A stretch of 64,000 bases of DNA from contig DAOORA010000001.1 in assembly GCA_035389045.1 (NCBI GenBank), forward strand, positions 84,017-148,016, given 5' to 3'. How positions within the stretch are numbered: position 1 is the first letter of the stretch; each line of letters begins with the position of its first letter. The position numbers were made by a program, and so were the translations under genes. Positions 1 to 64,000 of the stretch are shown here, in pieces. Under the pieces are notes generated by a model. It was not told where the DNA came from, did not search any database, and saw nothing but the letters and a program-made list of their open reading frames with translations. Origin of the DNA: Bacteroidales bacterium. Its GTDB lineage: Bacteria > Bacteroidota > Bacteroidia > Bacteroidales > CAIWKO01.

Positions 1-298
1 GCTGACGTTTTATGCGGCCGTATTTCGTAAGGATCAGAACGGAATACCTGAAAATGGTTTTCAAACTGAAAATGCCGTCAGCAGGGAAGATGCATTGAAA
101 GGCATGACCATCTGTGCAGCAAAATCATGTTTTGAAGAAAACGAAAAAGGCAGCCTGGAAGCCGGAAAATATGCCGATTTCGTGATATTAGATAAAGACA
201 TATTGAATATTCCGGAAGCTCAGGTGTTAAACACAAAAGTGCTGAAAACATATATCCGGGGTGAGCAGGTATATGATTATTCGAAAGACAAACAATAA
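1..298 (+). CDS. Amidohydrolase-family (metal-dependent hydrolase, YtcJ-like) protein, C-terminal fragment; the gene starts upstream of the window
   Basis: Frame 2 is open from nt 2 to the stop at 296-298. The tail EDALKGMTICAAKSCFEENEKGSLEAGKYADFVILDKDIL...IRGEQVY looks like the usual amidohydrolase_3 C-terminus (GSLE.GK.ADFV.LD). Confidence 0.6.
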   Translation, partial: LTFYAAVFRKDQNGIPENGFQTENAVSREDALKGMTICAAKSCFEENEKGSLEAGKYADFVILDKDILNIPEAQVLNTKVLKTYIRGEQVYDYSKDKQ

Positions 299-310
299 CC
301 GCTAGCATAG

Positions 311-379
311 ACCCAATTTAAGCAATAGAAATGTATGAACTTGTCCATACGGTCATATAAGCTATTGCTTTAGTTGGGT
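311..379. other. Long imperfect hairpin (18-bp arms, 16 of 18 complementary) downstream of the amidohydrolase gene
   Basis: ACCCAATTTAAGCAATAG (311-328) and CTATTGCTTTAGTTGGGT (362-379), with a further small inverted repeat in the 33-nt spacer. Confidence 0.5.
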
Positions 380-714
380 TTATCCCGACTTAGAAAATGT
401 TTCCTGGCATTTTTTTTGTCAGGATTACATTTTCTTTGTCGTTTACGCATTAAAAATGTTTAGCTAATATACCAATTAATCAATACATTATGAAGAAAGT
501 GTTCTAATGCTACGCGTTAGAAAATCTTTAATGCGTAATTTGGGATAAATCGTCATGACCAAAACCGCTTTTCCATTACAACCTAAAACGATGGCAAATA
601 TAAAACATGATGCCACGATGCTACGCTGATAAACTTACGCTGAATAATATCTCAGAAACATCAGGCCATAAATGAATCTGATTGTGTAATGATGACCGAA
701 ATAAATTACAAGAT

Positions 715-1587
715 TTAATCGAGAATGATCTTTGTTGTTCTCACTCCTGCTTCATTCTTCATCCTGAGTATATAAATACCTCGCGGCAAGTCCGAAACAT
801 CCAGTTGGTGATCACCGGGGGCAGCAATAATCTGCCTGATCAGTGCACCGGTGGCTGAATACAGGTTGATATCCGCAACATCGTCGTTATTCATAAAGAG
901 TATGTCCTTTGCCGGATTGGGATAGACTCCGGCCAGCACGTCATCCAATGGTTGTATCATTCCCGTAGGAAGGTAATAAAAACTAAAATCATCGAAAAAA
1001 GCATACGTATGATTTTGCACCGTATTCGACGCAAGCAGTATAATATTCATAGAATCCGGCATTCCCGTGTAATTACTGTCCCACTGTATCGGCATGTCAA
1101 ACATGGTATAAGTGTTTATGGTTGCAGAGGTATCGAAAAAAGCGCCTCCCATGGTATCTTTCGCCTGAAGTACAGAATTATACCTCCAGAAATAAACAAT
1201 AACACTCATCGTGTCGGTATTTACCGGCAGGTATTTAAAATATCCCCTGAAATTATTTGGTTTGTCGGTAAACGCAATTCCTTTATCTATCGTATAGTTG
1301 GGGTTTATCCTTCCCAGGGTAGCTACTCCTGGCAACTTCACATTATAAATAATGATGGTGGTATCGAGCGAACGCAGCTTCATTGCATAGGAGCCGCCAT
1401 GAACATCAGTGGTCTTATAGCAGCTGTGCAGACCGATGGTATCAATGGTTCTGTAGTTCAATGGCCTGTTATTAGGATAAGTAACCGACCAACTTTCAAA
1501 ACCGGGGTTGGGAATCTGGGTTTGAGCATTCAGAAGAAAGCATCCTGCTCCACAAAAGAGCAGAAAAAGCAATGTAATTTTTTTCAT
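715..1587 (-). CDS. Secreted T9SS cargo protein; the N-terminal domain resembles the PCMD (putative carbohydrate metabolism) domain
   Basis: 290-aa ORF with a signal peptide (MKKITLLFLLFCGAGCFLLNAQ). N-terminus IPNPGFESW...DVHGGSYAMKL. C-terminus VYPNPAKDILF...GIYILRMKNEAGVRTTKIILD is a typical Por/T9SS sorting domain. Confidence 0.6.
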   Translation of the reverse strand: MKKITLLFLLFCGAGCFLLNAQTQIPNPGFESWSVTYPNNRPLNYRTIDTIGLHSCYKTTDVHGGSYAMKLRSLDTTIIIYNVKLPGVATLGRINPNYTIDKGIAFTDKPNNFRGYFKYLPVNTDTMSVIVYFWRYNSVLQAKDTMGGAFFDTSATINTYTMFDMPIQWDSNYTGMPDSMNIILLASNTVQNHTYAFFDDFSFYYLPTGMIQPLDDVLAGVYPNPAKDILFMNNDDVADINLYSATGALIRQIIAAPGDHQLDVSDLPRGIYILRMKNEAGVRTTKIILD

Positions 1588-1757
1588 GTTTGTTATTTTT
1601 TGTTAAAGTGAATAATTCAGAAAAGTGGATATTTGAGAATAAAGGCATTTAAAAATCATAAATATAAAAAACCATAATTCTATATAAAAAAATGTTCCTC
1701 TCAGATAATCCCGGAGAAATCTATTCCATCATCCTCACACTTCTAATAATCTTGTCT

Positions 1758-2003
1758 TCACGCCTCGGCAGGCTCTGATTTTGATTTTTCAGTGTCTTTT
1801 CTGCTTTTGTGAGTCAGTATGTAAATAATCGGCAAAATTCCCACAGTATTGAACAGGGCTATACAAATAAACCAGGCCAGATGGCCATTCCGCGCTGACC
1901 TCCAGAATGCAATAAGTTTCCAGATCATTTCCCAGACAGCAAGACAAATCATCAATGGTATGAACCAAGGGTATGGTCCGCAGCAATTTTCGTATCCGCA
2001 CAT
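1758..2003 (-). CDS. Small membrane protein, DUF5652-like
   Basis: Two TM helices and the motif WKLIAFWRSARNGHLAWFICIALFNTVGILPIIYIL. The longest ORF starts with GTG at 2039, but that codon abuts a minus-strand TATATTTG -7 box (2039-2046), so ATG 2003 (MCGYEN...) is the more likely start. Confidence 0.55.
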   Translation of the reverse strand: MCGYENCCGPYPWFIPLMICLAVWEMIWKLIAFWRSARNGHLAWFICIALFNTVGILPIIYILTHKSRKDTEKSKSEPAEA

Positions 2004-2111
2004 AATGGTATGTTTTTTGGTTTGTAATTTTTCTTTCACAAATATAAAGATTTTTATAAAAAAATGTAGCTTTGTATTAAAATTTTTCTATCGATCCATT
2101 CATCAAAAATC

Positions 2112-2729
2112 ATGATTATGAAATACTTAAAATTGTCTTTATTTCTGGCGCTTATTTCATGTACGTTCAGCGCGGCCCGCTCACAGGATATCGACCTGGT
2201 TAGTGGAGACATTACGGTGCTGAAAGGACAGTCCTCTGTGCTGATCACTTTTGTTTATGAAGGCATGGACGTTGCCGGCCTTACCGAAGAGTATTATCTG
2301 AAGCAGAAAAAAACAGAATTCAGAAAACCTGCTGATGCCGATAAATTCATTGCCAAATGGAAATCAGACTTCAAAGACAAACATGAACCAAAATTTGTGG
2401 ATCAGTTCAACCTCGGCATGAGAAAACTCAAATTAACCGCTGTGAAAGACGGTGAAGCCAGGTACACCATGATTGTTACCACCAACAAACTGGAACCCGG
2501 TTTTTATGCGACTTCGGGCGGCATAAACAGGGATACCTATGTAAACCTCACCGTGGTTATTGCTGAAACCGCAAACCCCGAAAACATTGTGGCCACCATC
2601 AAATCCGAAAGAGTTGTAGGGCTTGGACAAACCACTGCTGAAATGAAAGATCAGCAGACACGGATTGCCAATGCTTACGGCGAATCGGCCTCCAAAATTG
2701 CTAAGCTGATTGTAAAACTCTGTAAATAA
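2112..2729 (+). CDS. Hypothetical lipoprotein
   Basis: 205-aa ORF with a lipoprotein-type signal (LALISCTF). A TAGCTTTG -7 box lies 38 nt upstream. No recognisable catalytic motif. Confidence 0.55.
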   Translation: MIMKYLKLSLFLALISCTFSAARSQDIDLVSGDITVLKGQSSVLITFVYEGMDVAGLTEEYYLKQKKTEFRKPADADKFIAKWKSDFKDKHEPKFVDQFNLGMRKLKLTAVKDGEARYTMIVTTNKLEPGFYATSGGINRDTYVNLTVVIAETANPENIVATIKSERVVGLGQTTAEMKDQQTRIANAYGESASKIAKLIVKLCK

Positions 2730-2757
2730 ATTTCCTGCCGGGAGTTTCCCTGATTTA

Positions 2758-4011
2758 TCACAGCAAACCGGCTCTCATCTCGAGCCAAATAATCCCAATC
2801 GACAGAATAAAAGTGAGCATCGTGGTAATTATCCCTGCTTTAAAAAATTCGGTAAAACCAATTTTTATGTTATGATGCTTCGCTGACTCTATCACGATAA
2901 GATTGGCCATGGCACCGATGATGGTAGCATTACCTGCCAGGGTAGAAGCAGAAGCCAGCGTAATCCACAACAGATCTGACGACATGGTTTTCATCAGCGG
3001 CAGGATGGCGACCGTAAAGGGTACATTACTCACGATTTGAGATGCAATAAGACTGATGCCGTGCAGTACAGCAATGCCGCCAAGATCAGCGTTAAGTGGT
3101 TCAGAACTAATCAAATATTGCATCAATCCTGTTTTTTCAATTCCACGAACAACAATAAACAATGAAGCAAAAAACAACAGCAGCACCCAGTCGATTTCTT
3201 TTATCACTTTCGATGGCTTGATTTTTCCGAAGATCAATATCAGCGATCCGCCCAGCAAGGCTATCACCGGTATGCCAATATGAAACAGATTACTGAAAAA
3301 GAAAAGCACCACGACCAGCAGAAATACCGGTACCGAAATCCGCATGGATTTGAAATTATAGTCAAAATCATTGCCATGCATCTCCAACAAGGTCTTATCC
3401 CTGAATGTCCGGGGATAGAGCAGACGGATCACATATACGATAATAATCATGCTGATCAGTGAAACCGGCAACAGATGTAACAGAAAAACCCCGTATGAAA
3501 TACCTGAGCTGATGCCGATAAGCATATTCTGGGGGTTTCCGGTTATGGTCATGGCACTGCCGGCATTCGAAGTAAGTATTTCGGCTATCAAATACGGAAC
3601 CGGGCTGATACGGTAGGTCGCACATAAGGCGATGATCACGGGAGTGAATAGCAGCACCACCGCATCATTCACCATAAAAGCGCTGGAAATGCCGGTAACG
3701 AAAACAATAATGACAAGCAGACGGAAACGGGTGCGTGAATAGGCCATAGTCCTGCGGGCGATCAACGCAAAAAAACCGTCAAGCTGTAAGGTGGTGATGA
3801 TGATCATCATACCCAGCAACAAGGCGATAGTGTTGAAATCAATGGATAACACAGCCTCCTGAAATCCCAGCACATTAAACAGTATCATGGCCACAGCGCC
3901 AAAAAATGCTGCCGAAGGACGGTCGATGTTGATCCAGGGCAGACGTGTAAAAATAATGCCGATATAGGTTATGATAAAGATTACTAAGGCAGCTATCTGA
4001 ATTGGTGTCAT
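2758..4011 (-). CDS. ArsB/NhaD-superfamily anion permease (YbiR/citrate-transporter-like)
   Basis: 417-aa polytopic membrane protein. The motif SNAGSAMTITGNPQNMLI is typical of this permease superfamily. Confidence 0.75.
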   Translation of the reverse strand: MTPIQIAALVIFIITYIGIIFTRLPWINIDRPSAAFFGAVAMILFNVLGFQEAVLSIDFNTIALLLGMMIIITTLQLDGFFALIARRTMAYSRTRFRLLVIIVFVTGISSAFMVNDAVVLLFTPVIIALCATYRISPVPYLIAEILTSNAGSAMTITGNPQNMLIGISSGISYGVFLLHLLPVSLISMIIIVYVIRLLYPRTFRDKTLLEMHGNDFDYNFKSMRISVPVFLLVVVLFFFSNLFHIGIPVIALLGGSLILIFGKIKPSKVIKEIDWVLLLFFASLFIVVRGIEKTGLMQYLISSEPLNADLGGIAVLHGISLIASQIVSNVPFTVAILPLMKTMSSDLLWITLASASTLAGNATIIGAMANLIVIESAKHHNIKIGFTEFFKAGIITTMLTFILSIGIIWLEMRAGLL

Positions 4012-4014
4012 GGA

Positions 4015-6123
4015 TTATTGTTCATTTAAGTTGTATACCCATGCCCCGGAGGTTCTTGTTGAATAATACGACACCCTGCTCAGGTTGCATTGTGCCGTCC
4101 ATTTTTTAATGTTTTTCACAGAATTGGATGCATCAAAAATGATTAATGTCGGCTTATATTGTTGAAGTATTTCCCCCATAGAAATATCTGGATTTTGTGA
4201 GATCAGCAGAAAATCCAGGGCAAGCCGCCTCGTATTGTATGTCGCTTTGTCTATCAACGCGAGCTTTTTACCGGCAAATCCAATGAAATTTCCATTCCTA
4301 AAAAAACAATCGCTCCGGTAGGCATCCTTTTCACTACCCGTGATTACAGGGGTTACATGGCGGATTTTATGTTCACAACGGTTGTTCATGATATGAAAAT
4401 CCTGTTTCCTGGTATCTGCAATAAAAGCCGGATCGCATAAAAACCAGACTGACTTACCATAAATAAAATCAACCACCGTATGCTTGTTCACATTGTATAC
4501 AACAATCTTCTTTTGTGACAAAGCATTATAATTTGAAGCTGTCAACGGGATAAGCAAGATTAGTGCAAATGCCGCGACACCGATAAAAACCTTGTGGTTT
4601 CGTTTCAGAATATATATACACAAACCAATACTGACGGCATAAACAAGCAACAACTCCGTAAAACTCAACGGTATGGCTCTGGTGACCGAATAAGGAAGGT
4701 TTTCAATAAAAGAAACGGAACCATTAAGCAACATCAATGAAAACGAAAGTGCTTTGGCAAGCAACAGTGAAAACCACGGCAAAAAAGATAATACCAGTAC
4801 AGCGATACCAAGGTAGATAACCAACCCGGACAAAGGAACCGCAATAATATTGGTCAGGAGAAAATAATTGGGAAACTGGTGAAAATAATACAGGCATAAC
4901 GGAAATGTTATCAGCTGTGCCGATATAGATACCGCGATCAGCGACCATAACTGCCTTAACAACCAGTATTTCGGTATCCAGGCTTTGTTGATGTGAGGAT
5001 AAATAGCAACTATACCCAGCACAGCCAGATAAGACAACTGGAACCCCACAGCCGTAATCATATAGGGATCGGCCATCAGCAACACAAATGCCGAAGCTGC
5101 AACCGTATTATAAATATTGGGAGGATACCGGAACGCCTTTCCTATTATTATAAGGCTAAACATAGCCGTGGCCCGCATCACCGATGGCGACATGCCGGTG
5201 AGCACCGCATAAAACCATATGAAACCCAGTAATAAAAAAGCTTTGGGCAGGCGGCCATACTTGTTACGATCAAAAAACTGCAAGAGAAAATTCAGCACAA
5301 CAAAAATAACCCCGACGTGCAAACCAGACACACTCAGGATATGGACTGCCCCTGTCCCCTGATAATTCTTTATCAGCTCAGGATCCAAATTATCGGTATA
5401 TCCGATCAGTAATGCAGAAACAACGGCATATTCATCGCCCTGCAACCCGTTATCATTAAGTATCCTTAATAATTTCCCGCGCAGCTTATATGCAAAATCC
5501 ATAAGGATATTTCCGTTACATGAGGAAAGCAATCTCCAGGCATTTTTCTTCACATATCCGTTATATTCAACCGAGCGGTATTTCAGGTAATTTTTATAGT
5601 TGTATTCTCCCGGATTCATAGGTGGAGCAACCTCCGACAGCTTGCCTTTAAAGATTATTTCATCACCATAGTTCAGGTTTTCGGAAAAGGAATCTTTTTC
5701 AATATACAGTATGGCCTTTCCCAAAGCCGGTGTCCATCGTATGGAATCTCTTACTGAGATGACCTCCACCACACATTTGCAAACCTTTTCCCGCACCTGT
5801 ACCGGCTCATTCATCCGGGCCAGCACATAGTTTTCGTCAGCGAGATACGGTCCGAAAAAAAAGTTGTTGTTTTTATTATTTTTCATTGCGGTTAGCTGGT
5901 AACCGGCAAGCAGAAAAAACAAGGTAAAGATAAAGCCGGTGAGCCATCGCATCCTGTAAGTCAGTTTTTTCTGAAAGAACACTACGATGATGAAAAGCGC
6001 CAGTGCCGGAAAGGCAAGCGCCAGGAAAGGCAGCTGAAAGTTAAGGTCAAAATACAGGGCAATAATAATTCCCGTCAGGAAGGGGAAAAGAATACGTGCA
6101 AATGGATAACGGTTCCAGAACAT
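4015..6123 (-). CDS. comEC: ComEC/Rec2-family DNA internalisation (competence) channel protein
   Basis: 702 aa with an N-terminal TM/OB region followed by the polytopic competence domain (GTGAVHILSVSGLHVG, MSPSVMRA). It starts 3 nt downstream of the stop of the SpoIID-like gene. Confidence 0.85.
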   Translation of the reverse strand: MFWNRYPFARILFPFLTGIIIALYFDLNFQLPFLALAFPALALFIIVVFFQKKLTYRMRWLTGFIFTLFFLLAGYQLTAMKNNKNNNFFFGPYLADENYVLARMNEPVQVREKVCKCVVEVISVRDSIRWTPALGKAILYIEKDSFSENLNYGDEIIFKGKLSEVAPPMNPGEYNYKNYLKYRSVEYNGYVKKNAWRLLSSCNGNILMDFAYKLRGKLLRILNDNGLQGDEYAVVSALLIGYTDNLDPELIKNYQGTGAVHILSVSGLHVGVIFVVLNFLLQFFDRNKYGRLPKAFLLLGFIWFYAVLTGMSPSVMRATAMFSLIIIGKAFRYPPNIYNTVAASAFVLLMADPYMITAVGFQLSYLAVLGIVAIYPHINKAWIPKYWLLRQLWSLIAVSISAQLITFPLCLYYFHQFPNYFLLTNIIAVPLSGLVIYLGIAVLVLSFLPWFSLLLAKALSFSLMLLNGSVSFIENLPYSVTRAIPLSFTELLLVYAVSIGLCIYILKRNHKVFIGVAAFALILLIPLTASNYNALSQKKIVVYNVNKHTVVDFIYGKSVWFLCDPAFIADTRKQDFHIMNNRCEHKIRHVTPVITGSEKDAYRSDCFFRNGNFIGFAGKKLALIDKATYNTRRLALDFLLISQNPDISMGEILQQYKPTLIIFDASNSVKNIKKWTAQCNLSRVSYYSTRTSGAWVYNLNEQ

Positions 6124-6126
6124 GGA

Positions 6127-7302
6127 TCATTTGATAATAAGCTCATCGTAATTAACCACCTCCACATCTTTGTAGTAAAATTTAATGATATCGAGGTAGT
6201 TGTACCCCAGCTGAGCCATTCGTATGGCCCCCTGCTGACTGATACCGACGCCATGCCCGTATCCCCTGCCTTTGAAGATCAGGTAGGCGCCCTGCTGCTC
6301 TATAGAGAACCATGTGGATTTAAGTCCAAGATCATAGCGTATGGCCGACAGAAGAATGCTGTCAGAAAAATATACTTTCCGGGTATCCTGCTTAAAAGTA
6401 AGTGCATAATTCTTCTTATCGGGATCGTTAATGGGATAGTTAAACCTGCTGGACAAATAATCAAACCAGTTGGTCTGCAAAATCTTATATTCCCATTTTG
6501 AATTAGGCATATTCAGCGAAAAAGTGTCGTTGACCGATTTCAGGTAACTGGTAGGTATCTTCCAGATATCTTCGGAATTGATGGTCTGCCCACCGGAGTT
6601 GGCATGAAAAGCAGCCGAGATCATCTTGTTGTTTTTATCCACAATAACATCTCCGGCTGTTTTAAAGGTCGATGCCAGTATCTCATTATTTTTACAACGG
6701 CCTAAGTATTGCTGGCAATGAACGCTGTCGCAAAGGTTGAAGCCTTCTTTAGCATGTTTTTTTATATTGTTGAGCGCATAAGTCCGGCAGGTGATCGCCT
6801 GCACCAGGTAAAAATCATTGTCTTTCACACTTCCCGCGCCTTCCGACTGGACGACTCCGGCCACGTAATTTTCTATCTCCACCTGGTTGATGATTAAAAA
6901 ATATCCATCGAGCACGGTCACCTGCAAATTATCATCGTAATTCCGTTCTTTCACCTCCTGGTTGGCGGGTTTGATCCTGAAATTATTTAAAAGGCCGCTG
7001 CCACTGATATTCAGCGATGTACTTCTGCCCAAGACCTTTGTACCCTTTTGTACGAGTATCGTATCATTTTTTATTTTAAACGATATCACCTCATCTCTGA
7101 GTATTTCGACAAGCTTTTTATCGGCATCGAAAACCGTATATTTACCCGATACCGGTGTAAAATTAAAAGAACTGATCTGATAACCCGTAAATATCTTTAT
7201 ATCAATAAAAGTACTACCAAATGTACTATTCACAGATAACAGAAAAAAAAGCAAAACCACTGTTCTACGACATTTCATCACATCAACATTTATTATAAAC
7301 AA
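6127..7302 (-). CDS. SpoIID/LytB domain protein (peptidoglycan lytic transglycosylase-like)
   Basis: Motifs YVAGVVQSE, AITCRTYAL, DSVHCQQYLG, AFHANSGGQT and RGYGHGVGISQQGA are characteristic of SpoIID/LytB. Confidence 0.85.
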   Translation of the reverse strand: MFIINVDVMKCRRTVVLLFFLLSVNSTFGSTFIDIKIFTGYQISSFNFTPVSGKYTVFDADKKLVEILRDEVISFKIKNDTILVQKGTKVLGRSTSLNISGSGLLNNFRIKPANQEVKERNYDDNLQVTVLDGYFLIINQVEIENYVAGVVQSEGAGSVKDNDFYLVQAITCRTYALNNIKKHAKEGFNLCDSVHCQQYLGRCKNNEILASTFKTAGDVIVDKNNKMISAAFHANSGGQTINSEDIWKIPTSYLKSVNDTFSLNMPNSKWEYKILQTNWFDYLSSRFNYPINDPDKKNYALTFKQDTRKVYFSDSILLSAIRYDLGLKSTWFSIEQQGAYLIFKGRGYGHGVGISQQGAIRMAQLGYNYLDIIKFYYKDVEVVNYDELIIK

Positions 7303-7440
7303 TTAAACCCTGTTTTGCAAAAATATAATTTATTTGATTAAAATGTAAAAATGGTGGCTATTTCTTTTTTGAGGTGCTGAGATATAAAAACCGAACTGAT
7401 TCTTGAACAACATTAATTTCCGTATTACTTTTTTGCGTGT

Positions 7441-7691
7441 CCCCACGCCTTTGGCGGGGCAAGCAAAAAAGTAATCAAACCTGCCTGCGTGACGAACACT
7501 TCGGCAGGCAGGAAAAGACATCCTGGCGTATGCTTCAGCCCGCTCTAATAAAACATTGAAAATTTAAGCAAAGTAGTCCTGACGCAGCATAGCTGGTCGG
7601 GAAACCCCGTCCTTGGCGGGACCTTTGCAGATTTTATAATGTTTTCTGATTCACGCCCGGGAAGGCTCGCCCGCCTGACCGTCGGGCAGGC
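7441..7691. repeat. Tandem pair of GC-rich double-hairpin units (H1+H2, H1+H2) inside an AT-rich intergenic region
   Basis: H1a is 7441-7459 (CCCCACGCCTTTGGCGGGG). H2a is 7480-7512, a perfect 9-bp stem CCTGCCTGC/GCAGGCAGG. H1b is 7605-7620 (CCCCGTCCTTGGCGGG). H2b is 7669-7691 (GCCCGCCTGACCGTCGGGCAGGC). H2b shares GCCCGCCTGA...GTCGGGCAGGC with 60337-60365. Confidence 0.5.
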
Positions 7692-7875
7692 ACGCCAGGA
7701 AATGCCCGCACGCCAAATTCTGCCAAGGCCTCTACAAAAGATTTAGCCAACCCGGATATCATGTGCGCATCAAAGGCGATCCGGATGAGCCACCCCGGTA
7801 CTTATTGACCAAACACCACCGATATTCAAAGAAAAATTTTTAAAGAAATTATTTGCTTTTTATTTGAAATAGTAT

Positions 7876-7883
7876 TAAATTTG
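7876..7883 (+). promoter_or_regulatory. Bacteroidota -7 promoter box TAAATTTG
   Basis: Matches TAnnTTTG and lies 22 nt upstream of ATG 7905. It overlaps the TTG (7881) that opens the longest ORF. Confidence 0.45.
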
Positions 7884-7904
7884 AATTCAAAATATACCAG
7901 TATA

Positions 7905-8369
7905 ATGATAAAGAAAACATATTATTTTAACAGACGAAATTACAATTCGGACGGTTTTGATTTACGAAATAACAACGATCTGTTCATTGAATTCATTTAT
8001 CGTTGTGAATATGATTTTGCATCAGAATTCAAACCTTTGTATGCAAATTTTCTGTATGCAAATCAAAATACGTTTTCGTTGTTGCGTTCTTGTTTCATGG
8101 GCGATGATGATGAAATATACGGGATGGAAAACATCACCAACGGAAATATCCTGGAAGTCAATCTCAGGATGGATGAGGTTTCACAGCAAAAAACGGTATA
8201 TGCGTTAGGCAGCGGTATCAGGAACAGAGAAGATGAGGAAATATTTCTGGTGAGAGATAATGATATCAAGGATAACGAATTAATACTTTCATTCAGGCCG
8301 GATTTTGACAAGGGTGATGATAATATATTTGTAGCCATGCCCATCGATCTGATAAAGAATTTAAATTAA
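7905..8369 (+). CDS. Hypothetical acidic protein (orphan)
   Basis: ORF 7881-8369. Start moved to ATG 7905 (MIKKTYYFN...) because of the promoter box. It is AT-rich and Asp/Glu/Asn-rich, with no recognisable motif and no signal peptide. Confidence 0.45.
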   Translation: MIKKTYYFNRRNYNSDGFDLRNNNDLFIEFIYRCEYDFASEFKPLYANFLYANQNTFSLLRSCFMGDDDEIYGMENITNGNILEVNLRMDEVSQQKTVYALGSGIRNREDEEIFLVRDNDIKDNELILSFRPDFDKGDDNIFVAMPIDLIKNLN

Positions 8370-8425
8370 TACGCCCGGGTATTAACTTGCAATTCTTACC
8401 AAATCCGATATTATAGCCAGTGCTT

Positions 8426-9859
8426 TTATTCAATTATAAATTTTCCGGTTCCGCATATTTCTTTGTCTGTCCGCAGTTGGAAAAAATATATACCACCGGA
8501 TAAATTATTTCTTTCGATTTCAATTTTGCCTGGTGATGTATTTACAATTGTTCGCAAAGTTCGTCCTTCACTGTCAAATATTATCAACGTGAAATTTTCA
8601 TTTTGTGAATTTTCAAATTGTAATGTTGCAGATTGGTGAAAAGGATTTGGAAAAACTGTAAAACCGGGATTAGTTTGCAGTTCACTTAATCCGACAGTTC
8701 CGTTGTTGTCTGTTTTAATAAATAAAAGTTCGTTTGTGCTACCGCTAAACCAAGAACCTGCGATTGCAAAACCGCCATCTGAAGTTTGAAGAATGGATCG
8801 TCCGGCAGAAACTGTAGATGCTGTATTGGCAGGCTCAATTTTAAACTCTTTTTCCCACTGAACATTTCCGGACGCATCAATTTTAACAAGGTACAGATCG
8901 AAGCCTCCATAAGTGCTTGCCGTTTCTATAAAACCCGTTACGGCATATCCTCCGTCAGTAGTTTGTATTATGTCATTGCCCCAGGAATATCTGCCGGCTT
9001 GTCCGTATGTTTTTGTCCACAACGTGTCGCCCAGAGAATTCGTCTTAACTACATACATATTTTCAGTTGATATTCCGAATGATTGAGAATAGCCGGTCAT
9101 GATGTATCCTCCATCAGATGATTGTCTCACTGATTTAGAAATTTCAGCTAAACTACCACCATAGTGTTTTGTCCAAAGAGTGTCTCCGGCACTATTCGTT
9201 TTTACCACATAGAAATCTTTCGAACCGAAACTGAAACTTTCTGAATACCCACTTAAAATAAATCCTCCGTCTGAGGTTTGTCGCATTGAGTTTGCTTCTT
9301 CACTCTGGCTTCCTCCATATTTTTTAGTCCAGAGGGTATCACCGTTTACATTAGTTTTAACAAGATAGAAGTCCAATAAACCGTTACTATTATAACTTGA
9401 TGTTCCACCAATAAAATATTCCCCCGAAACATTTTGAACAATTGCAGTTCCGTTTTCTCGCCCTTGCCCGCCAATCTGTTTTGTCCAGGAAACAACACCT
9501 GTGTTTGTCGTTTTAACAAGATAAATGTTTCTATAGTTACTGTAACAGCCTGAAGAATAACCAACGGTGGCGTAACCACCGTCAACTGTCTGGATTATTT
9601 GATTTGCATATTCAAGTGAATCTGTTCCATAATGATTTAGCCAAAGAGTGTCTCCGTATGCATTTAATTCATAGATGCAGAATTGGTCAAGATCAGAAGA
9701 TTTGTATTTTCTGCCTGCAATAATATAATTGTTACAGGAATTTAATATTAAGCTATTCCCTTGTCCTGAATACTCCCCGTAATGTTTAATGAATGTGATT
9801 TGTGCCATTGAGTTTACTGTCAAAAGGCAAATTGTCAATATGATAAGAGTTTTTTTCAT
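8426..9859 (-). CDS. T9SS cargo protein built from about 8 tandem ~48-aa modules (beta-propeller-like)
   Basis: Signal peptide present. The module Y(L/V)VKT(N)xxGDTLWTKxYGG...SDGGYxxxGY recurs about eight times. The C-terminus FTVFPNPFHQSATLQF...GGIYFFQLRTDKEICGTGKFIIE is a T9SS sorting domain. Confidence 0.7.
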   Translation of the reverse strand: MKKTLIILTICLLTVNSMAQITFIKHYGEYSGQGNSLILNSCNNYIIAGRKYKSSDLDQFCIYELNAYGDTLWLNHYGTDSLEYANQIIQTVDGGYATVGYSSGCYSNYRNIYLVKTTNTGVVSWTKQIGGQGRENGTAIVQNVSGEYFIGGTSSYNSNGLLDFYLVKTNVNGDTLWTKKYGGSQSEEANSMRQTSDGGFILSGYSESFSFGSKDFYVVKTNSAGDTLWTKHYGGSLAEISKSVRQSSDGGYIMTGYSQSFGISTENMYVVKTNSLGDTLWTKTYGQAGRYSWGNDIIQTTDGGYAVTGFIETASTYGGFDLYLVKIDASGNVQWEKEFKIEPANTASTVSAGRSILQTSDGGFAIAGSWFSGSTNELLFIKTDNNGTVGLSELQTNPGFTVFPNPFHQSATLQFENSQNENFTLIIFDSEGRTLRTIVNTSPGKIEIERNNLSGGIYFFQLRTDKEICGTGKFIIE

Positions 9860-10016
9860 CGGTGTTATCTTTTGAGCATTGGCTACAACGCCGTGTGGCT
9901 GCTTTTGAGCCGAATTTTATTAATCGTTCCTGTCAAAATCCCCATAGCTTTCAAATTTGTCCCGGCTGCGGCATTAAAGCAGACACAAGTTAGCCACATG
10001 TGCATTATGTCATAGG

Positions 10017-11243
10017 TTAATTGTCTGTAATTATTAATTTGTCTGTAGCAATGGTTTTGTTATTCTGGGTAAAACGAATAAAATAAATACCAATTGGTAA
10101 ATTGTCCCGGCGCAATTTAATTTCTTGGCCTGTAATATTTTTTATTTGTTTTACTTGTTGTCCGTATGAATTATATAGTGTCAAGGTTGCGTTATTAAGA
10201 TTGCCATTTGTTTTCAATATCGTTTGATATGAAAATGGATTTGGAAAAACAGAAATAAAGGTATTTCTTTCATATTCAATAATTGCGTCTGATGAATCGG
10301 GAGTATATTCCCATAAATCAGGCATGGCGGGATTGGTAATACCAATACCTACATATGCTCTATTATTAATGACGAAACAAATTGCTTCATGTCTTGGAAT
10401 ACCTCCAAAATTCGCTAATTGTGTCCAAGTGTCATTTGATGGGTTATATTCCCATAAATCCTTTGAGCTATAAGAATAATTACTGCCAGTACATATATAT
10501 CCTCTATTCCCGATTGCAAAACCTACAGCGTTTGTCTTTAAACCACCTCCAAAGTTTGCTTTCTGTATCCAGCTATCATTACTTGGATCATACTCCCAAA
10601 AATCCATTGTGCAGCCATTCCAAATATTATCACCAGTACCTAGATAACATTTATTGCCAATACAAAAAGACACCGCATTTCTTCTTGCCGTACCAGAAAA
10701 GTCAGCTTTTTGTGTCCAAGTGTCTGTTGAAGCATTGTATGCCCATATGTCCTTCCAATCAGCCATACCAAATTCACCTGTCCCAATATAAGCAGTATTT
10801 CCAATAGTAAATGCAGTTGCCAAGTATCTTTCTACACAAGGACAACTTGCTTTCTGTTGCCAAGTATCTAATGAAGGGTTATATTCGTATAAGTCGTTAT
10901 CAAATTGACTATTTCCATCATATCCACCAAATATATAACCTTTACCATTTAAAGCAAAACCAATTGCACCATACCTACCTTGTCCAATGAAATCTGCCTT
11001 TTGAGTCCAAGTGTCAGAAAAGGAATCATATTCCCAAGTATCATTTGTATAAGAATTTGATAAAGTTGCTCCCGTTACCACAAATCCTTTTGTTCCAATT
11101 GAAAATGATGCTGCTAAATGTTTCGGGATGTAGAAATCTGCTTTCTGTGTCCAAGTTCCTTGTCCGATTGCAAGACAAGAAAAAAAGAGTAATAAAACTG
11201 TTAAGGTGTATTTATTATTTTTCATTATCAGGGTTTTAAGCAT
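10017..11243 (-). CDS. Kelch/galactose-oxidase-like beta-propeller protein with a T9SS sorting domain
   Basis: Six repeats of ...WTQKA(D/N)F.G..R..AV.F.IGN(K/R)GY.G.G... The C-terminus ISVFPNPFSYQTILK...IGIYFIRFTQNNKTIATDKLII is a T9SS domain. The true start is probably ATG 11225 (MKNNKYTLTVLLLFF), because 11226-11243 belongs to a leader motif shared with the non-coding leader of 8426-9859. Confidence 0.75.
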   Translation of the reverse strand: MLKTLIMKNNKYTLTVLLLFFSCLAIGQGTWTQKADFYIPKHLAASFSIGTKGFVVTGATLSNSYTNDTWEYDSFSDTWTQKADFIGQGRYGAIGFALNGKGYIFGGYDGNSQFDNDLYEYNPSLDTWQQKASCPCVERYLATAFTIGNTAYIGTGEFGMADWKDIWAYNASTDTWTQKADFSGTARRNAVSFCIGNKCYLGTGDNIWNGCTMDFWEYDPSNDSWIQKANFGGGLKTNAVGFAIGNRGYICTGSNYSYSSKDLWEYNPSNDTWTQLANFGGIPRHEAICFVINNRAYVGIGITNPAMPDLWEYTPDSSDAIIEYERNTFISVFPNPFSYQTILKTNGNLNNATLTLYNSYGQQVKQIKNITGQEIKLRRDNLPIGIYFIRFTQNNKTIATDKLIITDN

Positions 11244-11364
11244 TGGCTATAACGCTTGTGCTAACGTATTATGTTTATTTTTAATATAGTGATGGAATTG
11301 GCTTATCCTTTTTTATGCCTGTAAATGGTTGAAAATTATAGTTTTAGTTTTATTAAAGTCAACT

Positions 11365-11457
11365 GTAAGCATTTGTAAACCTTTGCAACGGATGAAAAGT
11401 TTATTTAATATTTCGCACAAATATATAAATAAATAATTGTAAAAAAAATATTTTAAC
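11365..11457 (-). repeat. Promoter-leader module R1, paralogous to 11984-12084
   Basis: Shares GTAAGCATTTGTAA, a minus-strand TATATTTG box 53-54 nt away (11418-11425), and AAATAAATAA..AAAAAAAA.TTTTAAC with R2. Confidence 0.55.
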
Positions 11458-11519
11458 GAAAACTTTAAAAGGTTTTCGGTGCGATGTTGTAAATTTTACA
11501 CATGCGGGATATGAAGAGG

Positions 11520-11981
11520 TTACATTGCCTTGTCAACAAAGGAAATGTCTTTGCATTTCAACCATTCTATGGCTTCATGTCTATCAAAAAAATACTCAAT
11601 CCGGATTCCTCTATTGTAACCAACATTTTCTAAAAACCTTAGATTTGTTCTGTCGCAGGTGTCTTGCAAAATAAACGCAATCCTGTAAATCCCCGGATTG
11701 TCAGCATTGCTTCTAAAATGTTCGACAACTTCTATCCCTTTAAAAAATGATACATTTCTTTTAACATTTGTCTCGTCGAACAGTAACCTCGACTTGTCCC
11801 TCGCCTGGCACTTGTCTAATGTGAAATCTATTACCGAAAAAATGTTTTTATCATTCAATTCAAATCCAGGGACAGGATTGAAAATTATTCCCCAGTCTGT
11901 AATCTCAATTTGTAGTGCTTGCTCTATCATTGTCTTATTTTTATGAGCTATTACCAAGTGATTAAATTTTATCAAACACAT
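11520..11981 (-). CDS. Hypothetical protein; possibly a STAS/SpoIIAA-like fold
   Basis: 153-aa ORF (an alternative start is MIEQAL at 11931). The C-terminal IRIEYFFDRHEAIEWL resembles the end of DUF3478/STAS-type domains. The assignment is weak. Confidence 0.4.
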   Translation of the reverse strand: MCLIKFNHLVIAHKNKTMIEQALQIEITDWGIIFNPVPGFELNDKNIFSVIDFTLDKCQARDKSRLLFDETNVKRNVSFFKGIEVVEHFRSNADNPGIYRIAFILQDTCDRTNLRFLENVGYNRGIRIEYFFDRHEAIEWLKCKDISFVDKAM

Positions 11982-11983
11982 TG

Positions 11984-12084
11984 GTAAGCATTTGTAATAG
12001 TCTACGATGGTTTAAAAAGTAAATAAAATGCAACTGGCAAATATACTAATATGTAAATAAATAAATGAAAAAAAAATTTTTAAC
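11984..12084 (-). repeat. Promoter-leader module R2, paralogous to 11365-11457
   Basis: Same order and spacing of motifs as R1. The minus-strand TATATTTG box is at 12038-12045, 57 nt upstream of ATG 11981. Confidence 0.55.
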
Positions 12085-12265
12085 ATTTTGTAAATTTGGG
12101 TACTAAATTGCACAATTAGCACAATGCGGGTGAAAAATAAAAAGCAAGGGAATTTTTAATTTTTTATAACGAACCGATAATCAAAAAGAGTTGTGCCCTT
12201 TCTAATTTTGCAAAATTATGGCTATCAGAATATATAGTCATCAAAAGAATCATTAACCGTTCAAA

Positions 12266-14086
12266 CTATTCTTTCACTAATTCCAGCGTCCCCCTGAAAC
12301 CTTTTATCCACTGCGGAACGGCTTTGATGACAATGATGATCAGGCTGACAATGATCAGGATGGTCAGACCCATATTGATCAAGCCCTGCACCATGGTGGC
12401 GCTCACAAACAACTGGGCATAATAGATATTGATGATATTGGAAATACCGGCAACCAGGGTGGTAATTCCCACCAAGACCATGGGAACAATAGTAACCCAG
12501 GCATATCTGGCCTTACCCCGGTTTATGATGAAAGATGTCCCGATGACCAGCGCAATAGTGGCAAGCAATTGATTGGCAGTTCCAAACATGGGCCAGATGG
12601 TGCTTACAGAGCCGGTATAAATAAAATATCCCCAGCAGAAAACGATCATGCCGCTGGTAAGCAGGTTGCCCGGCAGCCAGTCGGCGCGCGAAAACGGCTT
12701 ATAGACCTTCCCTAACGTCTCCTGCAGAATAAACCGGCCGATACGTGTTCCGGCATCGATGGTGGTGAGGATAAACAACGCTTCAAACATGATAGCGAAA
12801 TGATACCAGTACGACATTAAACTCTGTAATCCGGGGATGGAAGAAAATATTTGTGCCATTCCTACAGCTAATGATACGGCGCCGCCCGGCCTGCCGGCGA
12901 CCTTTTCACCAACTTCTGCCGACAAGGTGGCAAGGTTGGTATCCGTAAATCCCATAGAATGTAACATAGGTTCTAAGGCAGCAAATTTTTCCGGAGATAG
13001 ATTAATCTGAAAATAGTCCAAGGGGAAAAGGCTGCATGCGGCAATCAAAGCTAAAATACTCACCATGCCTTCCGACAGCATGGCGCCCACCGCAATCGGC
13101 TTTATGTGAGATTCTTTCATGATCATTTTAGGAGTGGTACCGGAACCGATCAGGGAGTGAAATCCTGAAACAGCCCCACAGGCGATGGTGATAAACAAAT
13201 AAGGAAATAAGGTTCCGGGGATGATAGGGCCTCCGCCATTATCGAAAATAGTAAACGCAGGCATTTGCATATCCGGGGCCACAATGATTACACCGATCGC
13301 CAGCATGGCCACCACCGAGAGTTTCATGATGGAGCTCAGATAATCTCTGGGTGATAACAGCACCCACACCGGAAGCACCGATGCAATGAACCCATAGCCG
13401 GCAAGCAAAAACGTCAGGCTGGGCCTGTCGAAGGTAAACCACGATGCCAAAGGCGACTGCGGAATATAACGTCCGTAGATCACTGCAAGTGACAGTAAAA
13501 CCACCCCCATGACCGTGGCTTCGATTGTCTTGCCTTTTCTTATCCTGAACATCCAGAAACCCATGAATATGGCTATCGGAATGGTGGAGGCAATGGTAAA
13601 CGTTCCCCAGGAGCTTTCTGCCAATGCATTGACCACCACCAGGCCTAATCCGGCCAGGGCTATGATAATAATGACGATTACAGCAACTGAGGTGATGCCT
13701 CCGCTCAGCCGTCCTATTTCCCGTTTTGCAATTTCAGCAAGTGATTTCCCATCGTGCCGTACCGAAGCAGTGAGTATAATGAAATCATGAACGGCGCCCG
13801 CCAGAACGCTGCCCAGAACCATCCATAAAAATCCGGGGAAATACCCGAATTGTGCTGCCAGAACCGGCCCAACCAAGGGCCCCGCACCGGCAATGGCGGC
13901 AAAATGATGTCCAAATAACACCCATTTACTGGTGGGTACGTAATTCTGACTATCCTGCATTCTTCCCGACGGGGTGATGCGTGTATCATTGATCGTTGCA
14001 ACTTTTGCTGCAATGAAACTGAAGTAAAACCGGTAGGCAAGGGCGAAAACAGCTAATGCACCAATTATTAAAGGAATAGCATTCAT
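12266..14086 (-). CDS. cstA: Carbon starvation protein A (peptide/pyruvate transporter)
   Basis: 606-aa polytopic protein. The N-terminus [36 protein letters not shown] is the CstA signature region. Confidence 0.9.
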
Positions 14087-14217
14087 AGCATAGGCAAATT
14101 ATAAACGGCGGCAAATGTAAAAATTAAAATGCTCGGGGTGGTTATGATAAAGCCGAAATAATTACACAAAAATTCAGGTCCGCAGGAAAATACTTTTATT
14201 CAGGATTTTAATGTTTT

Positions 14218-15690
14218 TCAACCCATAGTGAACCACCTGCTGATTTTCTCGTTCGCATCAGGAACTATCTTCCGTATTTTAAATTCGTTGGTTTTTGGAT
14301 TATACTGATAGTCTTTAACCCATTTCTTATGGTTTCTGGCGACCTGGCTTATTGCGTCCGTAATAAAACAAAGTTCATCGCCGGTCATGGTGGGATGCAG
14401 CGAAAGCCTGACCCATCCAGGTTTCTCGGAGAGGTCGCCGTGCGTGATTTTTGAGGTAATATGCCTTGATTTCGGGTAGCTCACATCCAGTAAAAAATGT
14501 CCGTAGGTGCCGGCACAGGCACAGCCGCCGCGCACCTGTATGCCAAAGCGGTCGTTAAGAAGTTTTACGGCAAGATTATAATGCAGGCCGTCAATATAAA
14601 AAGAAATAACGCCGAGCCGCTGACGCATATTATCGGCAAGAATATGAATACCGGGAACTTTGGGAAGTCCTTCAAAAGCTATTTCCAGCAGTTCTTTCTC
14701 GCGTTCCTGAATGTTGTTTATGCCCATTTTATTTTTCAGTTCGATGCACAGGGCGCTGCGTATGGCCTGCAAAAAACCGGGGGTACCTCCATCCTCGCGG
14801 GCTTCTATATTATCAATATATTTATATTCACCCCAGGGATTGGTCCAGTCTACGGTGCCTCCGCCCGGCTGATCGGGTGCATGGTGCGGATACAACGTGG
14901 AGTCAAAGATCAGCACTCCTGAACTACCCGGCCCGCCTAAAAATTTATGCGGGGAAAAAAATATTGCATCCAGTTTTTCCATCGGGTCTGCCGGGTGCAT
15001 ATTCATTTCACAATAAGGTGCAGAAGCAGCAAAATCAACAAAACAGACGCCGCCATAGCGGTGCATCATTTTTGCCATCTGGTGGTAAGGCGTTGTGATA
15101 CCGGTGACGTTTGAACAAGCCGTAAAAGAACCGATTTTAAACTTGCGGTTTTCATATTTTTTAAGTTCCTGTTCCAGATGATTTAAATCAAAGAGCAGAT
15201 CTTTTCCGGGTTTTACGAGCACCACGTCGGCGTTGGTTTCGTACCAGGAAGTGTGGTTTGAATGATGCTCCATGTGAGTGATGAACACCACAGGTTTCTC
15301 GCGTTTCTGAAGACAGTCGCTCTGGTTTATCATGCCGCAGGTACGCAAGCCCAACATCCTCTGCAACTTGTTGACCACGGAAGTCATTCCGAAGCCTGCC
15401 GTAATGATCACATCGTTTTGGGAGGCATTTACATGTTCTTTTATTTTGTTATGCGCCTGATGGTACGAAAGAGTCATCAAAGTACCTGTTTCGCTGGTTT
15501 CCGTGTGTGTATTGCCGACATAAGGGCCAATCTGCTCCGAGATGATTTTCTCTATAGGCCGGTAAAGACGGCCGCTGGCAATCCAGTCGGCGTATATCAT
15601 TTTTACATTACCGTATGGTCCCTCAAAGGAAAGGTCGTTTCCTATGATATTTTTCCTGAATGTAGCAAAGTATTTTTCCAATGATGTCAT
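14218..15690 (-). CDS. Aminotransferase class V-fold PLP enzyme (cysteine desulfurase/selenocysteine lyase-like)
   Basis: 490 aa with HHSNHTSW, SFTACSNVTG and FFSPHKFLGGPGSSGVL (PLP-lysine region) and a C-terminal VRGGCACAG. Confidence 0.8.
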   Translation of the reverse strand: MTSLEKYFATFRKNIIGNDLSFEGPYGNVKMIYADWIASGRLYRPIEKIISEQIGPYVGNTHTETSETGTLMTLSYHQAHNKIKEHVNASQNDVIITAGFGMTSVVNKLQRMLGLRTCGMINQSDCLQKREKPVVFITHMEHHSNHTSWYETNADVVLVKPGKDLLFDLNHLEQELKKYENRKFKIGSFTACSNVTGITTPYHQMAKMMHRYGGVCFVDFAASAPYCEMNMHPADPMEKLDAIFFSPHKFLGGPGSSGVLIFDSTLYPHHAPDQPGGGTVDWTNPWGEYKYIDNIEAREDGGTPGFLQAIRSALCIELKNKMGINNIQEREKELLEIAFEGLPKVPGIHILADNMRQRLGVISFYIDGLHYNLAVKLLNDRFGIQVRGGCACAGTYGHFLLDVSYPKSRHITSKITHGDLSEKPGWVRLSLHPTMTGDELCFITDAISQVARNHKKWVKDYQYNPKTNEFKIRKIVPDANEKISRWFTMG

Positions 15691-15718
15691 ATGCCTTATT
15701 AATGCTCAGGTACGCTGA

Positions 15719-18700
15719 TTATTCGTTGTTTTGTTCTTCCGATTTGCCGATTTTTTTCAAGAAGTCATTTTTACGCTTTTCGGTCGAGATGATGAAGGCA
15801 TACTGCGGAAGTTTGTCTTCTGCCTTCTGTATGTTTTTATCCGACTCCATCGCTTTTTTAATGAGGTCATTATAGTCTTTACGGGAAGAAATGGACTGTA
15901 GTTTGTTTTGCGCATAATTAAAGAAATACCAGGAATTGCCCACTTCGAAATACATATTGATTACGCTTCCGCTTCTTTTTCGTGAGATTTCAATATATCC
16001 ATCAACATATTTATACAATTGATTTTCGTTCATCATGGCAATACCGATTGGGCTTTCGGACACCAATGAGCGGGACTGTTTGTTCCAGGTAAATTTGATG
16101 TCGGACACTACGAGGGTGTGATTCATTTCCTCCGGTATGCTTTTGAATTTTCCTGAAAGGCTGAGCTGGCTGATAAGATCGTCGGCTTTTTTCGGGCCTA
16201 CCATAAAACGCATGGCATTGTAAAACTTGTCTGCGGAAGGATCGGCAGGTTCGAGCATGCCTTCATTGATAATATCCTGGGCAAACAACTGGTAAGCATC
16301 TTTTTCAAAGAAAAAATCAAGGTTAAAGGCGATATCGAAAAACGTATGGTTATCGATCATATTATTGGTGACCGTTCCGAATGATTCAAGTTTCAGCCTG
16401 CCCAGATTTGCACCCATATTCACCCTGCCTTCGCCAAAGATCACACAGCTTTTTTTATCAAGGTAGATATAGTTTTCAGGATTGATATATTTGGCTGATG
16501 AATCTATGACGGGTCCGACAAAATACCGCTGGGATGCTTTGTCATAAGTCAGCTTTCCTGCAGCCGTGATCACGGCCGAATCGCTGCCCTGTTTCTTGTA
16601 CTGTACAAAAGCGGGGTATACCAGCGTAGAGTCCTCGCCAATGTATAAGCCCATGCCCAACGCATTACCCGATGCGCCGGCCACATATTCCCTGGGCTTT
16701 TCCGTAACAGGTATGGCCACATTCAGCGGGTCTATATCCGAAACAAAACGCAACCATCGTGCTTTCATCGTATCGCAATCATGCTTTATGCGAGCGCCGC
16801 CATCGAAATTCAGCAGGGGATTATCGGCATATAAGGATACTTTGCCTGTAAAACCGAAATACGGGCTTAGCATAAAGGCGGTATCTTCCTTTATTTCGCC
16901 GAACCCGTTGGTCTGCCCGGTTTTATCAACCTCTATCCGGTCGAGTACTATCTTTTGCCTGTTATCCATTTCATCCACATAGTCGTAGGTTCCTGACCCT
17001 TTATATAATTTTTTTGAGAAAATCTCTGCTGAGGCATCATAGATGTAATGGAATTTAGAGTCGGTGTTGGCGATGATTCTGGCATTTTTCAAAGGCAGGA
17101 TCTCTGCTTTTTTCAGTATGCTGATCTTTCCCGAATCGGGATAAATAGCCGCATCAGCCACAAGGATCACCGGTACATCACGGGTGTAGATGATATTTTC
17201 GGTAAGGTGATAAAAGGCATCAGGGGCATAAAAACTCAACGAATCCTGCGCAGGATGTTCAGAGACAAAAAAGGATTCTGTGAATTCCTCATCAGCCAGT
17301 TCTTTTAAAGTTTTGGTTTTCAGATACGCATAATCATCTTTCAGACTGCTGTGAAATTCAAGCATGTCTTTGTCCATGTACCAATCGAAATTATACATAT
17401 AACAAGCATAATTGTTGAACGGAAAAGTAATTTTTGAGTTTTCGTCGTTGGATTTGAATTTGCCCAGTTGTTTCTCAAAATCAATGTTGACATTGAAATT
17501 ATCGGTTTTTAAGACCAGTTCGCTGAGATCCGGTGTTTTAAATCTCACATTGGTGGTATCAGATGAGAAAGAATGATGTTTCAGCAGGTATTTGTCCGAA
17601 GTCATTTCTACTTTTCCGAACACCAATGCTCCGTGGGCGGTAAGCGCTTTGGTCGAAAAGGTTAAACCTCCTTTAAGCAGGGCTTTGGAAGCATAAAGGT
17701 CGAAAGGCTTGGATATCTGGTTCACATTCATGATATCCTGATAAGGATACCATTTGATATCAACATCCTCGGCATATACCGGAGGGGTTTCAACCGGAGT
17801 GTTCTTTTCTTTGATGGTATACTGATACGCTTTTGCATACATCGAATCCGGGAAGAAAATAAAATCTTTGGACCGGCACACCGAATTCAGGTATTTCAAG
17901 GTGCCCTTGCCGAGAAAACCTTTGTAGCTCAAGTCTATGATAGAATCGTATATTCCCTTTCCTCCATAGGCCTTATATCCTCCTGCCGGAGTCTGTAAAA
18001 CAAATCCCAGCGAATAGTCGGGCTGAACGGAAAGCGGCTCGATGATATCCGGGAAGATACCGGCAGATACCAGGTAACCGTTGAACTGCTTTCTTTCACT
18101 GTTGTAACTGTCCAGCGTATCGATACGGAAGGGCTGCAAACGGTAATAAAAGCGGTCACGGGTATATACCTTATTGAAAATGAATGGTTTGTCATAATAC
18201 ACATACGCATCCTTTTTGCTAATAAAGGAAGGAAATCCCGGAAAAGATTTCAGCCCGGATTTATTATTGGGATGGTCGATGAGGAGTTCTCCATTAAGGT
18301 TTTCAATAACCGTACGGACTTTTACCAACGGATGATGACCGTATATATCTGTGGGTTTGGTCCGGTCCTGGACTTTAAAACTCATGGAATCGGTCATAGG
18401 CATTTCAAATTTGAACATGTCGTATTTGAATTCAATTTTCTTTCCGTAAAAATCAAACAAACCGGCATGTATCCTGCCATCGAATTCAAAATCACGGTTT
18501 TTTTTCAGAATGAGTTCCTGTTCGTAGGGGTCCACATAAACATATTGCGAATCACTGAGATGAACGCGTGCCACACCACGCAGTTTAAGTTCATTGTTCA
18601 GCAGGTTAAGTGTACCATTGTTCTGTGCTGAAATTACGGAGTTGAACTGTATCACATCATAATCCGTTTTGCCGGATTTGGCGTTGATATAATTATAGAT

Positions 18701-20236
18701 ACGATCTTTCAGCACGACCACGCCATCATCAATATTATAGATGATGAAGCCTTTTTCGGCAAAGTTCAGCAGCAGTGCCTGTACCTGCGAGCGGGCAACT
18801 TTCATGGTGCTGATCACATCCTGTTCCGTAATGACTTTAGTACCTTTTTTATCGGCAATATGTTTTAAAACCACCAGCGGATGGACTTCGTCGAGTCCTC
18901 TCAGTTTTTCCCAGCGGAACTCATTGTAATAATTGTCTGATTCGAAGGTGGCCGTGCTTTCGTTGCCCAGGCCTCTGATAAACGTAAAATCCATCTTGGG
19001 TTGGTCCAGCTTCCAGTACAGCGCCTGGAAATACATGTCGACTTTGTGATAGGTATCAAAATAAGGGCTTTTCGAAATACCGTTATCATCACGGATCAGG
19101 CTTAATTCACGGTTTTCATTATTGTATTTCATGTTAAGCCCCGGGTGAAAAATGGAATCACTCTCGAGGTATATGACTGCGGCGGACCGGTCTGAACCGA
19201 TCAGGTTTTTTTTGATGATGAATTCTTTTGAAGAAAGTTTTACAAAACGTTTATTGTCTTTTTTAATATAGATATAAGCATTATCATTCTGGCTGCCTTT
19301 GCCAATGAGTTTGTTGCCGTACATGGCGAATCCCCCCTCAAAATCAATGTCTTTGAAGATATCTTTTATTTCGAGGTTGTTGTCGAAAGAGGTAAACCGG
19401 GGATACGAAACACGTTCTTCGGCTACATCGGCAAGAACTTTTTCGGTAAGACTTCCCATTAAAGGACGCTGAAAAAAATTAGTGTTATAAAAAGTAACCG
19501 TATCGATCTCAAACTCAGATTTGGTGAGCTGTATAGCATATTTCTTATGAATTTCAGCATGGACTTCTTCCCAGGGAAGCCCTACCCTGTCCCAGTATAC
19601 TTTACCGTCTTTGCCTTCCCATTTGTCCATTGTCGGAAAATATTTACCCTGAGTGCCATAGATACAGGTACTGTCGTTTTTCTTGACACAGGTCAGGTCT
19701 AAAGAGGCGAATTCGAAATAGGGTACTGAGTCGTATTTGAAAATATAATCACCCGAATTTGATTTCCACACAATCAGCTGATTTTCATAAAGATAGTTTT
19801 TTGTGAGCAACAGGTTCGTACCTTCGAGCAGCGCCATAAAACGTATGGTGTTGGTCATTTTTGATAATTTCCGCAAACTAAACTGCCAGGCCTCAAAACT
19901 CTCAACAGGAAGTTTAGAATTATGAAAATTTATGGCACCCCGTAAATACTGTTCAAAGTTGGGATAAGCTTTCATCTTGCGTTTCAGCATGATGTTGCAC
20001 ATCGCATAGATGGAGTCTTTTTCTTCGGCATCGAATTTATTCAGCCACATGGCCGAAAACTCAGTCATAAGGATTTTGCCACGATCTTTCAGCTCCGAAG
20101 AAGATACGGCCTGAAACATATCGGTCAACTCCTTCAAAAAGGTTTCGGAATCGTTTGAAAATTGTTTGAGCGGCTGTGCAGACAAGGATAAGGAAAGGGT
20201 TATAACAAAAATGAGAGGAAAAAATATTTTTTTCAT
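15719..20236 (-). CDS. Very large secreted protein of unknown function (1505 aa)
   Basis: Single uninterrupted ORF with a signal peptide (MKKIFFPLIFVITLSLSLSAQ). No internal repeats or catalytic motifs that I recognise. It starts 10 nt downstream of the prmA stop. Confidence 0.7.
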   Translation of the reverse strand: MKKIFFPLIFVITLSLSLSAQPLKQFSNDSETFLKELTDMFQAVSSSELKDRGKILMTEFSAMWLNKFDAEEKDSIYAMCNIMLKRKMKAYPNFEQYLRGAINFHNSKLPVESFEAWQFSLRKLSKMTNTIRFMALLEGTNLLLTKNYLYENQLIVWKSNSGDYIFKYDSVPYFEFASLDLTCVKKNDSTCIYGTQGKYFPTMDKWEGKDGKVYWDRVGLPWEEVHAEIHKKYAIQLTKSEFEIDTVTFYNTNFFQRPLMGSLTEKVLADVAEERVSYPRFTSFDNNLEIKDIFKDIDFEGGFAMYGNKLIGKGSQNDNAYIYIKKDNKRFVKLSSKEFIIKKNLIGSDRSAAVIYLESDSIFHPGLNMKYNNENRELSLIRDDNGISKSPYFDTYHKVDMYFQALYWKLDQPKMDFTFIRGLGNESTATFESDNYYNEFRWEKLRGLDEVHPLVVLKHIADKKGTKVITEQDVISTMKVARSQVQALLLNFAEKGFIIYNIDDGVVVLKDRIYNYINAKSGKTDYDVIQFNSVISAQNNGTLNLLNNELKLRGVARVHLSDSQYVYVDPYEQELILKKNRDFEFDGRIHAGLFDFYGKKIEFKYDMFKFEMPMTDSMSFKVQDRTKPTDIYGHHPLVKVRTVIENLNGELLIDHPNNKSGLKSFPGFPSFISKKDAYVYYDKPFIFNKVYTRDRFYYRLQPFRIDTLDSYNSERKQFNGYLVSAGIFPDIIEPLSVQPDYSLGFVLQTPAGGYKAYGGKGIYDSIIDLSYKGFLGKGTLKYLNSVCRSKDFIFFPDSMYAKAYQYTIKEKNTPVETPPVYAEDVDIKWYPYQDIMNVNQISKPFDLYASKALLKGGLTFSTKALTAHGALVFGKVEMTSDKYLLKHHSFSSDTTNVRFKTPDLSELVLKTDNFNVNIDFEKQLGKFKSNDENSKITFPFNNYACYMYNFDWYMDKDMLEFHSSLKDDYAYLKTKTLKELADEEFTESFFVSEHPAQDSLSFYAPDAFYHLTENIIYTRDVPVILVADAAIYPDSGKISILKKAEILPLKNARIIANTDSKFHYIYDASAEIFSKKLYKGSGTYDYVDEMDNRQKIVLDRIEVDKTGQTNGFGEIKEDTAFMLSPYFGFTGKVSLYADNPLLNFDGGARIKHDCDTMKARWLRFVSDIDPLNVAIPVTEKPREYVAGASGNALGMGLYIGEDSTLVYPAFVQYKKQGSDSAVITAAGKLTYDKASQRYFVGPVIDSSAKYINPENYIYLDKKSCVIFGEGRVNMGANLGRLKLESFGTVTNNMIDNHTFFDIAFNLDFFFEKDAYQLFAQDIINEGMLEPADPSADKFYNAMRFMVGPKKADDLISQLSLSGKFKSIPEEMNHTLVVSDIKFTWNKQSRSLVSESPIGIAMMNENQLYKYVDGYIEISRKRSGSVINMYFEVGNSWYFFNYAQNKLQSISSRKDYNDLIKKAMESDKNIQKAEDKLPQYAFIISTEKRKNDFLKKIGKSEEQNNE

Positions 20237-20245
20237 AGCACAATT

Positions 20246-21076
20246 TTACCGGTTGGAATATACAGAGGCACACCACGAATTCATGGTAATATAACGTTCA
20301 TGATGCAGTCCGCATTGTTCAGTTTTTTGGTTTATCTGTAAAACATCGGATTCATAAAAACCGCTCAAAAGTAAAGTCCCTCCTTTTTTTAAGGCAGAGG
20401 CATAGGCCGGAATATCGCTGAGCAGCACGTTGCGGTTTATGTTAGCCAGTATCAGGTCAAACTGTTGTGCTCCGATCAGGGCTGCGTCGCCGTGCATTAC
20501 CCTGATTTCAGACACATGGTTTCTTTCGATATTTTCGATTGCATTGCTGAAAGCCCATTCATCATTGTCAACAGCCATAACTTCAGATGCGCCCATTTTT
20601 TTGGCCAGGATAGCCAGCACAGCTGTCCCGCAGCCCATGTCGAGCACATCTTTCCCGCAGACATTCTGTTCCATCAGCAACACCGACATCATGTGGGTTG
20701 TTTCGTGATGGCCGGTGCCAAACGACATTTTAGGTTCAATGATGATCTCGTAACGGATTCCGGCCAGGACAGGATGAAAAGGCGCCCGGATATAACATTC
20801 ACTGCCGATCAGTACCGGTTCAAAATTGGTTTCCCATATGGCATTCCAGTTTTGTTCAGGGATTTTGTTCAGGGCATAGGTAATTCTTATTTCTTTATTG
20901 CTGAATATTTCCAGCGCTTCAAAGGTTGCTATATCAAAATTTTTTTCAGGAATATAAGCCGAAAATCCCTTTTCTGTATCAGCAAAACTTTCAAATCCAT
21001 AATCCGACAACAGGGCAATAACTATTTCAGAAAACCTGGGGGGAAATACGATACAGTTCAGTTCAAGATAGTTCAT
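20246..21076 (-). CDS. prmA: Ribosomal protein L11 methyltransferase
   Basis: 276 aa with FGTGHHETT and a SAM-binding VLDMGCGTAVLAI. It overlaps the tpiA stop by 4 nt. Confidence 0.9.
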   Translation of the reverse strand: MNYLELNCIVFPPRFSEIVIALLSDYGFESFADTEKGFSAYIPEKNFDIATFEALEIFSNKEIRITYALNKIPEQNWNAIWETNFEPVLIGSECYIRAPFHPVLAGIRYEIIIEPKMSFGTGHHETTHMMSVLLMEQNVCGKDVLDMGCGTAVLAILAKKMGASEVMAVDNDEWAFSNAIENIERNHVSEIRVMHGDAALIGAQQFDLILANINRNVLLSDIPAYASALKKGGTLLLSGFYESDVLQINQKTEQCGLHHERYITMNSWCASVYSNR

Positions 21077-21861
21077 TTATTGGTATTTGAAAGAGTCTCA
21101 ATCATAGAAACAAAATCTCCTGCTTTAAGCGATGCGCCGCCGATAAGCCCGCCATCCACATCGGGCATGGCAAAAAGCGATGCTGCATTGGCGGCATTAC
21201 AACTTCCGCCGTAAAGTATGGAAATATTATTTATGGTTTTTCTTCCAAATTTGACACCGATAAGCTGTCTGATAAAAGAATGCATTTCCTGCGCCTGTTC
21301 GGGTGTTGCAGTAAGCCCTGTCCCGATAGCCCAAACAGGTTCATAGGCAATTATGATCCTGCGGAAATCATTTTCTTTCATCAGAAAAACTGTATCGGCG
21401 AGTTGTTGCCTTACCACTTTGAAATGTCTTTCCGACTGCCTTTCATGGATGAGCTCACCGATACAGAATATGGGCCTGAGGTTATTCTTTAATGCTAAAT
21501 CAACTTTTTTCATCAGCATCTGGCTGTTTTCACGGAAATAGTTCCTTCGTTCCGAATGGCCGATGATCACATATTTTGCGCCAATGGAAGATATCATGGC
21601 TGCCGATACTTCACCCGTATAAGCTCCTTTTTCTTCCGAATAACAGTTTTGGGCTGCAATGTATATACCCTGTTTGCCTTTGATAAGATCCTTGCAGAGA
21701 TTAAGGTATGGATAGGGCGGCGCAAGGACAATATCAAGTAAATCGCGGTTCGTGATGTTTGTGCTTTGTTCAAGCCCGTTCAATATCCCTTCAACCAACG
21801 ATGTGGCCTCCGGCAGGGTGTTGTTCATTTTCCAGTTGCCTGCAATAATTTTTCTTCTCAT
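21073..21861 (-). CDS. tpiA: Triose-phosphate isomerase
   Basis: AGNWKMN, IIGHSERR, YEPVWAIGTG and GGASL motifs. Confidence 0.95.
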   Translation of the reverse strand: MRRKIIAGNWKMNNTLPEATSLVEGILNGLEQSTNITNRDLLDIVLAPPYPYLNLCKDLIKGKQGIYIAAQNCYSEEKGAYTGEVSAAMISSIGAKYVIIGHSERRNYFRENSQMLMKKVDLALKNNLRPIFCIGELIHERQSERHFKVVRQQLADTVFLMKENDFRRIIIAYEPVWAIGTGLTATPEQAQEMHSFIRQLIGVKFGRKTINNISILYGGSCNAANAASLFAMPDVDGGLIGGASLKAGDFVSMIETLSNTNK

Positions 21862-22150
21862 GATTTTTGCTGTTGATCTTTATTAGCAAAAATACAGTTT
21901 AACAGTTTAATATGATCATAAAATAAAAAAAAATACTACAACTTTATTAACGGTTCTTTTCTTTGTTATTTTTCAATGCTGAATATCAAGTTGTACAAAG
22001 GATAAATTCATGATGGGCAATGCCGGCCCGAAATTTCAAAAATTACCTGCAGAAACAACTACAAAGTCAGGGTTGTGTGTAATCTCTCCCTATTGCTTGA
22101 CAAACATAATTTATGGACTGACTGGCTTAACGTCACATTCTGTGATATTA

Positions 22151-22615
22151 TTACTGCAATTTAAAAGAGATGGGTAACGTCATCTCAACATCCACGGCAT
22201 CGCCTTTGTTCTCGCCGGGGATCCAGTCGGGCATTAAAGATATCACGCGTAATGCTTCTTTATCAAGCAATTCATTTCCATTTTCCTTAACCCTTACACT
22301 ATCGAGCTTACCTGTTTTTGTGACCAGGAAATCTACTAAAACTTTGCCCTGTGTTCCGCTTTTTTTGGCTGCTTCCGGATATCTTACATTGTCGATGATG
22401 AATTTTGTCATAGCAGCTTCGCCACCGGGAAATTCAGGCATTTTGTCAATCACGGTGTCCCGTTTGACAGTTTCCTGAGCATCGGAGGTGCCCGGTGAAT
22501 TCACTTTGTCAGCGCTGTTGCTGCACGAAAATGTCATAAACAACAAACCAGCCATTAATGATAAAAACAACTTTGTAAACGACAGCGAATGTCCTGATCG
22601 GTTTCTTTTTTTCAT
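22151..22615 (-). CDS. TonB C-terminal domain protein (energy transducer TonB family), lipoprotein-type signal
   Basis: PEFPGGEAAMTKFI..NVRYPEAAKKSGTQGKVLVDFLV...G is the TonB_C fold signature. The N-terminus has ...TFSCSNS. Confidence 0.8.
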   Translation of the reverse strand: MKKRNRSGHSLSFTKLFLSLMAGLLFMTFSCSNSADKVNSPGTSDAQETVKRDTVIDKMPEFPGGEAAMTKFIIDNVRYPEAAKKSGTQGKVLVDFLVTKTGKLDSVRVKENGNELLDKEALRVISLMPDWIPGENKGDAVDVEMTLPISFKLQ

Positions 22616-22678
22616 AATATTAGTTTTAAGTGTAGTACGAAGTTATAACCAAAACATATTCAAACACATAGGCAAGTT

Positions 22679-22708
22679 GTTACCGGTGAAAAAAAATAAG
22701 TTACCGGT
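22679..22708. promoter_or_regulatory. Two direct copies of GTTACCGGT spaced 21 bp apart, between the divergent tonB-like gene and clpB
   Basis: GTTACCGGT occurs at 22679-22687 and 22700-22708. Each copy contains the palindrome ACCGGT, and the spacing is two helical turns. Confidence 0.3.
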
Positions 22709-22806
22709 AGTAATAAACAAGAAACAGGGGAATCAATGCTTCTATTCTAAACCAATATCGCATAAATTACATTTTTATTTATTATATTTTTATTGTGGTG
22801 CTTCTG

Positions 22807-22814
22807 TAAATTTG
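22807..22814 (+). promoter_or_regulatory. Bacteroidota -7 promoter box TAAATTTG upstream of clpB
   Basis: Matches TAnnTTTG, about 97 nt upstream of the clpB ATG. Confidence 0.4.
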
Positions 22815-22910
22815 TCGTTATACATGTAAAAATGACAGTATAAAACCCTCCTTCCCTTTGCCGGCATTGCTTTTGATAGGTCGTGACAGGAATTAATAAG
22901 GAAAATAAAA

Positions 22911-25490
22911 ATGAACTTCAACAATTTTACAATAAAAACGCAGGAAGCTGTTCAAAAAGCTCAGGAAATAGCCACCGCTTTTCAGCACCAGCAAATTGAA
23001 AACGCCCATTTGCTCAAAGGGATGCTTCATGTGGATGAAAATGTGGTACCTTATCTCTTACAAAAAATTAATGTTAACGTGCCGGTCTTCAAAAAAGCGC
23101 TGGACCAGATCATGGCTTCTTTTCCAAAGGTATCAGGAGGAGAACAATATCTTTCGCGTGATGCAAACAAGGCCGTATCAAAGGCCACGGATATCGCAAA
23201 AGAAATGGGGGATGAGTTTGTCGCCATCGAACATTTACTTCTTGCGATGTTGTCCTGTGACGACACTGCGGCACACCTGCTGAAAGACAATGGCGTTAAT
23301 GTAAAGGACCTGCGTTCCGCCATTACTGAACTGCGAAGGGGATCAAAGGTTAACAGTCAGTCGGCAGAAGACACCTATAACGCGTTGAATAAATATGCCC
23401 GCAACCTCAACGACCTTGCCCGTTCCGGCAAACTCGACCCCGTTATCGGGCGTGATGATGAGATACGGCGTGTACTGCAGATTTTGTCGCGCCGTACCAA
23501 AAACAACCCTATCCTGATCGGTGAGCCAGGTGTCGGAAAAACAGCTATTGCCGAAGGTATAGCGCACCGCATTATACAGGGCGACATACCTGAAAACCTT
23601 AAATCGAAACAACTGTATTCACTGGATATGGGGGCGCTGATCGCCGGTGCAAAATACAAAGGGGAATTTGAGGAAAGATTGAAAAGTGTGATCAGGGAGG
23701 TGATATCATCGGAAGGTGAACTAATTCTGTTCATTGATGAGATACACACACTGGTAGGTGCAGGCGCCAGCGAAGGCGCCATGGATGCCGCCAACATACT
23801 GAAGCCGGCGCTGGCCCGCGGGGAATTACGGGCGATTGGCGCTACAACACTTAAAGAATATCAGAAATATTTTGAAAAAGATAAAGCGCTCGAACGACGT
23901 TTCCAGATGGTGATGGTTGACGAGCCATCGGCTGCAGATTCCATTTCTATTCTCCGAGGGCTCAAATCGAGGTATGAAACGTATCACCAGGTGCGTATCA
24001 AAGATGAAGCCATCATCGCCGCGGTGGAACTTTCGCAGCGGTACATCAGCGAACGTTTCCTGCCCGACAAAGCCATAGACCTGATTGATGAAGCGGCAGC
24101 AAGACTGCGTATTGAGATCAATTCCGTGCCCGAAGAATTGGATGAAGTAGACCGTCATATACGTCAGATGGAAATTGAACGTGAAGCTATCAAACGCGAA
24201 AACGACAAAGAAAAACTCGAATCGCTGAACAATGAAATCGCTGCTATGAAGGATGAACACAGCCGTTTGAAAGCCAAATGGCAACAGGAGAAGGAAATTG
24301 TGGAAAACATTCAGCAACGTAAGAAAGAAATAGAGAATTATAAGTTTGAAGCCGATGCCGCCGAACGTGAAGGCAATTATGGGCTTGTAGCAGAGCTGAG
24401 GTATGGTAAGATCAAGGAGGCAGAAAAGGAACTGGAAAAACTGATGGAGCAAAAAACTGGCGCGGTAATGATCAACGAAGAAGTTGATGCGGAACAGATA
24501 GCCGTGGTGGTTTCCAAATGGACAGGAATCCCGGTGAATAAGATGCTGGAAAGTGAAAAAGAAAAATTGCTGCATCTGGAACTAGAGCTGCATAACAGGG
24601 TTGTCGGGCAGGAGGATGCCATTACCGCCGTTTCGGATGCCATACGCCGCAGCCGTGCCGGATTACAGGATTCCAGAAAACCCATAGGGTCGTTTTTATT
24701 TTTGGGCACCACCGGTGTGGGAAAAACAGAACTGGCTAAAGCCCTGGCTGAATTTCTTTTTAACGATGAAAACTCGATGGTACGTATTGACATGTCGGAA
24801 TACCAGGAACGCCACACGGTTTCGAGGCTGGTAGGCGCCCCTCCGGGATATGTGGGTTACGAAGAGAGCGGACAACTTACCGAGGCTGTCCGCCGCAAAC
24901 CGTTTTCGGTGGTTTTACTGGATGAAATAGAAAAAGCTCATCCCGATGTGTTCAACATACTGCTGCAGGTGCTCGATGATGGCCGGCTTACCGACAATAA
25001 GGGAAGAACTGCCGATTTCAGAAATACCATTATCATAATGACCTCTAATATCGGTTCACATATCATACAGGAAAAATTCTCCGTCCTGACCGATAAAAAC
25101 AGGGATAAAATCCTCAGTGACACCCGCACAGAAGTCCTGGGACTGCTGAAACAGACCATACGTCCAGAATTCCTGAACCGTATAGATGAGGTCATCATGT
25201 TCAACCCGCTGACACAGGATGAAATCAGGCAGATCGTCATCATGCAGCTTGGGAATGTTCAAAAAATGCTAGAACAGAACGGTATAATCCTGAAAGTAAC
25301 CGATATAGCCATTGATAGAATTGCAGCATTGGGTTATGATCCCAATTATGGAGCACGCCCTGTAAAACGTGTAATTCAGCAGGAAGTGATGAATAAGCTG
25401 GCCAAACAGATCATTGCCGGCACTGTGGTAAAAGACAGCCAGGTGGAATTACGGCTTAAAAACGGTGACTTTGAATTTGTAAATCTGTAA
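22911..25490 (+). CDS. clpB: ATP-dependent chaperone/disaggregase ClpB
   Basis: 859 aa with a Clp_N domain, two AAA+ modules (GEPGVGKT, GTTGVGKT), a long coiled-coil middle domain, and GARPVKR near the C-terminus. Confidence 0.97.
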   Translation: MNFNNFTIKTQEAVQKAQEIATAFQHQQIENAHLLKGMLHVDENVVPYLLQKINVNVPVFKKALDQIMASFPKVSGGEQYLSRDANKAVSKATDIAKEMGDEFVAIEHLLLAMLSCDDTAAHLLKDNGVNVKDLRSAITELRRGSKVNSQSAEDTYNALNKYARNLNDLARSGKLDPVIGRDDEIRRVLQILSRRTKNNPILIGEPGVGKTAIAEGIAHRIIQGDIPENLKSKQLYSLDMGALIAGAKYKGEFEERLKSVIREVISSEGELILFIDEIHTLVGAGASEGAMDAANILKPALARGELRAIGATTLKEYQKYFEKDKALERRFQMVMVDEPSAADSISILRGLKSRYETYHQVRIKDEAIIAAVELSQRYISERFLPDKAIDLIDEAAARLRIEINSVPEELDEVDRHIRQMEIEREAIKRENDKEKLESLNNEIAAMKDEHSRLKAKWQQEKEIVENIQQRKKEIENYKFEADAAEREGNYGLVAELRYGKIKEAEKELEKLMEQKTGAVMINEEVDAEQIAVVVSKWTGIPVNKMLESEKEKLLHLELELHNRVVGQEDAITAVSDAIRRSRAGLQDSRKPIGSFLFLGTTGVGKTELAKALAEFLFNDENSMVRIDMSEYQERHTVSRLVGAPPGYVGYEESGQLTEAVRRKPFSVVLLDEIEKAHPDVFNILLQVLDDGRLTDNKGRTADFRNTIIIMTSNIGSHIIQEKFSVLTDKNRDKILSDTRTEVLGLLKQTIRPEFLNRIDEVIMFNPLTQDEIRQIVIMQLGNVQKMLEQNGIILKVTDIAIDRIAALGYDPNYGARPVKRVIQQEVMNKLAKQIIAGTVVKDSQVELRLKNGDFEFVNL

Positions 25491-25498
25491 ATCTGTAA

Positions 25499-25862
25499 AC
25501 CTGAGTTCGGGATAAATAAATCATTTTGTTATGTCAAAACACAGGCTATTAAATTGATAGTATTTGCCGTAGGCAATTAATATCAACCTTAAATCCGCAA
25601 GAATTTGTTAATCTATTGATAGTCACGGGGTGACTTAAAACTGTAATTATATGAAATGCCAGATAATCAATTAGTCACCCCGTGACTTGCAAATTTGAGG
25701 ATCAATAGAAAATCAACAATGTGCGGCATATTTTGTCCGTAGGACATAAACCATATTCAATGTTAATCTCCTGACGGAGAATAAATGTTTCCGTTATTTG
25801 ATTTCTATTGATATTTAAATCCTAACGGATTATGACAATATGTTCTTAACCCGAACTCAGGT
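25499..25862. mobile_element. MITE-like element A, copy 1 (about 245-bp core plus nested element C)
   Basis: Terminal inverted repeats ACCTGAGTTCGGG (25499-25511) and CCCGAACTCAGGT (25850-25862). 5-bp direct repeat TGTAA at 25494-25498 and 25863-25867. A second copy lies at 47432-48018. No ORF inside. Confidence 0.8.
25587..25700. mobile_element. Nested MITE-like element C (114 bp) inside element A copy 1
   Basis: Absent from the otherwise collinear copy at 47.4-48.0 kb. Flanked by ATCAA (25582-25586 and 25701-25705). Its ends CCTTAAATCCGCAAG and CTTGCAAATTTGAGG are inverted (12 of 15). It contains AGTCACGGGGTGACT and its exact reverse complement AGTCACCCCGTGACT. Confidence 0.55.
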
Positions 25863-25899
25863 TGTAAAGTTCAGCAGAAGGATTTGCCGGGATTGGGGA

Positions 25900-26892
25900 T
25901 TAAACTTTCAGTTTCTTTTCCGGCCTCAGAAATATCCTGTACATAAACCGATCCGGCGCATTACGTGTCAGGCGGACCAGTATGAATAAAACCAGGGTAG
26001 TCAGGAGCAGGCGAATGACAAAAACACCGGTAAATGAGGCGCCCAGGGAAACCATCAGTATGGTGTCTTCAATCACACTATGACATAAGCCCATCAGCAC
26101 CATGGCATAAAGTATGTCTTTTTTAGGAATGTCATGTCTGGATTTCACTTCGCTAATGATAAGCGCCCCGCCATAGACAACCCCGAGTGTAAGGCCCACC
26201 AGGGCAATGGCGCTTACCTCCCTGCCTATGCCAATAAACTTCAGAAAAGGATTCAATGCACGGGTAATGACATCAATAAAGCCGATTTTTTTTAAGATCT
26301 TCAGCAACAGCATCAGGCAAAAGATGAAGATCACGATCACTCCATAGTTTTTTAATTCAGCGAGAGCCCAGGAGGCAAGTGACGTATCGGCCTGTGTTTC
26401 GGGGCGCCAGGCTATATGAGTTGTTTCCGTGCCCAGGCCCAGCAAGCTATACAAATGAAAAATAAAAAAACCAAAAAGATAGGCAAAAAACAACCGAATG
26501 AAAAACATGGCAGCAAGCCGCACACCGGTTTTGCGGGCTATCGTAAGTTCAATAGGAAAGGTATGGGCCACTAACATCATGATGCTTATAGTAGTAACCT
26601 GGGCAACAGACATATCCATGCTGCCGGAAATATTCAGAAAGGCGATGATGCCTCCGAAAAGGTTGGTGACCATGCCTGTTGCCCAAACCAGCCCCATTTC
26701 ACCGGGCAGTCCGACAAATTTCATCACCGGATAAAGCACATCACCGATGACCTGGATGAAGCCGAGCATTTGAAGGATTTTTACTATTATGGAGACCGGT
26801 ATCATGATGCGGAACAGTACCAGCACAGTTTGTAACACCTCTTTAAGCAAGGAGGTGAAAAAATCCGCCAGAGAACCAGAATTTTCGGTCAT
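25900..26892 (-). CDS. Nucleoside-recognition (Gate) domain membrane protein
   Basis: 330-aa polytopic protein with two gate-like halves (PGEMGLVWATGMVTNLFGG; GREVSAIALVGLTLGVVYGG). Confidence 0.6.
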   Translation of the reverse strand: MTENSGSLADFFTSLLKEVLQTVLVLFRIMIPVSIIVKILQMLGFIQVIGDVLYPVMKFVGLPGEMGLVWATGMVTNLFGGIIAFLNISGSMDMSVAQVTTISIMMLVAHTFPIELTIARKTGVRLAAMFFIRLFFAYLFGFFIFHLYSLLGLGTETTHIAWRPETQADTSLASWALAELKNYGVIVIFIFCLMLLLKILKKIGFIDVITRALNPFLKFIGIGREVSAIALVGLTLGVVYGGALIISEVKSRHDIPKKDILYAMVLMGLCHSVIEDTILMVSLGASFTGVFVIRLLLTTLVLFILVRLTRNAPDRFMYRIFLRPEKKLKV

Positions 26893-26943
26893 TTGTCAGT
26901 TCCTTGCAAGAAAGATCAAAATCATGGCCTGCGCAGGCTTGGG

Positions 26944-28491
26944 TTACCTGATCAACCTGAACATTTTTTTCAGGCGCAGGCGTTCAAAAAAGCTTTTCCG
27001 CTGTCTGATATCATTCAGGATTTGATTGTCGCAATTTTTTCCTTCGAGAGACAGCCAGACAAATACGGCCCTTCCGACAATATGATCTATGGGTACAAAG
27101 CCCCAGAACCGAGAATCAGCCGAATTATGCCGGTTATCGCCCATCATCCAGTAATAATCGAGTTTAAAGGTGTAGGTGCCGGCTTCTTTGCCATTGATAA
27201 GAATCTTATCCCCATTGATTTTCACGTCGTTATGCTCATAAATTTCGATGCAGCGCTGATAGAGAGAGATGTTCTTACTATTTATCGGAATAGTGGTTCC
27301 GGCCTTTGGAATGTATAACGGGCCATAATTGTCTTCGTTCCATTTGTAGTTTGAGTCAAAGGGGAAGGTATAAAAAGCCCAGTCGCCTTTGGGATAAATA
27401 ATTTTTTCAGCTTTTTTTACATAATTGAGTTTTTTTATACTTTCAGCAGATTCTGCAGTAAGTGTCATGACGAACTTGTCGTAATCTATCTGTGTAACGT
27501 CCTCGGTGATGTCCAGTTTGTCATACATACGTGCCGGTACAAGCGAAGAATCGGTTTGCACCATATATTTGTATTCTTTGATACCCATATCGGGCAGCGC
27601 CTTTCCGTTGATATAAACCACCTGTTCTTTGATCTCGAGTGTATCTCCGGGAATACCGATACACCTTTTGATATAGTTTTCGCGCTTATCCACCGGCCTG
27701 GCTACAATATCCCCGAACTTACGCTTGTTGTTCCATACCTCCTTATGCCCTGCTTCTCTGACAATGGAATAATAACTGCGGTTTTGCATATTCAGGGCCA
27801 CCGTGTCGCCGTCGGGATAATTGAAAACGACCACATCGTTATTCTTTATTTTTACCAGCCCCGGGAATCGATAGTAAGGGAGTTTTATCCATTCGAGGTA
27901 TGATTTTGTGAATTTGGTCATCGGCAACGTGTGATGAGCAAACGGAAACGACAGCGGGGTCATCGGGATGCGCGGCCCGTAGCTGATTTTGTCCACAAAC
28001 AGGTAATCGCCGATCAGCAGGGATTTCTCCATGGAAGAGGTGGGTATCGTATAGGCTTCGATAAAAAAAGTACGGATCACGGTGGCTGCGATCACGGCAA
28101 AAATTATGGCTTCGAGCCACTCACGCAACGCTGATTTTTTTATTGGTTTACGTTTGTCGGGATGTATATATTTTTCTTTTGAAACAAAAGCCAGATAAGG
28201 AAGATACGCGAAGGGTACCAATATGCTGAGCGCCTGTGCTCCGAGGCCGTTTTTATTAAAGCATTTCACCAGTTCCACGATCATGAGCATAATGGTAAAG
28301 ACATTGATGAAGGGCAGCAGAATAAAAATGAACCACCAGAGGGGCTTTTTGATGATTTTCAGCCACACATAAAAATTATAGAAGGGCACCAGTGCGATCC
28401 AGCCTTTTTGTCCGGCTTTTGCAAACAACCCCCATAAGCCGGCCATAGCCGCCACAAAAAATATTATCGTGAGAATAGCGTAAATACTCAT
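26944..28491 (-). CDS. lepB: Signal peptidase I, long Bacteroidota form with an extra N-terminal membrane domain
   Basis: Catalytic region IPTSSMEKSLLIGDYLFV (Ser) ... YIKRCIGIPGD (Lys) ... MMGDNRHNSADSRFWGFVP. The N-terminal ~110 aa form 3-4 TM helices resembling DUF5684. Confidence 0.9.
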   Translation of the reverse strand: MSIYAILTIIFFVAAMAGLWGLFAKAGQKGWIALVPFYNFYVWLKIIKKPLWWFIFILLPFINVFTIMLMIVELVKCFNKNGLGAQALSILVPFAYLPYLAFVSKEKYIHPDKRKPIKKSALREWLEAIIFAVIAATVIRTFFIEAYTIPTSSMEKSLLIGDYLFVDKISYGPRIPMTPLSFPFAHHTLPMTKFTKSYLEWIKLPYYRFPGLVKIKNNDVVVFNYPDGDTVALNMQNRSYYSIVREAGHKEVWNNKRKFGDIVARPVDKRENYIKRCIGIPGDTLEIKEQVVYINGKALPDMGIKEYKYMVQTDSSLVPARMYDKLDITEDVTQIDYDKFVMTLTAESAESIKKLNYVKKAEKIIYPKGDWAFYTFPFDSNYKWNEDNYGPLYIPKAGTTIPINSKNISLYQRCIEIYEHNDVKINGDKILINGKEAGTYTFKLDYYWMMGDNRHNSADSRFWGFVPIDHIVGRAVFVWLSLEGKNCDNQILNDIRQRKSFFERLRLKKMFRLIR

Positions 28492-28717
28492 GTGATTTCA
28501 GATTTGAGAATTAGGATTTCAGAATTAATAAAAGATCAATAATTATTAAGAATGCAATTTTATAAATTTGTTACAAAAATCTGTAAAAAAAACGAATAAA
28601 GAAACAAAAAGTTTAATTCATAGATGTTGTGCATCAAAATATCCGGCATTAAAGTTTTATAAACACTTTTTATGTTAACAAGTGGAAGAAAAAAAATAAA
28701 TAATTGAAAATGTTTTT

Positions 28718-28725
28718 TATTTTTG
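28718..28725 (+). promoter_or_regulatory. Bacteroidota -7 promoter box TATTTTTG
   Basis: Matches TAnnTTTG, 38 nt upstream of ATG 28763. Confidence 0.4.
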
Positions 28726-28762
28726 CACAAAGAAATAAATAAAGAAATAAAAACAAATAACT

Positions 28763-29317
28763 ATGAATTCAAAAGTTTTCACTACACGTTTTTGGTTTGT
28801 ACTATCAATCATCCTTGCAGGCGCTGCTATGCGACTGATTCCTCACTGGCCTAATTTCACCCCGATTGCAGCCATGGCTTTGTTGGGCGGCGCTTATATG
28901 GGCAGAAAATACCTGGCCTTTATTATTCCCCTGGCAGCCTTGTTATTAAGCGACCTGCTGCTCGGCTTTCACAGCACCATGCCTGCGGTGTATATCAGTT
29001 TTGTTATTACTGTTGTTCTGGGTATATATATGTTGCGTAATCCCAAAATTCTTAATATTATTGGTGCATCACTTATATCCACGGTATTGTTCTTTATTAT
29101 AACCAATTTTGCAGCATGGCTTGGCAGTCCACTGTATCCGCAAAATATAACAGGGCTTGCCGAATCCTATATAGCCGGGCTGGCATTTTTTAATAATGGT
29201 TCATTGGGAATTTCATTTTTTATGAATAGTCTTTTAGGCGATTTGTTCTACAACGGACTTTTCTTTGGCGTCTTTTACCTGGCACGCCTGCGTTTTCCGG
29301 TTCTTGCCAGAAGTTAA
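28763..29317 (+). CDS. DUF6580-like putative transporter component (membrane protein)
   Basis: 184 aa with 5-6 TM helices. The N-terminus RLIPHWPNFTPIAAMALLGGAYM is typical of that family. Confidence 0.6.
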   Translation: MNSKVFTTRFWFVLSIILAGAAMRLIPHWPNFTPIAAMALLGGAYMGRKYLAFIIPLAALLLSDLLLGFHSTMPAVYISFVITVVLGIYMLRNPKILNIIGASLISTVLFFIITNFAAWLGSPLYPQNITGLAESYIAGLAFFNNGSLGISFFMNSLLGDLFYNGLFFGVFYLARLRFPVLARS

Positions 29318-29345
29318 TAAACTACTCAATATTTATAAGTTCATT

Positions 29346-29372
29346 AAATCCGGCTTTGGCCGGATTTTTTTT
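29346..29372 (+). terminator. Rho-independent terminator
   Basis: 9-bp stem AAATCCGGC/GCCGGATTT with loop TTTG, followed by T8. It lies 29 nt after the stop of 28763-29317. Confidence 0.7.
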
Positions 29373-29373
29373 A

Positions 29374-31749
29374 TCAGAACGGGTATCCGATACCGATATT
29401 ACCAATCACATTGAACTTGCTGCTGTTTTGTCCGATCCAGCGTGTATGAACAGGCATCGAAGGATCTTTGAGCACCACCGCACCGTCGAGGCGGATGACA
29501 AAATAACCGAAATCGGCTCTTAACCCCAGCCCGGCATCAAAGGCAAGCTCGCTAAGAAAGGTTCTGAAATTAAATACAGCAAGGGGAAGCTGGTTTGATG
29601 GTTTGCGCAGCCAGATATTTCCCGCATCCACAAAAACGGCCCCGCGCAAAATCTTATAGATCGGGAAACGGTATTCAATGTTCATCTCCAGGGAGATATC
29701 GCCGGTTTTTTCCAGCGAAAGTGAATCGGGCTGTTTATAGGCTCCCGGGCCCAAAGTTTTTAACCTCCATCCGCGCATACTGTTAGCGCCGCCCAGATAA
29801 AAACTTTTTTCAAAAGGAAGCACGTTCTTATTATCAAAAGGCGAACCGTAGCCCGCATAAGCCCTGTAAACAATCCTGTTATATTCATTAAATACCATGT
29901 AATACCGGAAATCGGCATCAAGACGGTAGTATTGCGAATAGGGTATTCCCAGCAATGAATAGGCTCCCTGTTCTTTCCGTATCTGGTTGGAAACCCAAAA
30001 GATGAATCCGGCAAGTTCTATATTGGTACGCAGGTAAATAAAATCTGAAGTTTTGTTTATTTTCTGAGTGTTATATATAAAGCTGTATGTCAGGGAGGTA
30101 GTGATGTGGTCGCGGTAGGCATTTTGCAGGGTGGTATTATGCAAAGCATCTATCTGTGCTTTAAAGGCCGAATCGGGTAATATTTTGATCATGTTTACCT
30201 GAAAAGGCGTCAGTATATGCGTCTTGTATTCGCTTTCTTTCCACTGGTAGCCGAATGACCCTGAAAGATAATAACGTTCATAATCCGGCCGTATCTGATA
30301 ATTGAACAGCGCGCTGAGGTTGGTTTTAGGTTTAAAATATTTCGGGAAGCGTTCCTGTTTCACAGGGATCACAAAACGTGGGATTTTCAGGTTAAACTCT
30401 ATGCCCGTTTCAACCGTATTAATAAAAGGAAGGCTTTTAATAACAGGCGTTTCTTTGATGGCGTCTTTTTTAAGTGATTGAAACTCAATGGCTCCGTTCA
30501 GTTTGATGTTGAACAGGTCGGCTCCGCGGAACAAATTTTTATTTTCATAAACCACCCCTGCTGTAAGTCCCAGTTCTCCGCCTTTGTTGGTTGTTTCGGT
30601 GCTGATGGCCAGCGCCTGCACGGCAGCTTTTTTTAGTTTTATGCAGCAATCCAGTTTTCCGGTGGTATTTGTATCGTTTTTCAGTTCATTGAAGGTTATA
30701 TTTACAAAACGGTAAATTTTCAGATCGAGCAGGCTCTTGTATGTCTTTTCGACATCAGAGATATTAAAGTAATCACCGCTGTCGACAAATACCGATTGAG
30801 ATATGGTTTTCCTGTTGATTTTCAATTTATTGCTGAATACATAATAATACACTTTCTGAGGATGGTTTTTAAGCCGTGCCGGTATGGTGATCCTTAAAGT
30901 GTCATAGGTTATCGGAATGTTTTTATCCGTTTCAAAATCGGTGTTGATGATGATACGGTTCAGTGTGTATCGCTTGTGACGTATGGTTACCAGCGAATCA
31001 GGCCTAACCTCCGACGGGGCCAGCGCATCAGAAATCTTTATCTTGATATCCGCCTGATGTGAATTTAAGGAACTGTCGACGATGAAGTTAATATAATCCT
31101 TACTGAAATAATAATATCCGTTTTCTCTCAGTATGCGCGTGATTCGGTCTCTTTCGGCATCAATTTTATCAACATTGAAAATCTCCCCGGGAATAAGGGC
31201 ACATTCCGATTTTTTGCTGTAAACAAAAGCTTTCAATGTGGCGTCGCTGATAGCATAGCTTAGCGTGTTGATTTTGTATGGAGCATATGTTGTTACTTTA
31301 TATTCTGCTTTGGCATTACGCTTATTCTTTTTGGGGTATTTGATACTATAACTGATATCCGAATTAAAATACCCGTGATTGTTCAGATAGTATTCGATCT
31401 GCTTTAATGTACTTTCGGACAATGTAGTATCTAAAAGCACAGGTTCTGCGGCAAAAGTGTTTTTTATCCATTTTTTAAACCCGGTTTCTTTCCCTTTTGT
31501 TGAATAATTCCAGAACCTTATGTTCAGGTACAGGCCGAAGTTGCGGCGATTGGGTTTTTGTTTAAAAAGATCTTTCAGCTCTGAAGCATCAATAGCATTT
31601 TTGTTCATGATGAGCTTGTTACTGACCAGCAAGTATTTGTCTTTGGGATATTTCCGTATGGGGCTGCATGATATGGCCAGTGCAAAAACTGCAAGGCATA
31701 ACAGCGTGATACAGCCAATGCGGACTAACAAATATCCTTTTTTATTCAT
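29374..31749 (-). CDS. Omp85-superfamily (BamA/TamA-like) outer-membrane protein
   Basis: 791 aa with an N-terminal signal/lipobox-like sequence and POTRA-like repeats. The C-terminal barrel has FYLGGANSMRGW and ends IGIGYPF. Confidence 0.8.
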   Translation of the reverse strand: MNKKGYLLVRIGCITLLCLAVFALAISCSPIRKYPKDKYLLVSNKLIMNKNAIDASELKDLFKQKPNRRNFGLYLNIRFWNYSTKGKETGFKKWIKNTFAAEPVLLDTTLSESTLKQIEYYLNNHGYFNSDISYSIKYPKKNKRNAKAEYKVTTYAPYKINTLSYAISDATLKAFVYSKKSECALIPGEIFNVDKIDAERDRITRILRENGYYYFSKDYINFIVDSSLNSHQADIKIKISDALAPSEVRPDSLVTIRHKRYTLNRIIINTDFETDKNIPITYDTLRITIPARLKNHPQKVYYYVFSNKLKINRKTISQSVFVDSGDYFNISDVEKTYKSLLDLKIYRFVNITFNELKNDTNTTGKLDCCIKLKKAAVQALAISTETTNKGGELGLTAGVVYENKNLFRGADLFNIKLNGAIEFQSLKKDAIKETPVIKSLPFINTVETGIEFNLKIPRFVIPVKQERFPKYFKPKTNLSALFNYQIRPDYERYYLSGSFGYQWKESEYKTHILTPFQVNMIKILPDSAFKAQIDALHNTTLQNAYRDHITTSLTYSFIYNTQKINKTSDFIYLRTNIELAGFIFWVSNQIRKEQGAYSLLGIPYSQYYRLDADFRYYMVFNEYNRIVYRAYAGYGSPFDNKNVLPFEKSFYLGGANSMRGWRLKTLGPGAYKQPDSLSLEKTGDISLEMNIEYRFPIYKILRGAVFVDAGNIWLRKPSNQLPLAVFNFRTFLSELAFDAGLGLRADFGYFVIRLDGAVVLKDPSMPVHTRWIGQNSSKFNVIGNIGIGYPF

Positions 31750-32974
31750 ATCTCAATGCTTCGATCGGGTCGAGACGGGCAGCTTTCATGGCAGGAAAAA
31801 TACCGGAAACAAGACCAACAGCAATACATAAACATATTCCGAAAAATATCCATAACCAGGGAACTACAAACCGGCTGCCGAGAATAATGGACATAACATT
31901 ACCAATAAGGATACCAAACAATATTCCCAGCAGCCCGCCCAGTATACCGATGACGATAGCTTCGACGAGAAACTGGTTACGGATCATTCGTGATGTGGCG
32001 CCGGTTGCTTTTCGTATGCCGATCTCGCGTGTTCGTTCCGTAACGGATACAAGCATAATGTTCATCAGCCCTATGGCAGCCCCGAGCAAGGTAATAAATC
32101 CTATTATGGTTGCCGCAAGCGTGACGTATTGTATATTCTCGAGAAGCATCTGGGCCAGATTATCGCTTTTTTCCACCTCGAAGTTGTTCTTTTCACCGGG
32201 CTGGACATTTCTGATCACCCGGAACGTTCCTGTAGCTTCTCCTATTGCTACATCCATCATCAGTGCATTAGTGACCATCACATTGATGGTATACGAGAGC
32301 TCTTTACCGGCCACAAACTGACGCAGGTTCGACACAGGAACCATGCAGCTTTTATCGCCGCTAAAACCCATACTGGAGCCTTTTTCTTTCATCACACCAA
32401 TAATTTTGTACTTTTTAGGTCCGAGTGAGATTTGTTTATCGACAGGATTTTCATTCTGAGGAAATAGTTTTTTTACGATCTCACTGCCGACCAACACCAC
32501 ATTATCGCCATTGGTCAGTTCCCTGGCCGAAAAGTTTCTTCCATAGTCCAGTTCATAACCTGATGTGATCAGGTAATTTTCATCTACGCCCTGGACATTG
32601 ATATTGGGATTTGTTTTTTTTGAAGCATATTTTGCAGTTGCACCGCCTGTACCAAAGGTCGAAATGGAGGTTACAGCAGGAAATGAGAATCTTTCTTTAA
32701 AGGCAAGCGCTTCATTATAGGTAATGTTCCGGTAATCTATCCGTCTTTCGCCGCCATGCATGCGCATCCCATGGTTCCTAATACTGAACGTGTTGGAACC
32801 CATACGGGCAAAATTACTGCTGATGGAATCTTTGATGGATTCTATGGCGGTGAGTATCCCAACCAGCGCCATGATGCCAACGGCAATGATCAATACCGTG
32901 AGTATGGTACGCAGAAGATGTGTGCGTATGGCAACCAGCGATATCCTGATGTTTTCTACGATCAATAACTTCAT
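31742..32974 (-). CDS. MacB/FtsX-type ABC transporter permease (no adjacent ATPase)
   Basis: 410 aa with one TM helix, a large periplasmic domain and three TM helices. It has the FtsX motif VSVTERTREIGIRKATGA and overlaps the Omp85 gene by 8 nt. Confidence 0.85.
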   Translation of the reverse strand: MKLLIVENIRISLVAIRTHLLRTILTVLIIAVGIMALVGILTAIESIKDSISSNFARMGSNTFSIRNHGMRMHGGERRIDYRNITYNEALAFKERFSFPAVTSISTFGTGGATAKYASKKTNPNINVQGVDENYLITSGYELDYGRNFSARELTNGDNVVLVGSEIVKKLFPQNENPVDKQISLGPKKYKIIGVMKEKGSSMGFSGDKSCMVPVSNLRQFVAGKELSYTINVMVTNALMMDVAIGEATGTFRVIRNVQPGEKNNFEVEKSDNLAQMLLENIQYVTLAATIIGFITLLGAAIGLMNIMLVSVTERTREIGIRKATGATSRMIRNQFLVEAIVIGILGGLLGILFGILIGNVMSIILGSRFVVPWLWIFFGICLCIAVGLVSGIFPAMKAARLDPIEALRYE

Positions 32975-33211
32975 AACAGAGTTTTACCATCCAAATAGGC
33001 ATAACAAAAGTATAAAAATAAAAAAACTGTTTTGATTTAGTAATTCATTCTTTTGTAAAAATTTCATTATCAATTAAAAATCAGGTACAAACCTGATTGA
33101 TTCCTAAATTGTTATGACTAATTATTTATCAATGAGTTCCTTTGTGGTGCACCTTGAGCGTCTTTGTGGTAATAACTATTAACCATTAAGGTTCACAAAG
33201 GATCTCAACGT

Positions 33212-33240
33212 ATATGAATTAACAATCAGTTAATTCATAT
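33212..33240. repeat. Perfect 12-bp inverted repeat ATATGAATTAAC-N5-GTTAATTCATAT
   Basis: Read directly from the sequence. It lies in the 366-bp gap between the stop of 33341-34810 and the start of the permease/Omp85 pair. Confidence 0.6.
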
Positions 33241-33340
33241 TGAAGACTTCCGGAAAAAAATAAACACGGCTTACAGGTGCATTGTAATTAAATATTGTCT
33301 GTGTCTGTGATCATCCTGACTATCCTGAGTAATTATCTCA

Positions 33341-34810
33341 TTATTCTTTTACGATCTTATTAACAACAATTCCATACTTGTCTTGAATTATTAAATAATA
33401 AATACCAGTGGTTAATCGAGAAATATTGAACTCTGTTTTTGCTTCCCTCATATTCTTTTTAACAATGGATTTCCCCTGAATATCACATATGGTGATCATC
33501 ACATTTATTTCTTCATTTGATTGCAAAAATTCAATAGTTATCAAATCTTTGACCAAAGCAGGATAGAACCGGATATAACCTTTTAACGGAATATCATTAA
33601 TGCCATAATAACATGTGTCAATGATATTAAGATAAACTGTATCCTTTGCCCAGCATGTTAATGTACTGTCGGTATTATAGTTTTCTGCATTGACCCAATA
33701 GTAACCTGTTTGTGTTACTATTTGTGTTTGACCGGTATTGCCTGTTGACCAATAATAGGCATCAGCGGGGCCTGCATCAATTAAATAATTCAAACATACT
33801 TCATTATTATCAGGGCCAAAGTCAACGATTGGAGTTTGTATAACAATTAATGAAAAAGAAGTATCATAACTGTTACCTGCAGAGTCTATCACAGTGACAA
33901 CATATTGATAATTTCCACCGGAGTCGGGTACTAAAGTAAACAGGCTGTCATTCACTACATTAATAAATGGACCGTTCAGGATCACAGTATCTATAGGAGG
34001 TGCTGCAGTAAATAACGACGGATTTAAATTGATTTCCCACCAGAAAACATATCCATTATCGAAGGCAAAATAATCACATATATCAAGTGTCCAGACTCCG
34101 TTAAGCGGGCAACCAAACAGCCCGGACAACGAATTGTTCGGTGTCAGATAATCTGTATCATTAATTGTATTGGTTGAATCCACTGGGATCCCCTGATTAT
34201 AACATATAGCGGAAACAGTATCCAGTGCACCCTGCTGCGGATAAAACTCAGACCAGCAATAAGTCCAGCCTGTTCCAAAAGGATTATTTACAGGGTCGCA
34301 CCCATTGTCATAAAGATTGTGGCCCCCTCCTCCATATGGTTCACCCATATATGTTCCGCAACCATATGAGTGCGGGGCAAGAGTAACAGATTGTCCATTA
34401 GGACATATGATACGAAAAGTAAGGTCAACAGAATGGGAATGTTCCATATTAACGCAAATTGACAATATATCATCGGTGCTTGTTACGGTTGTTTCCGGAC
34501 CAAACGCCATGACATCCACAGAAGAGCTGTAACATTGGCTGGCGCAAAGGGGACCATCGGGAATTATACTCATACTGTCATACCTGAATACTGGATTATG
34601 AACAGCATTAAAATCATTGAGCACCACTGTTGATGACAGATCATACCCAATCGATACATAAGAAGTATCGCTTCCTGAACAAATATCCGGTAATGGATTA
34701 ATTACAAGAAATGGATTCACCGAACTTAAAATTTTATGTATAATCTGGCCTTGCCCCACATAAACACTCATTGACATAATACTTAACAGCAAAAATTTCT
34801 TGTAATTCAT
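33341..34810 (-). CDS. T9SS cargo protein with a proprotein-convertase P-domain-like module
   Basis: Signal peptide present. MEHSHSVDLTFRIICPNGQSVTL and LNGVWTLDICDYFAFDNGYVFWWEINL resemble the P-domain. The C-terminus ...TGIYYLIIQDKYGIVVNKIVKE is a T9SS domain. Confidence 0.65.
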   Translation of the reverse strand: MNYKKFLLLSIMSMSVYVGQGQIIHKILSSVNPFLVINPLPDICSGSDTSYVSIGYDLSSTVVLNDFNAVHNPVFRYDSMSIIPDGPLCASQCYSSSVDVMAFGPETTVTSTDDILSICVNMEHSHSVDLTFRIICPNGQSVTLAPHSYGCGTYMGEPYGGGGHNLYDNGCDPVNNPFGTGWTYCWSEFYPQQGALDTVSAICYNQGIPVDSTNTINDTDYLTPNNSLSGLFGCPLNGVWTLDICDYFAFDNGYVFWWEINLNPSLFTAAPPIDTVILNGPFINVVNDSLFTLVPDSGGNYQYVVTVIDSAGNSYDTSFSLIVIQTPIVDFGPDNNEVCLNYLIDAGPADAYYWSTGNTGQTQIVTQTGYYWVNAENYNTDSTLTCWAKDTVYLNIIDTCYYGINDIPLKGYIRFYPALVKDLITIEFLQSNEEINVMITICDIQGKSIVKKNMREAKTEFNISRLTTGIYYLIIQDKYGIVVNKIVKE

Positions 34811-35345
34811 AGCTTTTAATCTTTTGATAGGTATTAAGACCGAGTTGCTTTAAGATTTTGGACGTTAAACAAAATTACATAATTAATCACATTAAAATAA
34901 AAAAAATTCAAATATATTAACCCGACATGAGCAATAAATTTTTAAGTTATAGATATGCAGCGATATATATTTGTCAATATTGATTTTTAGGTAACACAAA
35001 TTTTGTATAGAGAGGGTTCTTTTAAACACCATAAGCGCGTTAAAAAGCGTGCATTTTTTTTAATTTCAATCAATCACTTACTGTTTTTCCACTCTGCTGT
35101 AAGTATTTTCAACTGCTAATGATCCGGCATAATTTCCAGTCGAAGTGTACGGATAATCTTTTCAGGATTAACTTTCAAACCGGCTTATACCCAATTTGAA
35201 TTAATATAAGTTGGTTTTTGACGGATAAACTTGTTTTAACTCAGCAAAACCGGTCTGTCAACATCCTGGCATATTTTGTATTTTTAAATTTATTTTAAAC
35301 GCCGCGCGTCAATTCTCTGTGCGCTCCACGAATATGTTCGTTCAA

Positions 35346-35356
35346 GGGGGGGGGGG
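35346..35356. repeat. Homopolymeric G11 tract in an intergenic region
   Basis: ttcaaGGGGGGGGGGGagctt, counted directly. Confidence 0.9.
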
Positions 35357-35493
35357 AGCTTAAAAAACAGCAGACCATTAGTAATTGTATTATTTAAATT
35401 TATCGTTATTTCTCCGGCTGCTTTTATATTTATGACTATGAATTATTACCGGTTGTAAAAAAAGGGGGTATTCCAGAAAACTTAATATTTGTC

Positions 35494-35501
35494 TATCTTT
35501 G
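35494..35501 (+). promoter_or_regulatory. Bacteroidota -7 promoter box TATCTTTG
   Basis: Matches TAnnTTTG. It lies inside the longest ORF (TTG 35489) and 12 nt upstream of the in-frame TTG 35513. Confidence 0.45.
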
Positions 35502-35512
35502 CAAAAAAAAAA

Positions 35513-36697
35513 TTGAACGGGAACCAACTTTTTATTGCTAAAACCCAGTATGGTTTTGAAGAACTTCTTGCCGGAGAACTGCAGCAGGCCGGGGCAAGTG
35601 ATATACAGTTACTGACCCGGGCGGTGTCGTTCCGGGGCAGCCTGGAGGTCATGTATACGGCAAACTATACATGCCGGACCGCCTTACACATCCTGATGCC
35701 GGTACTCGATTTTAAATTCCGCGACAAGGAACAATTCTTTGAACTGATAAAAAAATTCGACTGGGCACAGTATTTTCTGGCGGATAAGACTTTTTCTATT
35801 GACACTGTGATGTCGGACTCTTTTTTCACCAATTCACATTATGTATCACTGTTGTGTAAAGATGCCATTGCGGATCATTTTCGTGATAGATACAACCGCC
35901 GCCCTTCTGTAGAACTGGAAAATCCGGATATAAGAATTCATGTGCATATCCGCGGGCACGAGTGTTCGGTGTCGTTCGACAGTTCCGGAGGTTCGCTCCA
36001 CCGCAGGGGATACCGGCTAATGCAGGGACTTGCGCCTATGAGCGAGGTGTTGGCAGCCGGCATGGTGTTGCTCAGCGGCTGGGATAAAAAAACCAACCTC
36101 TTCGATCCGATGTGCGGCTCGGCTACTATACTTACCGAAGCTGCCATGATAGCGGGAAATATCCCTGCAGGATATTACCGTAAGTCGTTTGGATTCGAAA
36201 AATGGAATAATTTTGATGAAAACCTGTGGCAGCAGGTCAAAGAAAATGCCGATGCAAAAATCATTGAATCTGAATGTGAAATTACGGGTGCTGACATTTC
36301 GGAATCCGCCATTGATGCTGCTTCAAAAAACCTGAGATCTGCCCGGTTGCATAAAGACATTCACCTGACGGAATGTGATTTCCGTGATTTCAGGTTTCCC
36401 CCTGAGAAAGGCATGATCATTACCAATCCCCCCTACGGTGAACGTATAAAACCCGAAGACATCATTCGCCTTTACAAAGATATCGGCGACACACTGAAAC
36501 GTCATTGTGCAGGTTATGAGGCATGGGTCATCAGTTCGCATTTTGATGCACTGAAATTCATCGGCCTGAAACCGGGTAAAAAGGTCACCCTGTTCAATGG
36601 CCCCCTGGAATGTCGCTTTGTGAAGTTTGAAGTGTTTCAGGGAAGCCTGAAAGATGAGAAAAGCAGGGAAAACAAGGCCCATCGCAACGACAGGTAA
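35513..36697 (+). CDS. THUMP-domain class I SAM-dependent RNA methyltransferase (RlmL N-terminal/YpsC-like)
   Basis: N-terminus LFIAKTQYGFEELLAGEL (ferredoxin-like/THUMP region), DPMCGSATILTEAA, and the catalytic NPPYGER. The start was placed at TTG 35513 because of the promoter box; the longest ORF begins at 35489. Confidence 0.85.
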   Translation: MNGNQLFIAKTQYGFEELLAGELQQAGASDIQLLTRAVSFRGSLEVMYTANYTCRTALHILMPVLDFKFRDKEQFFELIKKFDWAQYFLADKTFSIDTVMSDSFFTNSHYVSLLCKDAIADHFRDRYNRRPSVELENPDIRIHVHIRGHECSVSFDSSGGSLHRRGYRLMQGLAPMSEVLAAGMVLLSGWDKKTNLFDPMCGSATILTEAAMIAGNIPAGYYRKSFGFEKWNNFDENLWQQVKENADAKIIESECEITGADISESAIDAASKNLRSARLHKDIHLTECDFRDFRFPPEKGMIITNPPYGERIKPEDIIRLYKDIGDTLKRHCAGYEAWVISSHFDALKFIGLKPGKKVTLFNGPLECRFVKFEVFQGSLKDEKSRENKAHRNDR

Positions 36698-36792
36698 TAA
36701 TTCATAGTTGTTTTTACTAATGAACAGATTCTCAGCCGTTGGTTCTGCCAGAAACGGAGCCAAAGATGTGCCTGAACCAAAAAAGCACATCC

Positions 36793-38319
36793 TTATTCGC
36801 TGATATAAAGCCTCTTGCTGGAAAATTCGGGATCACAGGTCAGGTTTACTTTCAGCTTACGAAACCCTGCCTCATCGCCCGGAGTAGGAATATGAGTAGA
36901 ATGTACCTCACACCCCTGCAATTCTTTAAGACTTTCCAAAGCCATCTGGGCGGCAGGGTTATATAAGGCACAGATAGCCATAACGATCAGGGTTTCCTCC
37001 ACATCCAGGCTGACCATTTTGCCATTCAGCAGGTCTTTTTTCATATAAGTTACTGAGTCGATGATACTCTTAGGCAGCAGATGCATATTATCAGGGAGGC
37101 CGGCCAGGTATTTTGTGGCATTAAGAATCAGGCTTGAGGATGCATGCAGCAACGGGGAGTTTTTGCCTGTAATAATGATTCCATCGTGCAATTCAATGGC
37201 CGATCCGCAAAAGATCCCCGCATTGCCCTTGCCGCTTTTTTCGGCATCTTTTGCTGCTTTGCGGGCCGGCAGTACCACCTTACGGTCTTTTTCCTTTGCG
37301 CCAACTTTATTCATGAGCTCCACAGAGCGGTTAAGGGTGTCCTTTTCGGTCAGGCCCATAGCATATTCCACGGCACATCTGAAATACCTCCGTATGATCT
37401 CCTGAAAAGCCGCTTCCCGGATGATACCATCATCAACAATGCCTGCGCTTGCACGGTTGACTCCCATATCGGTAGGTGAATTATACAGGGATCTACCGCC
37501 GGTTATTTTTTCAAGCATCCTTTTAAGCAGGTTGAATGCTTCAATATCACGGTTGTAGTTTACGACCTCTATATTATAGGCTTTAAGATGGTGAATATCA
37601 ATAAGATTTTCATCTCCCAGGTCAGCCGTAGCTGCCTCATAGGCAATATTGACCATATGGTCGAGCGGCAGGTCCCAGATAGGAAAGGTTTCGAATTTCG
37701 CATACCCTGCTTTAATACCCAATTTATATTCATGATACAGATTGGACAGGCAGGTTGCAAGTTTGCCGCTGCCCGGCCCGGGCCCCGTAACAATCACTAT
37801 AGGTTTTGTCGTTTTGATATATTCATTGGCTCCATATCCCTGGTCGCTTACAATTAGGTCTACATCGGTAGGATAACCTTTCGTGGGGTAATGAACATAT
37901 ACATTGATGCCCTTAGACTCGAGCTTGCGTTTGAACGTTTTTGCGGCAGGCTGATTACGATAGCGGGTTATGACCACGGCTGTTACATTGATCCCCCACC
38001 ACTTCAGATCATCGATCGTTTTAAAAGTATCTACATCGTACGTGATCCCAAAATCAGCACGGATCTTATCTCTTTCGATATCACCCGCATGTATGCACAT
38101 GATTACATCAATCTTCTCTTTCAGCAGTTGCAATAACCGTATCTTCACATTAGGATCAAAACCGGGCAAAACCCTTGCGGCATGATAATCATACAGTATC
38201 TTACCTCCAAATTCCAAATATAGTTTATCATTGAACCGGCTCACCCTCTCAAGAATAGCGGTGGTCTGCTCCCGGAGGTATTTTTCATTGTCAAAACCTG
38301 TTTTACTATGTTCTTTCAT
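36793..38319 (-). CDS. DUF1846 (UPF0371) family protein
   Basis: GFDNEKYLREQTTAILERVSRFNDKLYLEFGGK is the conserved N-terminus of UPF0371. The longest ORF starts with TTG at 38352; ATG 38319 (MKEHSK) fits the family better. Confidence 0.8.
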   Translation of the reverse strand: MKEHSKTGFDNEKYLREQTTAILERVSRFNDKLYLEFGGKILYDYHAARVLPGFDPNVKIRLLQLLKEKIDVIMCIHAGDIERDKIRADFGITYDVDTFKTIDDLKWWGINVTAVVITRYRNQPAAKTFKRKLESKGINVYVHYPTKGYPTDVDLIVSDQGYGANEYIKTTKPIVIVTGPGPGSGKLATCLSNLYHEYKLGIKAGYAKFETFPIWDLPLDHMVNIAYEAATADLGDENLIDIHHLKAYNIEVVNYNRDIEAFNLLKRMLEKITGGRSLYNSPTDMGVNRASAGIVDDGIIREAAFQEIIRRYFRCAVEYAMGLTEKDTLNRSVELMNKVGAKEKDRKVVLPARKAAKDAEKSGKGNAGIFCGSAIELHDGIIITGKNSPLLHASSSLILNATKYLAGLPDNMHLLPKSIIDSVTYMKKDLLNGKMVSLDVEETLIVMAICALYNPAAQMALESLKELQGCEVHSTHIPTPGDEAGFRKLKVNLTCDPEFSSKRLYISE

Positions 38320-38527
38320 CGGATCTGCGTGATGTTTTATTGTTGCAGGCAATATTAGTCAAATTTTATGTTCAGGTTATATCTCTCAACGAAAAAAATA
38401 TGAACAGTTTTTGCATTTGTATCATGCAGACATTGGAAGTTTTGAATAGCCCGGGTGTTCAAAAAAAAATTTTTTTCGGTACGGGTATGTTTATATTATG
38501 ATTTATTTTGCTTTTTAATATCCAACT

Positions 38528-40168
38528 ATGCCGCAAACCAAATATATCTTCGTTACAGGCGGAGTAACTTCATCATTAGGCAAAGGGATCATTTCTGCAT
38601 CGCTGGCTAAACTATTGCAGGCACGCGGTTTTTCCGTCACCATTCAGAAGTTCGATCCTTACATCAACATCGATCCCGGAACACTTAACCCATATGAACA
38701 CGGCGAGTGTTATGTCACCAATGATGGAGCTGAGACCGACCTCGACCTGGGGCATTATGAACGTTTTCTTAATGTTCCCACATCGCAAGCCAACAACATC
38801 ACTACCGGACGTATTTACCAGGCCGTGATCAACAGGGAACGCCACGGCGACTATCTGGGTCAGACCGTTCAGGTTATTCCGCATATCACTGACGAGATCA
38901 AATACCGTATAAAACTATTAGCCAAAGATCATAACCTGGACTTTCTGATTACAGAGATCGGCGGCACTGTGGGTGACATCGAATCGCTGCCTTATATAGA
39001 AGCTGTCCGCCAGATGAAATGGGAACTCGGAGAGACCAACTGTGTAGTGGTACACCTTACCCTGATACCTTATCTTTCCGCTGCCGGAGAGCTGAAGACG
39101 AAGCCCACCCAGCATTCGGTAAAAAACCTGCTGGAACTTGGCGTCCAGCCCGACATTCTGGTATGCCGGACAGAAAAGCCCCTGAACGACAGCATCAAAC
39201 ATAAAATTGCCCTCTTCTGCAACGTGTCTCCCCGTTCGGTTATCGAATCCATAGATACCGAAACCATATATAATGTCCCGCTGCTGATGCAACAGGAACT
39301 GCTTGATGTGGTCGTACTCGAAAAAACAAATATGCCCGTCACGGGAGAACCTGACCTGGAAGGCTGGAAAAAGTTCCTGTATAACCTGAAAAATCCCAAA
39401 GATGAAATCACTATTGCCCTGGCAGGCAAATATGTGGAACTGAAAGACGCTTACAAATCAATATTGGAATCTTTCATCCATGCCGGCTCCGAACTACAAA
39501 GCAGGGTGCACGTCAAAACCATACAATCTGACGGTATCACCGAAGAAAATGTCGCCGAAAAACTAAGCGGTATTGACGGCCTGCTCGTAGCCCCCGGTTT
39601 CGGGGCACGGGGCATCGAAGGAAAAATTACGGCCATACATTATGTAAGAGAAAATAACATTCCCTTCTTCGGTATTTGTCTCGGCATGCAATGCGCCATT
39701 ATAGAATTTGCCCGTAACGTGCTGGGATACGCTGATGCACATTCTGCGGAGATAAACCCGCAAACCTTACATCCGGTGATAGATCTCATGGAAGATCAGA
39801 AGAAAATCACCGACAAGGGCGGGACTATGAGACTTGGCGCCTATCCGTGCAAACTAAAAAAAGACTCCAGAGTTTATAGCATTTACCGCCATGAGGATAT
39901 CCTGGAAAGACACCGCCATCGTTATGAATTCAACAACGACTATCTGGAAGAATATGAAACGGCAGGCATTATAGCATCCGGAACCAATACCGGATTAAAT
40001 CTTGTGGAAATCATTGAAAATAAAAACCATACCTGGTTTATCGGAGTACAGTTCCATCCCGAATACCAGAGCACCGTGCAAAGCCCTCACCCTCTTTTTG
40101 TGGCTTTTGTCGAAGCTGCTCAAAAATATAAGCTGTCATTAAAGCAAACCGGATATGCAGGTACATGA
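38528..40168 (+). CDS. pyrG: CTP synthase
   Basis: [17 protein letters not shown], and a glutamine amidotransferase domain with GICLGMQ and HRHRYE. Confidence 0.97.
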
Positions 40169-41168
40169 AAATTTCTGCCTGAAAAAGTTCAATACTTTTG
40201 GCATTGATGCATATACCCGATGGTTTGCGGAAATTTCACTTCAAAATGATTACGACGAACTGCTCCGTTTCTATCATGAACAAAAGATTCCCCTACTGCC
40301 TTTAGGAGGAGGCAGTAACCTGCTTTTCACTGAAAACTTCGATGGGATCATAGCTAAAATAAGCACCAGAGGAATAACCATAATTTCAGAAGATGACCGA
40401 AGCACGATAGTTGATGCGGCAGCTGGTGAGCCCTGGGAGCATCTTATAGCGTTCTGTATCACTAATGAGTTGTACGGCCTGGAAAACCTTTCGGGCATAC
40501 CCGGCCAGGTGGGCAGCAGTCCGATACAAAACATCGGCGCCTATGGCGTCGAAGTAAAAAACTGTATATCTGAGGTTTATGCAATAAACATTGACGACGG
40601 AAGCCGGTCAAAATTTTCTGACCGGGAATGTCAGTTTGGTTACCGCGACAGCATTTTTAAACGGGAAATGAAAGGCAGGGTTATCATCACTGATGTAGTT
40701 TTCAGGCTTTCAAAGATACGACATTTCAACCTCGGTTATGGCGGTGTTGCCGAAGAAGTGCAGCAGATCAGCCAGGTGCCCGATCTTGCATCGGTGAGCA
40801 AAGCTATCTGTAACATCAGGGATAAAAAAATACCCAACCCAAAAGAAACCGGTTCGGCAGGAAGTTTTTTTAAAAATCCGCTGATTGATAATGATTTATT
40901 TTTCAACCTGAAAGAACAATATCCCGATATTCCGCACTTTACTGCTGCAGACGACAGGCATAAACTAGCAGCTGCCTGGCTTATCGACCGTTGCGGATGG
41001 AAGGGATACCGTAAGGGCGATGCCGGTGTTAATAAACTTCAGCCATTGATACTCGTGAATTACGGTACTGCCAGCGGTTCCGAAATCGTTGACCTTGCCC
41101 GGCAGATACAGAACAGCGTTTTTGAAAAATTCGGAGTATATCTTGAACCCGAAGTAAATATTCTTTAG
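40155..41168 (+). CDS. murB: UDP-N-acetylenolpyruvoylglucosamine reductase
   Basis: [44 protein letters not shown]. It overlaps the pyrG stop by 14 nt. Confidence 0.92.
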
Positions 41169-41199
41169 AATTACTGAAAACAATAAAGGTATTTTTTTA

Positions 41200-41207
41200 T
41201 ATTTTTG
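41200..41207 (+). promoter_or_regulatory. Bacteroidota -7 promoter box TATTTTTG
   Basis: Matches TAnnTTTG, 14 nt upstream of GTG 41221. Confidence 0.4.
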
Positions 41208-41220
41208 CAAAAAATTCCCC

Positions 41221-43356
41221 GTGGATTTCTTAGCGAAATTTCAATTGCCGATCACTGACTCCGTACTTGTTTTCCTAATAATCTTTATTATTATTTTTCT
41301 TGCCCCGCCCCTGTTAAAAAAACTGCGCATACCGGGTATCGTGGGTTTTATTCTTGCAGGAGTTTGCATTGGCCCGAACGGATTTAATATAATAACTCTT
41401 GCCAATGGCGTTAACATGTTTTCTGAGTTCGGTTTGCTCTACATCATGTTTCTTGTGGGCATTGAGATTGATCTGGTAGATTTAAAAAAAAATCGCTCCC
41501 GAAGTATTGTTTTCGGTGGCTTGACGTTCATAATACCTTTTATACTTGGCTTTTTTGTTTCAATTTATGTATTAAAGCTCGGGGTTTTCGCTTCTTTTCT
41601 GATTTCAGCTATGCTTTCGTCTCATACGCTGGTATCTTACCCCATAGCCAGTAAACTCGGAATCACCAAAAACCGTGTGGTTAATACTTTAATCGGAGGA
41701 ACTATCATTGCCAACATGATAGCCTTGCTGATCCTTGCTGTTATTGAAAGAATATATGTCGGGAATATCAATTTTACGTTCTGGCTGATCTTGTTTACGA
41801 TAATCTCGGTATTTATGCTGATCATGCTTTGGGTACTGCCATCAATCAGCCGCTGGTTCTTTAAAAGAATTGAAGGGGACGGCAGCTCTCAATTTCTTTA
41901 TGTTTTATGTGTTTTGTTTGCTTCGGCATTTCTTGCAAAAGTTGCAGGCATAGAACCACTGATCGGAGCCTTTATGGCAGGGCTGGCGCTGAATTCGCTC
42001 ATTCCTTCTTCTTCGGTTCTGATGAACAGAACTGTATTCATCGGCAATACGATCTTCATTCCCTTCTTCCTTATTAGTGTCGGGATGATCGTTGATCTGA
42101 AAGTATTGCTGAATGGCACTGACACGCTTATAGTTGCAGCGATTCTGGTTGCCATAGCCGAAATCAGCAAATACCTCGCAGCTTTTGCCACTCAAAAACT
42201 TTATGGATTTTCAGCAATTGAGCGCAATTTTCTTTTCGGGTTGAGCAGCTCACATGCGGCCGCTACAATTGCCATCATACTTGTCGGGTACAACCTCAAC
42301 ATACTGAATATTGATGTGCTCAACAGTACCGTCGTAGTCATATTTGCCAGTTGCCTGATAAGCTCCTTTGTAACAGAAAATGCCGGAAAAAAACTGGCCC
42401 GTATCGAAATAAACAAACCCACAGAAGAAGACAGCATTCAGCAAAGGATACTGGTTTCCGTATCAAACCCTGAGACCATGCAGATGCTGATCAATTTTGC
42501 TTTACTGATTAAAGACAGCCATGCCAAAGATCCGCTATATGTGCTGAATGTATATACCGGCAATCCGGATACCGATGAAGCACGATATGAGATCATGGTA
42601 AAAAACAGGCAAATCGGAAAAATATTAAGTCATGCTGTTCCCGACGACAGAACGGCACGCATGGTTTCGAGGATTGATGTTAATGTGGCTAATGGCATCA
42701 ACCGGGCCATCAAAGAACTGATGATCACCAAAGTAATACTGGGATGGAATGGACAAAACACCTCCATACTTAATCTTTTCGGAGGTATTGTTGATAATAT
42801 CCTTCCGAAAAACAACCAGATGATGTTTGTGGTGAAAGTGCTTCATCCTCTCGGTTATTTCAGAAGAATCATCCTCATCGTTCCACCCAATGCCGAATTT
42901 GAACCCGGATATAAAAAATGGGTTTATCAGGTTTCTGCCATCGCCAAAGAACTTACTGCCAAAGTACTTATTTTTGCCAATGCCGAAAGCACAGCACATT
43001 TGATTAAAAACTTCGATGTATCCAAAGCCACTTCGGTTCACTATGTTAAATTTGATGATTATGACAACCTCACAGCTTTGCAGGATCACCTGAGCCATAC
43101 CGACCTTCTGTTCTGGATCAGCGCCCGAGAAAAGACCATCTCGCACAACGGTTTTCTCGCCACACTGCCCAGACACCTGTCGAAAAACTTTATGAGAAAT
43201 AGTTTTGTGATCATTTATCCCGAACAACACTCCGTTCAATACCAAAATGTAAATCTGAGTATCGACGGCCTTCACACTTCCCCCATCAAAGAAAATATCG
43301 AACGTCTCTCAAAAATCAATAAGATCATCAGACAAGTCATAAAAAGAAAATTCTGA
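41221..43356 (+). CDS. Cation:proton antiporter (CPA family) with a ~300-aa soluble C-terminal domain of unknown function
   Basis: The N-terminal ~400 aa are a polytopic Na+/H+-exchanger-like region (LRIPGIVGFILAGVCIGP). The C-terminal half is soluble with a USP-like alternating pattern. Confidence 0.78.
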   Translation: MDFLAKFQLPITDSVLVFLIIFIIIFLAPPLLKKLRIPGIVGFILAGVCIGPNGFNIITLANGVNMFSEFGLLYIMFLVGIEIDLVDLKKNRSRSIVFGGLTFIIPFILGFFVSIYVLKLGVFASFLISAMLSSHTLVSYPIASKLGITKNRVVNTLIGGTIIANMIALLILAVIERIYVGNINFTFWLILFTIISVFMLIMLWVLPSISRWFFKRIEGDGSSQFLYVLCVLFASAFLAKVAGIEPLIGAFMAGLALNSLIPSSSVLMNRTVFIGNTIFIPFFLISVGMIVDLKVLLNGTDTLIVAAILVAIAEISKYLAAFATQKLYGFSAIERNFLFGLSSSHAAATIAIILVGYNLNILNIDVLNSTVVVIFASCLISSFVTENAGKKLARIEINKPTEEDSIQQRILVSVSNPETMQMLINFALLIKDSHAKDPLYVLNVYTGNPDTDEARYEIMVKNRQIGKILSHAVPDDRTARMVSRIDVNVANGINRAIKELMITKVILGWNGQNTSILNLFGGIVDNILPKNNQMMFVVKVLHPLGYFRRIILIVPPNAEFEPGYKKWVYQVSAIAKELTAKVLIFANAESTAHLIKNFDVSKATSVHYVKFDDYDNLTALQDHLSHTDLLFWISAREKTISHNGFLATLPRHLSKNFMRNSFVIIYPEQHSVQYQNVNLSIDGLHTSPIKENIERLSKINKIIRQVIKRKF

Positions 43357-43359
43357 CCC

Positions 43360-44160
43360 ATGGCACTATTCCCGAATTTCAAGATAGGCTATAAGTCATA
43401 TGCTGATGCACACCAATTGATTGTAAAACACCGGCTGTGGGGTTATGTTTTTTTACCTGCCATTATCAACATCATCATCCTTTTAGCAATAGTTTTCTTT
43501 GGCTGGCATTACATCAGCCTTTTTACGGACTGGTTGCTTGATATTACCGGATTATCATCGCCGCCGCAAGGTTTTTTCAGGCACATCATTATATTCCTGA
43601 AATGGGCATTCAGGATCACCCTATATGTTTTGCTGTTCCTGCTATACTCGTCTGTTTACCGGTACCTTGTCCTTGCCATCCTCTCACCGGCACTTACCCT
43701 GTTATCAGAAAAAACTGATAAGATCCTTACCGGTCACAATTATCCTTTTCATTTCGGACAGTTCGTGAAAGATGTATTCAGAGGCATCAGGATTGTAATC
43801 AGAAACTTTATGATCGAAACGGCCTTTATGATCCTGTTCTTTTTTCTGAGCTACATCCCTGTGGTCGGATGGTTTTTACCGGTGGTCATGTTGTTCATTA
43901 CATGGTATTTTTACGGATTCTCCATGATTGATTATTCAAATGAACGTTTTAAACTTAAACTACGTGAAAGTGTAAGGTTTGTCCGTAAAAACCGGGGAAT
44001 GGCCATCTCAAACGGCATGGTATTTTATCTGTTCTTTTTCTTTGTACCGGTGGTCGGGTTTATCTTTGCCCCCGCCTACTCGGTCATTGCTGCTACTATT
44101 GCAGTAAGCAAAGTAAGAAACAAGAGTGTGCAAACAACGTTATTATCAAATCAATTATAA
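43360..44160 (+). CDS. EI24/CysZ-like membrane protein
   Basis: 266 aa with 5-6 TM helices and overall CysZ/EI24-like topology. It starts 4 nt after the antiporter gene. Confidence 0.5.
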   Translation: MALFPNFKIGYKSYADAHQLIVKHRLWGYVFLPAIINIIILLAIVFFGWHYISLFTDWLLDITGLSSPPQGFFRHIIIFLKWAFRITLYVLLFLLYSSVYRYLVLAILSPALTLLSEKTDKILTGHNYPFHFGQFVKDVFRGIRIVIRNFMIETAFMILFFFLSYIPVVGWFLPVVMLFITWYFYGFSMIDYSNERFKLKLRESVRFVRKNRGMAISNGMVFYLFFFFVPVVGFIFAPAYSVIAATIAVSKVRNKSVQTTLLSNQL

Positions 44161-44217
44161 ACAATTTGCATATAGTATACCTGCCTGTCAAAGATCATTT
44201 CTTAGGGGAGGAATAGC

Positions 44218-45498
44218 TCACCGGACCAATTTCAGGATTTTATCCTTTATATCCTCGTTTTTCATGATACCCGAAAAAGTTCTGCTGCCTTTACCTATGG
44301 CCCAAATACCCACCGGAGCAGAAGTATGTTCATATGTAGCCCATCCTATCCGTGCTTCATCCTGGATTTTCCCGAGTGATTCTTTGCCGGTATAGATATA
44401 AGATTTCTCCTGCTGCAAGAGTTTTTTCAGGTACAATCCATAACCGTCTTTTTTCACGGAAGTACCCGCATCAAGATAAGAACCTTGTGTCATACCCCCG
44501 GTTTCATGATCTGCCGTTACAATGATCAGGGTTTGCCCGGGATGTTTCAGGTAAAAATCATAAGCTTTTATTATCGCAGCATTAAAGGCATTGATTTCAT
44601 AAATTGCCGTAAGGGCGTCATTATCGTGACAGGCCCAGTCGATCTTTCCGCCTTCAATCATGATAAAAAATCCTTTACGGTTCATCAATACCAGCTGGGC
44701 CAACTCCGTGTAATCAGCCAGTTTCATGGCATACTGAGGTTCGTCGAGGGCACAGGGAAGCGAATTCTTTTCGTCACTGTAAACATTTGTTAGCTGTAAC
44801 TGCCTGTTACGGATTGCTGTATCAATGACCAACACACGGCTATCTGTGAGGCATGCAAACGATTTCAATGGGGACCCCTCAAATACCACACTGAAGTTAT
44901 TTTCCCGAAATCTACTGATGATGGCATCAAAATCCTTAAAAATCTTTTTAGATGTATCTGAATTTCCCAACTGGAATCCGCCTCCGGCAAAAAAATCAAA
45001 CCCGCTCTCTATAAGGTCGCTGGTCATATTATCATAATTTTTCCGGCTGGATTCATGACTGTAAAAACATGCCGGAGTAGCATGGTTCAGGGGAACATTG
45101 GTAATAATCCCGACTTTGAAATTCTTTTTATTATGTAAATACTCAGCAACACTTTCCAGGTCTTTTCCCTGGTATTCGCCAATGTTTCCGTATGAAGTCC
45201 GTTTTCCACAAGCAATGGCAGTGCCGCCGGCGCCTGAATCGGTGATCTTGTTACTGTCGGCACATTCCGTCATTGAAAGCCCGAAAGTCCACTTGTTTTC
45301 TAAAAAAATAAGCGGTGGAGCCAAAGTGAGTTCATTAAATTTCTGTGCGGTAAAAACCTGATTTATCCCCATGCCATCACCAATGAATAAAAAAACATAC
45401 CTGATTTTACCGGAATTCTGTGCCTGAATTTGATAATTAACCAGTATGGCAGCACATAACATGAAATAAGAAAAAAAACATTTCTTCATTGAATACAA
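44218..45498 (-). CDS. Alkaline phosphatase (PhoA family), secreted
   Basis: FIGDGMG, ITDSGAGGTA (active-site Ser region), VTADHETGG and EHTSAPV motifs, plus a signal peptide. Confidence 0.88.
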   Translation of the reverse strand: MYSMKKCFFSYFMLCAAILVNYQIQAQNSGKIRYVFLFIGDGMGINQVFTAQKFNELTLAPPLIFLENKWTFGLSMTECADSNKITDSGAGGTAIACGKRTSYGNIGEYQGKDLESVAEYLHNKKNFKVGIITNVPLNHATPACFYSHESSRKNYDNMTSDLIESGFDFFAGGGFQLGNSDTSKKIFKDFDAIISRFRENNFSVVFEGSPLKSFACLTDSRVLVIDTAIRNRQLQLTNVYSDEKNSLPCALDEPQYAMKLADYTELAQLVLMNRKGFFIMIEGGKIDWACHDNDALTAIYEINAFNAAIIKAYDFYLKHPGQTLIIVTADHETGGMTQGSYLDAGTSVKKDGYGLYLKKLLQQEKSYIYTGKESLGKIQDEARIGWATYEHTSAPVGIWAIGKGSRTFSGIMKNEDIKDKILKLVR

Positions 45499-45680
45499 CT
45501 TTGCGCATATTAATAATCAAAAGTATGTTTTTTTTGAACAACTCATGTAAATAATAATGCCCGATTGGCTATCCGCCACAAGCGTTAATACATCGCTTCA
45601 GATATGTTCTTGCCTTTAACCGATACAAATCTGCAAGCGGGTTGAATGAATAAAATCTTGAATTATTCACTCATTTTTAG

Positions 45681-45688
45681 TATATTTG
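45681..45688 (+). promoter_or_regulatory. Candidate -7 promoter box TATATTTG, about 160 nt upstream of 45849
   Basis: Matches TAnnTTTG and is the only such box I found in the 350-bp gap. Confidence 0.3.
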
Positions 45689-45848
45689 TATATAGAAAGA
45701 GGAATTTGAATGTTCATATAAAAAATAAATATGTTCCGATTATTACATATTGAAACAGGCCACATAACTGTAGTTTTTTCAATCACAAACTACTCAAGGG
45801 CATTTTATGGTCTTCACCGAATAAATAAAAAAAACAAGGAGGTATAAA

Positions 45849-46484
45849 ATGGCACAAAAATCAGATTTGATCATTACCATAAGCCGCGAAACAGGCAGCG
45901 GTGGTGAGAACATCGGGCAGCAAATAGCCCGGGCGTTTGACATGTATTATGTTGATCATGAAATCATTGCGATGGCAGCTGAAAAACTTTCGGCCGTAAT
46001 AGACGAGGTGGCATCGCAGGATGAAAAAATTGAATCATTCTGGAAAACTTTCTGGGAATACAGTGGTACCGCACCTGATGCCTACATTCCCTACCCGAAA
46101 AAATTCCCACCTACCTCATTCGATGTTTTTAATGCTGAGGCAGAGATCATCAAACATATTGCCCGGGAACGCCCTTCGGTCATCATTGGAAGGTGTGGTT
46201 TTCATGTCCTGCGCGATCATCCCGGTATCGTAAAAATTTTTATCCATGCGGATGCTAAGTTCCGAAGTGAGCGGATCCAAAAACTTTTCAGCATTTCTGA
46301 AGCAGAAGCTTTAAAACTGATCAACCGCAGTGATAAAGAAAGAACCCAATACATAAAAACATTTACCGGAAAAAGATGGACGGATGCCACTCAATACGAT
46401 ATTTGTATCGATACCGGCAAAATGGGAATTGATCTGTCTGCAGGATTACTAATTGACTTTGTAAAAAAATACAGGTCTTTATAA
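45849..46484 (+). CDS. Cytidylate kinase-like family P-loop protein
   Basis: ITISRETGSGGENIGQQIA (glycine-rich loop typical of the cytidylate-kinase-like family). It is preceded by an AAGGAGG Shine-Dalgarno site 6 nt upstream. Confidence 0.72.
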   Translation: MAQKSDLIITISRETGSGGENIGQQIARAFDMYYVDHEIIAMAAEKLSAVIDEVASQDEKIESFWKTFWEYSGTAPDAYIPYPKKFPPTSFDVFNAEAEIIKHIARERPSVIIGRCGFHVLRDHPGIVKIFIHADAKFRSERIQKLFSISEAEALKLINRSDKERTQYIKTFTGKRWTDATQYDICIDTGKMGIDLSAGLLIDFVKKYRSL

Positions 46485-46694
46485 ATTTAAGTCAGCTAAG
46501 GCTTATCCGTTTATCTGACACTGGGCAGCGACAAACATATAATGATATCTTATTTAGATTTACGTAACAGGATAATGTCGTATCTAAATTGCCTCCGGTC
46601 GGATACTGGAGCGGCAGAAAGGTACCCATGAAAATACTCTATGTAAATTATGCCGGCAGGGACATTTTCAAAGGTTTTTCAAAAAATAAAAACA

Positions 46695-47408
46695 ATGACA
46701 ATATTATATTCAACATTAGCCAGCTTATACGAAGAAATGTACCGGCACATTTTCGATTATGAAAAAGAATACTGTTTTTATGATTCCATTTTACAAAGTT
46801 TCCATTGTAAAAAAATACTTGAAGTGGCTTGTGGCACCGGAATGCTTGCCGTTAGATTCTTAGACAATGGTTATGATTACCTGGGTGTCGATATATCCCA
46901 CCAAATGTTAGACATTGCGAGAGCTAAAATTAAGACAGATGTTTTTGTACAGTGTGATATGCGCAAACTTCCGTTTTACGACCGGTTTGATGCTGTTCTG
47001 CTTACAGGCAGGTCTGTATCATATATAACCGAAAATCAGGGAATTATTGATACTCTGGCCGGTATACATCATTCATTGAAAAATAACGGAATATTTGTTT
47101 TTGGCATTTTTGAAGCAAATGCGATCTTTGATACTATGAATGATTCAGAACAAATTTTTGAATTAAACAATAAAAAGATCAAAAGGATCAATACACTGAA
47201 AATGAATCTGAAAACCGGCTGGACCTATGACTGGCATGCAAAATATTTCATTGAGCATGATGGCATGGTTTCAGAATTTGCCGACGATTCGACGTTAAGG
47301 GCCTTCACCAGGGATGAAATATTGCTTTTTCTCAAATTGGCCGGATTTAAGGTAAAGGACATCATCGAAGAGGACAAAGTGATGACTTTAATTACTGAAA
47401 AGAAATAA
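46695..47408 (+). CDS. Class I SAM-dependent methyltransferase
   Basis: ILEVACGTGMLA (motif I) and FDAVLLTGRS. The longest ORF starts at 46650; ATG 46695 (MTILYSTLASLYEEMY) is the more likely start. Confidence 0.8.
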   Translation: MTILYSTLASLYEEMYRHIFDYEKEYCFYDSILQSFHCKKILEVACGTGMLAVRFLDNGYDYLGVDISHQMLDIARAKIKTDVFVQCDMRKLPFYDRFDAVLLTGRSVSYITENQGIIDTLAGIHHSLKNNGIFVFGIFEANAIFDTMNDSEQIFELNNKKIKRINTLKMNLKTGWTYDWHAKYFIEHDGMVSEFADDSTLRAFTRDEILLFLKLAGFKVKDIIEEDKVMTLITEKK

Positions 47409-47431
47409 TATTCTTCTTAAAATACGTAATA

Positions 47432-48018
47432 ACCTGAGTTCGGGATAAATAAATCATTTGAATTAGGCACTTAAGCAATAAGATTTTTATAGGCTTGTGG
47501 TGAAATGCTGAATAGTTTTGTTTTCAGGGCTTTTACAATATTTTTTCATTCCGTAGGAATGTAATGTTGGTGAAAAAATAATTCATTTAAAGTTCCGCTC
47601 CTAAGGAGCGGGATGTTAATGCCATGTGTTAATTTTACCAATGTTAAGCTCCTCCGGAGCTAACGAACACGTTTGGAAAATTTTGCTGAAACTCTAATAT
47701 CGTAAAGCCCTTAAACTTTTGCCCCACATATTTTGTATACTTTCCACAATATGACTCCTTTTTCGGTTATTATCTAAGCGCCTAATTCAATAAATCATTT
47801 TTGTTTTGTCAAAACACAGATTCTTAAATTGATAGTATTTGCCGTAGGCAATTAATTTCAATAGAAAATCAAAAATGTGCAGAATATTTTGTCCGTAGAA
47901 CATAAACCATATTAAATGTTAATCTCCTGACGGAGAATAAATGTCTCTGTTATTTGTTTTCTTCTGATATTTAAATCCTAACGGATTAAGATAATATGTT
48001 CTTAACCCGAACTCAGGT
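47432..48018. mobile_element. MITE-like element A, copy 2 (about 246-bp core plus nested element B)
   Basis: Same 13-bp terminal inverted repeats as copy 1 (47432-47444 and 48006-48018). 5-bp direct repeat TAATA at 47427-47431 and 48019-48023. Collinear with 25499-25862 apart from the nested inserts. Confidence 0.8.
47460..47788. mobile_element. Nested MITE-like element B (329 bp) inside element A copy 2
   Basis: Ends GAATTAGGCACTTAAG and CTAAGCGCCTAATTC are inverted. Flanked by a perfect 12-bp direct repeat AATAAATCATTT (47448-47459 and 47789-47800) that is single-copy at the equivalent site of copy 1. Confidence 0.7.
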
Positions 48019-48081
48019 TAATAATTTCAGTCAACTTCTCAATAATTGCCGCCCTCACCACTTAGAAGTGAATTAATTAAT

Positions 48082-48089
48082 TATTTTTG
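48082..48089 (+). promoter_or_regulatory. Bacteroidota -7 promoter box TATTTTTG
   Basis: Matches TAnnTTTG, 18 nt upstream of ATG 48107. Confidence 0.45.
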
Positions 48090-48106
48090 TCTGATTTAAA
48101 AAAATA

Positions 48107-49384
48107 ATGAAAAAGTATCTTTTAATAATATTCCTGGCGATTTCTTCCGTATCGTACGCCCAGGACACAATTCGTGTAATGCATTACAATCTTTTATTTT
48201 ACGGTGTAAGCAGCGGATGGTGTTTTGAAGCGAATAATTCGCTGACGATGAAAGACAGCTGCCTGAAAAAAATAATCAGATCCGTAAAACCTGATATCTT
48301 CACAGCTAACGAGATCAAACCGGATGTGGCAGCCCATGATCATATCCTTAACAATATAATGAACACCGGAGGGATTACTTATTATAAAAGAGGTGAGATG
48401 TCCAATCTGACGGAAGGGTCAAAATTATCGAACGGGATATTTTATAACTCCGAAAAATTTGTTTTGCTGGATCAGACCAATATTCCTACCACTACCAGGG
48501 ATATCAATGTTTATGATTTCTGTTACAATGCTCTCGGTATTGAATCTGCATCATTTGACACAGCATTCCTTACGTGCATTGTTATACACCTTGAACCGGG
48601 CTCAGGTGATTCAAGCATAGCCGAAAGAACTGCACAGATAAACCTATTGATGAATCACCTCGATTCGCTGAACAAAAAAGCAAATTATCTGCTCATGGGC
48701 GATTTCAATGTATATAGCGGAGCGGAACCCTGTTTTCAGAACCTGGTCAGTCATCCGAACAGCGACACCCGGTTCTACGATCCGGTGAATATGATCGGCG
48801 CCTGGCATGATGACATTATTTACAGTAATTATCACACCCAGTCTACATACGATGGCGTTACGGGTTGTCATTCCGGCGGCGGAATGGACGACAGGTTTGA
48901 TTTCATTTTACAGAGTGAATACATAAAAAACGGCGCCAGCCATTTTCAATATTTGCCCGGCTCCTATAAAGTGCAGGGACAGGACGGCAATCATTTCAAC
49001 AAAGCTATCAATGATGGCACAAACAACAGCGCCTCTGCAGAACTTATTGATGCGTTGTATTTCATGTCCGATCACTTGCCGGTCACTTTGGACATTTCCG
49101 TTGATCAGAATGCCAAACAGCATATCCCTGAAGTTTTTGACGTGCTCTTTCCCAATCCTGTGACGGATGTACTTCATCTGTCGCTAAAGCCCGAAAGCCC
49201 GGCCATGCTTGATTTTATAATATTAAACGTGCTGGGACAACAGGTCTACTCATGCAGCTTAAGCACTTCAGAAACATCTGCAAATTTCGAATTTCCCGTT
49301 GGTTTTTTAAACCAGGGAATTTATTTTTTAACGATGTACAACGGGATTAACAAACCCGTCACTAAAAAATTCATGAAGAAATAA
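48107..49384 (+). CDS. Endonuclease/exonuclease/phosphatase (EEP) family protein with a T9SS sorting domain
   Basis: IRVMHYNL, ANYLLMGDFNVYS, DDRFDFIL and SDHLPV (EEP motifs). The C-terminus VLFPNPVTDVLHLSL...QGIYFLTMYNGINKPVTKKFMKK is a T9SS domain. Confidence 0.8.
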   Translation: MKKYLLIIFLAISSVSYAQDTIRVMHYNLLFYGVSSGWCFEANNSLTMKDSCLKKIIRSVKPDIFTANEIKPDVAAHDHILNNIMNTGGITYYKRGEMSNLTEGSKLSNGIFYNSEKFVLLDQTNIPTTTRDINVYDFCYNALGIESASFDTAFLTCIVIHLEPGSGDSSIAERTAQINLLMNHLDSLNKKANYLLMGDFNVYSGAEPCFQNLVSHPNSDTRFYDPVNMIGAWHDDIIYSNYHTQSTYDGVTGCHSGGGMDDRFDFILQSEYIKNGASHFQYLPGSYKVQGQDGNHFNKAINDGTNNSASAELIDALYFMSDHLPVTLDISVDQNAKQHIPEVFDVLFPNPVTDVLHLSLKPESPAMLDFIILNVLGQQVYSCSLSTSETSANFEFPVGFLNQGIYFLTMYNGINKPVTKKFMKK

Positions 49385-49563
49385 AATTAACCTGTTCCGT
49401 TTTACGTTCTTAGCACCTGGCACAGGATGAATTTCTCGACAATCCATCCCTTCATAGTTCATCATAAGATATATTATGATTTTGATATGTATCAACTTGG
49501 GTATTTGGGTGAAAATTATTAATAAAACTGCATAAAACGCGCTCAAGTTTGCGACAATTTTAG

Positions 49564-49571
49564 TATCTTTG
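49564..49571 (+). promoter_or_regulatory. Bacteroidota -7 promoter box TATCTTTG
   Basis: Matches TAnnTTTG and overlaps the TTG (49569) that opens the longest ORF. The ATGs at 49581 and 49587 follow. Confidence 0.45.
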
Positions 49572-49580
49572 TGCAATTTT

Positions 49581-50867
49581 ATGCGCATGACAAAACGGGC
49601 ACTATTTTTTTTGTTTTTAAATGTTTCTTTTATCGCATACCCTCAGGATACCATCCGGATTATGCAATATAACCTGATGTATTACGGACAAACCACTACC
49701 TATTGCACCGTTGCTAATAATCCGATGGCAACGAAAGACGTCAGCCTGAAGAAAATTGTGAGATATGTTAAACCCGACATATTTACTGCCAATGAAATTG
49801 CCCCGAATACAAGCACTCACCAGCACATACTCGATAACATCTTGAATATCAATGGTATTACTCACTTCAGAAAAGGTTCCATAACCAATCTTTCGGGTTC
49901 TGATCTGTCCAACGGTATGTTTTATAATTCGGACAAACTTGCTTTGTTGAGCCAGAAAAATATCATGACGAGCGTCAGGGATATCAACATCTATAATTTC
50001 TATTATAAGGCAAATAATCTGGCGTCGACAAACGACACCGCATATCTTACCTGCATTGTTATGCACCTGAAAGCCGGCAGCTACCCTGCCGATGAAACAG
50101 AAAGAGCTGTGCAGACCAATAAGCTGATGACTTATCTCAATTCGCTTAACAAAAAAGCCAACTATTTGCTGATGGGAGATTTCAATGTTTATTCCAGTGA
50201 TGAAGCGTGTTTTCAGAACATTATAAACCACTCCAATGCCAATATCAGGTTTTACGATCCTGTGAACATGGTCGGTAGCTGGAGTGGCAATTATGTTTAT
50301 TGTGATGTCCACAGTCAGTCAACACATTCCAGCTCTTCAGGCTGTTTTTCTACCGGCGGTCTGGACGACCGGTTTGATTTTATTCTGCAAAGTGAATACA
50401 TAAAAAACGGAACACAGCATTTTCAATATCTCAGCGGATCATACAAAACCATCGGCCAGGATGGGAACCATTTTAATGATGCCGTTACCGACGGAATAAA
50501 CAACAGTGCACCGGACAGCATTATTGATGCGTTATATCAGATGTCCGATCATCTCCCTGTGGTCATGAACCTGAAAGTAAACCAGACTGTGGGCTCCGAT
50601 GAACTCCAGGCTGGCAACATAGATGTGTTTTTCCCCAATCCGGTGACAGACTATCTTCGGTTGTCCCTGATGACCAGAACTGTTTCCACACTTGAATTCA
50701 GCATTATTAACCTGCTCGGTCAAAAAGTTTTTGCAGCTTCATATGAATCTGACGGGTCTTTTTTCAATTATCAAATTCCGGTCGGATCATTCACACAAGG
50801 GATTTATTTCCTGACCGTTACTGATGGAAAAAGCAAACCCGTAACTAAGAAGTTTTTAATAAAATAG
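49581..50867 (+). CDS. EEP family protein with a T9SS sorting domain, tandem paralogue of 48107-49384
   Basis: Same motif order as its neighbour (IRIMQYNL, ANYLLMGDFNVYS, DDRFDFILQSEYIKNG, SDHLPV, VFFPNPVTDYLRLSL...QGIYFLTVTDGKSKPVTKKFLIK). Confidence 0.8.
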   Translation: MRMTKRALFFLFLNVSFIAYPQDTIRIMQYNLMYYGQTTTYCTVANNPMATKDVSLKKIVRYVKPDIFTANEIAPNTSTHQHILDNILNINGITHFRKGSITNLSGSDLSNGMFYNSDKLALLSQKNIMTSVRDINIYNFYYKANNLASTNDTAYLTCIVMHLKAGSYPADETERAVQTNKLMTYLNSLNKKANYLLMGDFNVYSSDEACFQNIINHSNANIRFYDPVNMVGSWSGNYVYCDVHSQSTHSSSSGCFSTGGLDDRFDFILQSEYIKNGTQHFQYLSGSYKTIGQDGNHFNDAVTDGINNSAPDSIIDALYQMSDHLPVVMNLKVNQTVGSDELQAGNIDVFFPNPVTDYLRLSLMTRTVSTLEFSIINLLGQKVFAASYESDGSFFNYQIPVGSFTQGIYFLTVTDGKSKPVTKKFLIK

Positions 50868-51048
50868 TACAATACCAGTCCTGATTGGTTTATGAACAAA
50901 CCTGTAATAAAAGCTGCTATTCATCAAAATATGAAAATGAAAGTAATCAAATAGTCATGCACCATTTTTTACGATAAGAGCCATGGCATCTACCTGAAAA
51001 CGAACATAATAAAACCAACTATACAACTTTAAACATTTTTTTATTAAT

Positions 51049-52113
51049 ATGGAAAATAAAAAAACAATTTCTAATAAAAAGCCAATAAACATAAGTGAAG
51101 AAAAAAGACCCAAAAATCCATTTTTTTCTAAATTAATGTTTTGGGGATTATTTCTTTTGATCGGATTGACCATGGGTTTTTTTATCGGTAATCTATCAAA
51201 AAACAAAGCGCAAAAAGAAAAAGTCCAGGATGCCGAGGAATATTCTGAAATGAGGGCCGGAGGTTATGAATTTACGAATCCATTACTGGATTGTGACAAT
51301 TATCGTGCATCCAGTTCACGAAATCTTGTTGATTTAAAAAACAGCCTTGATGAATATATTCAGGATGCCCTGGAAGATGACAAAGCAAAACATATTTCTG
51401 TTTATTACCGATCACTGAACAATGGCCCCTGGGTAGGTATCAATGAACATTATAATTACACTCCAGCCAGTTTGCTCAAAGTACCCATAATGATCGCCGT
51501 TTATAAAAAAGCCGAAAAAGACACCAATTTCCTGAAGCAGAAAATTCTGTTCGATAAGATACTCGAAGTTTCTACTAACCCTAATCTGGTTGACAATAAA
51601 AGTCTTCAAATCGGCAGTACTTACACTATTGAAGAACTTATTGAATACATGATAATCCATTCTGATAATAACGCCAAAGAAATTCTTATGGGATTAATAG
51701 GAGGTGATTATCTGATGGATGTTATGATCGATTGCGGCGTAAACCTCAAAAACAGAGATTTAACCATTGATTTCATTTCAATCAAAGAATATTCTTCTTT
51801 TTTCCGTATCTTATACAATGCCTCTTACCTCGACCGTGAAATGTCTGAAAAAGCACTGAAATTGTTGAGTAATGTGACATTTGATAAAGGATTGCCGGCC
51901 AAACTTCCCAAAGACATCAAAATTGCCCATAAATTCGGTGAAAGGGCTTTTACTTATTCCAATTTAAAACAGCTGCATGACTGCGGTATCGTGTATATTC
52001 CAAATTCGCCATACCTGCTGTGTGTCATGACAAAAGGTGATGATTTTAATAAATTGGTCAGTATTATTGCAGATATTTCCGAAATGGTTTATAATGAAAC
52101 AAATACAAAATGA
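51049..52113 (+). CDS. Membrane-anchored class A beta-lactamase-like serine hydrolase
   Basis: One N-terminal TM helix. S-x-x-K (PASLLK), SDN (HSDNNA) and a K-x-G triad position (HKFGE) appear in the class A order and spacing. Confidence 0.62.
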   Translation: MENKKTISNKKPINISEEKRPKNPFFSKLMFWGLFLLIGLTMGFFIGNLSKNKAQKEKVQDAEEYSEMRAGGYEFTNPLLDCDNYRASSSRNLVDLKNSLDEYIQDALEDDKAKHISVYYRSLNNGPWVGINEHYNYTPASLLKVPIMIAVYKKAEKDTNFLKQKILFDKILEVSTNPNLVDNKSLQIGSTYTIEELIEYMIIHSDNNAKEILMGLIGGDYLMDVMIDCGVNLKNRDLTIDFISIKEYSSFFRILYNASYLDREMSEKALKLLSNVTFDKGLPAKLPKDIKIAHKFGERAFTYSNLKQLHDCGIVYIPNSPYLLCVMTKGDDFNKLVSIIADISEMVYNETNTK

Positions 52114-52143
52114 TTATTCATGTGAACAGATAATTTATTAAAA

Positions 52144-53181
52144 ATGAAAAAATTACTATTATACATAAGCTTTGTTATTTTTACAATTATCAGAATATCA
52201 GCACAAAACGGTCTGACATATGATAATAATGCTTATTTAAATGCAGATGAACAACCTTATATTATTGCAGAGCAGGTCAACGAAGGCAACCCGGGGCCTG
52301 ATCAGATATGGGATTTCAGCGCCCTTAAACAATCAGGGGAGTTGACAAGCTACATGTACTCGGCCAAAGATATCGAAGGTTGTGTTTCATTTCCTGAGGC
52401 GAATATCGTGCTGCGTGAGAAAAACACGAATTATTTTTTTAAAGTAAGCCCTTCAGGAATGGATGAATACGGAAACTCTAATGAAAATTTTTCCGTAGTT
52501 TATGACAAACCTATTGTAAAATTTCCGTTTCCTTTCACCTATGGTTCTTCCTGTTCGGGAGTATACTCGGGTACGGTGCTCAAAAAGAATAATTCATATC
52601 CCATTTCGGGAACCTATTCCACGCTTGCTGACGGTTTCGGATCGCTTATACTACCCGGGAACATAAAGATTGACAATGTATTAAGAGTCCGTTTTGTCCG
52701 CAAACGCGATAACAGCGCGACAGAGTCGGTGACCTACCGCTGGTATGCCCAAAATTCCGATCCCGTGGTCCGGTATCCGCTACTTACCATAACATTTCAC
52801 AAAAAAGGAACAAGTTCAAAAGCCCACATTGTGGCCTATTACGCTAATGCATACCAACTCGCCAATAACCAGGCAAACATCAACCCCTCTGAAATTTCAG
52901 GTGAATACACCTCTCCCGACGCAGGTATTTACGATGTGAAAATATCGCCCAATCCTTTTACCGAGAAAGCCCAAATTGAATATAGGGTTCCGGAATTATC
53001 CAGGATCAGGATAGAGGCGTTCGACAATACCGGCCGGATAGTGGAAAAACTGACGGAAGCCGAACAGGACGCTGGCCCGTATTCTGTTTTTTTCAAAGGC
53101 TCCGGGCAGTTCGTATATTATATCAGGTTCATCGCCAACGACAAGCTCATTTGTGTAAAAAAGATCATTCAGATGAAATAG
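52144..53181 (+). CDS. Hypothetical T9SS cargo protein
   Basis: Signal peptide present. The C-terminus VKISPNPFTEKAQIEYRV...FVYYIRFIANDKLICVKKIIQMK is a T9SS domain. The N-terminal domain was not recognised. Confidence 0.6.
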   Translation: MKKLLLYISFVIFTIIRISAQNGLTYDNNAYLNADEQPYIIAEQVNEGNPGPDQIWDFSALKQSGELTSYMYSAKDIEGCVSFPEANIVLREKNTNYFFKVSPSGMDEYGNSNENFSVVYDKPIVKFPFPFTYGSSCSGVYSGTVLKKNNSYPISGTYSTLADGFGSLILPGNIKIDNVLRVRFVRKRDNSATESVTYRWYAQNSDPVVRYPLLTITFHKKGTSSKAHIVAYYANAYQLANNQANINPSEISGEYTSPDAGIYDVKISPNPFTEKAQIEYRVPELSRIRIEAFDNTGRIVEKLTEAEQDAGPYSVFFKGSGQFVYYIRFIANDKLICVKKIIQMK

Positions 53182-53248
53182 TCCGGCATGATCACCTTGT
53201 CAAGGAAATGACGTCCTTGAACCTAATTACTTAATCCTGAATATCCTT

Positions 53249-54010
53249 ATGTCATCCCCCATTCGCATCGCTGCAGTTTCTTACGCCAATACGTTTCCTT
53301 TTGTTTATGGAATAGAGAATTCAGGAATACCTGGAAGTTATCAATTGATTTTGTTACCACCCGCCCAATGTGCCGTCAGATTTGCTGCAGGAGAAGCAGA
53401 TATTGCATTGGTACCTGCCGGTTCGTTGCCGGAACTGCCGGAACACAAAATTATCACGGATTATTGCATTGCAGCTGTCAGCGAAGTAAAAACCGTACTC
53501 CTGCTCAGTAATAAAAACAATTCAGAAATAAAATCCATTGGACTCGACCTTGAATCCGCCACTTCGGTGCGCCTCGTCAAAATTCTTGCCAGATATTACT
53601 GGAACATCAACCCTGAATGGCAACCCATAAATATAGCTGATTATAAAGATCATTCAGGTATCGATGCTTTTGTAGTTATCGGCGATAAAGCCATCGGACT
53701 ATCCGGGCAATTCAAATATAAAAGAGATCTGGCTTCCGAATGGCAGAAATTCATGAACCTGCCTTTTGTTTTTGCTGTCTGGATATGCAGAAAAGATTTG
53801 CCCAACGCACAAATCCGGTACTTCTCATCAGTACTGAAATTCGGAATCGATCATATAGACGATGCGGTGAAAAAATACCAGGATGCGGTCGGTAAGCATT
53901 TTGATCTGGATAGTTATTACCGCAACAATATAGATTACCTTTTCGATCAGGTCAAGAAAAATTCTTTACAAAAATTTCTTAATTTTGTTTCTGATATTGA
54001 TTATTGCTAA
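53249..54010 (+). CDS. mqnA: MqnA/MqnD-family (PF02621-like) menaquinone biosynthesis protein, probably chorismate dehydratase MqnA (futalosine pathway)
   Basis: N-terminus IRIAAVSYANTFPFVYGI, ADIALVP and LPFVFAVW, with periplasmic-binding-protein-like fold length (253 aa). Confidence 0.72.
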   Translation: MSSPIRIAAVSYANTFPFVYGIENSGIPGSYQLILLPPAQCAVRFAAGEADIALVPAGSLPELPEHKIITDYCIAAVSEVKTVLLLSNKNNSEIKSIGLDLESATSVRLVKILARYYWNINPEWQPINIADYKDHSGIDAFVVIGDKAIGLSGQFKYKRDLASEWQKFMNLPFVFAVWICRKDLPNAQIRYFSSVLKFGIDHIDDAVKKYQDAVGKHFDLDSYYRNNIDYLFDQVKKNSLQKFLNFVSDIDYC

Positions 54011-54170
54011 TTCATGGGGTAAAAATAAATTTCGGGACTGAAATACCTGTTACATTAAGTTTATCACACAAACAATTCCTGAAGATGTTATACAGAATAC
54101 CCGGATAACCGGCCATCAGCATAAGAGGTTTTTTCTGCAACAAAACAGGTTAAATATTGTTATCTCAAAT

Positions 54171-55106
54171 ATGTTTGAAACTTCACATACTAAAAATAGC
54201 GGTACAGTTCACCTTTTTCCGGCTTTTGTTCCGGAGTATTCAGGCTTTGAAACACAGGTCATTGAAAGTTACGGAGTTGACTTGCGTACCTACCTTACAA
54301 AGGCCTCCGAGGCCACCGGCGAGGATCTTACCGATTATAACATCATAAGCAACAACTTCCTGGACAACCAGCTCAGGTCGCAATATATTGCGTATATCAT
54401 AAGCTGCTGCGCTTCGGATATTTTAAACGATAAAAAACTACGCCCTGATTATGTAGCATCATACAGCATGGGCATCTATGCGGCTATGTACCATAGCGGT
54501 TCGGTGGACTTTATCACGGGACTGAACATGATAAAAACAGCGTTTAATTTGATTGAAAAAAACCTTCCTGAAAAGGCAATGTCTATGTGTGCCATCGGAG
54601 GTCTGAGCCTGGATGATATCAATGAACTCCTCCTGCCCTACCCTTCGGATGTGTTCAACATTAACCGGAACAGTGAATTTTCATTTCTGCTGTCGGGCAG
54701 GCGTGAACATCTCGAACATATAATGAACAGGGCTATATCAATTGGCGCCATGCAAACCCGCATGTTACCCGTGGCACACCCCTATCACTCGCCTTTGCTG
54801 AAAGCCGCTTCACTTGAATTTAATAATGCCCTCCTGCATATGAAAATTGGAGAAAACACATTAAAATATGTTTCTTCCATCAACCAAATAATAGTTCAGG
54901 AGCGGAAAGATATTATTGCTGAACTCACGAATAATATTTACCAGCATTTTGACTGGTACAGTACCTTTACGTTTTTTCTGAATAATGGGATGAGGACTTT
55001 CATTGAATGTGGCGCCGGCGATAGTTTATACAGGATGGGAAAATTCATCGAAGGGGATTTCAGCATTTATAATTTAAAGAATTTAAAAAAATATGCTAAG
55101 CAGTAG
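54171..55106 (+). CDS. Divergent FabD-like acyltransferase (malonyl-CoA:ACP transacylase fold)
   Basis: Collinear with FabD landmarks, but they are altered: HLFPAFVPEY (vs FPGQGSQ), SYSMGIYAAM (vs GHSLGEYSAL), MCAIGGL, NINRNSEFSFLLSG, LPVAHPYHSPLL (vs SGAFHS), FIECGAG. Confidence 0.6.
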   Translation: MFETSHTKNSGTVHLFPAFVPEYSGFETQVIESYGVDLRTYLTKASEATGEDLTDYNIISNNFLDNQLRSQYIAYIISCCASDILNDKKLRPDYVASYSMGIYAAMYHSGSVDFITGLNMIKTAFNLIEKNLPEKAMSMCAIGGLSLDDINELLLPYPSDVFNINRNSEFSFLLSGRREHLEHIMNRAISIGAMQTRMLPVAHPYHSPLLKAASLEFNNALLHMKIGENTLKYVSSINQIIVQERKDIIAELTNNIYQHFDWYSTFTFFLNNGMRTFIECGAGDSLYRMGKFIEGDFSIYNLKNLKKYAKQ

Positions 55107-55518
55107 AGAAGAAATACTTGATTTCATCAGGAAAAATCCATTGGCTTTCGTTGCCACCATGGATCATGACCAGCCCAGGGTGCGCGGGATTATGACGTAC
55201 AAAACCGATGAACAAGGCATCGTTTTCAACACGGGAAAAAATAAAGATTTTTACAGGCAACTTATAGCCAATCCAAAAGTTGAATTATGCTTTTACAGCA
55301 ATCATATACAGGTGCGTGTAACAGGGATTGTCACAGAGACTGATGAAGACCTTGCCCTGAAAAAGGAGATCGTGGCTTCGCGTCCGTTTATGCAGCCATG
55401 GATAGAAGCTGCCGGCTACGAGATCATAGGGCTTTTCAGAATTTGCAACTGTAAAGCACATGTGTGGAGCGCTGATGCTCCTATGGCACGAAAACGCCCG
55501 GTAGACTTATTCAGTTAA
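55093..55518 (+). CDS. Pyridoxamine 5'-phosphate oxidase-family (FMN-binding split-barrel) protein
   Basis: 141 aa, NPLAFVATMDHDQPRVRGI...VELCFYS...QVRVTG pattern. It overlaps the acyltransferase gene by 14 nt. Confidence 0.62.
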   Translation: MLSSREEILDFIRKNPLAFVATMDHDQPRVRGIMTYKTDEQGIVFNTGKNKDFYRQLIANPKVELCFYSNHIQVRVTGIVTETDEDLALKKEIVASRPFMQPWIEAAGYEIIGLFRICNCKAHVWSADAPMARKRPVDLFS

Positions 55519-55531
55519 TCCGGAAAAATCG

Positions 55532-55539
55532 TACCTTTG
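55532..55539 (+). promoter_or_regulatory. Bacteroidota -7 promoter box TACCTTTG
   Basis: Matches TAnnTTTG, 18 nt upstream of the TTG start at 55557. Confidence 0.45.
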
Positions 55540-55556
55540 CATAAAATAATATTACA

Positions 55557-56774
55557 TTGAAATTTGAAGAATTTGGTTTCGACGCGCGACTGCTCGAAGG
55601 AATAGATGCTATTGGTTATCAGTCCGCCACTCCTATACAGGAAAAAGCCATCCCTTTGATTATGCAGGGCAGGGATATGATTGGCTCGGCGCAGACAGGC
55701 ACAGGCAAAACAGCTGCATTTTTATTACCCATTATTAATAATATCATCACATCAGAACATCATGATCATATAAAAGCTATGGTCATTGAGCCCACACGTG
55801 AACTTGCTGTTCAAGTGGATCAGCAGATGGAAGGTTTCTCGTATTTCACGCCGGTGAGCTCTATTGCGATATATGGTGGCACCGACGGGGCATCCTTCGG
55901 AATTGAAAAACAATCACTGACCGAAGGTGTGGATATGGTAATCTGCACACCCGGCCGCATGATTGCCCACCTGAATCAGGGCTATGTTGATCTTTCACAT
56001 TTAAAATACCTGATTCTGGATGAAGCCGACCGCATGCTCGACATGGGTTTCTATGATGACATTATGCAGATCATTTCGTATATGCCGAAAGACCGGCAAA
56101 ACCTGATGTTTTCGGCTACCATGCCGGAACAGATACGCCAACTGACGCGCAAGATACTGGTTGAACCGGAAGAGATCAGTATTGCTCTAGCAAAGCCATC
56201 AGAAAACGTGCTGCAATTGGCATATGTGGTTTACGGCAACCAGAAAGTACCACTGGTAACCCAGCTGCTTGATTCGAAAAAGCTCGGCTCTGTACTGGTG
56301 TTCTGTTCCACAAAAATCAGTGCCAAACAACTGAGCCGGGAACTTAAACACAAAGGCCTGAAAGTGGAAGAGATACACTCAGACCTCGACCAGAAAAAGC
56401 GCGAGGAAGTGTTGCTGGATTTTCGTAACCGGAAGCTGAATATACTTGTTGCCACGGATATTTTATCCCGCGGCATCGACGTAGAAGATATTGATATGGT
56501 GATCAATTACGATGTTCCCAACGACGGTGAAGATTATATACACCGTATAGGCCGCACGGCACGCGCCGAAGCCGATGGCATCGCCATCACCCTGATCAGC
56601 CCCGAAGAACAGCAAAAATTTGCCGGTATTGAAAAACTACTCGGCGAAGAAGTCCATAAAGGTGTCGTTCCGCAGATGTTCGGCGCATGTCCTTTATACG
56701 ACCCTAAGGCAAACAGGCCGAAACCGCGTTTTGGCAGAAAACCGGGGAGAAATCAAAGAAACGGGAAACCCTGA
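55557..56774 (+). CDS. DEAD-box ATP-dependent RNA helicase
   Basis: Q-motif region, AQTGTGKT, PTRELA, DEAD, SAT and HRIGRTAR, with a basic C-terminal tail. Confidence 0.93.
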   Translation: MKFEEFGFDARLLEGIDAIGYQSATPIQEKAIPLIMQGRDMIGSAQTGTGKTAAFLLPIINNIITSEHHDHIKAMVIEPTRELAVQVDQQMEGFSYFTPVSSIAIYGGTDGASFGIEKQSLTEGVDMVICTPGRMIAHLNQGYVDLSHLKYLILDEADRMLDMGFYDDIMQIISYMPKDRQNLMFSATMPEQIRQLTRKILVEPEEISIALAKPSENVLQLAYVVYGNQKVPLVTQLLDSKKLGSVLVFCSTKISAKQLSRELKHKGLKVEEIHSDLDQKKREEVLLDFRNRKLNILVATDILSRGIDVEDIDMVINYDVPNDGEDYIHRIGRTARAEADGIAITLISPEEQQKFAGIEKLLGEEVHKGVVPQMFGACPLYDPKANRPKPRFGRKPGRNQRNGKP

Positions 56775-56908
56775 TATTTTTTATGCAGTTTTGCCTGCAG
56801 TTTTCAAAGTCTTTTTTACCAACCGGATATATAGTATTTGTTCCTTTTGCCATTTTTTTCCCGCCGTGGTGGAGGTTTTTTCGATTATCCCTCAATGTGT
56901 CAGGTAAT

Positions 56909-57499
56909 TCACAACAACTCTTCGAGTTTGACAAGGTCAATAATAAAATCACTTGATTCATAGGTACTTCCGCTTCCTTTAAATTTTATTCTGATACTAT
57001 CTGCCGGCACTAAATTTAAGGTATCCCTGATTGTGAATTTTTCCCAATTATTCCACACGCCGAGGTTTATTTCTTTGTTTTTTATTGTCAACCCATTTCT
57101 TATTTGAGACAGGGAAACGGTTGCCGAATTTTGACCTGAATTGAGCGTTGCATAACATGAAAGTGACAAAAATTTGTTCCCGGAAAAATTTGTCAGATAC
57201 TTTTCAGCATAACTGAAGTGAAGTTTTTGGGCTTTTAAGTTCAATGCCCATTGTCCGCCGCCAGGGCAATCCGATGAAACAACAGTATCATATGGCACAC
57301 CACTATAATAATCATAAAACAAATTCCAGGCGGTAATATCGGGGTTGTTATTATTTTCAAAACTTGTTTCAAATAATACGACAATTTGATCAGGTTCATC
57401 TGAAGGGGTAATCTCATTTTCTTTTGTGCAGGAACAAAGGATAAATAACAATCCAAAGATCAATATATTTACGTGTTTCGCATTAAGTCGTTTTAGCAT
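56909..57499 (-). CDS. Hypothetical lipoprotein (possible carbohydrate-binding/jelly-roll-like domain)
   Basis: 196 aa with a lipobox (LFILCSCTKE). No recognisable motif. Confidence 0.5.
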   Translation of the reverse strand: MLKRLNAKHVNILIFGLLFILCSCTKENEITPSDEPDQIVVLFETSFENNNNPDITAWNLFYDYYSGVPYDTVVSSDCPGGGQWALNLKAQKLHFSYAEKYLTNFSGNKFLSLSCYATLNSGQNSATVSLSQIRNGLTIKNKEINLGVWNNWEKFTIRDTLNLVPADSIRIKFKGSGSTYESSDFIIDLVKLEELL

Positions 57500-57529
57500 G
57501 ATGTATTACGTTTTGCTGCCTGGCAATTT

Positions 57530-58249
57530 TCATTCTCTTACTTTTTTTATGATGTCCATAATCTCTGATTTATTAGGAATTTCCATATTTGTCACGTAAT
57601 AATGTTCAAACACAAAGTCTCCAAATTCATTAGATTTCTTTATACCTGATTCAATGAATGACCCTACCGCAACGTCCATAGGAACCAAAACTGTCAGTCC
57701 GACAAAAGTGTATGACATATCTACTTTTTCTATAACACAATTTAAATCTTTGGCCAAAAGGTTGAATTCTCCTATTATCAGGTTCATCTGTATCGAAGTG
57801 AAGGACATGTCTAATGAAGGCAGAACGAATAAATAATATCGTAATTTGTCTTGAAGTCCTCCGAGGCCAGTTGAGATAAAGCCAATACTTTCATCTGTCA
57901 AGAAGCTTTCAAGCAACATTTTACACTCTTGCATTGCTAAGACAGCCCAAAGTTTTAATTCTTTGTCAGGTTGCTTATAATATTTTTCAATCTGTCGGAA
58001 TGAAGAAATCGTTCCAAGATGTGCTAAAAGTGTCAGGCCTTTTTTCTTGACTTCTATAGTTGCCCTTTTGTCAAAAAGGATGTTGCCTAATTTATTGGTC
58101 TCTGTCTCGGTCAACTCGCCAAAATCAAATGAATGGGAGTAGTCAAGGTATTCCTTTTGTGTTTGAAGGTCAATTCCTTCTTTTAGGATGTCGAATGTGT
58201 CAGGAAGATTTTCTAAAAATTCTCTTATTTCATCATGTTTGTCAGTCAT
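57530..58249 (-). CDS. Hypothetical cytoplasmic protein (orphan)
   Basis: 239-aa ORF without a signal peptide. The N-terminal part is HEAT-like helical (KKKGLTLLAHLGTISSFRQIEKYY...LKLWAVLAMQE). It starts 31 nt upstream of the lipoprotein gene. Confidence 0.5.
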   Translation of the reverse strand: MTDKHDEIREFLENLPDTFDILKEGIDLQTQKEYLDYSHSFDFGELTETETNKLGNILFDKRATIEVKKKGLTLLAHLGTISSFRQIEKYYKQPDKELKLWAVLAMQECKMLLESFLTDESIGFISTGLGGLQDKLRYYLFVLPSLDMSFTSIQMNLIIGEFNLLAKDLNCVIEKVDMSYTFVGLTVLVPMDVAVGSFIESGIKKSNEFGDFVFEHYYVTNMEIPNKSEIMDIIKKVRE

Positions 58250-58577
58250 TGTCTACTATGATTTTTGCTCGTGCATAACTCCTTTATCAGTACCCAATAA
58301 TATAAATGTTTATCAGCTTTTTGATGTATAAGTACCATTAAATATCACTGTTGAAATCAAAATTAATATAATATCTTATATCAATTATCGAATTAAGGTT
58401 TTTTTTCGAGCTTATCAAAAATTTTGATCACCTCATTCTTTTCACCTTTTAGTTAAGCAAAGAACAAATCCTTCCGGAGTTTTGTCAGGGTTGTTTTTAT
58501 ATACTGAAATATTTTTGATTTTTTCTAAAAAAAAACCCTTGGTACTTGGACCCTTCCCGGGATAAATTGCTAAATAA

Positions 58578-59651
58578 TTAAAAAGCCCGGACAGCCCTCA
58601 CATAGGTTCCATATAGCTTACTGCCGCTCAGCGCAGGGCCGCCAATACCGAAGTCGAAAACCCACGCGCTGCTTGCATCGCCCTCCGACGACGTCCAGTA
58701 ATGACCTCTCACGAATGGAATAGTTGATGGATTGCCATCAGTGGTGAGGGCTTTTTGCACTTCGTAAAAGTTATTCCAGATGTGGTTTAATTCGGCAACA
58801 CCCGGCAAATACCAATCGCTGTATATGCCAGTGCCATAATCGGTATTGGTGTAATCGGCACAAAGCTTTGCTGAACTCACAGTATGACCGCTTTGCCCTG
58901 TTATAGCAGTTGTGTTGGTGGCACCATCCCAATCGTTGGTTGTGCCAACAGCACTATTTGTAACATTGCTCCATACATATAATGTACTAATGTCAACCAA
59001 ACTCACAATAAGCCCGTGTTGCCCTGTTTCATCCACCCAAAACACCAGGCCACCCTGGGCCAGGTCGCCTGCAGAATAAGAGGTTACACTGCCCGTTGTG
59101 CTGATTACATTATTCGTTATATCTATTCCGGCACCGGCTGTCAGTTGGTCTTGTTTTTCGTTCCAGTTCATTGTATCAGTCGCTGAAATGCCGCCTGCTA
59201 CCGAAGAAATAAATACAGGATCACTCTCGGTAACGGAACCTGTAAGAGATGCTGCTGTTTTTGCATGTAATGCATAAGGCACACTGATAAGCTGAGTAAT
59301 ACCCATGATCGCATAATTTGTTCCCCCATTCTGGTCGAGCTCCACCCGGATAAAATACGGACCGCTTGCCCAGTCTATACTCGCCATAGATCCGCTGACA
59401 AGAGTTCCCCCGCCAATATTTAACGCACTCAATCCGTACTGATTTGTTGTATCATGATGTGTTTCAACATAAACTGCGGTGCCGGAAACAGAACCCTGAA
59501 TGAGGCTGATACGGAACGAAACCGGCTGATTGTCAAGAATGTCACCATTCTGATCTCTGACTGCTGCCTGGTAGTTAAACTTTTCAGGTGCCTGAGCAAA
59601 CACATTTGCAACCATGAAAACGAATGCGAAAATGATAAATAATCTTTTCAT
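58578..59651 (-). CDS. Secreted modular protein with a C-terminal DUF1566 (Lcl C-terminal, C-type-lectin-like) domain
   Basis: Signal peptide present. The N-terminal module APEKFNYQAAVRDQNGDIL...VSFRISLIQGS..GTAVYVETH...PYFIRVELD..GGTNY...LISVPYALHAKTA is common in Bacteroidota surface and tail-fibre-like proteins. The C-terminus YSDWYLPGVAELNHI...YWTSSE...AWVFDF......YVRAVRAF is DUF1566-like. An AAGGAGG Shine-Dalgarno site lies 8 nt upstream. Confidence 0.68.
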   Translation of the reverse strand: MKRLFIIFAFVFMVANVFAQAPEKFNYQAAVRDQNGDILDNQPVSFRISLIQGSVSGTAVYVETHHDTTNQYGLSALNIGGGTLVSGSMASIDWASGPYFIRVELDQNGGTNYAIMGITQLISVPYALHAKTAASLTGSVTESDPVFISSVAGGISATDTMNWNEKQDQLTAGAGIDITNNVISTTGSVTSYSAGDLAQGGLVFWVDETGQHGLIVSLVDISTLYVWSNVTNSAVGTTNDWDGATNTTAITGQSGHTVSSAKLCADYTNTDYGTGIYSDWYLPGVAELNHIWNNFYEVQKALTTDGNPSTIPFVRGHYWTSSEGDASSAWVFDFGIGGPALSGSKLYGTYVRAVRAF

Positions 59652-60245
59652 CGTTTATTCCTCCTTATTTAATTTTCATTGGTTTTAATTGTATCATTCC
59701 TTTTTTTTTCTTGTATCAGAGTTACAAATCAGCTTGCCGGTGCATCCTTGCTCATAAACGATTTACATGCATTCGTATTGCTACTTTTACCATTCCCCGG
59801 CATTTATGCAATCCGTTTTAAATTGTAAATATCAGTATATTAACATATTGATTTTCGTTTTCAATACAATACAATTTTAAGTATTTGTAACCAATGATTT
59901 TTTCTATTATATATTATTTCAAAAATAATAAATATCAACTCAAATTAAAAATATTTTAACAATATTTTTTTTGTTTTTTTATTGGTAATTTGGCTCAATC
60001 AGAAAATCTGCAACATCAGTAGCTCAGATAAAATCGGAAATAAGTTGTTTAACAAATTGCGTTTCTCAGGTTATTCAATCTTTTATATGACATCATAATA
60101 CGATTTGAAAAACATAACAGTAGAAACTTTGTTTCCAAATGTTTGTAATTCTGCCGGGGAGGAATTGGATACTATCGGTATACACAAAATAAGAAACTGC
60201 AGTATGTCTTTGCTTTGAAAAACCCGGCAAAAGGACTTTTTAGAG

Positions 60246-60410
60246 TTTGTCCATAATGTCCGACTGCATCGTTATTCTTGTTTTGAAAACAGCCATCCGC
60301 CACCTGGCGGACTCCTTGACTTTCAAAGCTCCGAAAGCCCGCCTGAATGGCGCAGTCGGGCAGGCCTCGAATTCAAACATTCTGATTCAAACTCTGACTT
60401 TATGGACAGA
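60246..60410. repeat. Inverted-repeat-flanked ~165-bp element carrying the GC-rich H1+H2 hairpin pair
   Basis: Ends TTTGTCCATAATGTCCG (60246-60262) and CTGACTTTATGGACAGA (60394-60410) are inverted (14 of 17). H1 is CCGCCACCTGGCGG (60297-60310). H2 is GCCCGCCTGAATGGCGCAGTCGGGCAGGC (60337-60365). I found no target-site duplication. Confidence 0.5.
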
Positions 60411-60568
60411 TTCTATTTATTCTTTCACTTTAGTATCATTTGAACTTATCGTAGCGTTTTTGTGCGGGCCATAAGGATCATTTGTCGCAGGCTTTTTCTA
60501 CGCCTACAAGCTTTCAGGTTTTTGCAAAATCCCAGCCTGCATCTTCAACCCTGAGTTATGATTGAATA

Positions 60569-61618
60569 TTACCGACCCACCGGCATCACCGCTTCCGGGG
60601 AAATTTTAATCTTTACAGTATTTCCGGTATGAATATTAATGCCCGGCATATCTTCTTCGGGCACCCTGGCAAAAAAGTTCACTCCTGCATCCACCACAAC
60701 GCTGAAAAAATCCGGCGAAGGAATTATATCCGTCACCCTGCCCTCAAATATGTTTAACCCTGAAAAATTGGCGGATGGCAGGATTTTCACATCCTCTTCC
60801 CTGATAAAAACCGGAGTGCCTGTTGCACATTGGTACGATGAATAAATCTCAAAATCTTCCGGTAGCTTATGACGGTATAGTTCGCCTGCCTTTGATATTT
60901 CGATACCGGTGAAAAAATTCCTTATTCCCGTGAGAGCACATACAAAACGGCTTGCAGGATTTCTGAAGACTTCAGCCGGAGGCCCCGTCTGCTCAATGCT
61001 GCCTGAGTTAATTATCGTCAGTAAGTCGGCCAGGGCGTATGCCTCATAGTAATCATGTGTCACATGTATGATCGTCTGACCGGATTCTTTTAATTTTTTC
61101 AGCAGTCTGATCATATCGTATTGTATCAACACATCCAGTGAGGATAGTGGTTCATCGAGCAACAATACCGAAGGTTCCATCGCCAGTGTCCTTGCCAGCG
61201 CAACCCTCCTCAGTTCACCGCCCGAGAGGCCGGATGGCTTACGGCAGAGCAGATCCTTTATATTCATGGCTTCGGCCCATTTCAAAACCCTGCCCCTAAT
61301 TTCATTCTTTGTAAATCCTCTTCCATAACAGGCATAGGCAATATTTTTTTCCACACTCATATGGGGGAAAATTGCATTATCCTGAAAAACCAGCCCCACA
61401 CCACGTTTATTAGCCTTCAAACGGGTGATATCCTCTCCGTTAAAAAAAACACTTCCGCTATCAGGCTTCCTCAGTCCCGCAATGATCTCAAGCAACATGG
61501 TCTTACCGGCTCCCGACATCCCCAGTATCACAAAATATGCTCTGTCGGGTACGTCAAATGATACGTCCTTTAAAGCAAAATTGCCGGCTTTTTTCGATAT
61601 TTTCGTTACCTCAAGCAT
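60569..61618 (-). CDS. ABC transporter ATP-binding protein, ModC/WtpC/CysA-like with a C-terminal TOBE-like domain
   Basis: Walker A GMSGAGKT, signature LSGGELRR, Walker B LLLDEP, H-loop VTHD, and a ~110-aa C-terminal beta-rich extension. Confidence 0.88.
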   Translation of the reverse strand: MLEVTKISKKAGNFALKDVSFDVPDRAYFVILGMSGAGKTMLLEIIAGLRKPDSGSVFFNGEDITRLKANKRGVGLVFQDNAIFPHMSVEKNIAYACYGRGFTKNEIRGRVLKWAEAMNIKDLLCRKPSGLSGGELRRVALARTLAMEPSVLLLDEPLSSLDVLIQYDMIRLLKKLKESGQTIIHVTHDYYEAYALADLLTIINSGSIEQTGPPAEVFRNPASRFVCALTGIRNFFTGIEISKAGELYRHKLPEDFEIYSSYQCATGTPVFIREEDVKILPSANFSGLNIFEGRVTDIIPSPDFFSVVVDAGVNFFARVPEEDMPGINIHTGNTVKIKISPEAVMPVGR

Positions 61619-62402
61619 TTTTTGTCCTTGCCAGTAATCTCAGAATAATAAAGAATAATAATGATACGAGGATAAAAATCACGGCTACCGGACGCGCATA
61701 AGCCAGTCCAAACGATCCAAAGCGTTCATAAATCAATACCGGAGTTACCATGGGATGGTAAGCCACAATGACAATAGCCCCAAACTCGCTCATGCCCCGT
61801 GCAAACATCATGATGAGGCCGGACACTATGTTTTTCCATGCAAGAGGGAGCGACACGGTGAAAAACACCCTGAAAGGCGAAGCGCCAAGAACAAGTGCAG
61901 CATTTTCAAGTCTCACGGGAACACTCATAAAACCATCACGGGCCGAATTGATCAGAAAGGGAAGACTTACAAAAGCCATAGCTATTGAGATACCAGCCGG
62001 ATGGCCCACCAGGTCGATACCGAAAGCAGAAGCCGTTTTTCCCACAACCGTATCGCGAGAAATAAATCCCAATATTGCAATACCGGCTGCCGAATGAGGG
62101 ATAACAATGGGCAGGTCGATGATGCCGAGTACCAATCTTTTCAGATGAAAGTCTTTACGTGCGAGAATATAAGCCAGAGGAACAGCTCCGAAAGCAGCAA
62201 AAAGTGTCGCCGCCATGGCAGTGAATAAGGTCAGCCAGATGGAATCACGTACTTCCGTATCCTGCGCTGTTTCAAAGATAGCCGACAACGGCGTGGCAAA
62301 AAACATACCTGCTACAGGCGCAATAAGAAATATCAATAGCAGCCCGCCCAGTAATATAAGCAGAAGCCTGAAAGGAGAGATCATACTGTTTTTTTCAATC
62401 AT
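61611..62402 (-). CDS. ABC transporter permease, ModB/WtpB/CysTW family
   Basis: 263 aa with 5-6 TM helices. EAA loop LENAALVLGASPFRVFFTVSLPLAWKNIVSG, followed by ARGMSEFGAIVIVAYHP, which is reminiscent of the tungstate/molybdate WtpB type. Confidence 0.85.
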   Translation of the reverse strand: MIEKNSMISPFRLLLILLGGLLLIFLIAPVAGMFFATPLSAIFETAQDTEVRDSIWLTLFTAMAATLFAAFGAVPLAYILARKDFHLKRLVLGIIDLPIVIPHSAAGIAILGFISRDTVVGKTASAFGIDLVGHPAGISIAMAFVSLPFLINSARDGFMSVPVRLENAALVLGASPFRVFFTVSLPLAWKNIVSGLIMMFARGMSEFGAIVIVAYHPMVTPVLIYERFGSFGLAYARPVAVIFILVSLLFFIILRLLARTKNA

Positions 62403-62420
62403 TACATCAAATTCAATGCA

Positions 62421-63494
62421 TTACCTGTTAACACAGCGGATCTCAGTCAGCGCCTTGACTGCACGGTCGCTGAAAAAATCCATAGGTGGAAAGAGCCGGA
62501 AAACAGCGTCGTCTTTTTCTTCAGGGCCGGCGGCAATAAGCAGCAATTCGGCATGATCGTTGCGGTTCATCACCTCGCTGTAACTATATACACAACGATA
62601 ACCATCTTTGGCCACGGCCACAATCAAGCCCTTCTGCAGGCGTTCCAGGCTCATCGAAAAATCCTTCTGGAGGATATCCTTCATCATAACACCTTTAAAA
62701 GGCTGAGTGCTGTGAATTCCCCTGCCCCGGCCATAAAAAATTGCAGGATAGTTCTGTTGCAGCAAGTCTGCGGGCATATTTTTTATGATCTCACAATCCA
62801 TCTTACCGTCAGAAATTCTGAATTCCGGACTGTATAAGGGTTTCATGCCTTTCTCAATGGGAACATCATCCAGCGGATAAGAAACGACGGAAATTTTTAC
62901 CGGGTTTGAAATATTTCTCGCGGTGATCAGGTCGCTGGCGACCACCAGCCGGGTGTTTTCAGGCAAGGTCCACAGCTCTTTGGTTTTGCTGGGCACTATC
63001 CTCATGACATCTGTAGCAATCAGTATTTCATGACGGTGTATAGGATAATAAATCTCACCCCAGGAGAGCACTACTTTTTCACCTTTATTATTCTCGATCT
63101 CGACAAACAGGTCAATTATTGGAGGGAAATCTTCCTCATTTTTCTTTTTCAATATTATCTGGTTCAGAATATCATAAACGGAATATCCGTCATAGCGGTA
63201 AGCGCCATAAAAAGAATCTGCCGGGGCTTTGTAAATGGTTTCCTTTACGATAACACTTCTCTTTGTCAACTTTGAAAAATCAACGGTACCCGCATTTGCC
63301 ACTTCCCCAGCCACCTCAATTTTGCGGTCGCCTTTCAGGGCAAATGTTTCGGCATTGTCATAAAAGTCATTGGTTCTGTCAGCCGTATCGGCAGGTATGG
63401 CAGCTCCTTCTGCTGTGTTTTCTTTTTGTGTTTGATGGCATGAAGCCAATATGGCTGCAGCAAATAGTAATGCTAATAGTTTAATCTTTTTCAT
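62421..63494 (-). CDS. Lipoprotein with two tandem domains resembling the molybdopterin-oxidoreductase (SUOX/YedY, Oxidored_molyb) fold; function unknown
   Basis: Lipobox ILASCHQ. The C-terminal half FKGVMMKDILQKD...AVAKDGYRCVYSYSEV...AELLLIAAG...FRLFPPMDFFSDRAVKALTEIRCV follows the order of Oxidored_molyb landmarks. The N-terminal half repeats the pattern (IEVAGEV..GTVDFSKL...YRYDGYSVYDILNQI...VVLSWGEIYY...ILIATD...NPVKISVV). This is a by-eye assignment only. Confidence 0.5.
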   Translation of the reverse strand: MKKIKLLALLFAAAILASCHQTQKENTAEGAAIPADTADRTNDFYDNAETFALKGDRKIEVAGEVANAGTVDFSKLTKRSVIVKETIYKAPADSFYGAYRYDGYSVYDILNQIILKKKNEEDFPPIIDLFVEIENNKGEKVVLSWGEIYYPIHRHEILIATDVMRIVPSKTKELWTLPENTRLVVASDLITARNISNPVKISVVSYPLDDVPIEKGMKPLYSPEFRISDGKMDCEIIKNMPADLLQQNYPAIFYGRGRGIHSTQPFKGVMMKDILQKDFSMSLERLQKGLIVAVAKDGYRCVYSYSEVMNRNDHAELLLIAAGPEEKDDAVFRLFPPMDFFSDRAVKALTEIRCVNR

Positions 63495-63533
63495 AGTCGT
63501 TTGTTATTATTAATAATTACAATATATTTAATT

Positions 63534-64000
63534 TTATTGTGTTTCTCTATTATTTGCGCTAAAGGTATAACTTATCTTTCCAAGGACCATCCTCCCCGGA
63601 GATTTATAGCCCTTGCTATTGATATAAACGATGTTGAATAAATTATCAATATCGATGCTGAAGTCAAATGGCCCGACATTCTGCCAGACCTTGATATCGG
63701 TGATAAACCGGGCAGGATACCTGTCGGTCATCATAAAAATGTTGTCCACGGTGTTATCGTCTTTTATCCAGCGGGTACCTGTATATTTTCCGGATACACT
63801 AAGGTTAAAATAATCCGTTCGCAGACTGATACCGGATGAAAACTGGTGCATAGGTACGTCGGGCAGGAACTTTCCGGTCAGGTCGCGGTCTGCCGCTGTA
63901 TTAGGCACAAACCGGCTAACGGTGGAATGGTTAAACGTATAGTTGATATAGGCCCTTAGATATTTTCCAATAGGAGCAGACACATCGGCTTCCAGTCCAT
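63534..64000 (-). CDS. TonB-dependent receptor, C-terminal beta-barrel fragment; the gene continues beyond the window
   Basis: The frame is open to the window edge. It shows an alternating beta-strand pattern, ...FDFSIDIDNLFN..Y......Y..PGR.VLGKISYTF near the C-terminus. Confidence 0.72.
   Translation of the reverse strand, partial: GLEADVSAPIGKYLRAYINYTFNHSTVSRFVPNTAADRDLTGKFLPDVPMHQFSSGISLRTDYFNLSVSGKYTGTRWIKDDNTVDNIFMMTDRYPARFITDIKVWQNVGPFDFSIDIDNLFNIVYINSKGYKSPGRMVLGKISYTFSANNRETQ

Follow-up and report, generated by a model that had tools for sequence, protein, structure and literature searches.

A ModE-box-associated gene cluster for a putative envelope-spanning tungstate/molybdate acquisition system with a tandem SUOX-fold lipoprotein in an uncultured Bacteroidales bacterium

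The stretch of DNA analysed (the window; 64,000 nucleotides of contig DAOORA010000001.1 from Bacteroidales bacterium assembly GCA_035389045.1) ends within a group of four co-directional minus-strand genes. ORF calling reproduced the coordinates given in the preliminary description: three complete frames at 60569-61618 (349 aa), 61611-62402 (263 aa) and 62421-63494 (357 aa), and a frame still open at the end of the window, covering it from 63534. The receptor and the lipoprotein gene lipo357 are separated by 39 nt (63495-63533), lipo357 and wtpB by 18 nt (62403-62420), while wtpB and wtpC overlap by 8 nt (61611-61618), likewise as first read. Sequence L001 represents the same contig (10,001 nt identical, 0 mismatches) and extends beyond the window; positions past the window end are virtual and calculated as 73495 minus the L001 coordinate. 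The four genes form the distal end of a cluster of seven genes, all in one direction and in the order wtpA, lipo318, T9SS-secreted tandem-repeat protein, TonB-dependent receptor, lipo357, wtpB, wtpC, with the following features:

69503-69526 (virtual): ModE-type box upstream of wtpA
68469-69467 (virtual), minus strand: wtpA, 332-aa lipoprotein
68401-68424 (virtual): second ModE-type box, upstream of lipo318
67391-68347 (virtual), minus strand: lipo318, surface lipoprotein of 318 aa
65941-67347 (virtual), minus strand: T9SS-secreted tandem-repeat protein
63534-65876 (virtual end; L001 7619-9961), minus strand: TonB-dependent receptor, 780 aa (longest ORF)
63534..64000, minus strand: 3' end of the receptor gene within the window, last 155 codons
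62421..63494, minus strand: lipo357, Sec/SPII lipoprotein of 357 aa
61611..62402, minus strand: wtpB-like permease, 263 aa
60569..61618, minus strand: wtpC-like ATPase with C-terminal regulatory domain, 349 aa
60295..60312, minus strand: terminator-like hairpin with T-rich tail (7-bp stem, 5 GC pairs; consensus scan only)

The hairpin lies ~257 nt downstream of the wtpC stop and might tentatively be regarded as the end of the transcription unit.

The permease (61611-62402) matches Pfam BPD_transp_1, bears the EAA loop LENAALVLGASPFRVFFTVSLPL quoted in the preliminary description and, among PDB sequences, matches A. fulgidus ModB best (2onk_C, 2.5e-60) and also 3d31_C (2.6e-55). The ATPase matches M. 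acetivorans ModC (3d31_A) over residues 1-320 (7.4e-60); no Pfam TOBE match was obtained for it at E<=0.1. The best NCBIfam matches are WtpB for the permease (NF040839, 281.6 bits, cut-off 340) and WtpC for the ATPase (NF040840, 300.5 bits, model positions 1-344 of 347, cut-off 440), both names being best-match labels below equivalog cut-offs that do not fix specificity for tungstate versus molybdate. Together, these comparisons support the previous assignment of both proteins to the molybdate/tungstate importer class.

The importer had also been taken to lack a canonical binding protein, with such a protein encoded just outside the window named as decisive against this view. On the same contig and in the same orientation, ~4.5 kb past position 64000, wtpA was found, and the reading without a binding protein is thereby refuted. 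Profile search and PDB sequence comparison show its product to be a canonical tungstate/molybdate binding protein: it reaches 297 bits with TIGR03730 (cut-off 242.75), and its match to A. fulgidus ModA/WtpA (2onk_E) is at 3.3e-65. In the alignment with 2onk_E, D157 and E195 stand opposite acidic residues which we take to be the two metal-ligating carboxylates of AfModA. The absence of a binding protein was the sole part of the original observation to fail, and hung on unseen sequence.

The N-terminus of lipo357 represents a lipobox (MKKIKLLALLFAAAILASC), followed by a disordered tether (residues 20-37) and two homologous domains (about 40-212 and 213-357; hhalign probability 98.6%, E 5.9e-16). 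All 11 best Foldseek matches of its AF2 model (pLDDT 84, pTM 0.81) are SUOX-fold Moco domains (E 1e-5 to 4e-4), namely those of sulfite oxidase/dehydrogenase and YedY and the Mo domain of nitrate reductase. This confirmed that lipo357 contains the SUOX/YedY molybdopterin-binding fold in internally duplicated form, as suspected from its two halves. At the profile level, domain 1 matches E. coli MsrP (82%, E 1e-5) with shared NxFY and GEV motifs; the N-terminal N-x-F-Y (cf. YNNFYEF in MsrP) is invariant in close relatives. The cysteine of MsrP, however, aligns to the non-conserved position P91, the family alignment contains no invariant cysteine, and a Sec/lipoprotein signal without twin arginine is found in place of the RRQVLK of MsrP. 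The missing Mo-ligand cysteine and the Sec lipoprotein rather than Tat signal argue that lipo357 is not a molybdoenzyme. Searches of Pfam, NCBIfam and PDB sequences yielded nothing above threshold, and no sequence or fold resemblance to periplasmic binding proteins was detected in Pfam, NCBIfam or Foldseek. The family comprises 2105 matches, all unnamed, and is present in 562 species genomes; neither lipo357 nor such a system is described in the Pfam, NCBIfam or literature searched. Distant relatives score high enough for Pfam Oxidored_molyb and bear a CxxCH haem-c motif, and in a distant clade the tandem domain is fused to a tetrapyrrole methylase.

The 3' receptor fragment (63534-63998) matches the last ~110 positions of Pfam TonB_dep_Rec_b-barrel (E 2.5e-7). 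The remainder, sought past position 64000, completes a receptor with CarbopepD_reg_2, Plug (3e-20) and barrel (1.8e-34) domains (Pfam). Among solved structures it has remote relatives only (PhuR 8the, 4.6e-17), and its best family matches, haem- and B12-type receptors, lie far under the cut-offs. The best structural match of lipo318 is the uncharacterised DUF4466 protein 4ei0. Following the lipid-anchor cysteine, the lipo318 family displays the pattern [K/S]-K-[D/E]-[D/E]-[D/E] (D/E frequencies 0.84, 0.68 and 0.52); this matches the K-(D/E)2 surface-export signal of Bacteroidota lipoproteins (PMC5080379), and the family carries that signal. The lipo318 of the present genome has a weak version (C-KKKTD), and the lipo357 and WtpA families have D/E frequencies of <=0.28 at the same positions and hence no surface-export signal. 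Free tungstate and molybdate are small enough to pass porins; the substrate of the receptor could be something larger than the free oxyanion.

A riboswitch had been looked for at the cluster; none was detected, and a 24-bp ModE-type palindrome instead precedes both wtpA and the outer-membrane module. The pattern [CG]GWTATG-N10-CATATC[CG] occurs 62 times (1.55 expected), with 47 of these sites located <=200 bp upstream of wtpA (16), lipo318 (13), a ModE-domain gene (11), an AOR-like gene (6) or lipo357 (1). Span and outer half-sites are the same as in the E. coli modA operator CGTTATATTGTCGCCTACATAACG, according to the consensus quoted in PMC545781. The box upstream of lipo318 in the present genome has two mismatches, and no ModE-domain regulator gene was found in the 74 kb of this genome examined. 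Among 11 outer-membrane modules without a nearby wtp gene, the operator precedes six and no box is present at five.

Gene neighbourhoods were compared in 81 non-redundant loci from the 562 species genomes. Directly upstream of lipo357, the receptor is encoded in 38 of the 81 loci and WtpA in 14; directly downstream, WtpB is encoded in 33, WtpA in 10 and TupA in 2. In the 47 loci with full flanks, a Wtp/Tup gene is located within 8 kb in 36, the receptor only in nine and neither in two. The lipo357 family nearly always lies beside a TonB-dependent receptor, WtpABC or TupABC, often near moeA, moaA, moaC, ModE-domain regulator or AOR-family genes. Recurrent neighbours include a ModE N-terminal-domain regulator (19 loci), an AOR-family gene (10), MoeA, MoaA and MoaC (9 each) and MOSC/MoaB (7). 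Alternative gene orders are lipo357-tupA-tupB-ATPase-moeA-moaA-moaC (L040) and AOR-like gene, ModE-domain gene, wtpA, aldehyde dehydrogenase, lipo357 (L030). The linkage persists in loci with differing gene orders and with a lipo357 that shares only 50-60% identity with the protein of the window. WtpA or TupA accompanies lipo357 in most loci, directly adjacent in 24 and fused once; this natural lipo357::WtpA fusion (P0152) occurs on two metagenome contigs only, has no wtpBC alongside and might reflect two neighbouring genes joined through assembly or a frameshift. The survey shows receptor, lipo318 and lipo357 to be conserved partners of Wtp/Tup transporters and Moco-biosynthesis genes. The outer-membrane module stands alone in some genomes, and lipo357 is the one component common to receptor-only and ABC-only versions of the locus, which fits a position between the two membranes.

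The interpretation advanced in the preliminary description stood in part: transporter class, SUOX tandem, a receptor-transporter link conserved across many genomes, and a lipoprotein without Pfam or NCBIfam entry above threshold were retained, whereas the missing binding protein and the lipoprotein as its substitute were not. The cluster probably encodes a system that spans the envelope, is regulated by Mo/W and serves to acquire tungstate/molybdate; the SUOX-fold lipoprotein would be its periplasmic accessory, a role read from the genomic context and fold of lipo357. Under Mo/W scarcity, a ModE-domain regulator would let go of both promoters. At the cell surface, lipo318 would bind scarce W/Mo species, perhaps with assistance from the secreted repeat protein; this might be the oxyanion in its free state or, as is typical of anoxic, sulfidic habitats, bound to particles or thiolated. 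The TonB-dependent receptor would pump them into the periplasm, where lipo357, a tethered Moco-less pseudo-enzyme, would receive or hold the oxyanion in what was once the oxyanion/Mo pocket of its SUOX fold and hand it to lipid-anchored WtpA, which would dock on WtpBC for import at the expense of ATP.

Ligands that are too large or too scarce for porins are the typical cargo of TonB-dependent receptors, and receptor, lipo318 and lipo357 could alternatively import a larger Mo/W molecule (a molybdopterin/tungstopterin cofactor from other cells or a metallophore complex), bound by lipo357 via its Moco-binding fold, with the metal freed in the periplasm and the oxyanion taken up by WtpABC. The invariant N-x-F-Y motif common to MsrP and the solitary outer-membrane modules agree with such salvage. 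It is nevertheless unlikely: lipo357 accompanies WtpABC without a receptor in at least 14 loci, neither an inner-membrane pterin transporter nor recurrent metallophore biosynthesis genes are present in the neighbourhoods, and lipo357 lacks the Mo-anchoring cysteine of all SUOX enzymes. That the receptor module imports e.g. haem, a corrinoid or a glycan and resides beside wtp by chance or one-lineage synteny would suit the haem-/B12-type receptor matches and the methylase fusion, but is improbable given a linkage kept at 50-60% lipo357 identity, with differing gene orders and two unrelated binding-protein families (Wtp and Tup), and given ModE-type boxes before lipo318-receptor modules even without a nearby wtp gene. 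Still less probable is lipo357 as a functional SUOX-family molybdo- or tungsto-enzyme in the periplasm (e.g., reductase/oxidase of sulfite, sulfoxides or thio-oxyanions), co-regulated with uptake only for needing the metal. Its fold matches SUOX enzymes only, and distant relatives have the Oxidored_molyb and haem-c features mentioned above; however, the MsrP cysteine corresponds to a variable position, PF00174 fails to match the window protein, the clade has neither haem motif nor recurrent redox-partner gene, and because of its Sec/lipoprotein signal without twin arginine lipo357 cannot carry a cytoplasmically inserted cofactor. Barely credible is a WtpBC/ModBC-type importer without type-II binding protein, on which lipo357 docks as substrate-capture protein, since its frequent place directly upstream of wtpB and its WtpA-like lack of a surface-export signal are outweighed by the canonical WtpA in the same cluster, the co-occurrence with rather than replacement of WtpA/TupA in related loci, and its dissimilarity to periplasmic binding proteins.

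As best matches, all three core components of WtpABC/archaeal ModABC (P. furiosus WtpA; A. fulgidus ModA-ModB2C2, 2onk; M. acetivorans ModBC, 3d31) are present, and the ATPase, as in 3d31, keeps its C-terminal domain. Here, however, four extra genes separate wtpA from wtpBC, WtpA is a lipoprotein, and WtpB and WtpC fall under the equivalog cut-offs. Only ModABC, WtpABC and TupABC are listed in PMC6147048, and the described WtpABC/ModABC systems have no outer-membrane or SUOX-fold partner. Each half of lipo357 shares the fold, and the whole protein the (predicted) periplasmic location, of SUOX molybdoenzymes (E. coli MsrP/YedY, 1xdq/1xdy; SorA, 2blf; T. thermophilus sulfite oxidase, 6y0k). It differs in its tandem duplication, the absent Mo-ligand cysteine, Sec/lipoprotein instead of Tat export, the lack of a dimerisation or haem domain and redox partner, and a genomic role following metal uptake instead of a redox pathway.

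Surface lipoproteins paired with TonB-dependent transporters in Bacteroidota include HmuY-HmuR for haem and SusCD. BtuB-BtuG/BtuH for B12 are further examples (PMC6143338, PMC8941943). As in these systems, a lipoprotein with K-(D/E)2 signal is encoded beside the receptor, and the last step falls to an ABC importer of the inner membrane that has a binding protein of its own. In contrast, lipo318 is not SusD-, BtuG- or HmuY-like, the cargo would be an inorganic oxyanion, and the cluster additionally encodes a SUOX-fold lipoprotein of the periplasm as well as a repeat protein secreted by T9SS. One reported molybdate case combines a secreted binder with an outer-membrane protein, P. aeruginosa T6SS-secreted ModA with IcmP (cited in PMC11734730); as presented in that citing text, it involves T6SS rather than T9SS, ModA itself as binder, no SUOX-fold component and an IcmP not described as a TonB-dependent receptor.

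The operator resembles the E. coli ModE regulon in its 24-bp palindrome with CGnTAT...ATAnCG ends, its location 36-54 bp upstream of start codons and, in other loci, its position before the regulator's own gene. The regulator of related genomes differs from E. coli ModE in that it consists of the N-terminal domain alone (about 127 aa) and has no Mop domains, similar to the situation in Desulfovibrio mentioned in PMC545781. The central bases are TATG/CATA here versus TATATA in E. coli, and the targets include the TonB-dependent receptor module.

The four minus-strand genes placed at the end of the window in the preliminary description agree exactly with the ORF table, and the truncated frame from 63534 matches the C-terminal end of a TonB-dependent receptor barrel (Pfam). 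The sequence of lipo357, the 357-aa lipoprotein encoded in this group, is also present on longer public contigs. Among these, L001 (Bacteroidales MAG, GCA_029561235.1) is identical to the window across 10,001 nt and was for this reason taken as its valid extension; positions beyond the window end are given as virtual window coordinates. The full cluster comprises, in this order, wtpA, lipo318 (a 318-aa lipoprotein), a T9SS-secreted repeat protein, the TonB-dependent receptor, lipo357, wtpB and wtpC.

Features of the cluster in the window and on contig L001
L001 3969-3992 (virtual 69503-69526): palindromic box 1, 0 mismatches, 36 bp upstream of wtpA
L001 4028-5026, same orientation as window genes: wtpA, 332-aa lipoprotein, ~4.5 kb past the window end
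L001 5071-5094 (virtual 68401-68424): palindromic box 2, 2 mismatches, 54 bp upstream of lipo318
L001, same orientation: lipo318, 318-aa lipoprotein, no family
L001 6148-7554 (virtual 65941-67347), same orientation: T9SS-sorted protein, 468 aa, T9SS sorting domain
L001, same orientation: full receptor, 780 aa, with CarbopepD_reg, Plug and barrel domains
63534 to window end, minus strand: receptor gene, open frame, 39-nt gap to lipo357
62421-63494, minus strand: lipo357, 357 aa, 18-nt gap to permease
61611-62402, minus strand: wtpB-like permease, 263 aa, 8-nt overlap with ATPase
60569-61618, minus strand: wtpC-like ATPase, 349 aa

At its 5' end the cluster is delimited by two tRNA genes (52.6 and 52.5 bits, Rfam; L001 3683-3867, minus strand; virtual about 69628-69812), which directly precede the wtpA promoter region. 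They were the only matches when 14 kb spanning the cluster were searched against Rfam (E<=1), and the idea of a Moco riboswitch was rejected on this result. On the 3' side of wtpC, a 917-nt intergenic stretch (window 59652-60568) contains neither a convincingly long ORF nor a match to Rfam; a hairpin resembling a terminator within it (60295-60312, minus strand) was the only feature retained from a sigma-70 promoter scan, which is not informative for Bacteroidota. Next to this stretch are encoded a 357-aa secreted protein (58578-59651, minus strand) whose C-terminal domain is Lcl (PF07603, 2.1e-10) and whose N-terminus is weakly Big_1-like, and, after it, two ORFs without assigned family (57530-58249 and 56909-57499); all three are kept beside the cluster only in identical contigs and are probably unrelated to it.

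The most far-reaching interpretation of the cluster, with a probability a little short of even, is that of the first TonB-dependent, surface-lipoprotein-assisted outer-membrane pathway for W/Mo, under a ModE-type operator and with a duplicated, cofactor-less sulfite-oxidase fold acting as periplasmic oxyanion chaperone between receptor and WtpA/TupA. Cargo would be captured at the surface by lipo318, possibly aided by the secreted repeat protein, and pass through the receptor in a TonB-energised step; lipo357 would receive it in the periplasm via its ancestral oxyanion/Mo pocket and hand the oxyanion to WtpA, from which WtpBC would import it, driven by ATP. At the outer membrane, the cargo may be very dilute free oxyanion or, alternatively, metal that is thiolated or attached to particles. 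Most Mo of sulfidic habitats occurs as thiomolybdate or bound to minerals, and its acquisition there has been called a paradox (PMC11484787); in such anoxic, sulfidic settings the secreted and surface proteins together with the receptor would, on the same reading, constitute the missing scavenging machinery.

The core importer of this route is already known, and the accessory parts appear to be new. Comparative surveys of prokaryotic Mo/W uptake cover three ABC systems of the inner membrane, with no mention of a component in the outer membrane or of an accessory one in the periplasm (PMC6147048). Literature searches combining TonB-dependent receptors with tungstate, molybdate, WtpA or ModE, as well as those with lipoprotein or molybdopterin-binding terms, returned no description of the system. 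Likewise, Pfam (2025 copy), NCBIfam 20.0 and the literature searched hold no description of the accessory lipoprotein family, of its nature as a SUOX-fold pseudo-enzyme, or of a TonB-dependent module controlled by a ModE box. The interest of the cluster is different from that originally stated. If the reading is true, W and Mo join the metals imported via TonB-dependent receptors, a large family of 'hypothetical' lipoproteins acquires a function, an enzyme fold has been reused as a non-catalytic metal-handling protein, and a testable candidate is at hand for the Mo/W supply of anaerobes where sulfide makes both scarce. The families of lipo357, lipo318 and the receptor may also serve as annotation markers of the Mo/W regulon.

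Relatives of lipo357 were detected in 562 genomes (one genome per species scanned), nearly all of uncultured Bacteroidales or Bacteroidota and many, judging by their record titles, from digesters, sediments, peat, anoxic lakes and a sulfidic spring. This distribution suggests that many anaerobic Bacteroidota supplement the importer with an energised gate in the outer membrane, a lipoprotein at the surface and a new protein family in the periplasm. Conservation of gene linkage was confirmed across 81 non-redundant loci, in which receptor, wtp and tup neighbours recur: directly upstream of lipo357 lies the receptor gene in 38 and wtpA in 14 of the 81, and directly downstream wtpB in 33, wtpA in 10 and tupA in 2. 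Among the 47 loci with full flanks, a Wtp/Tup gene is located within 8 kb in 36, only the receptor module in 9, and neither in 2. Linkage of the receptor, the lipo318-type surface lipoprotein and the SUOX-fold lipoprotein with the importer is thereby shown to be conserved, and lipo357 is the sole element common to 'receptor-only' and 'ABC-only' versions of the locus. At one locus (L040) the partner transporter of lipo357 is TupABC, whose tungstate-binding protein belongs to an unrelated family; the genes moeA, moaA and moaC come next. Unsupervised clustering of all neighbouring ORFs with subsequent annotation revealed as further recurrent neighbours a stand-alone ModE N-terminal-domain regulator (19 loci), AOR-family genes (10 loci), MoeA, MoaA and MoaC (9 loci each) and MOSC/MoaB (7 loci). 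Salvage of Moco or of a metallophore complex, as an alternative role of the outer-membrane route, is weakened by those loci that carry lipo357 and WtpABC without a receptor, and is considered rather improbable.

Fusion of lipo357 and WtpA sequences was encountered on metagenome contigs. The lipo357::WtpA protein P0152 occurs on two short contigs only, with wtpBC absent nearby, and on these grounds lends weak support. At L086 2205-4076 (JGI metagenome 3300003279), a single 623-aa ORF encodes a tandem domain resembling lipo357 together with a complete WtpA (TIGR03730, 288 bits). wtpBC is absent from its surroundings and a signal peptide is not evident at the start codon as called; the ORF may represent either a genuine fusion or a merger of adjacent genes. 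As a separate observation, 14 loci (L026, L045, L055, L059, L075 and others) carry a gene for an aldehyde dehydrogenase, by type an L-glutamate gamma-semialdehyde or piperideine-6-carboxylate dehydrogenase. In many cases it and the ModE-domain gene are transcribed divergently, and the intergenic region between the two contains ModE-type boxes.

When the sequences preceding wtpA in five close loci were aligned, a conserved palindrome emerged just upstream of a TAnnTTTG promoter element of the Bacteroidota type. Searching 1.31 Mb of loci with the generalised pattern [CG]GWTATG-N10-CATATC[CG] (<=1 mismatch) yielded 62 sites against 1.55 expected (40-fold), 47 of which are located <=200 bp upstream of wtpA (16), lipo318 (13), the ModE-domain gene (11), an AOR-like gene (6) or lipo357 (1). 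None lies inside the window; the two boxes of L001 read GGTTATGCAATGATGTTCATATCC and CGATATGCAGGAATTTGCATTTCC, and the other 60 sites are distributed over L005-L083. In its 24-bp form, CGWTATGYA-N6-TRCATATCG, the palindrome has the same span as the E. coli modA operator, read from the genome as CGTTATATTGTCGCCTACATAACG, and matching outer half-sites; the E. coli ModE consensus is ATCGNTATATA-N6-TATATANCGAT (PMC545781). Recurring across Bacteroidales MAGs, the palindrome is a candidate signal of the Mo/W regulon in this phylum. Since box 2 is situated upstream of lipo318, it heads the block from the outer-membrane genes through lipo357 to wtpBC, so that, as judged from the sequence, putative ModE-type operators precede both sub-modules, wtpA and the lipo318-to-wtpC block. 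The added components appear to lie behind ModE-type operators, with a box at lipo357 itself in one locus only. No gene for a ModE-domain protein was found by tblastn in the 74 kb of window plus extension, nor were AOR, MoeA, MoaA or MoaC genes; stand-alone ModE DNA-binding domains exist in some species (PMC545781). That the receptor module sits beside the importer by chance and is unrelated to Mo/W is unlikely, as the ModE-type operators count against it; the box also occurs at 6 of 11 outer-membrane modules (lipo318 plus receptor genes) with no wtp gene nearby, which provides independent evidence that the module belongs to the Mo/W regulon.

The full receptor on L001 comprises an N-terminal CarbopepD_reg_2 domain, a Plug (PF07715, 3e-20) and a barrel (PF00593, 1.8e-34), only the C-terminus of the barrel falling inside the window; plug and 22-strand barrel are the defining domains of a TonB-dependent transporter. 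In Bacteroidota, K-(D/E)2 just after the lipidated Cys constitutes a lipoprotein export signal (PMC5080379). The 31 homologues of lipo318 display [K/S]-K-[D/E]-[D/E]-[D/E] after this Cys, with D/E frequencies of 0.84, 0.68 and 0.52 at positions +4 to +6, and the cluster's own lipo318 reads C-KKKTDP, a weak export signal. Because the signal is confined to the lipo318 homologues and absent from those of lipo357 and WtpA, the predicted location is the cell surface for lipo318 and the periplasmic side for lipo357 and WtpA. The model of lipo318 (pLDDT 87) displays an Ig-like N-terminal domain, and its closest and only structural match is the uncharacterised DUF4466 protein 4ei0 (E 2.9e-11); no paper mentioning DUF4466 was found. 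The T9SS-sorted protein consists of two copies of a 175-aa repeat, which share 44% identity (E 6e-43); it has no relative in Pfam or PDB, and is encoded between lipo318 and the receptor in 17 related loci.

No family could be assigned to lipo357 in Pfam, NCBIfam or among PDB sequences, and a profile of 53 relatives likewise matched no PDB sequence. An AlphaFold2 model based on 40 homologues (pLDDT 84, pTM 0.81) displays a disordered tether (residues 20-37) followed by two beta-rich domains. Foldseek ranks 1-11 against PDB are all of SUOX fold (probability 1.00, E 1.2e-5 to 4.1e-4; T. thermophilus sulfite oxidase, SorA, YedY/MsrP and a nitrate reductase fragment), later ranks being noise; the TM scores of 0.26-0.35 are low because each match covers one half of the protein. 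In a profile alignment, domain 1 matches MsrP of E. coli (82%, E 1e-5), with TNDFYD/YNNFYEF and V/I-x-GEV as common motifs. Domain 2 does not match MsrP directly (probability 0.3%), and its fold assignment derives from its match to domain 1 (hhalign 98.6%, E 5.9e-16). The early guess of two molybdopterin-oxidoreductase-like halves was thus right, and only fold comparison and the alignment of the profile with MsrP recovered this ancestry: the Oxidored_molyb HMM (PF00174) proposed for checking 62421-63494 gave nothing at E<=0.1, its threshold being reached by distant clade members only (P0228, 46.8 bits). A type-II binding protein, which would have two alpha/beta lobes with a hinge, was rejected as an identity for lipo357 on the beta-rich model, the exclusively SUOX-fold significant structural matches and the lack of any match to an SBP family in Pfam or NCBIfam.

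No Cys is found among the invariant or near-invariant columns of the lipo357 family, and the Mo-ligand Cys of MsrP (motif RMRCVEAW) aligns to the variable P91. The N-terminus MKKIKLLALLFAAAILASC is a Sec lipobox without twin arginine, in contrast to the twin-arginine RRQVLK of MsrP, so that a cytoplasmically inserted cofactor could not be exported with lipo357. An active SUOX enzyme, the role that the fold itself might imply, is therefore unlikely and was rejected, since the Cys is missing, the signal is of the Sec type and a redox partner is lacking; lipo357 is concluded from these sequence features to be a putatively non-catalytic derivative of the SUOX fold and no molybdoenzyme. In a distant clade of tandem SUOX-fold proteins (P0203, P0210, P0228, P0215, P0226), a CxxCH haem-c motif is inserted in domain 1, and several members (~590 aa), although they begin with a signal peptide, end in a tetrapyrrole-methylase domain (PF00590).

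The 332-aa lipoprotein of L001 scores 297.4 bits against TIGR03730 (cut-off 242.75), 9.3e-30 against PF13531 (SBP_bac_11) and 3.3e-65 against A. fulgidus ModA/WtpA (PDB 2onk_E), and is by these matches a bona fide WtpA, i.e., a class-III periplasmic binding protein encoded with its transporter. Its D157 (SDPESDPCGVR) and E195 (RPKETDL) pair in the alignment with acidic residues of 2onk_E that presumably represent the two metal-ligating carboxylates; such ligands of WtpA confer octahedral coordination on the oxyanion. An importer without canonical binding protein, as initially proposed, is refuted by this gene in the same cluster, on the same contig and in the same orientation as the window genes, and with it lipo357 was discarded as the importer's binding protein. 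The assignment of permease and ATPase to the molybdate/tungstate class held: the top NCBIfam models, each with a wide margin, are WtpB (281.6 bits, below the equivalog cut-off of 340) and, over full length, WtpC (300.5 bits, below the cut-off of 440), and the nearest solved structures come from archaeal systems, namely ModB of A. fulgidus (2onk_C, 2.5e-60) and ModC of M. acetivorans (3d31_A, 7.4e-60). Homology thus shows a complete predicted WtpABC importer, for which the Wtp/Tup partners and AOR-family neighbours of related loci suggest W rather than Mo as candidate cargo.
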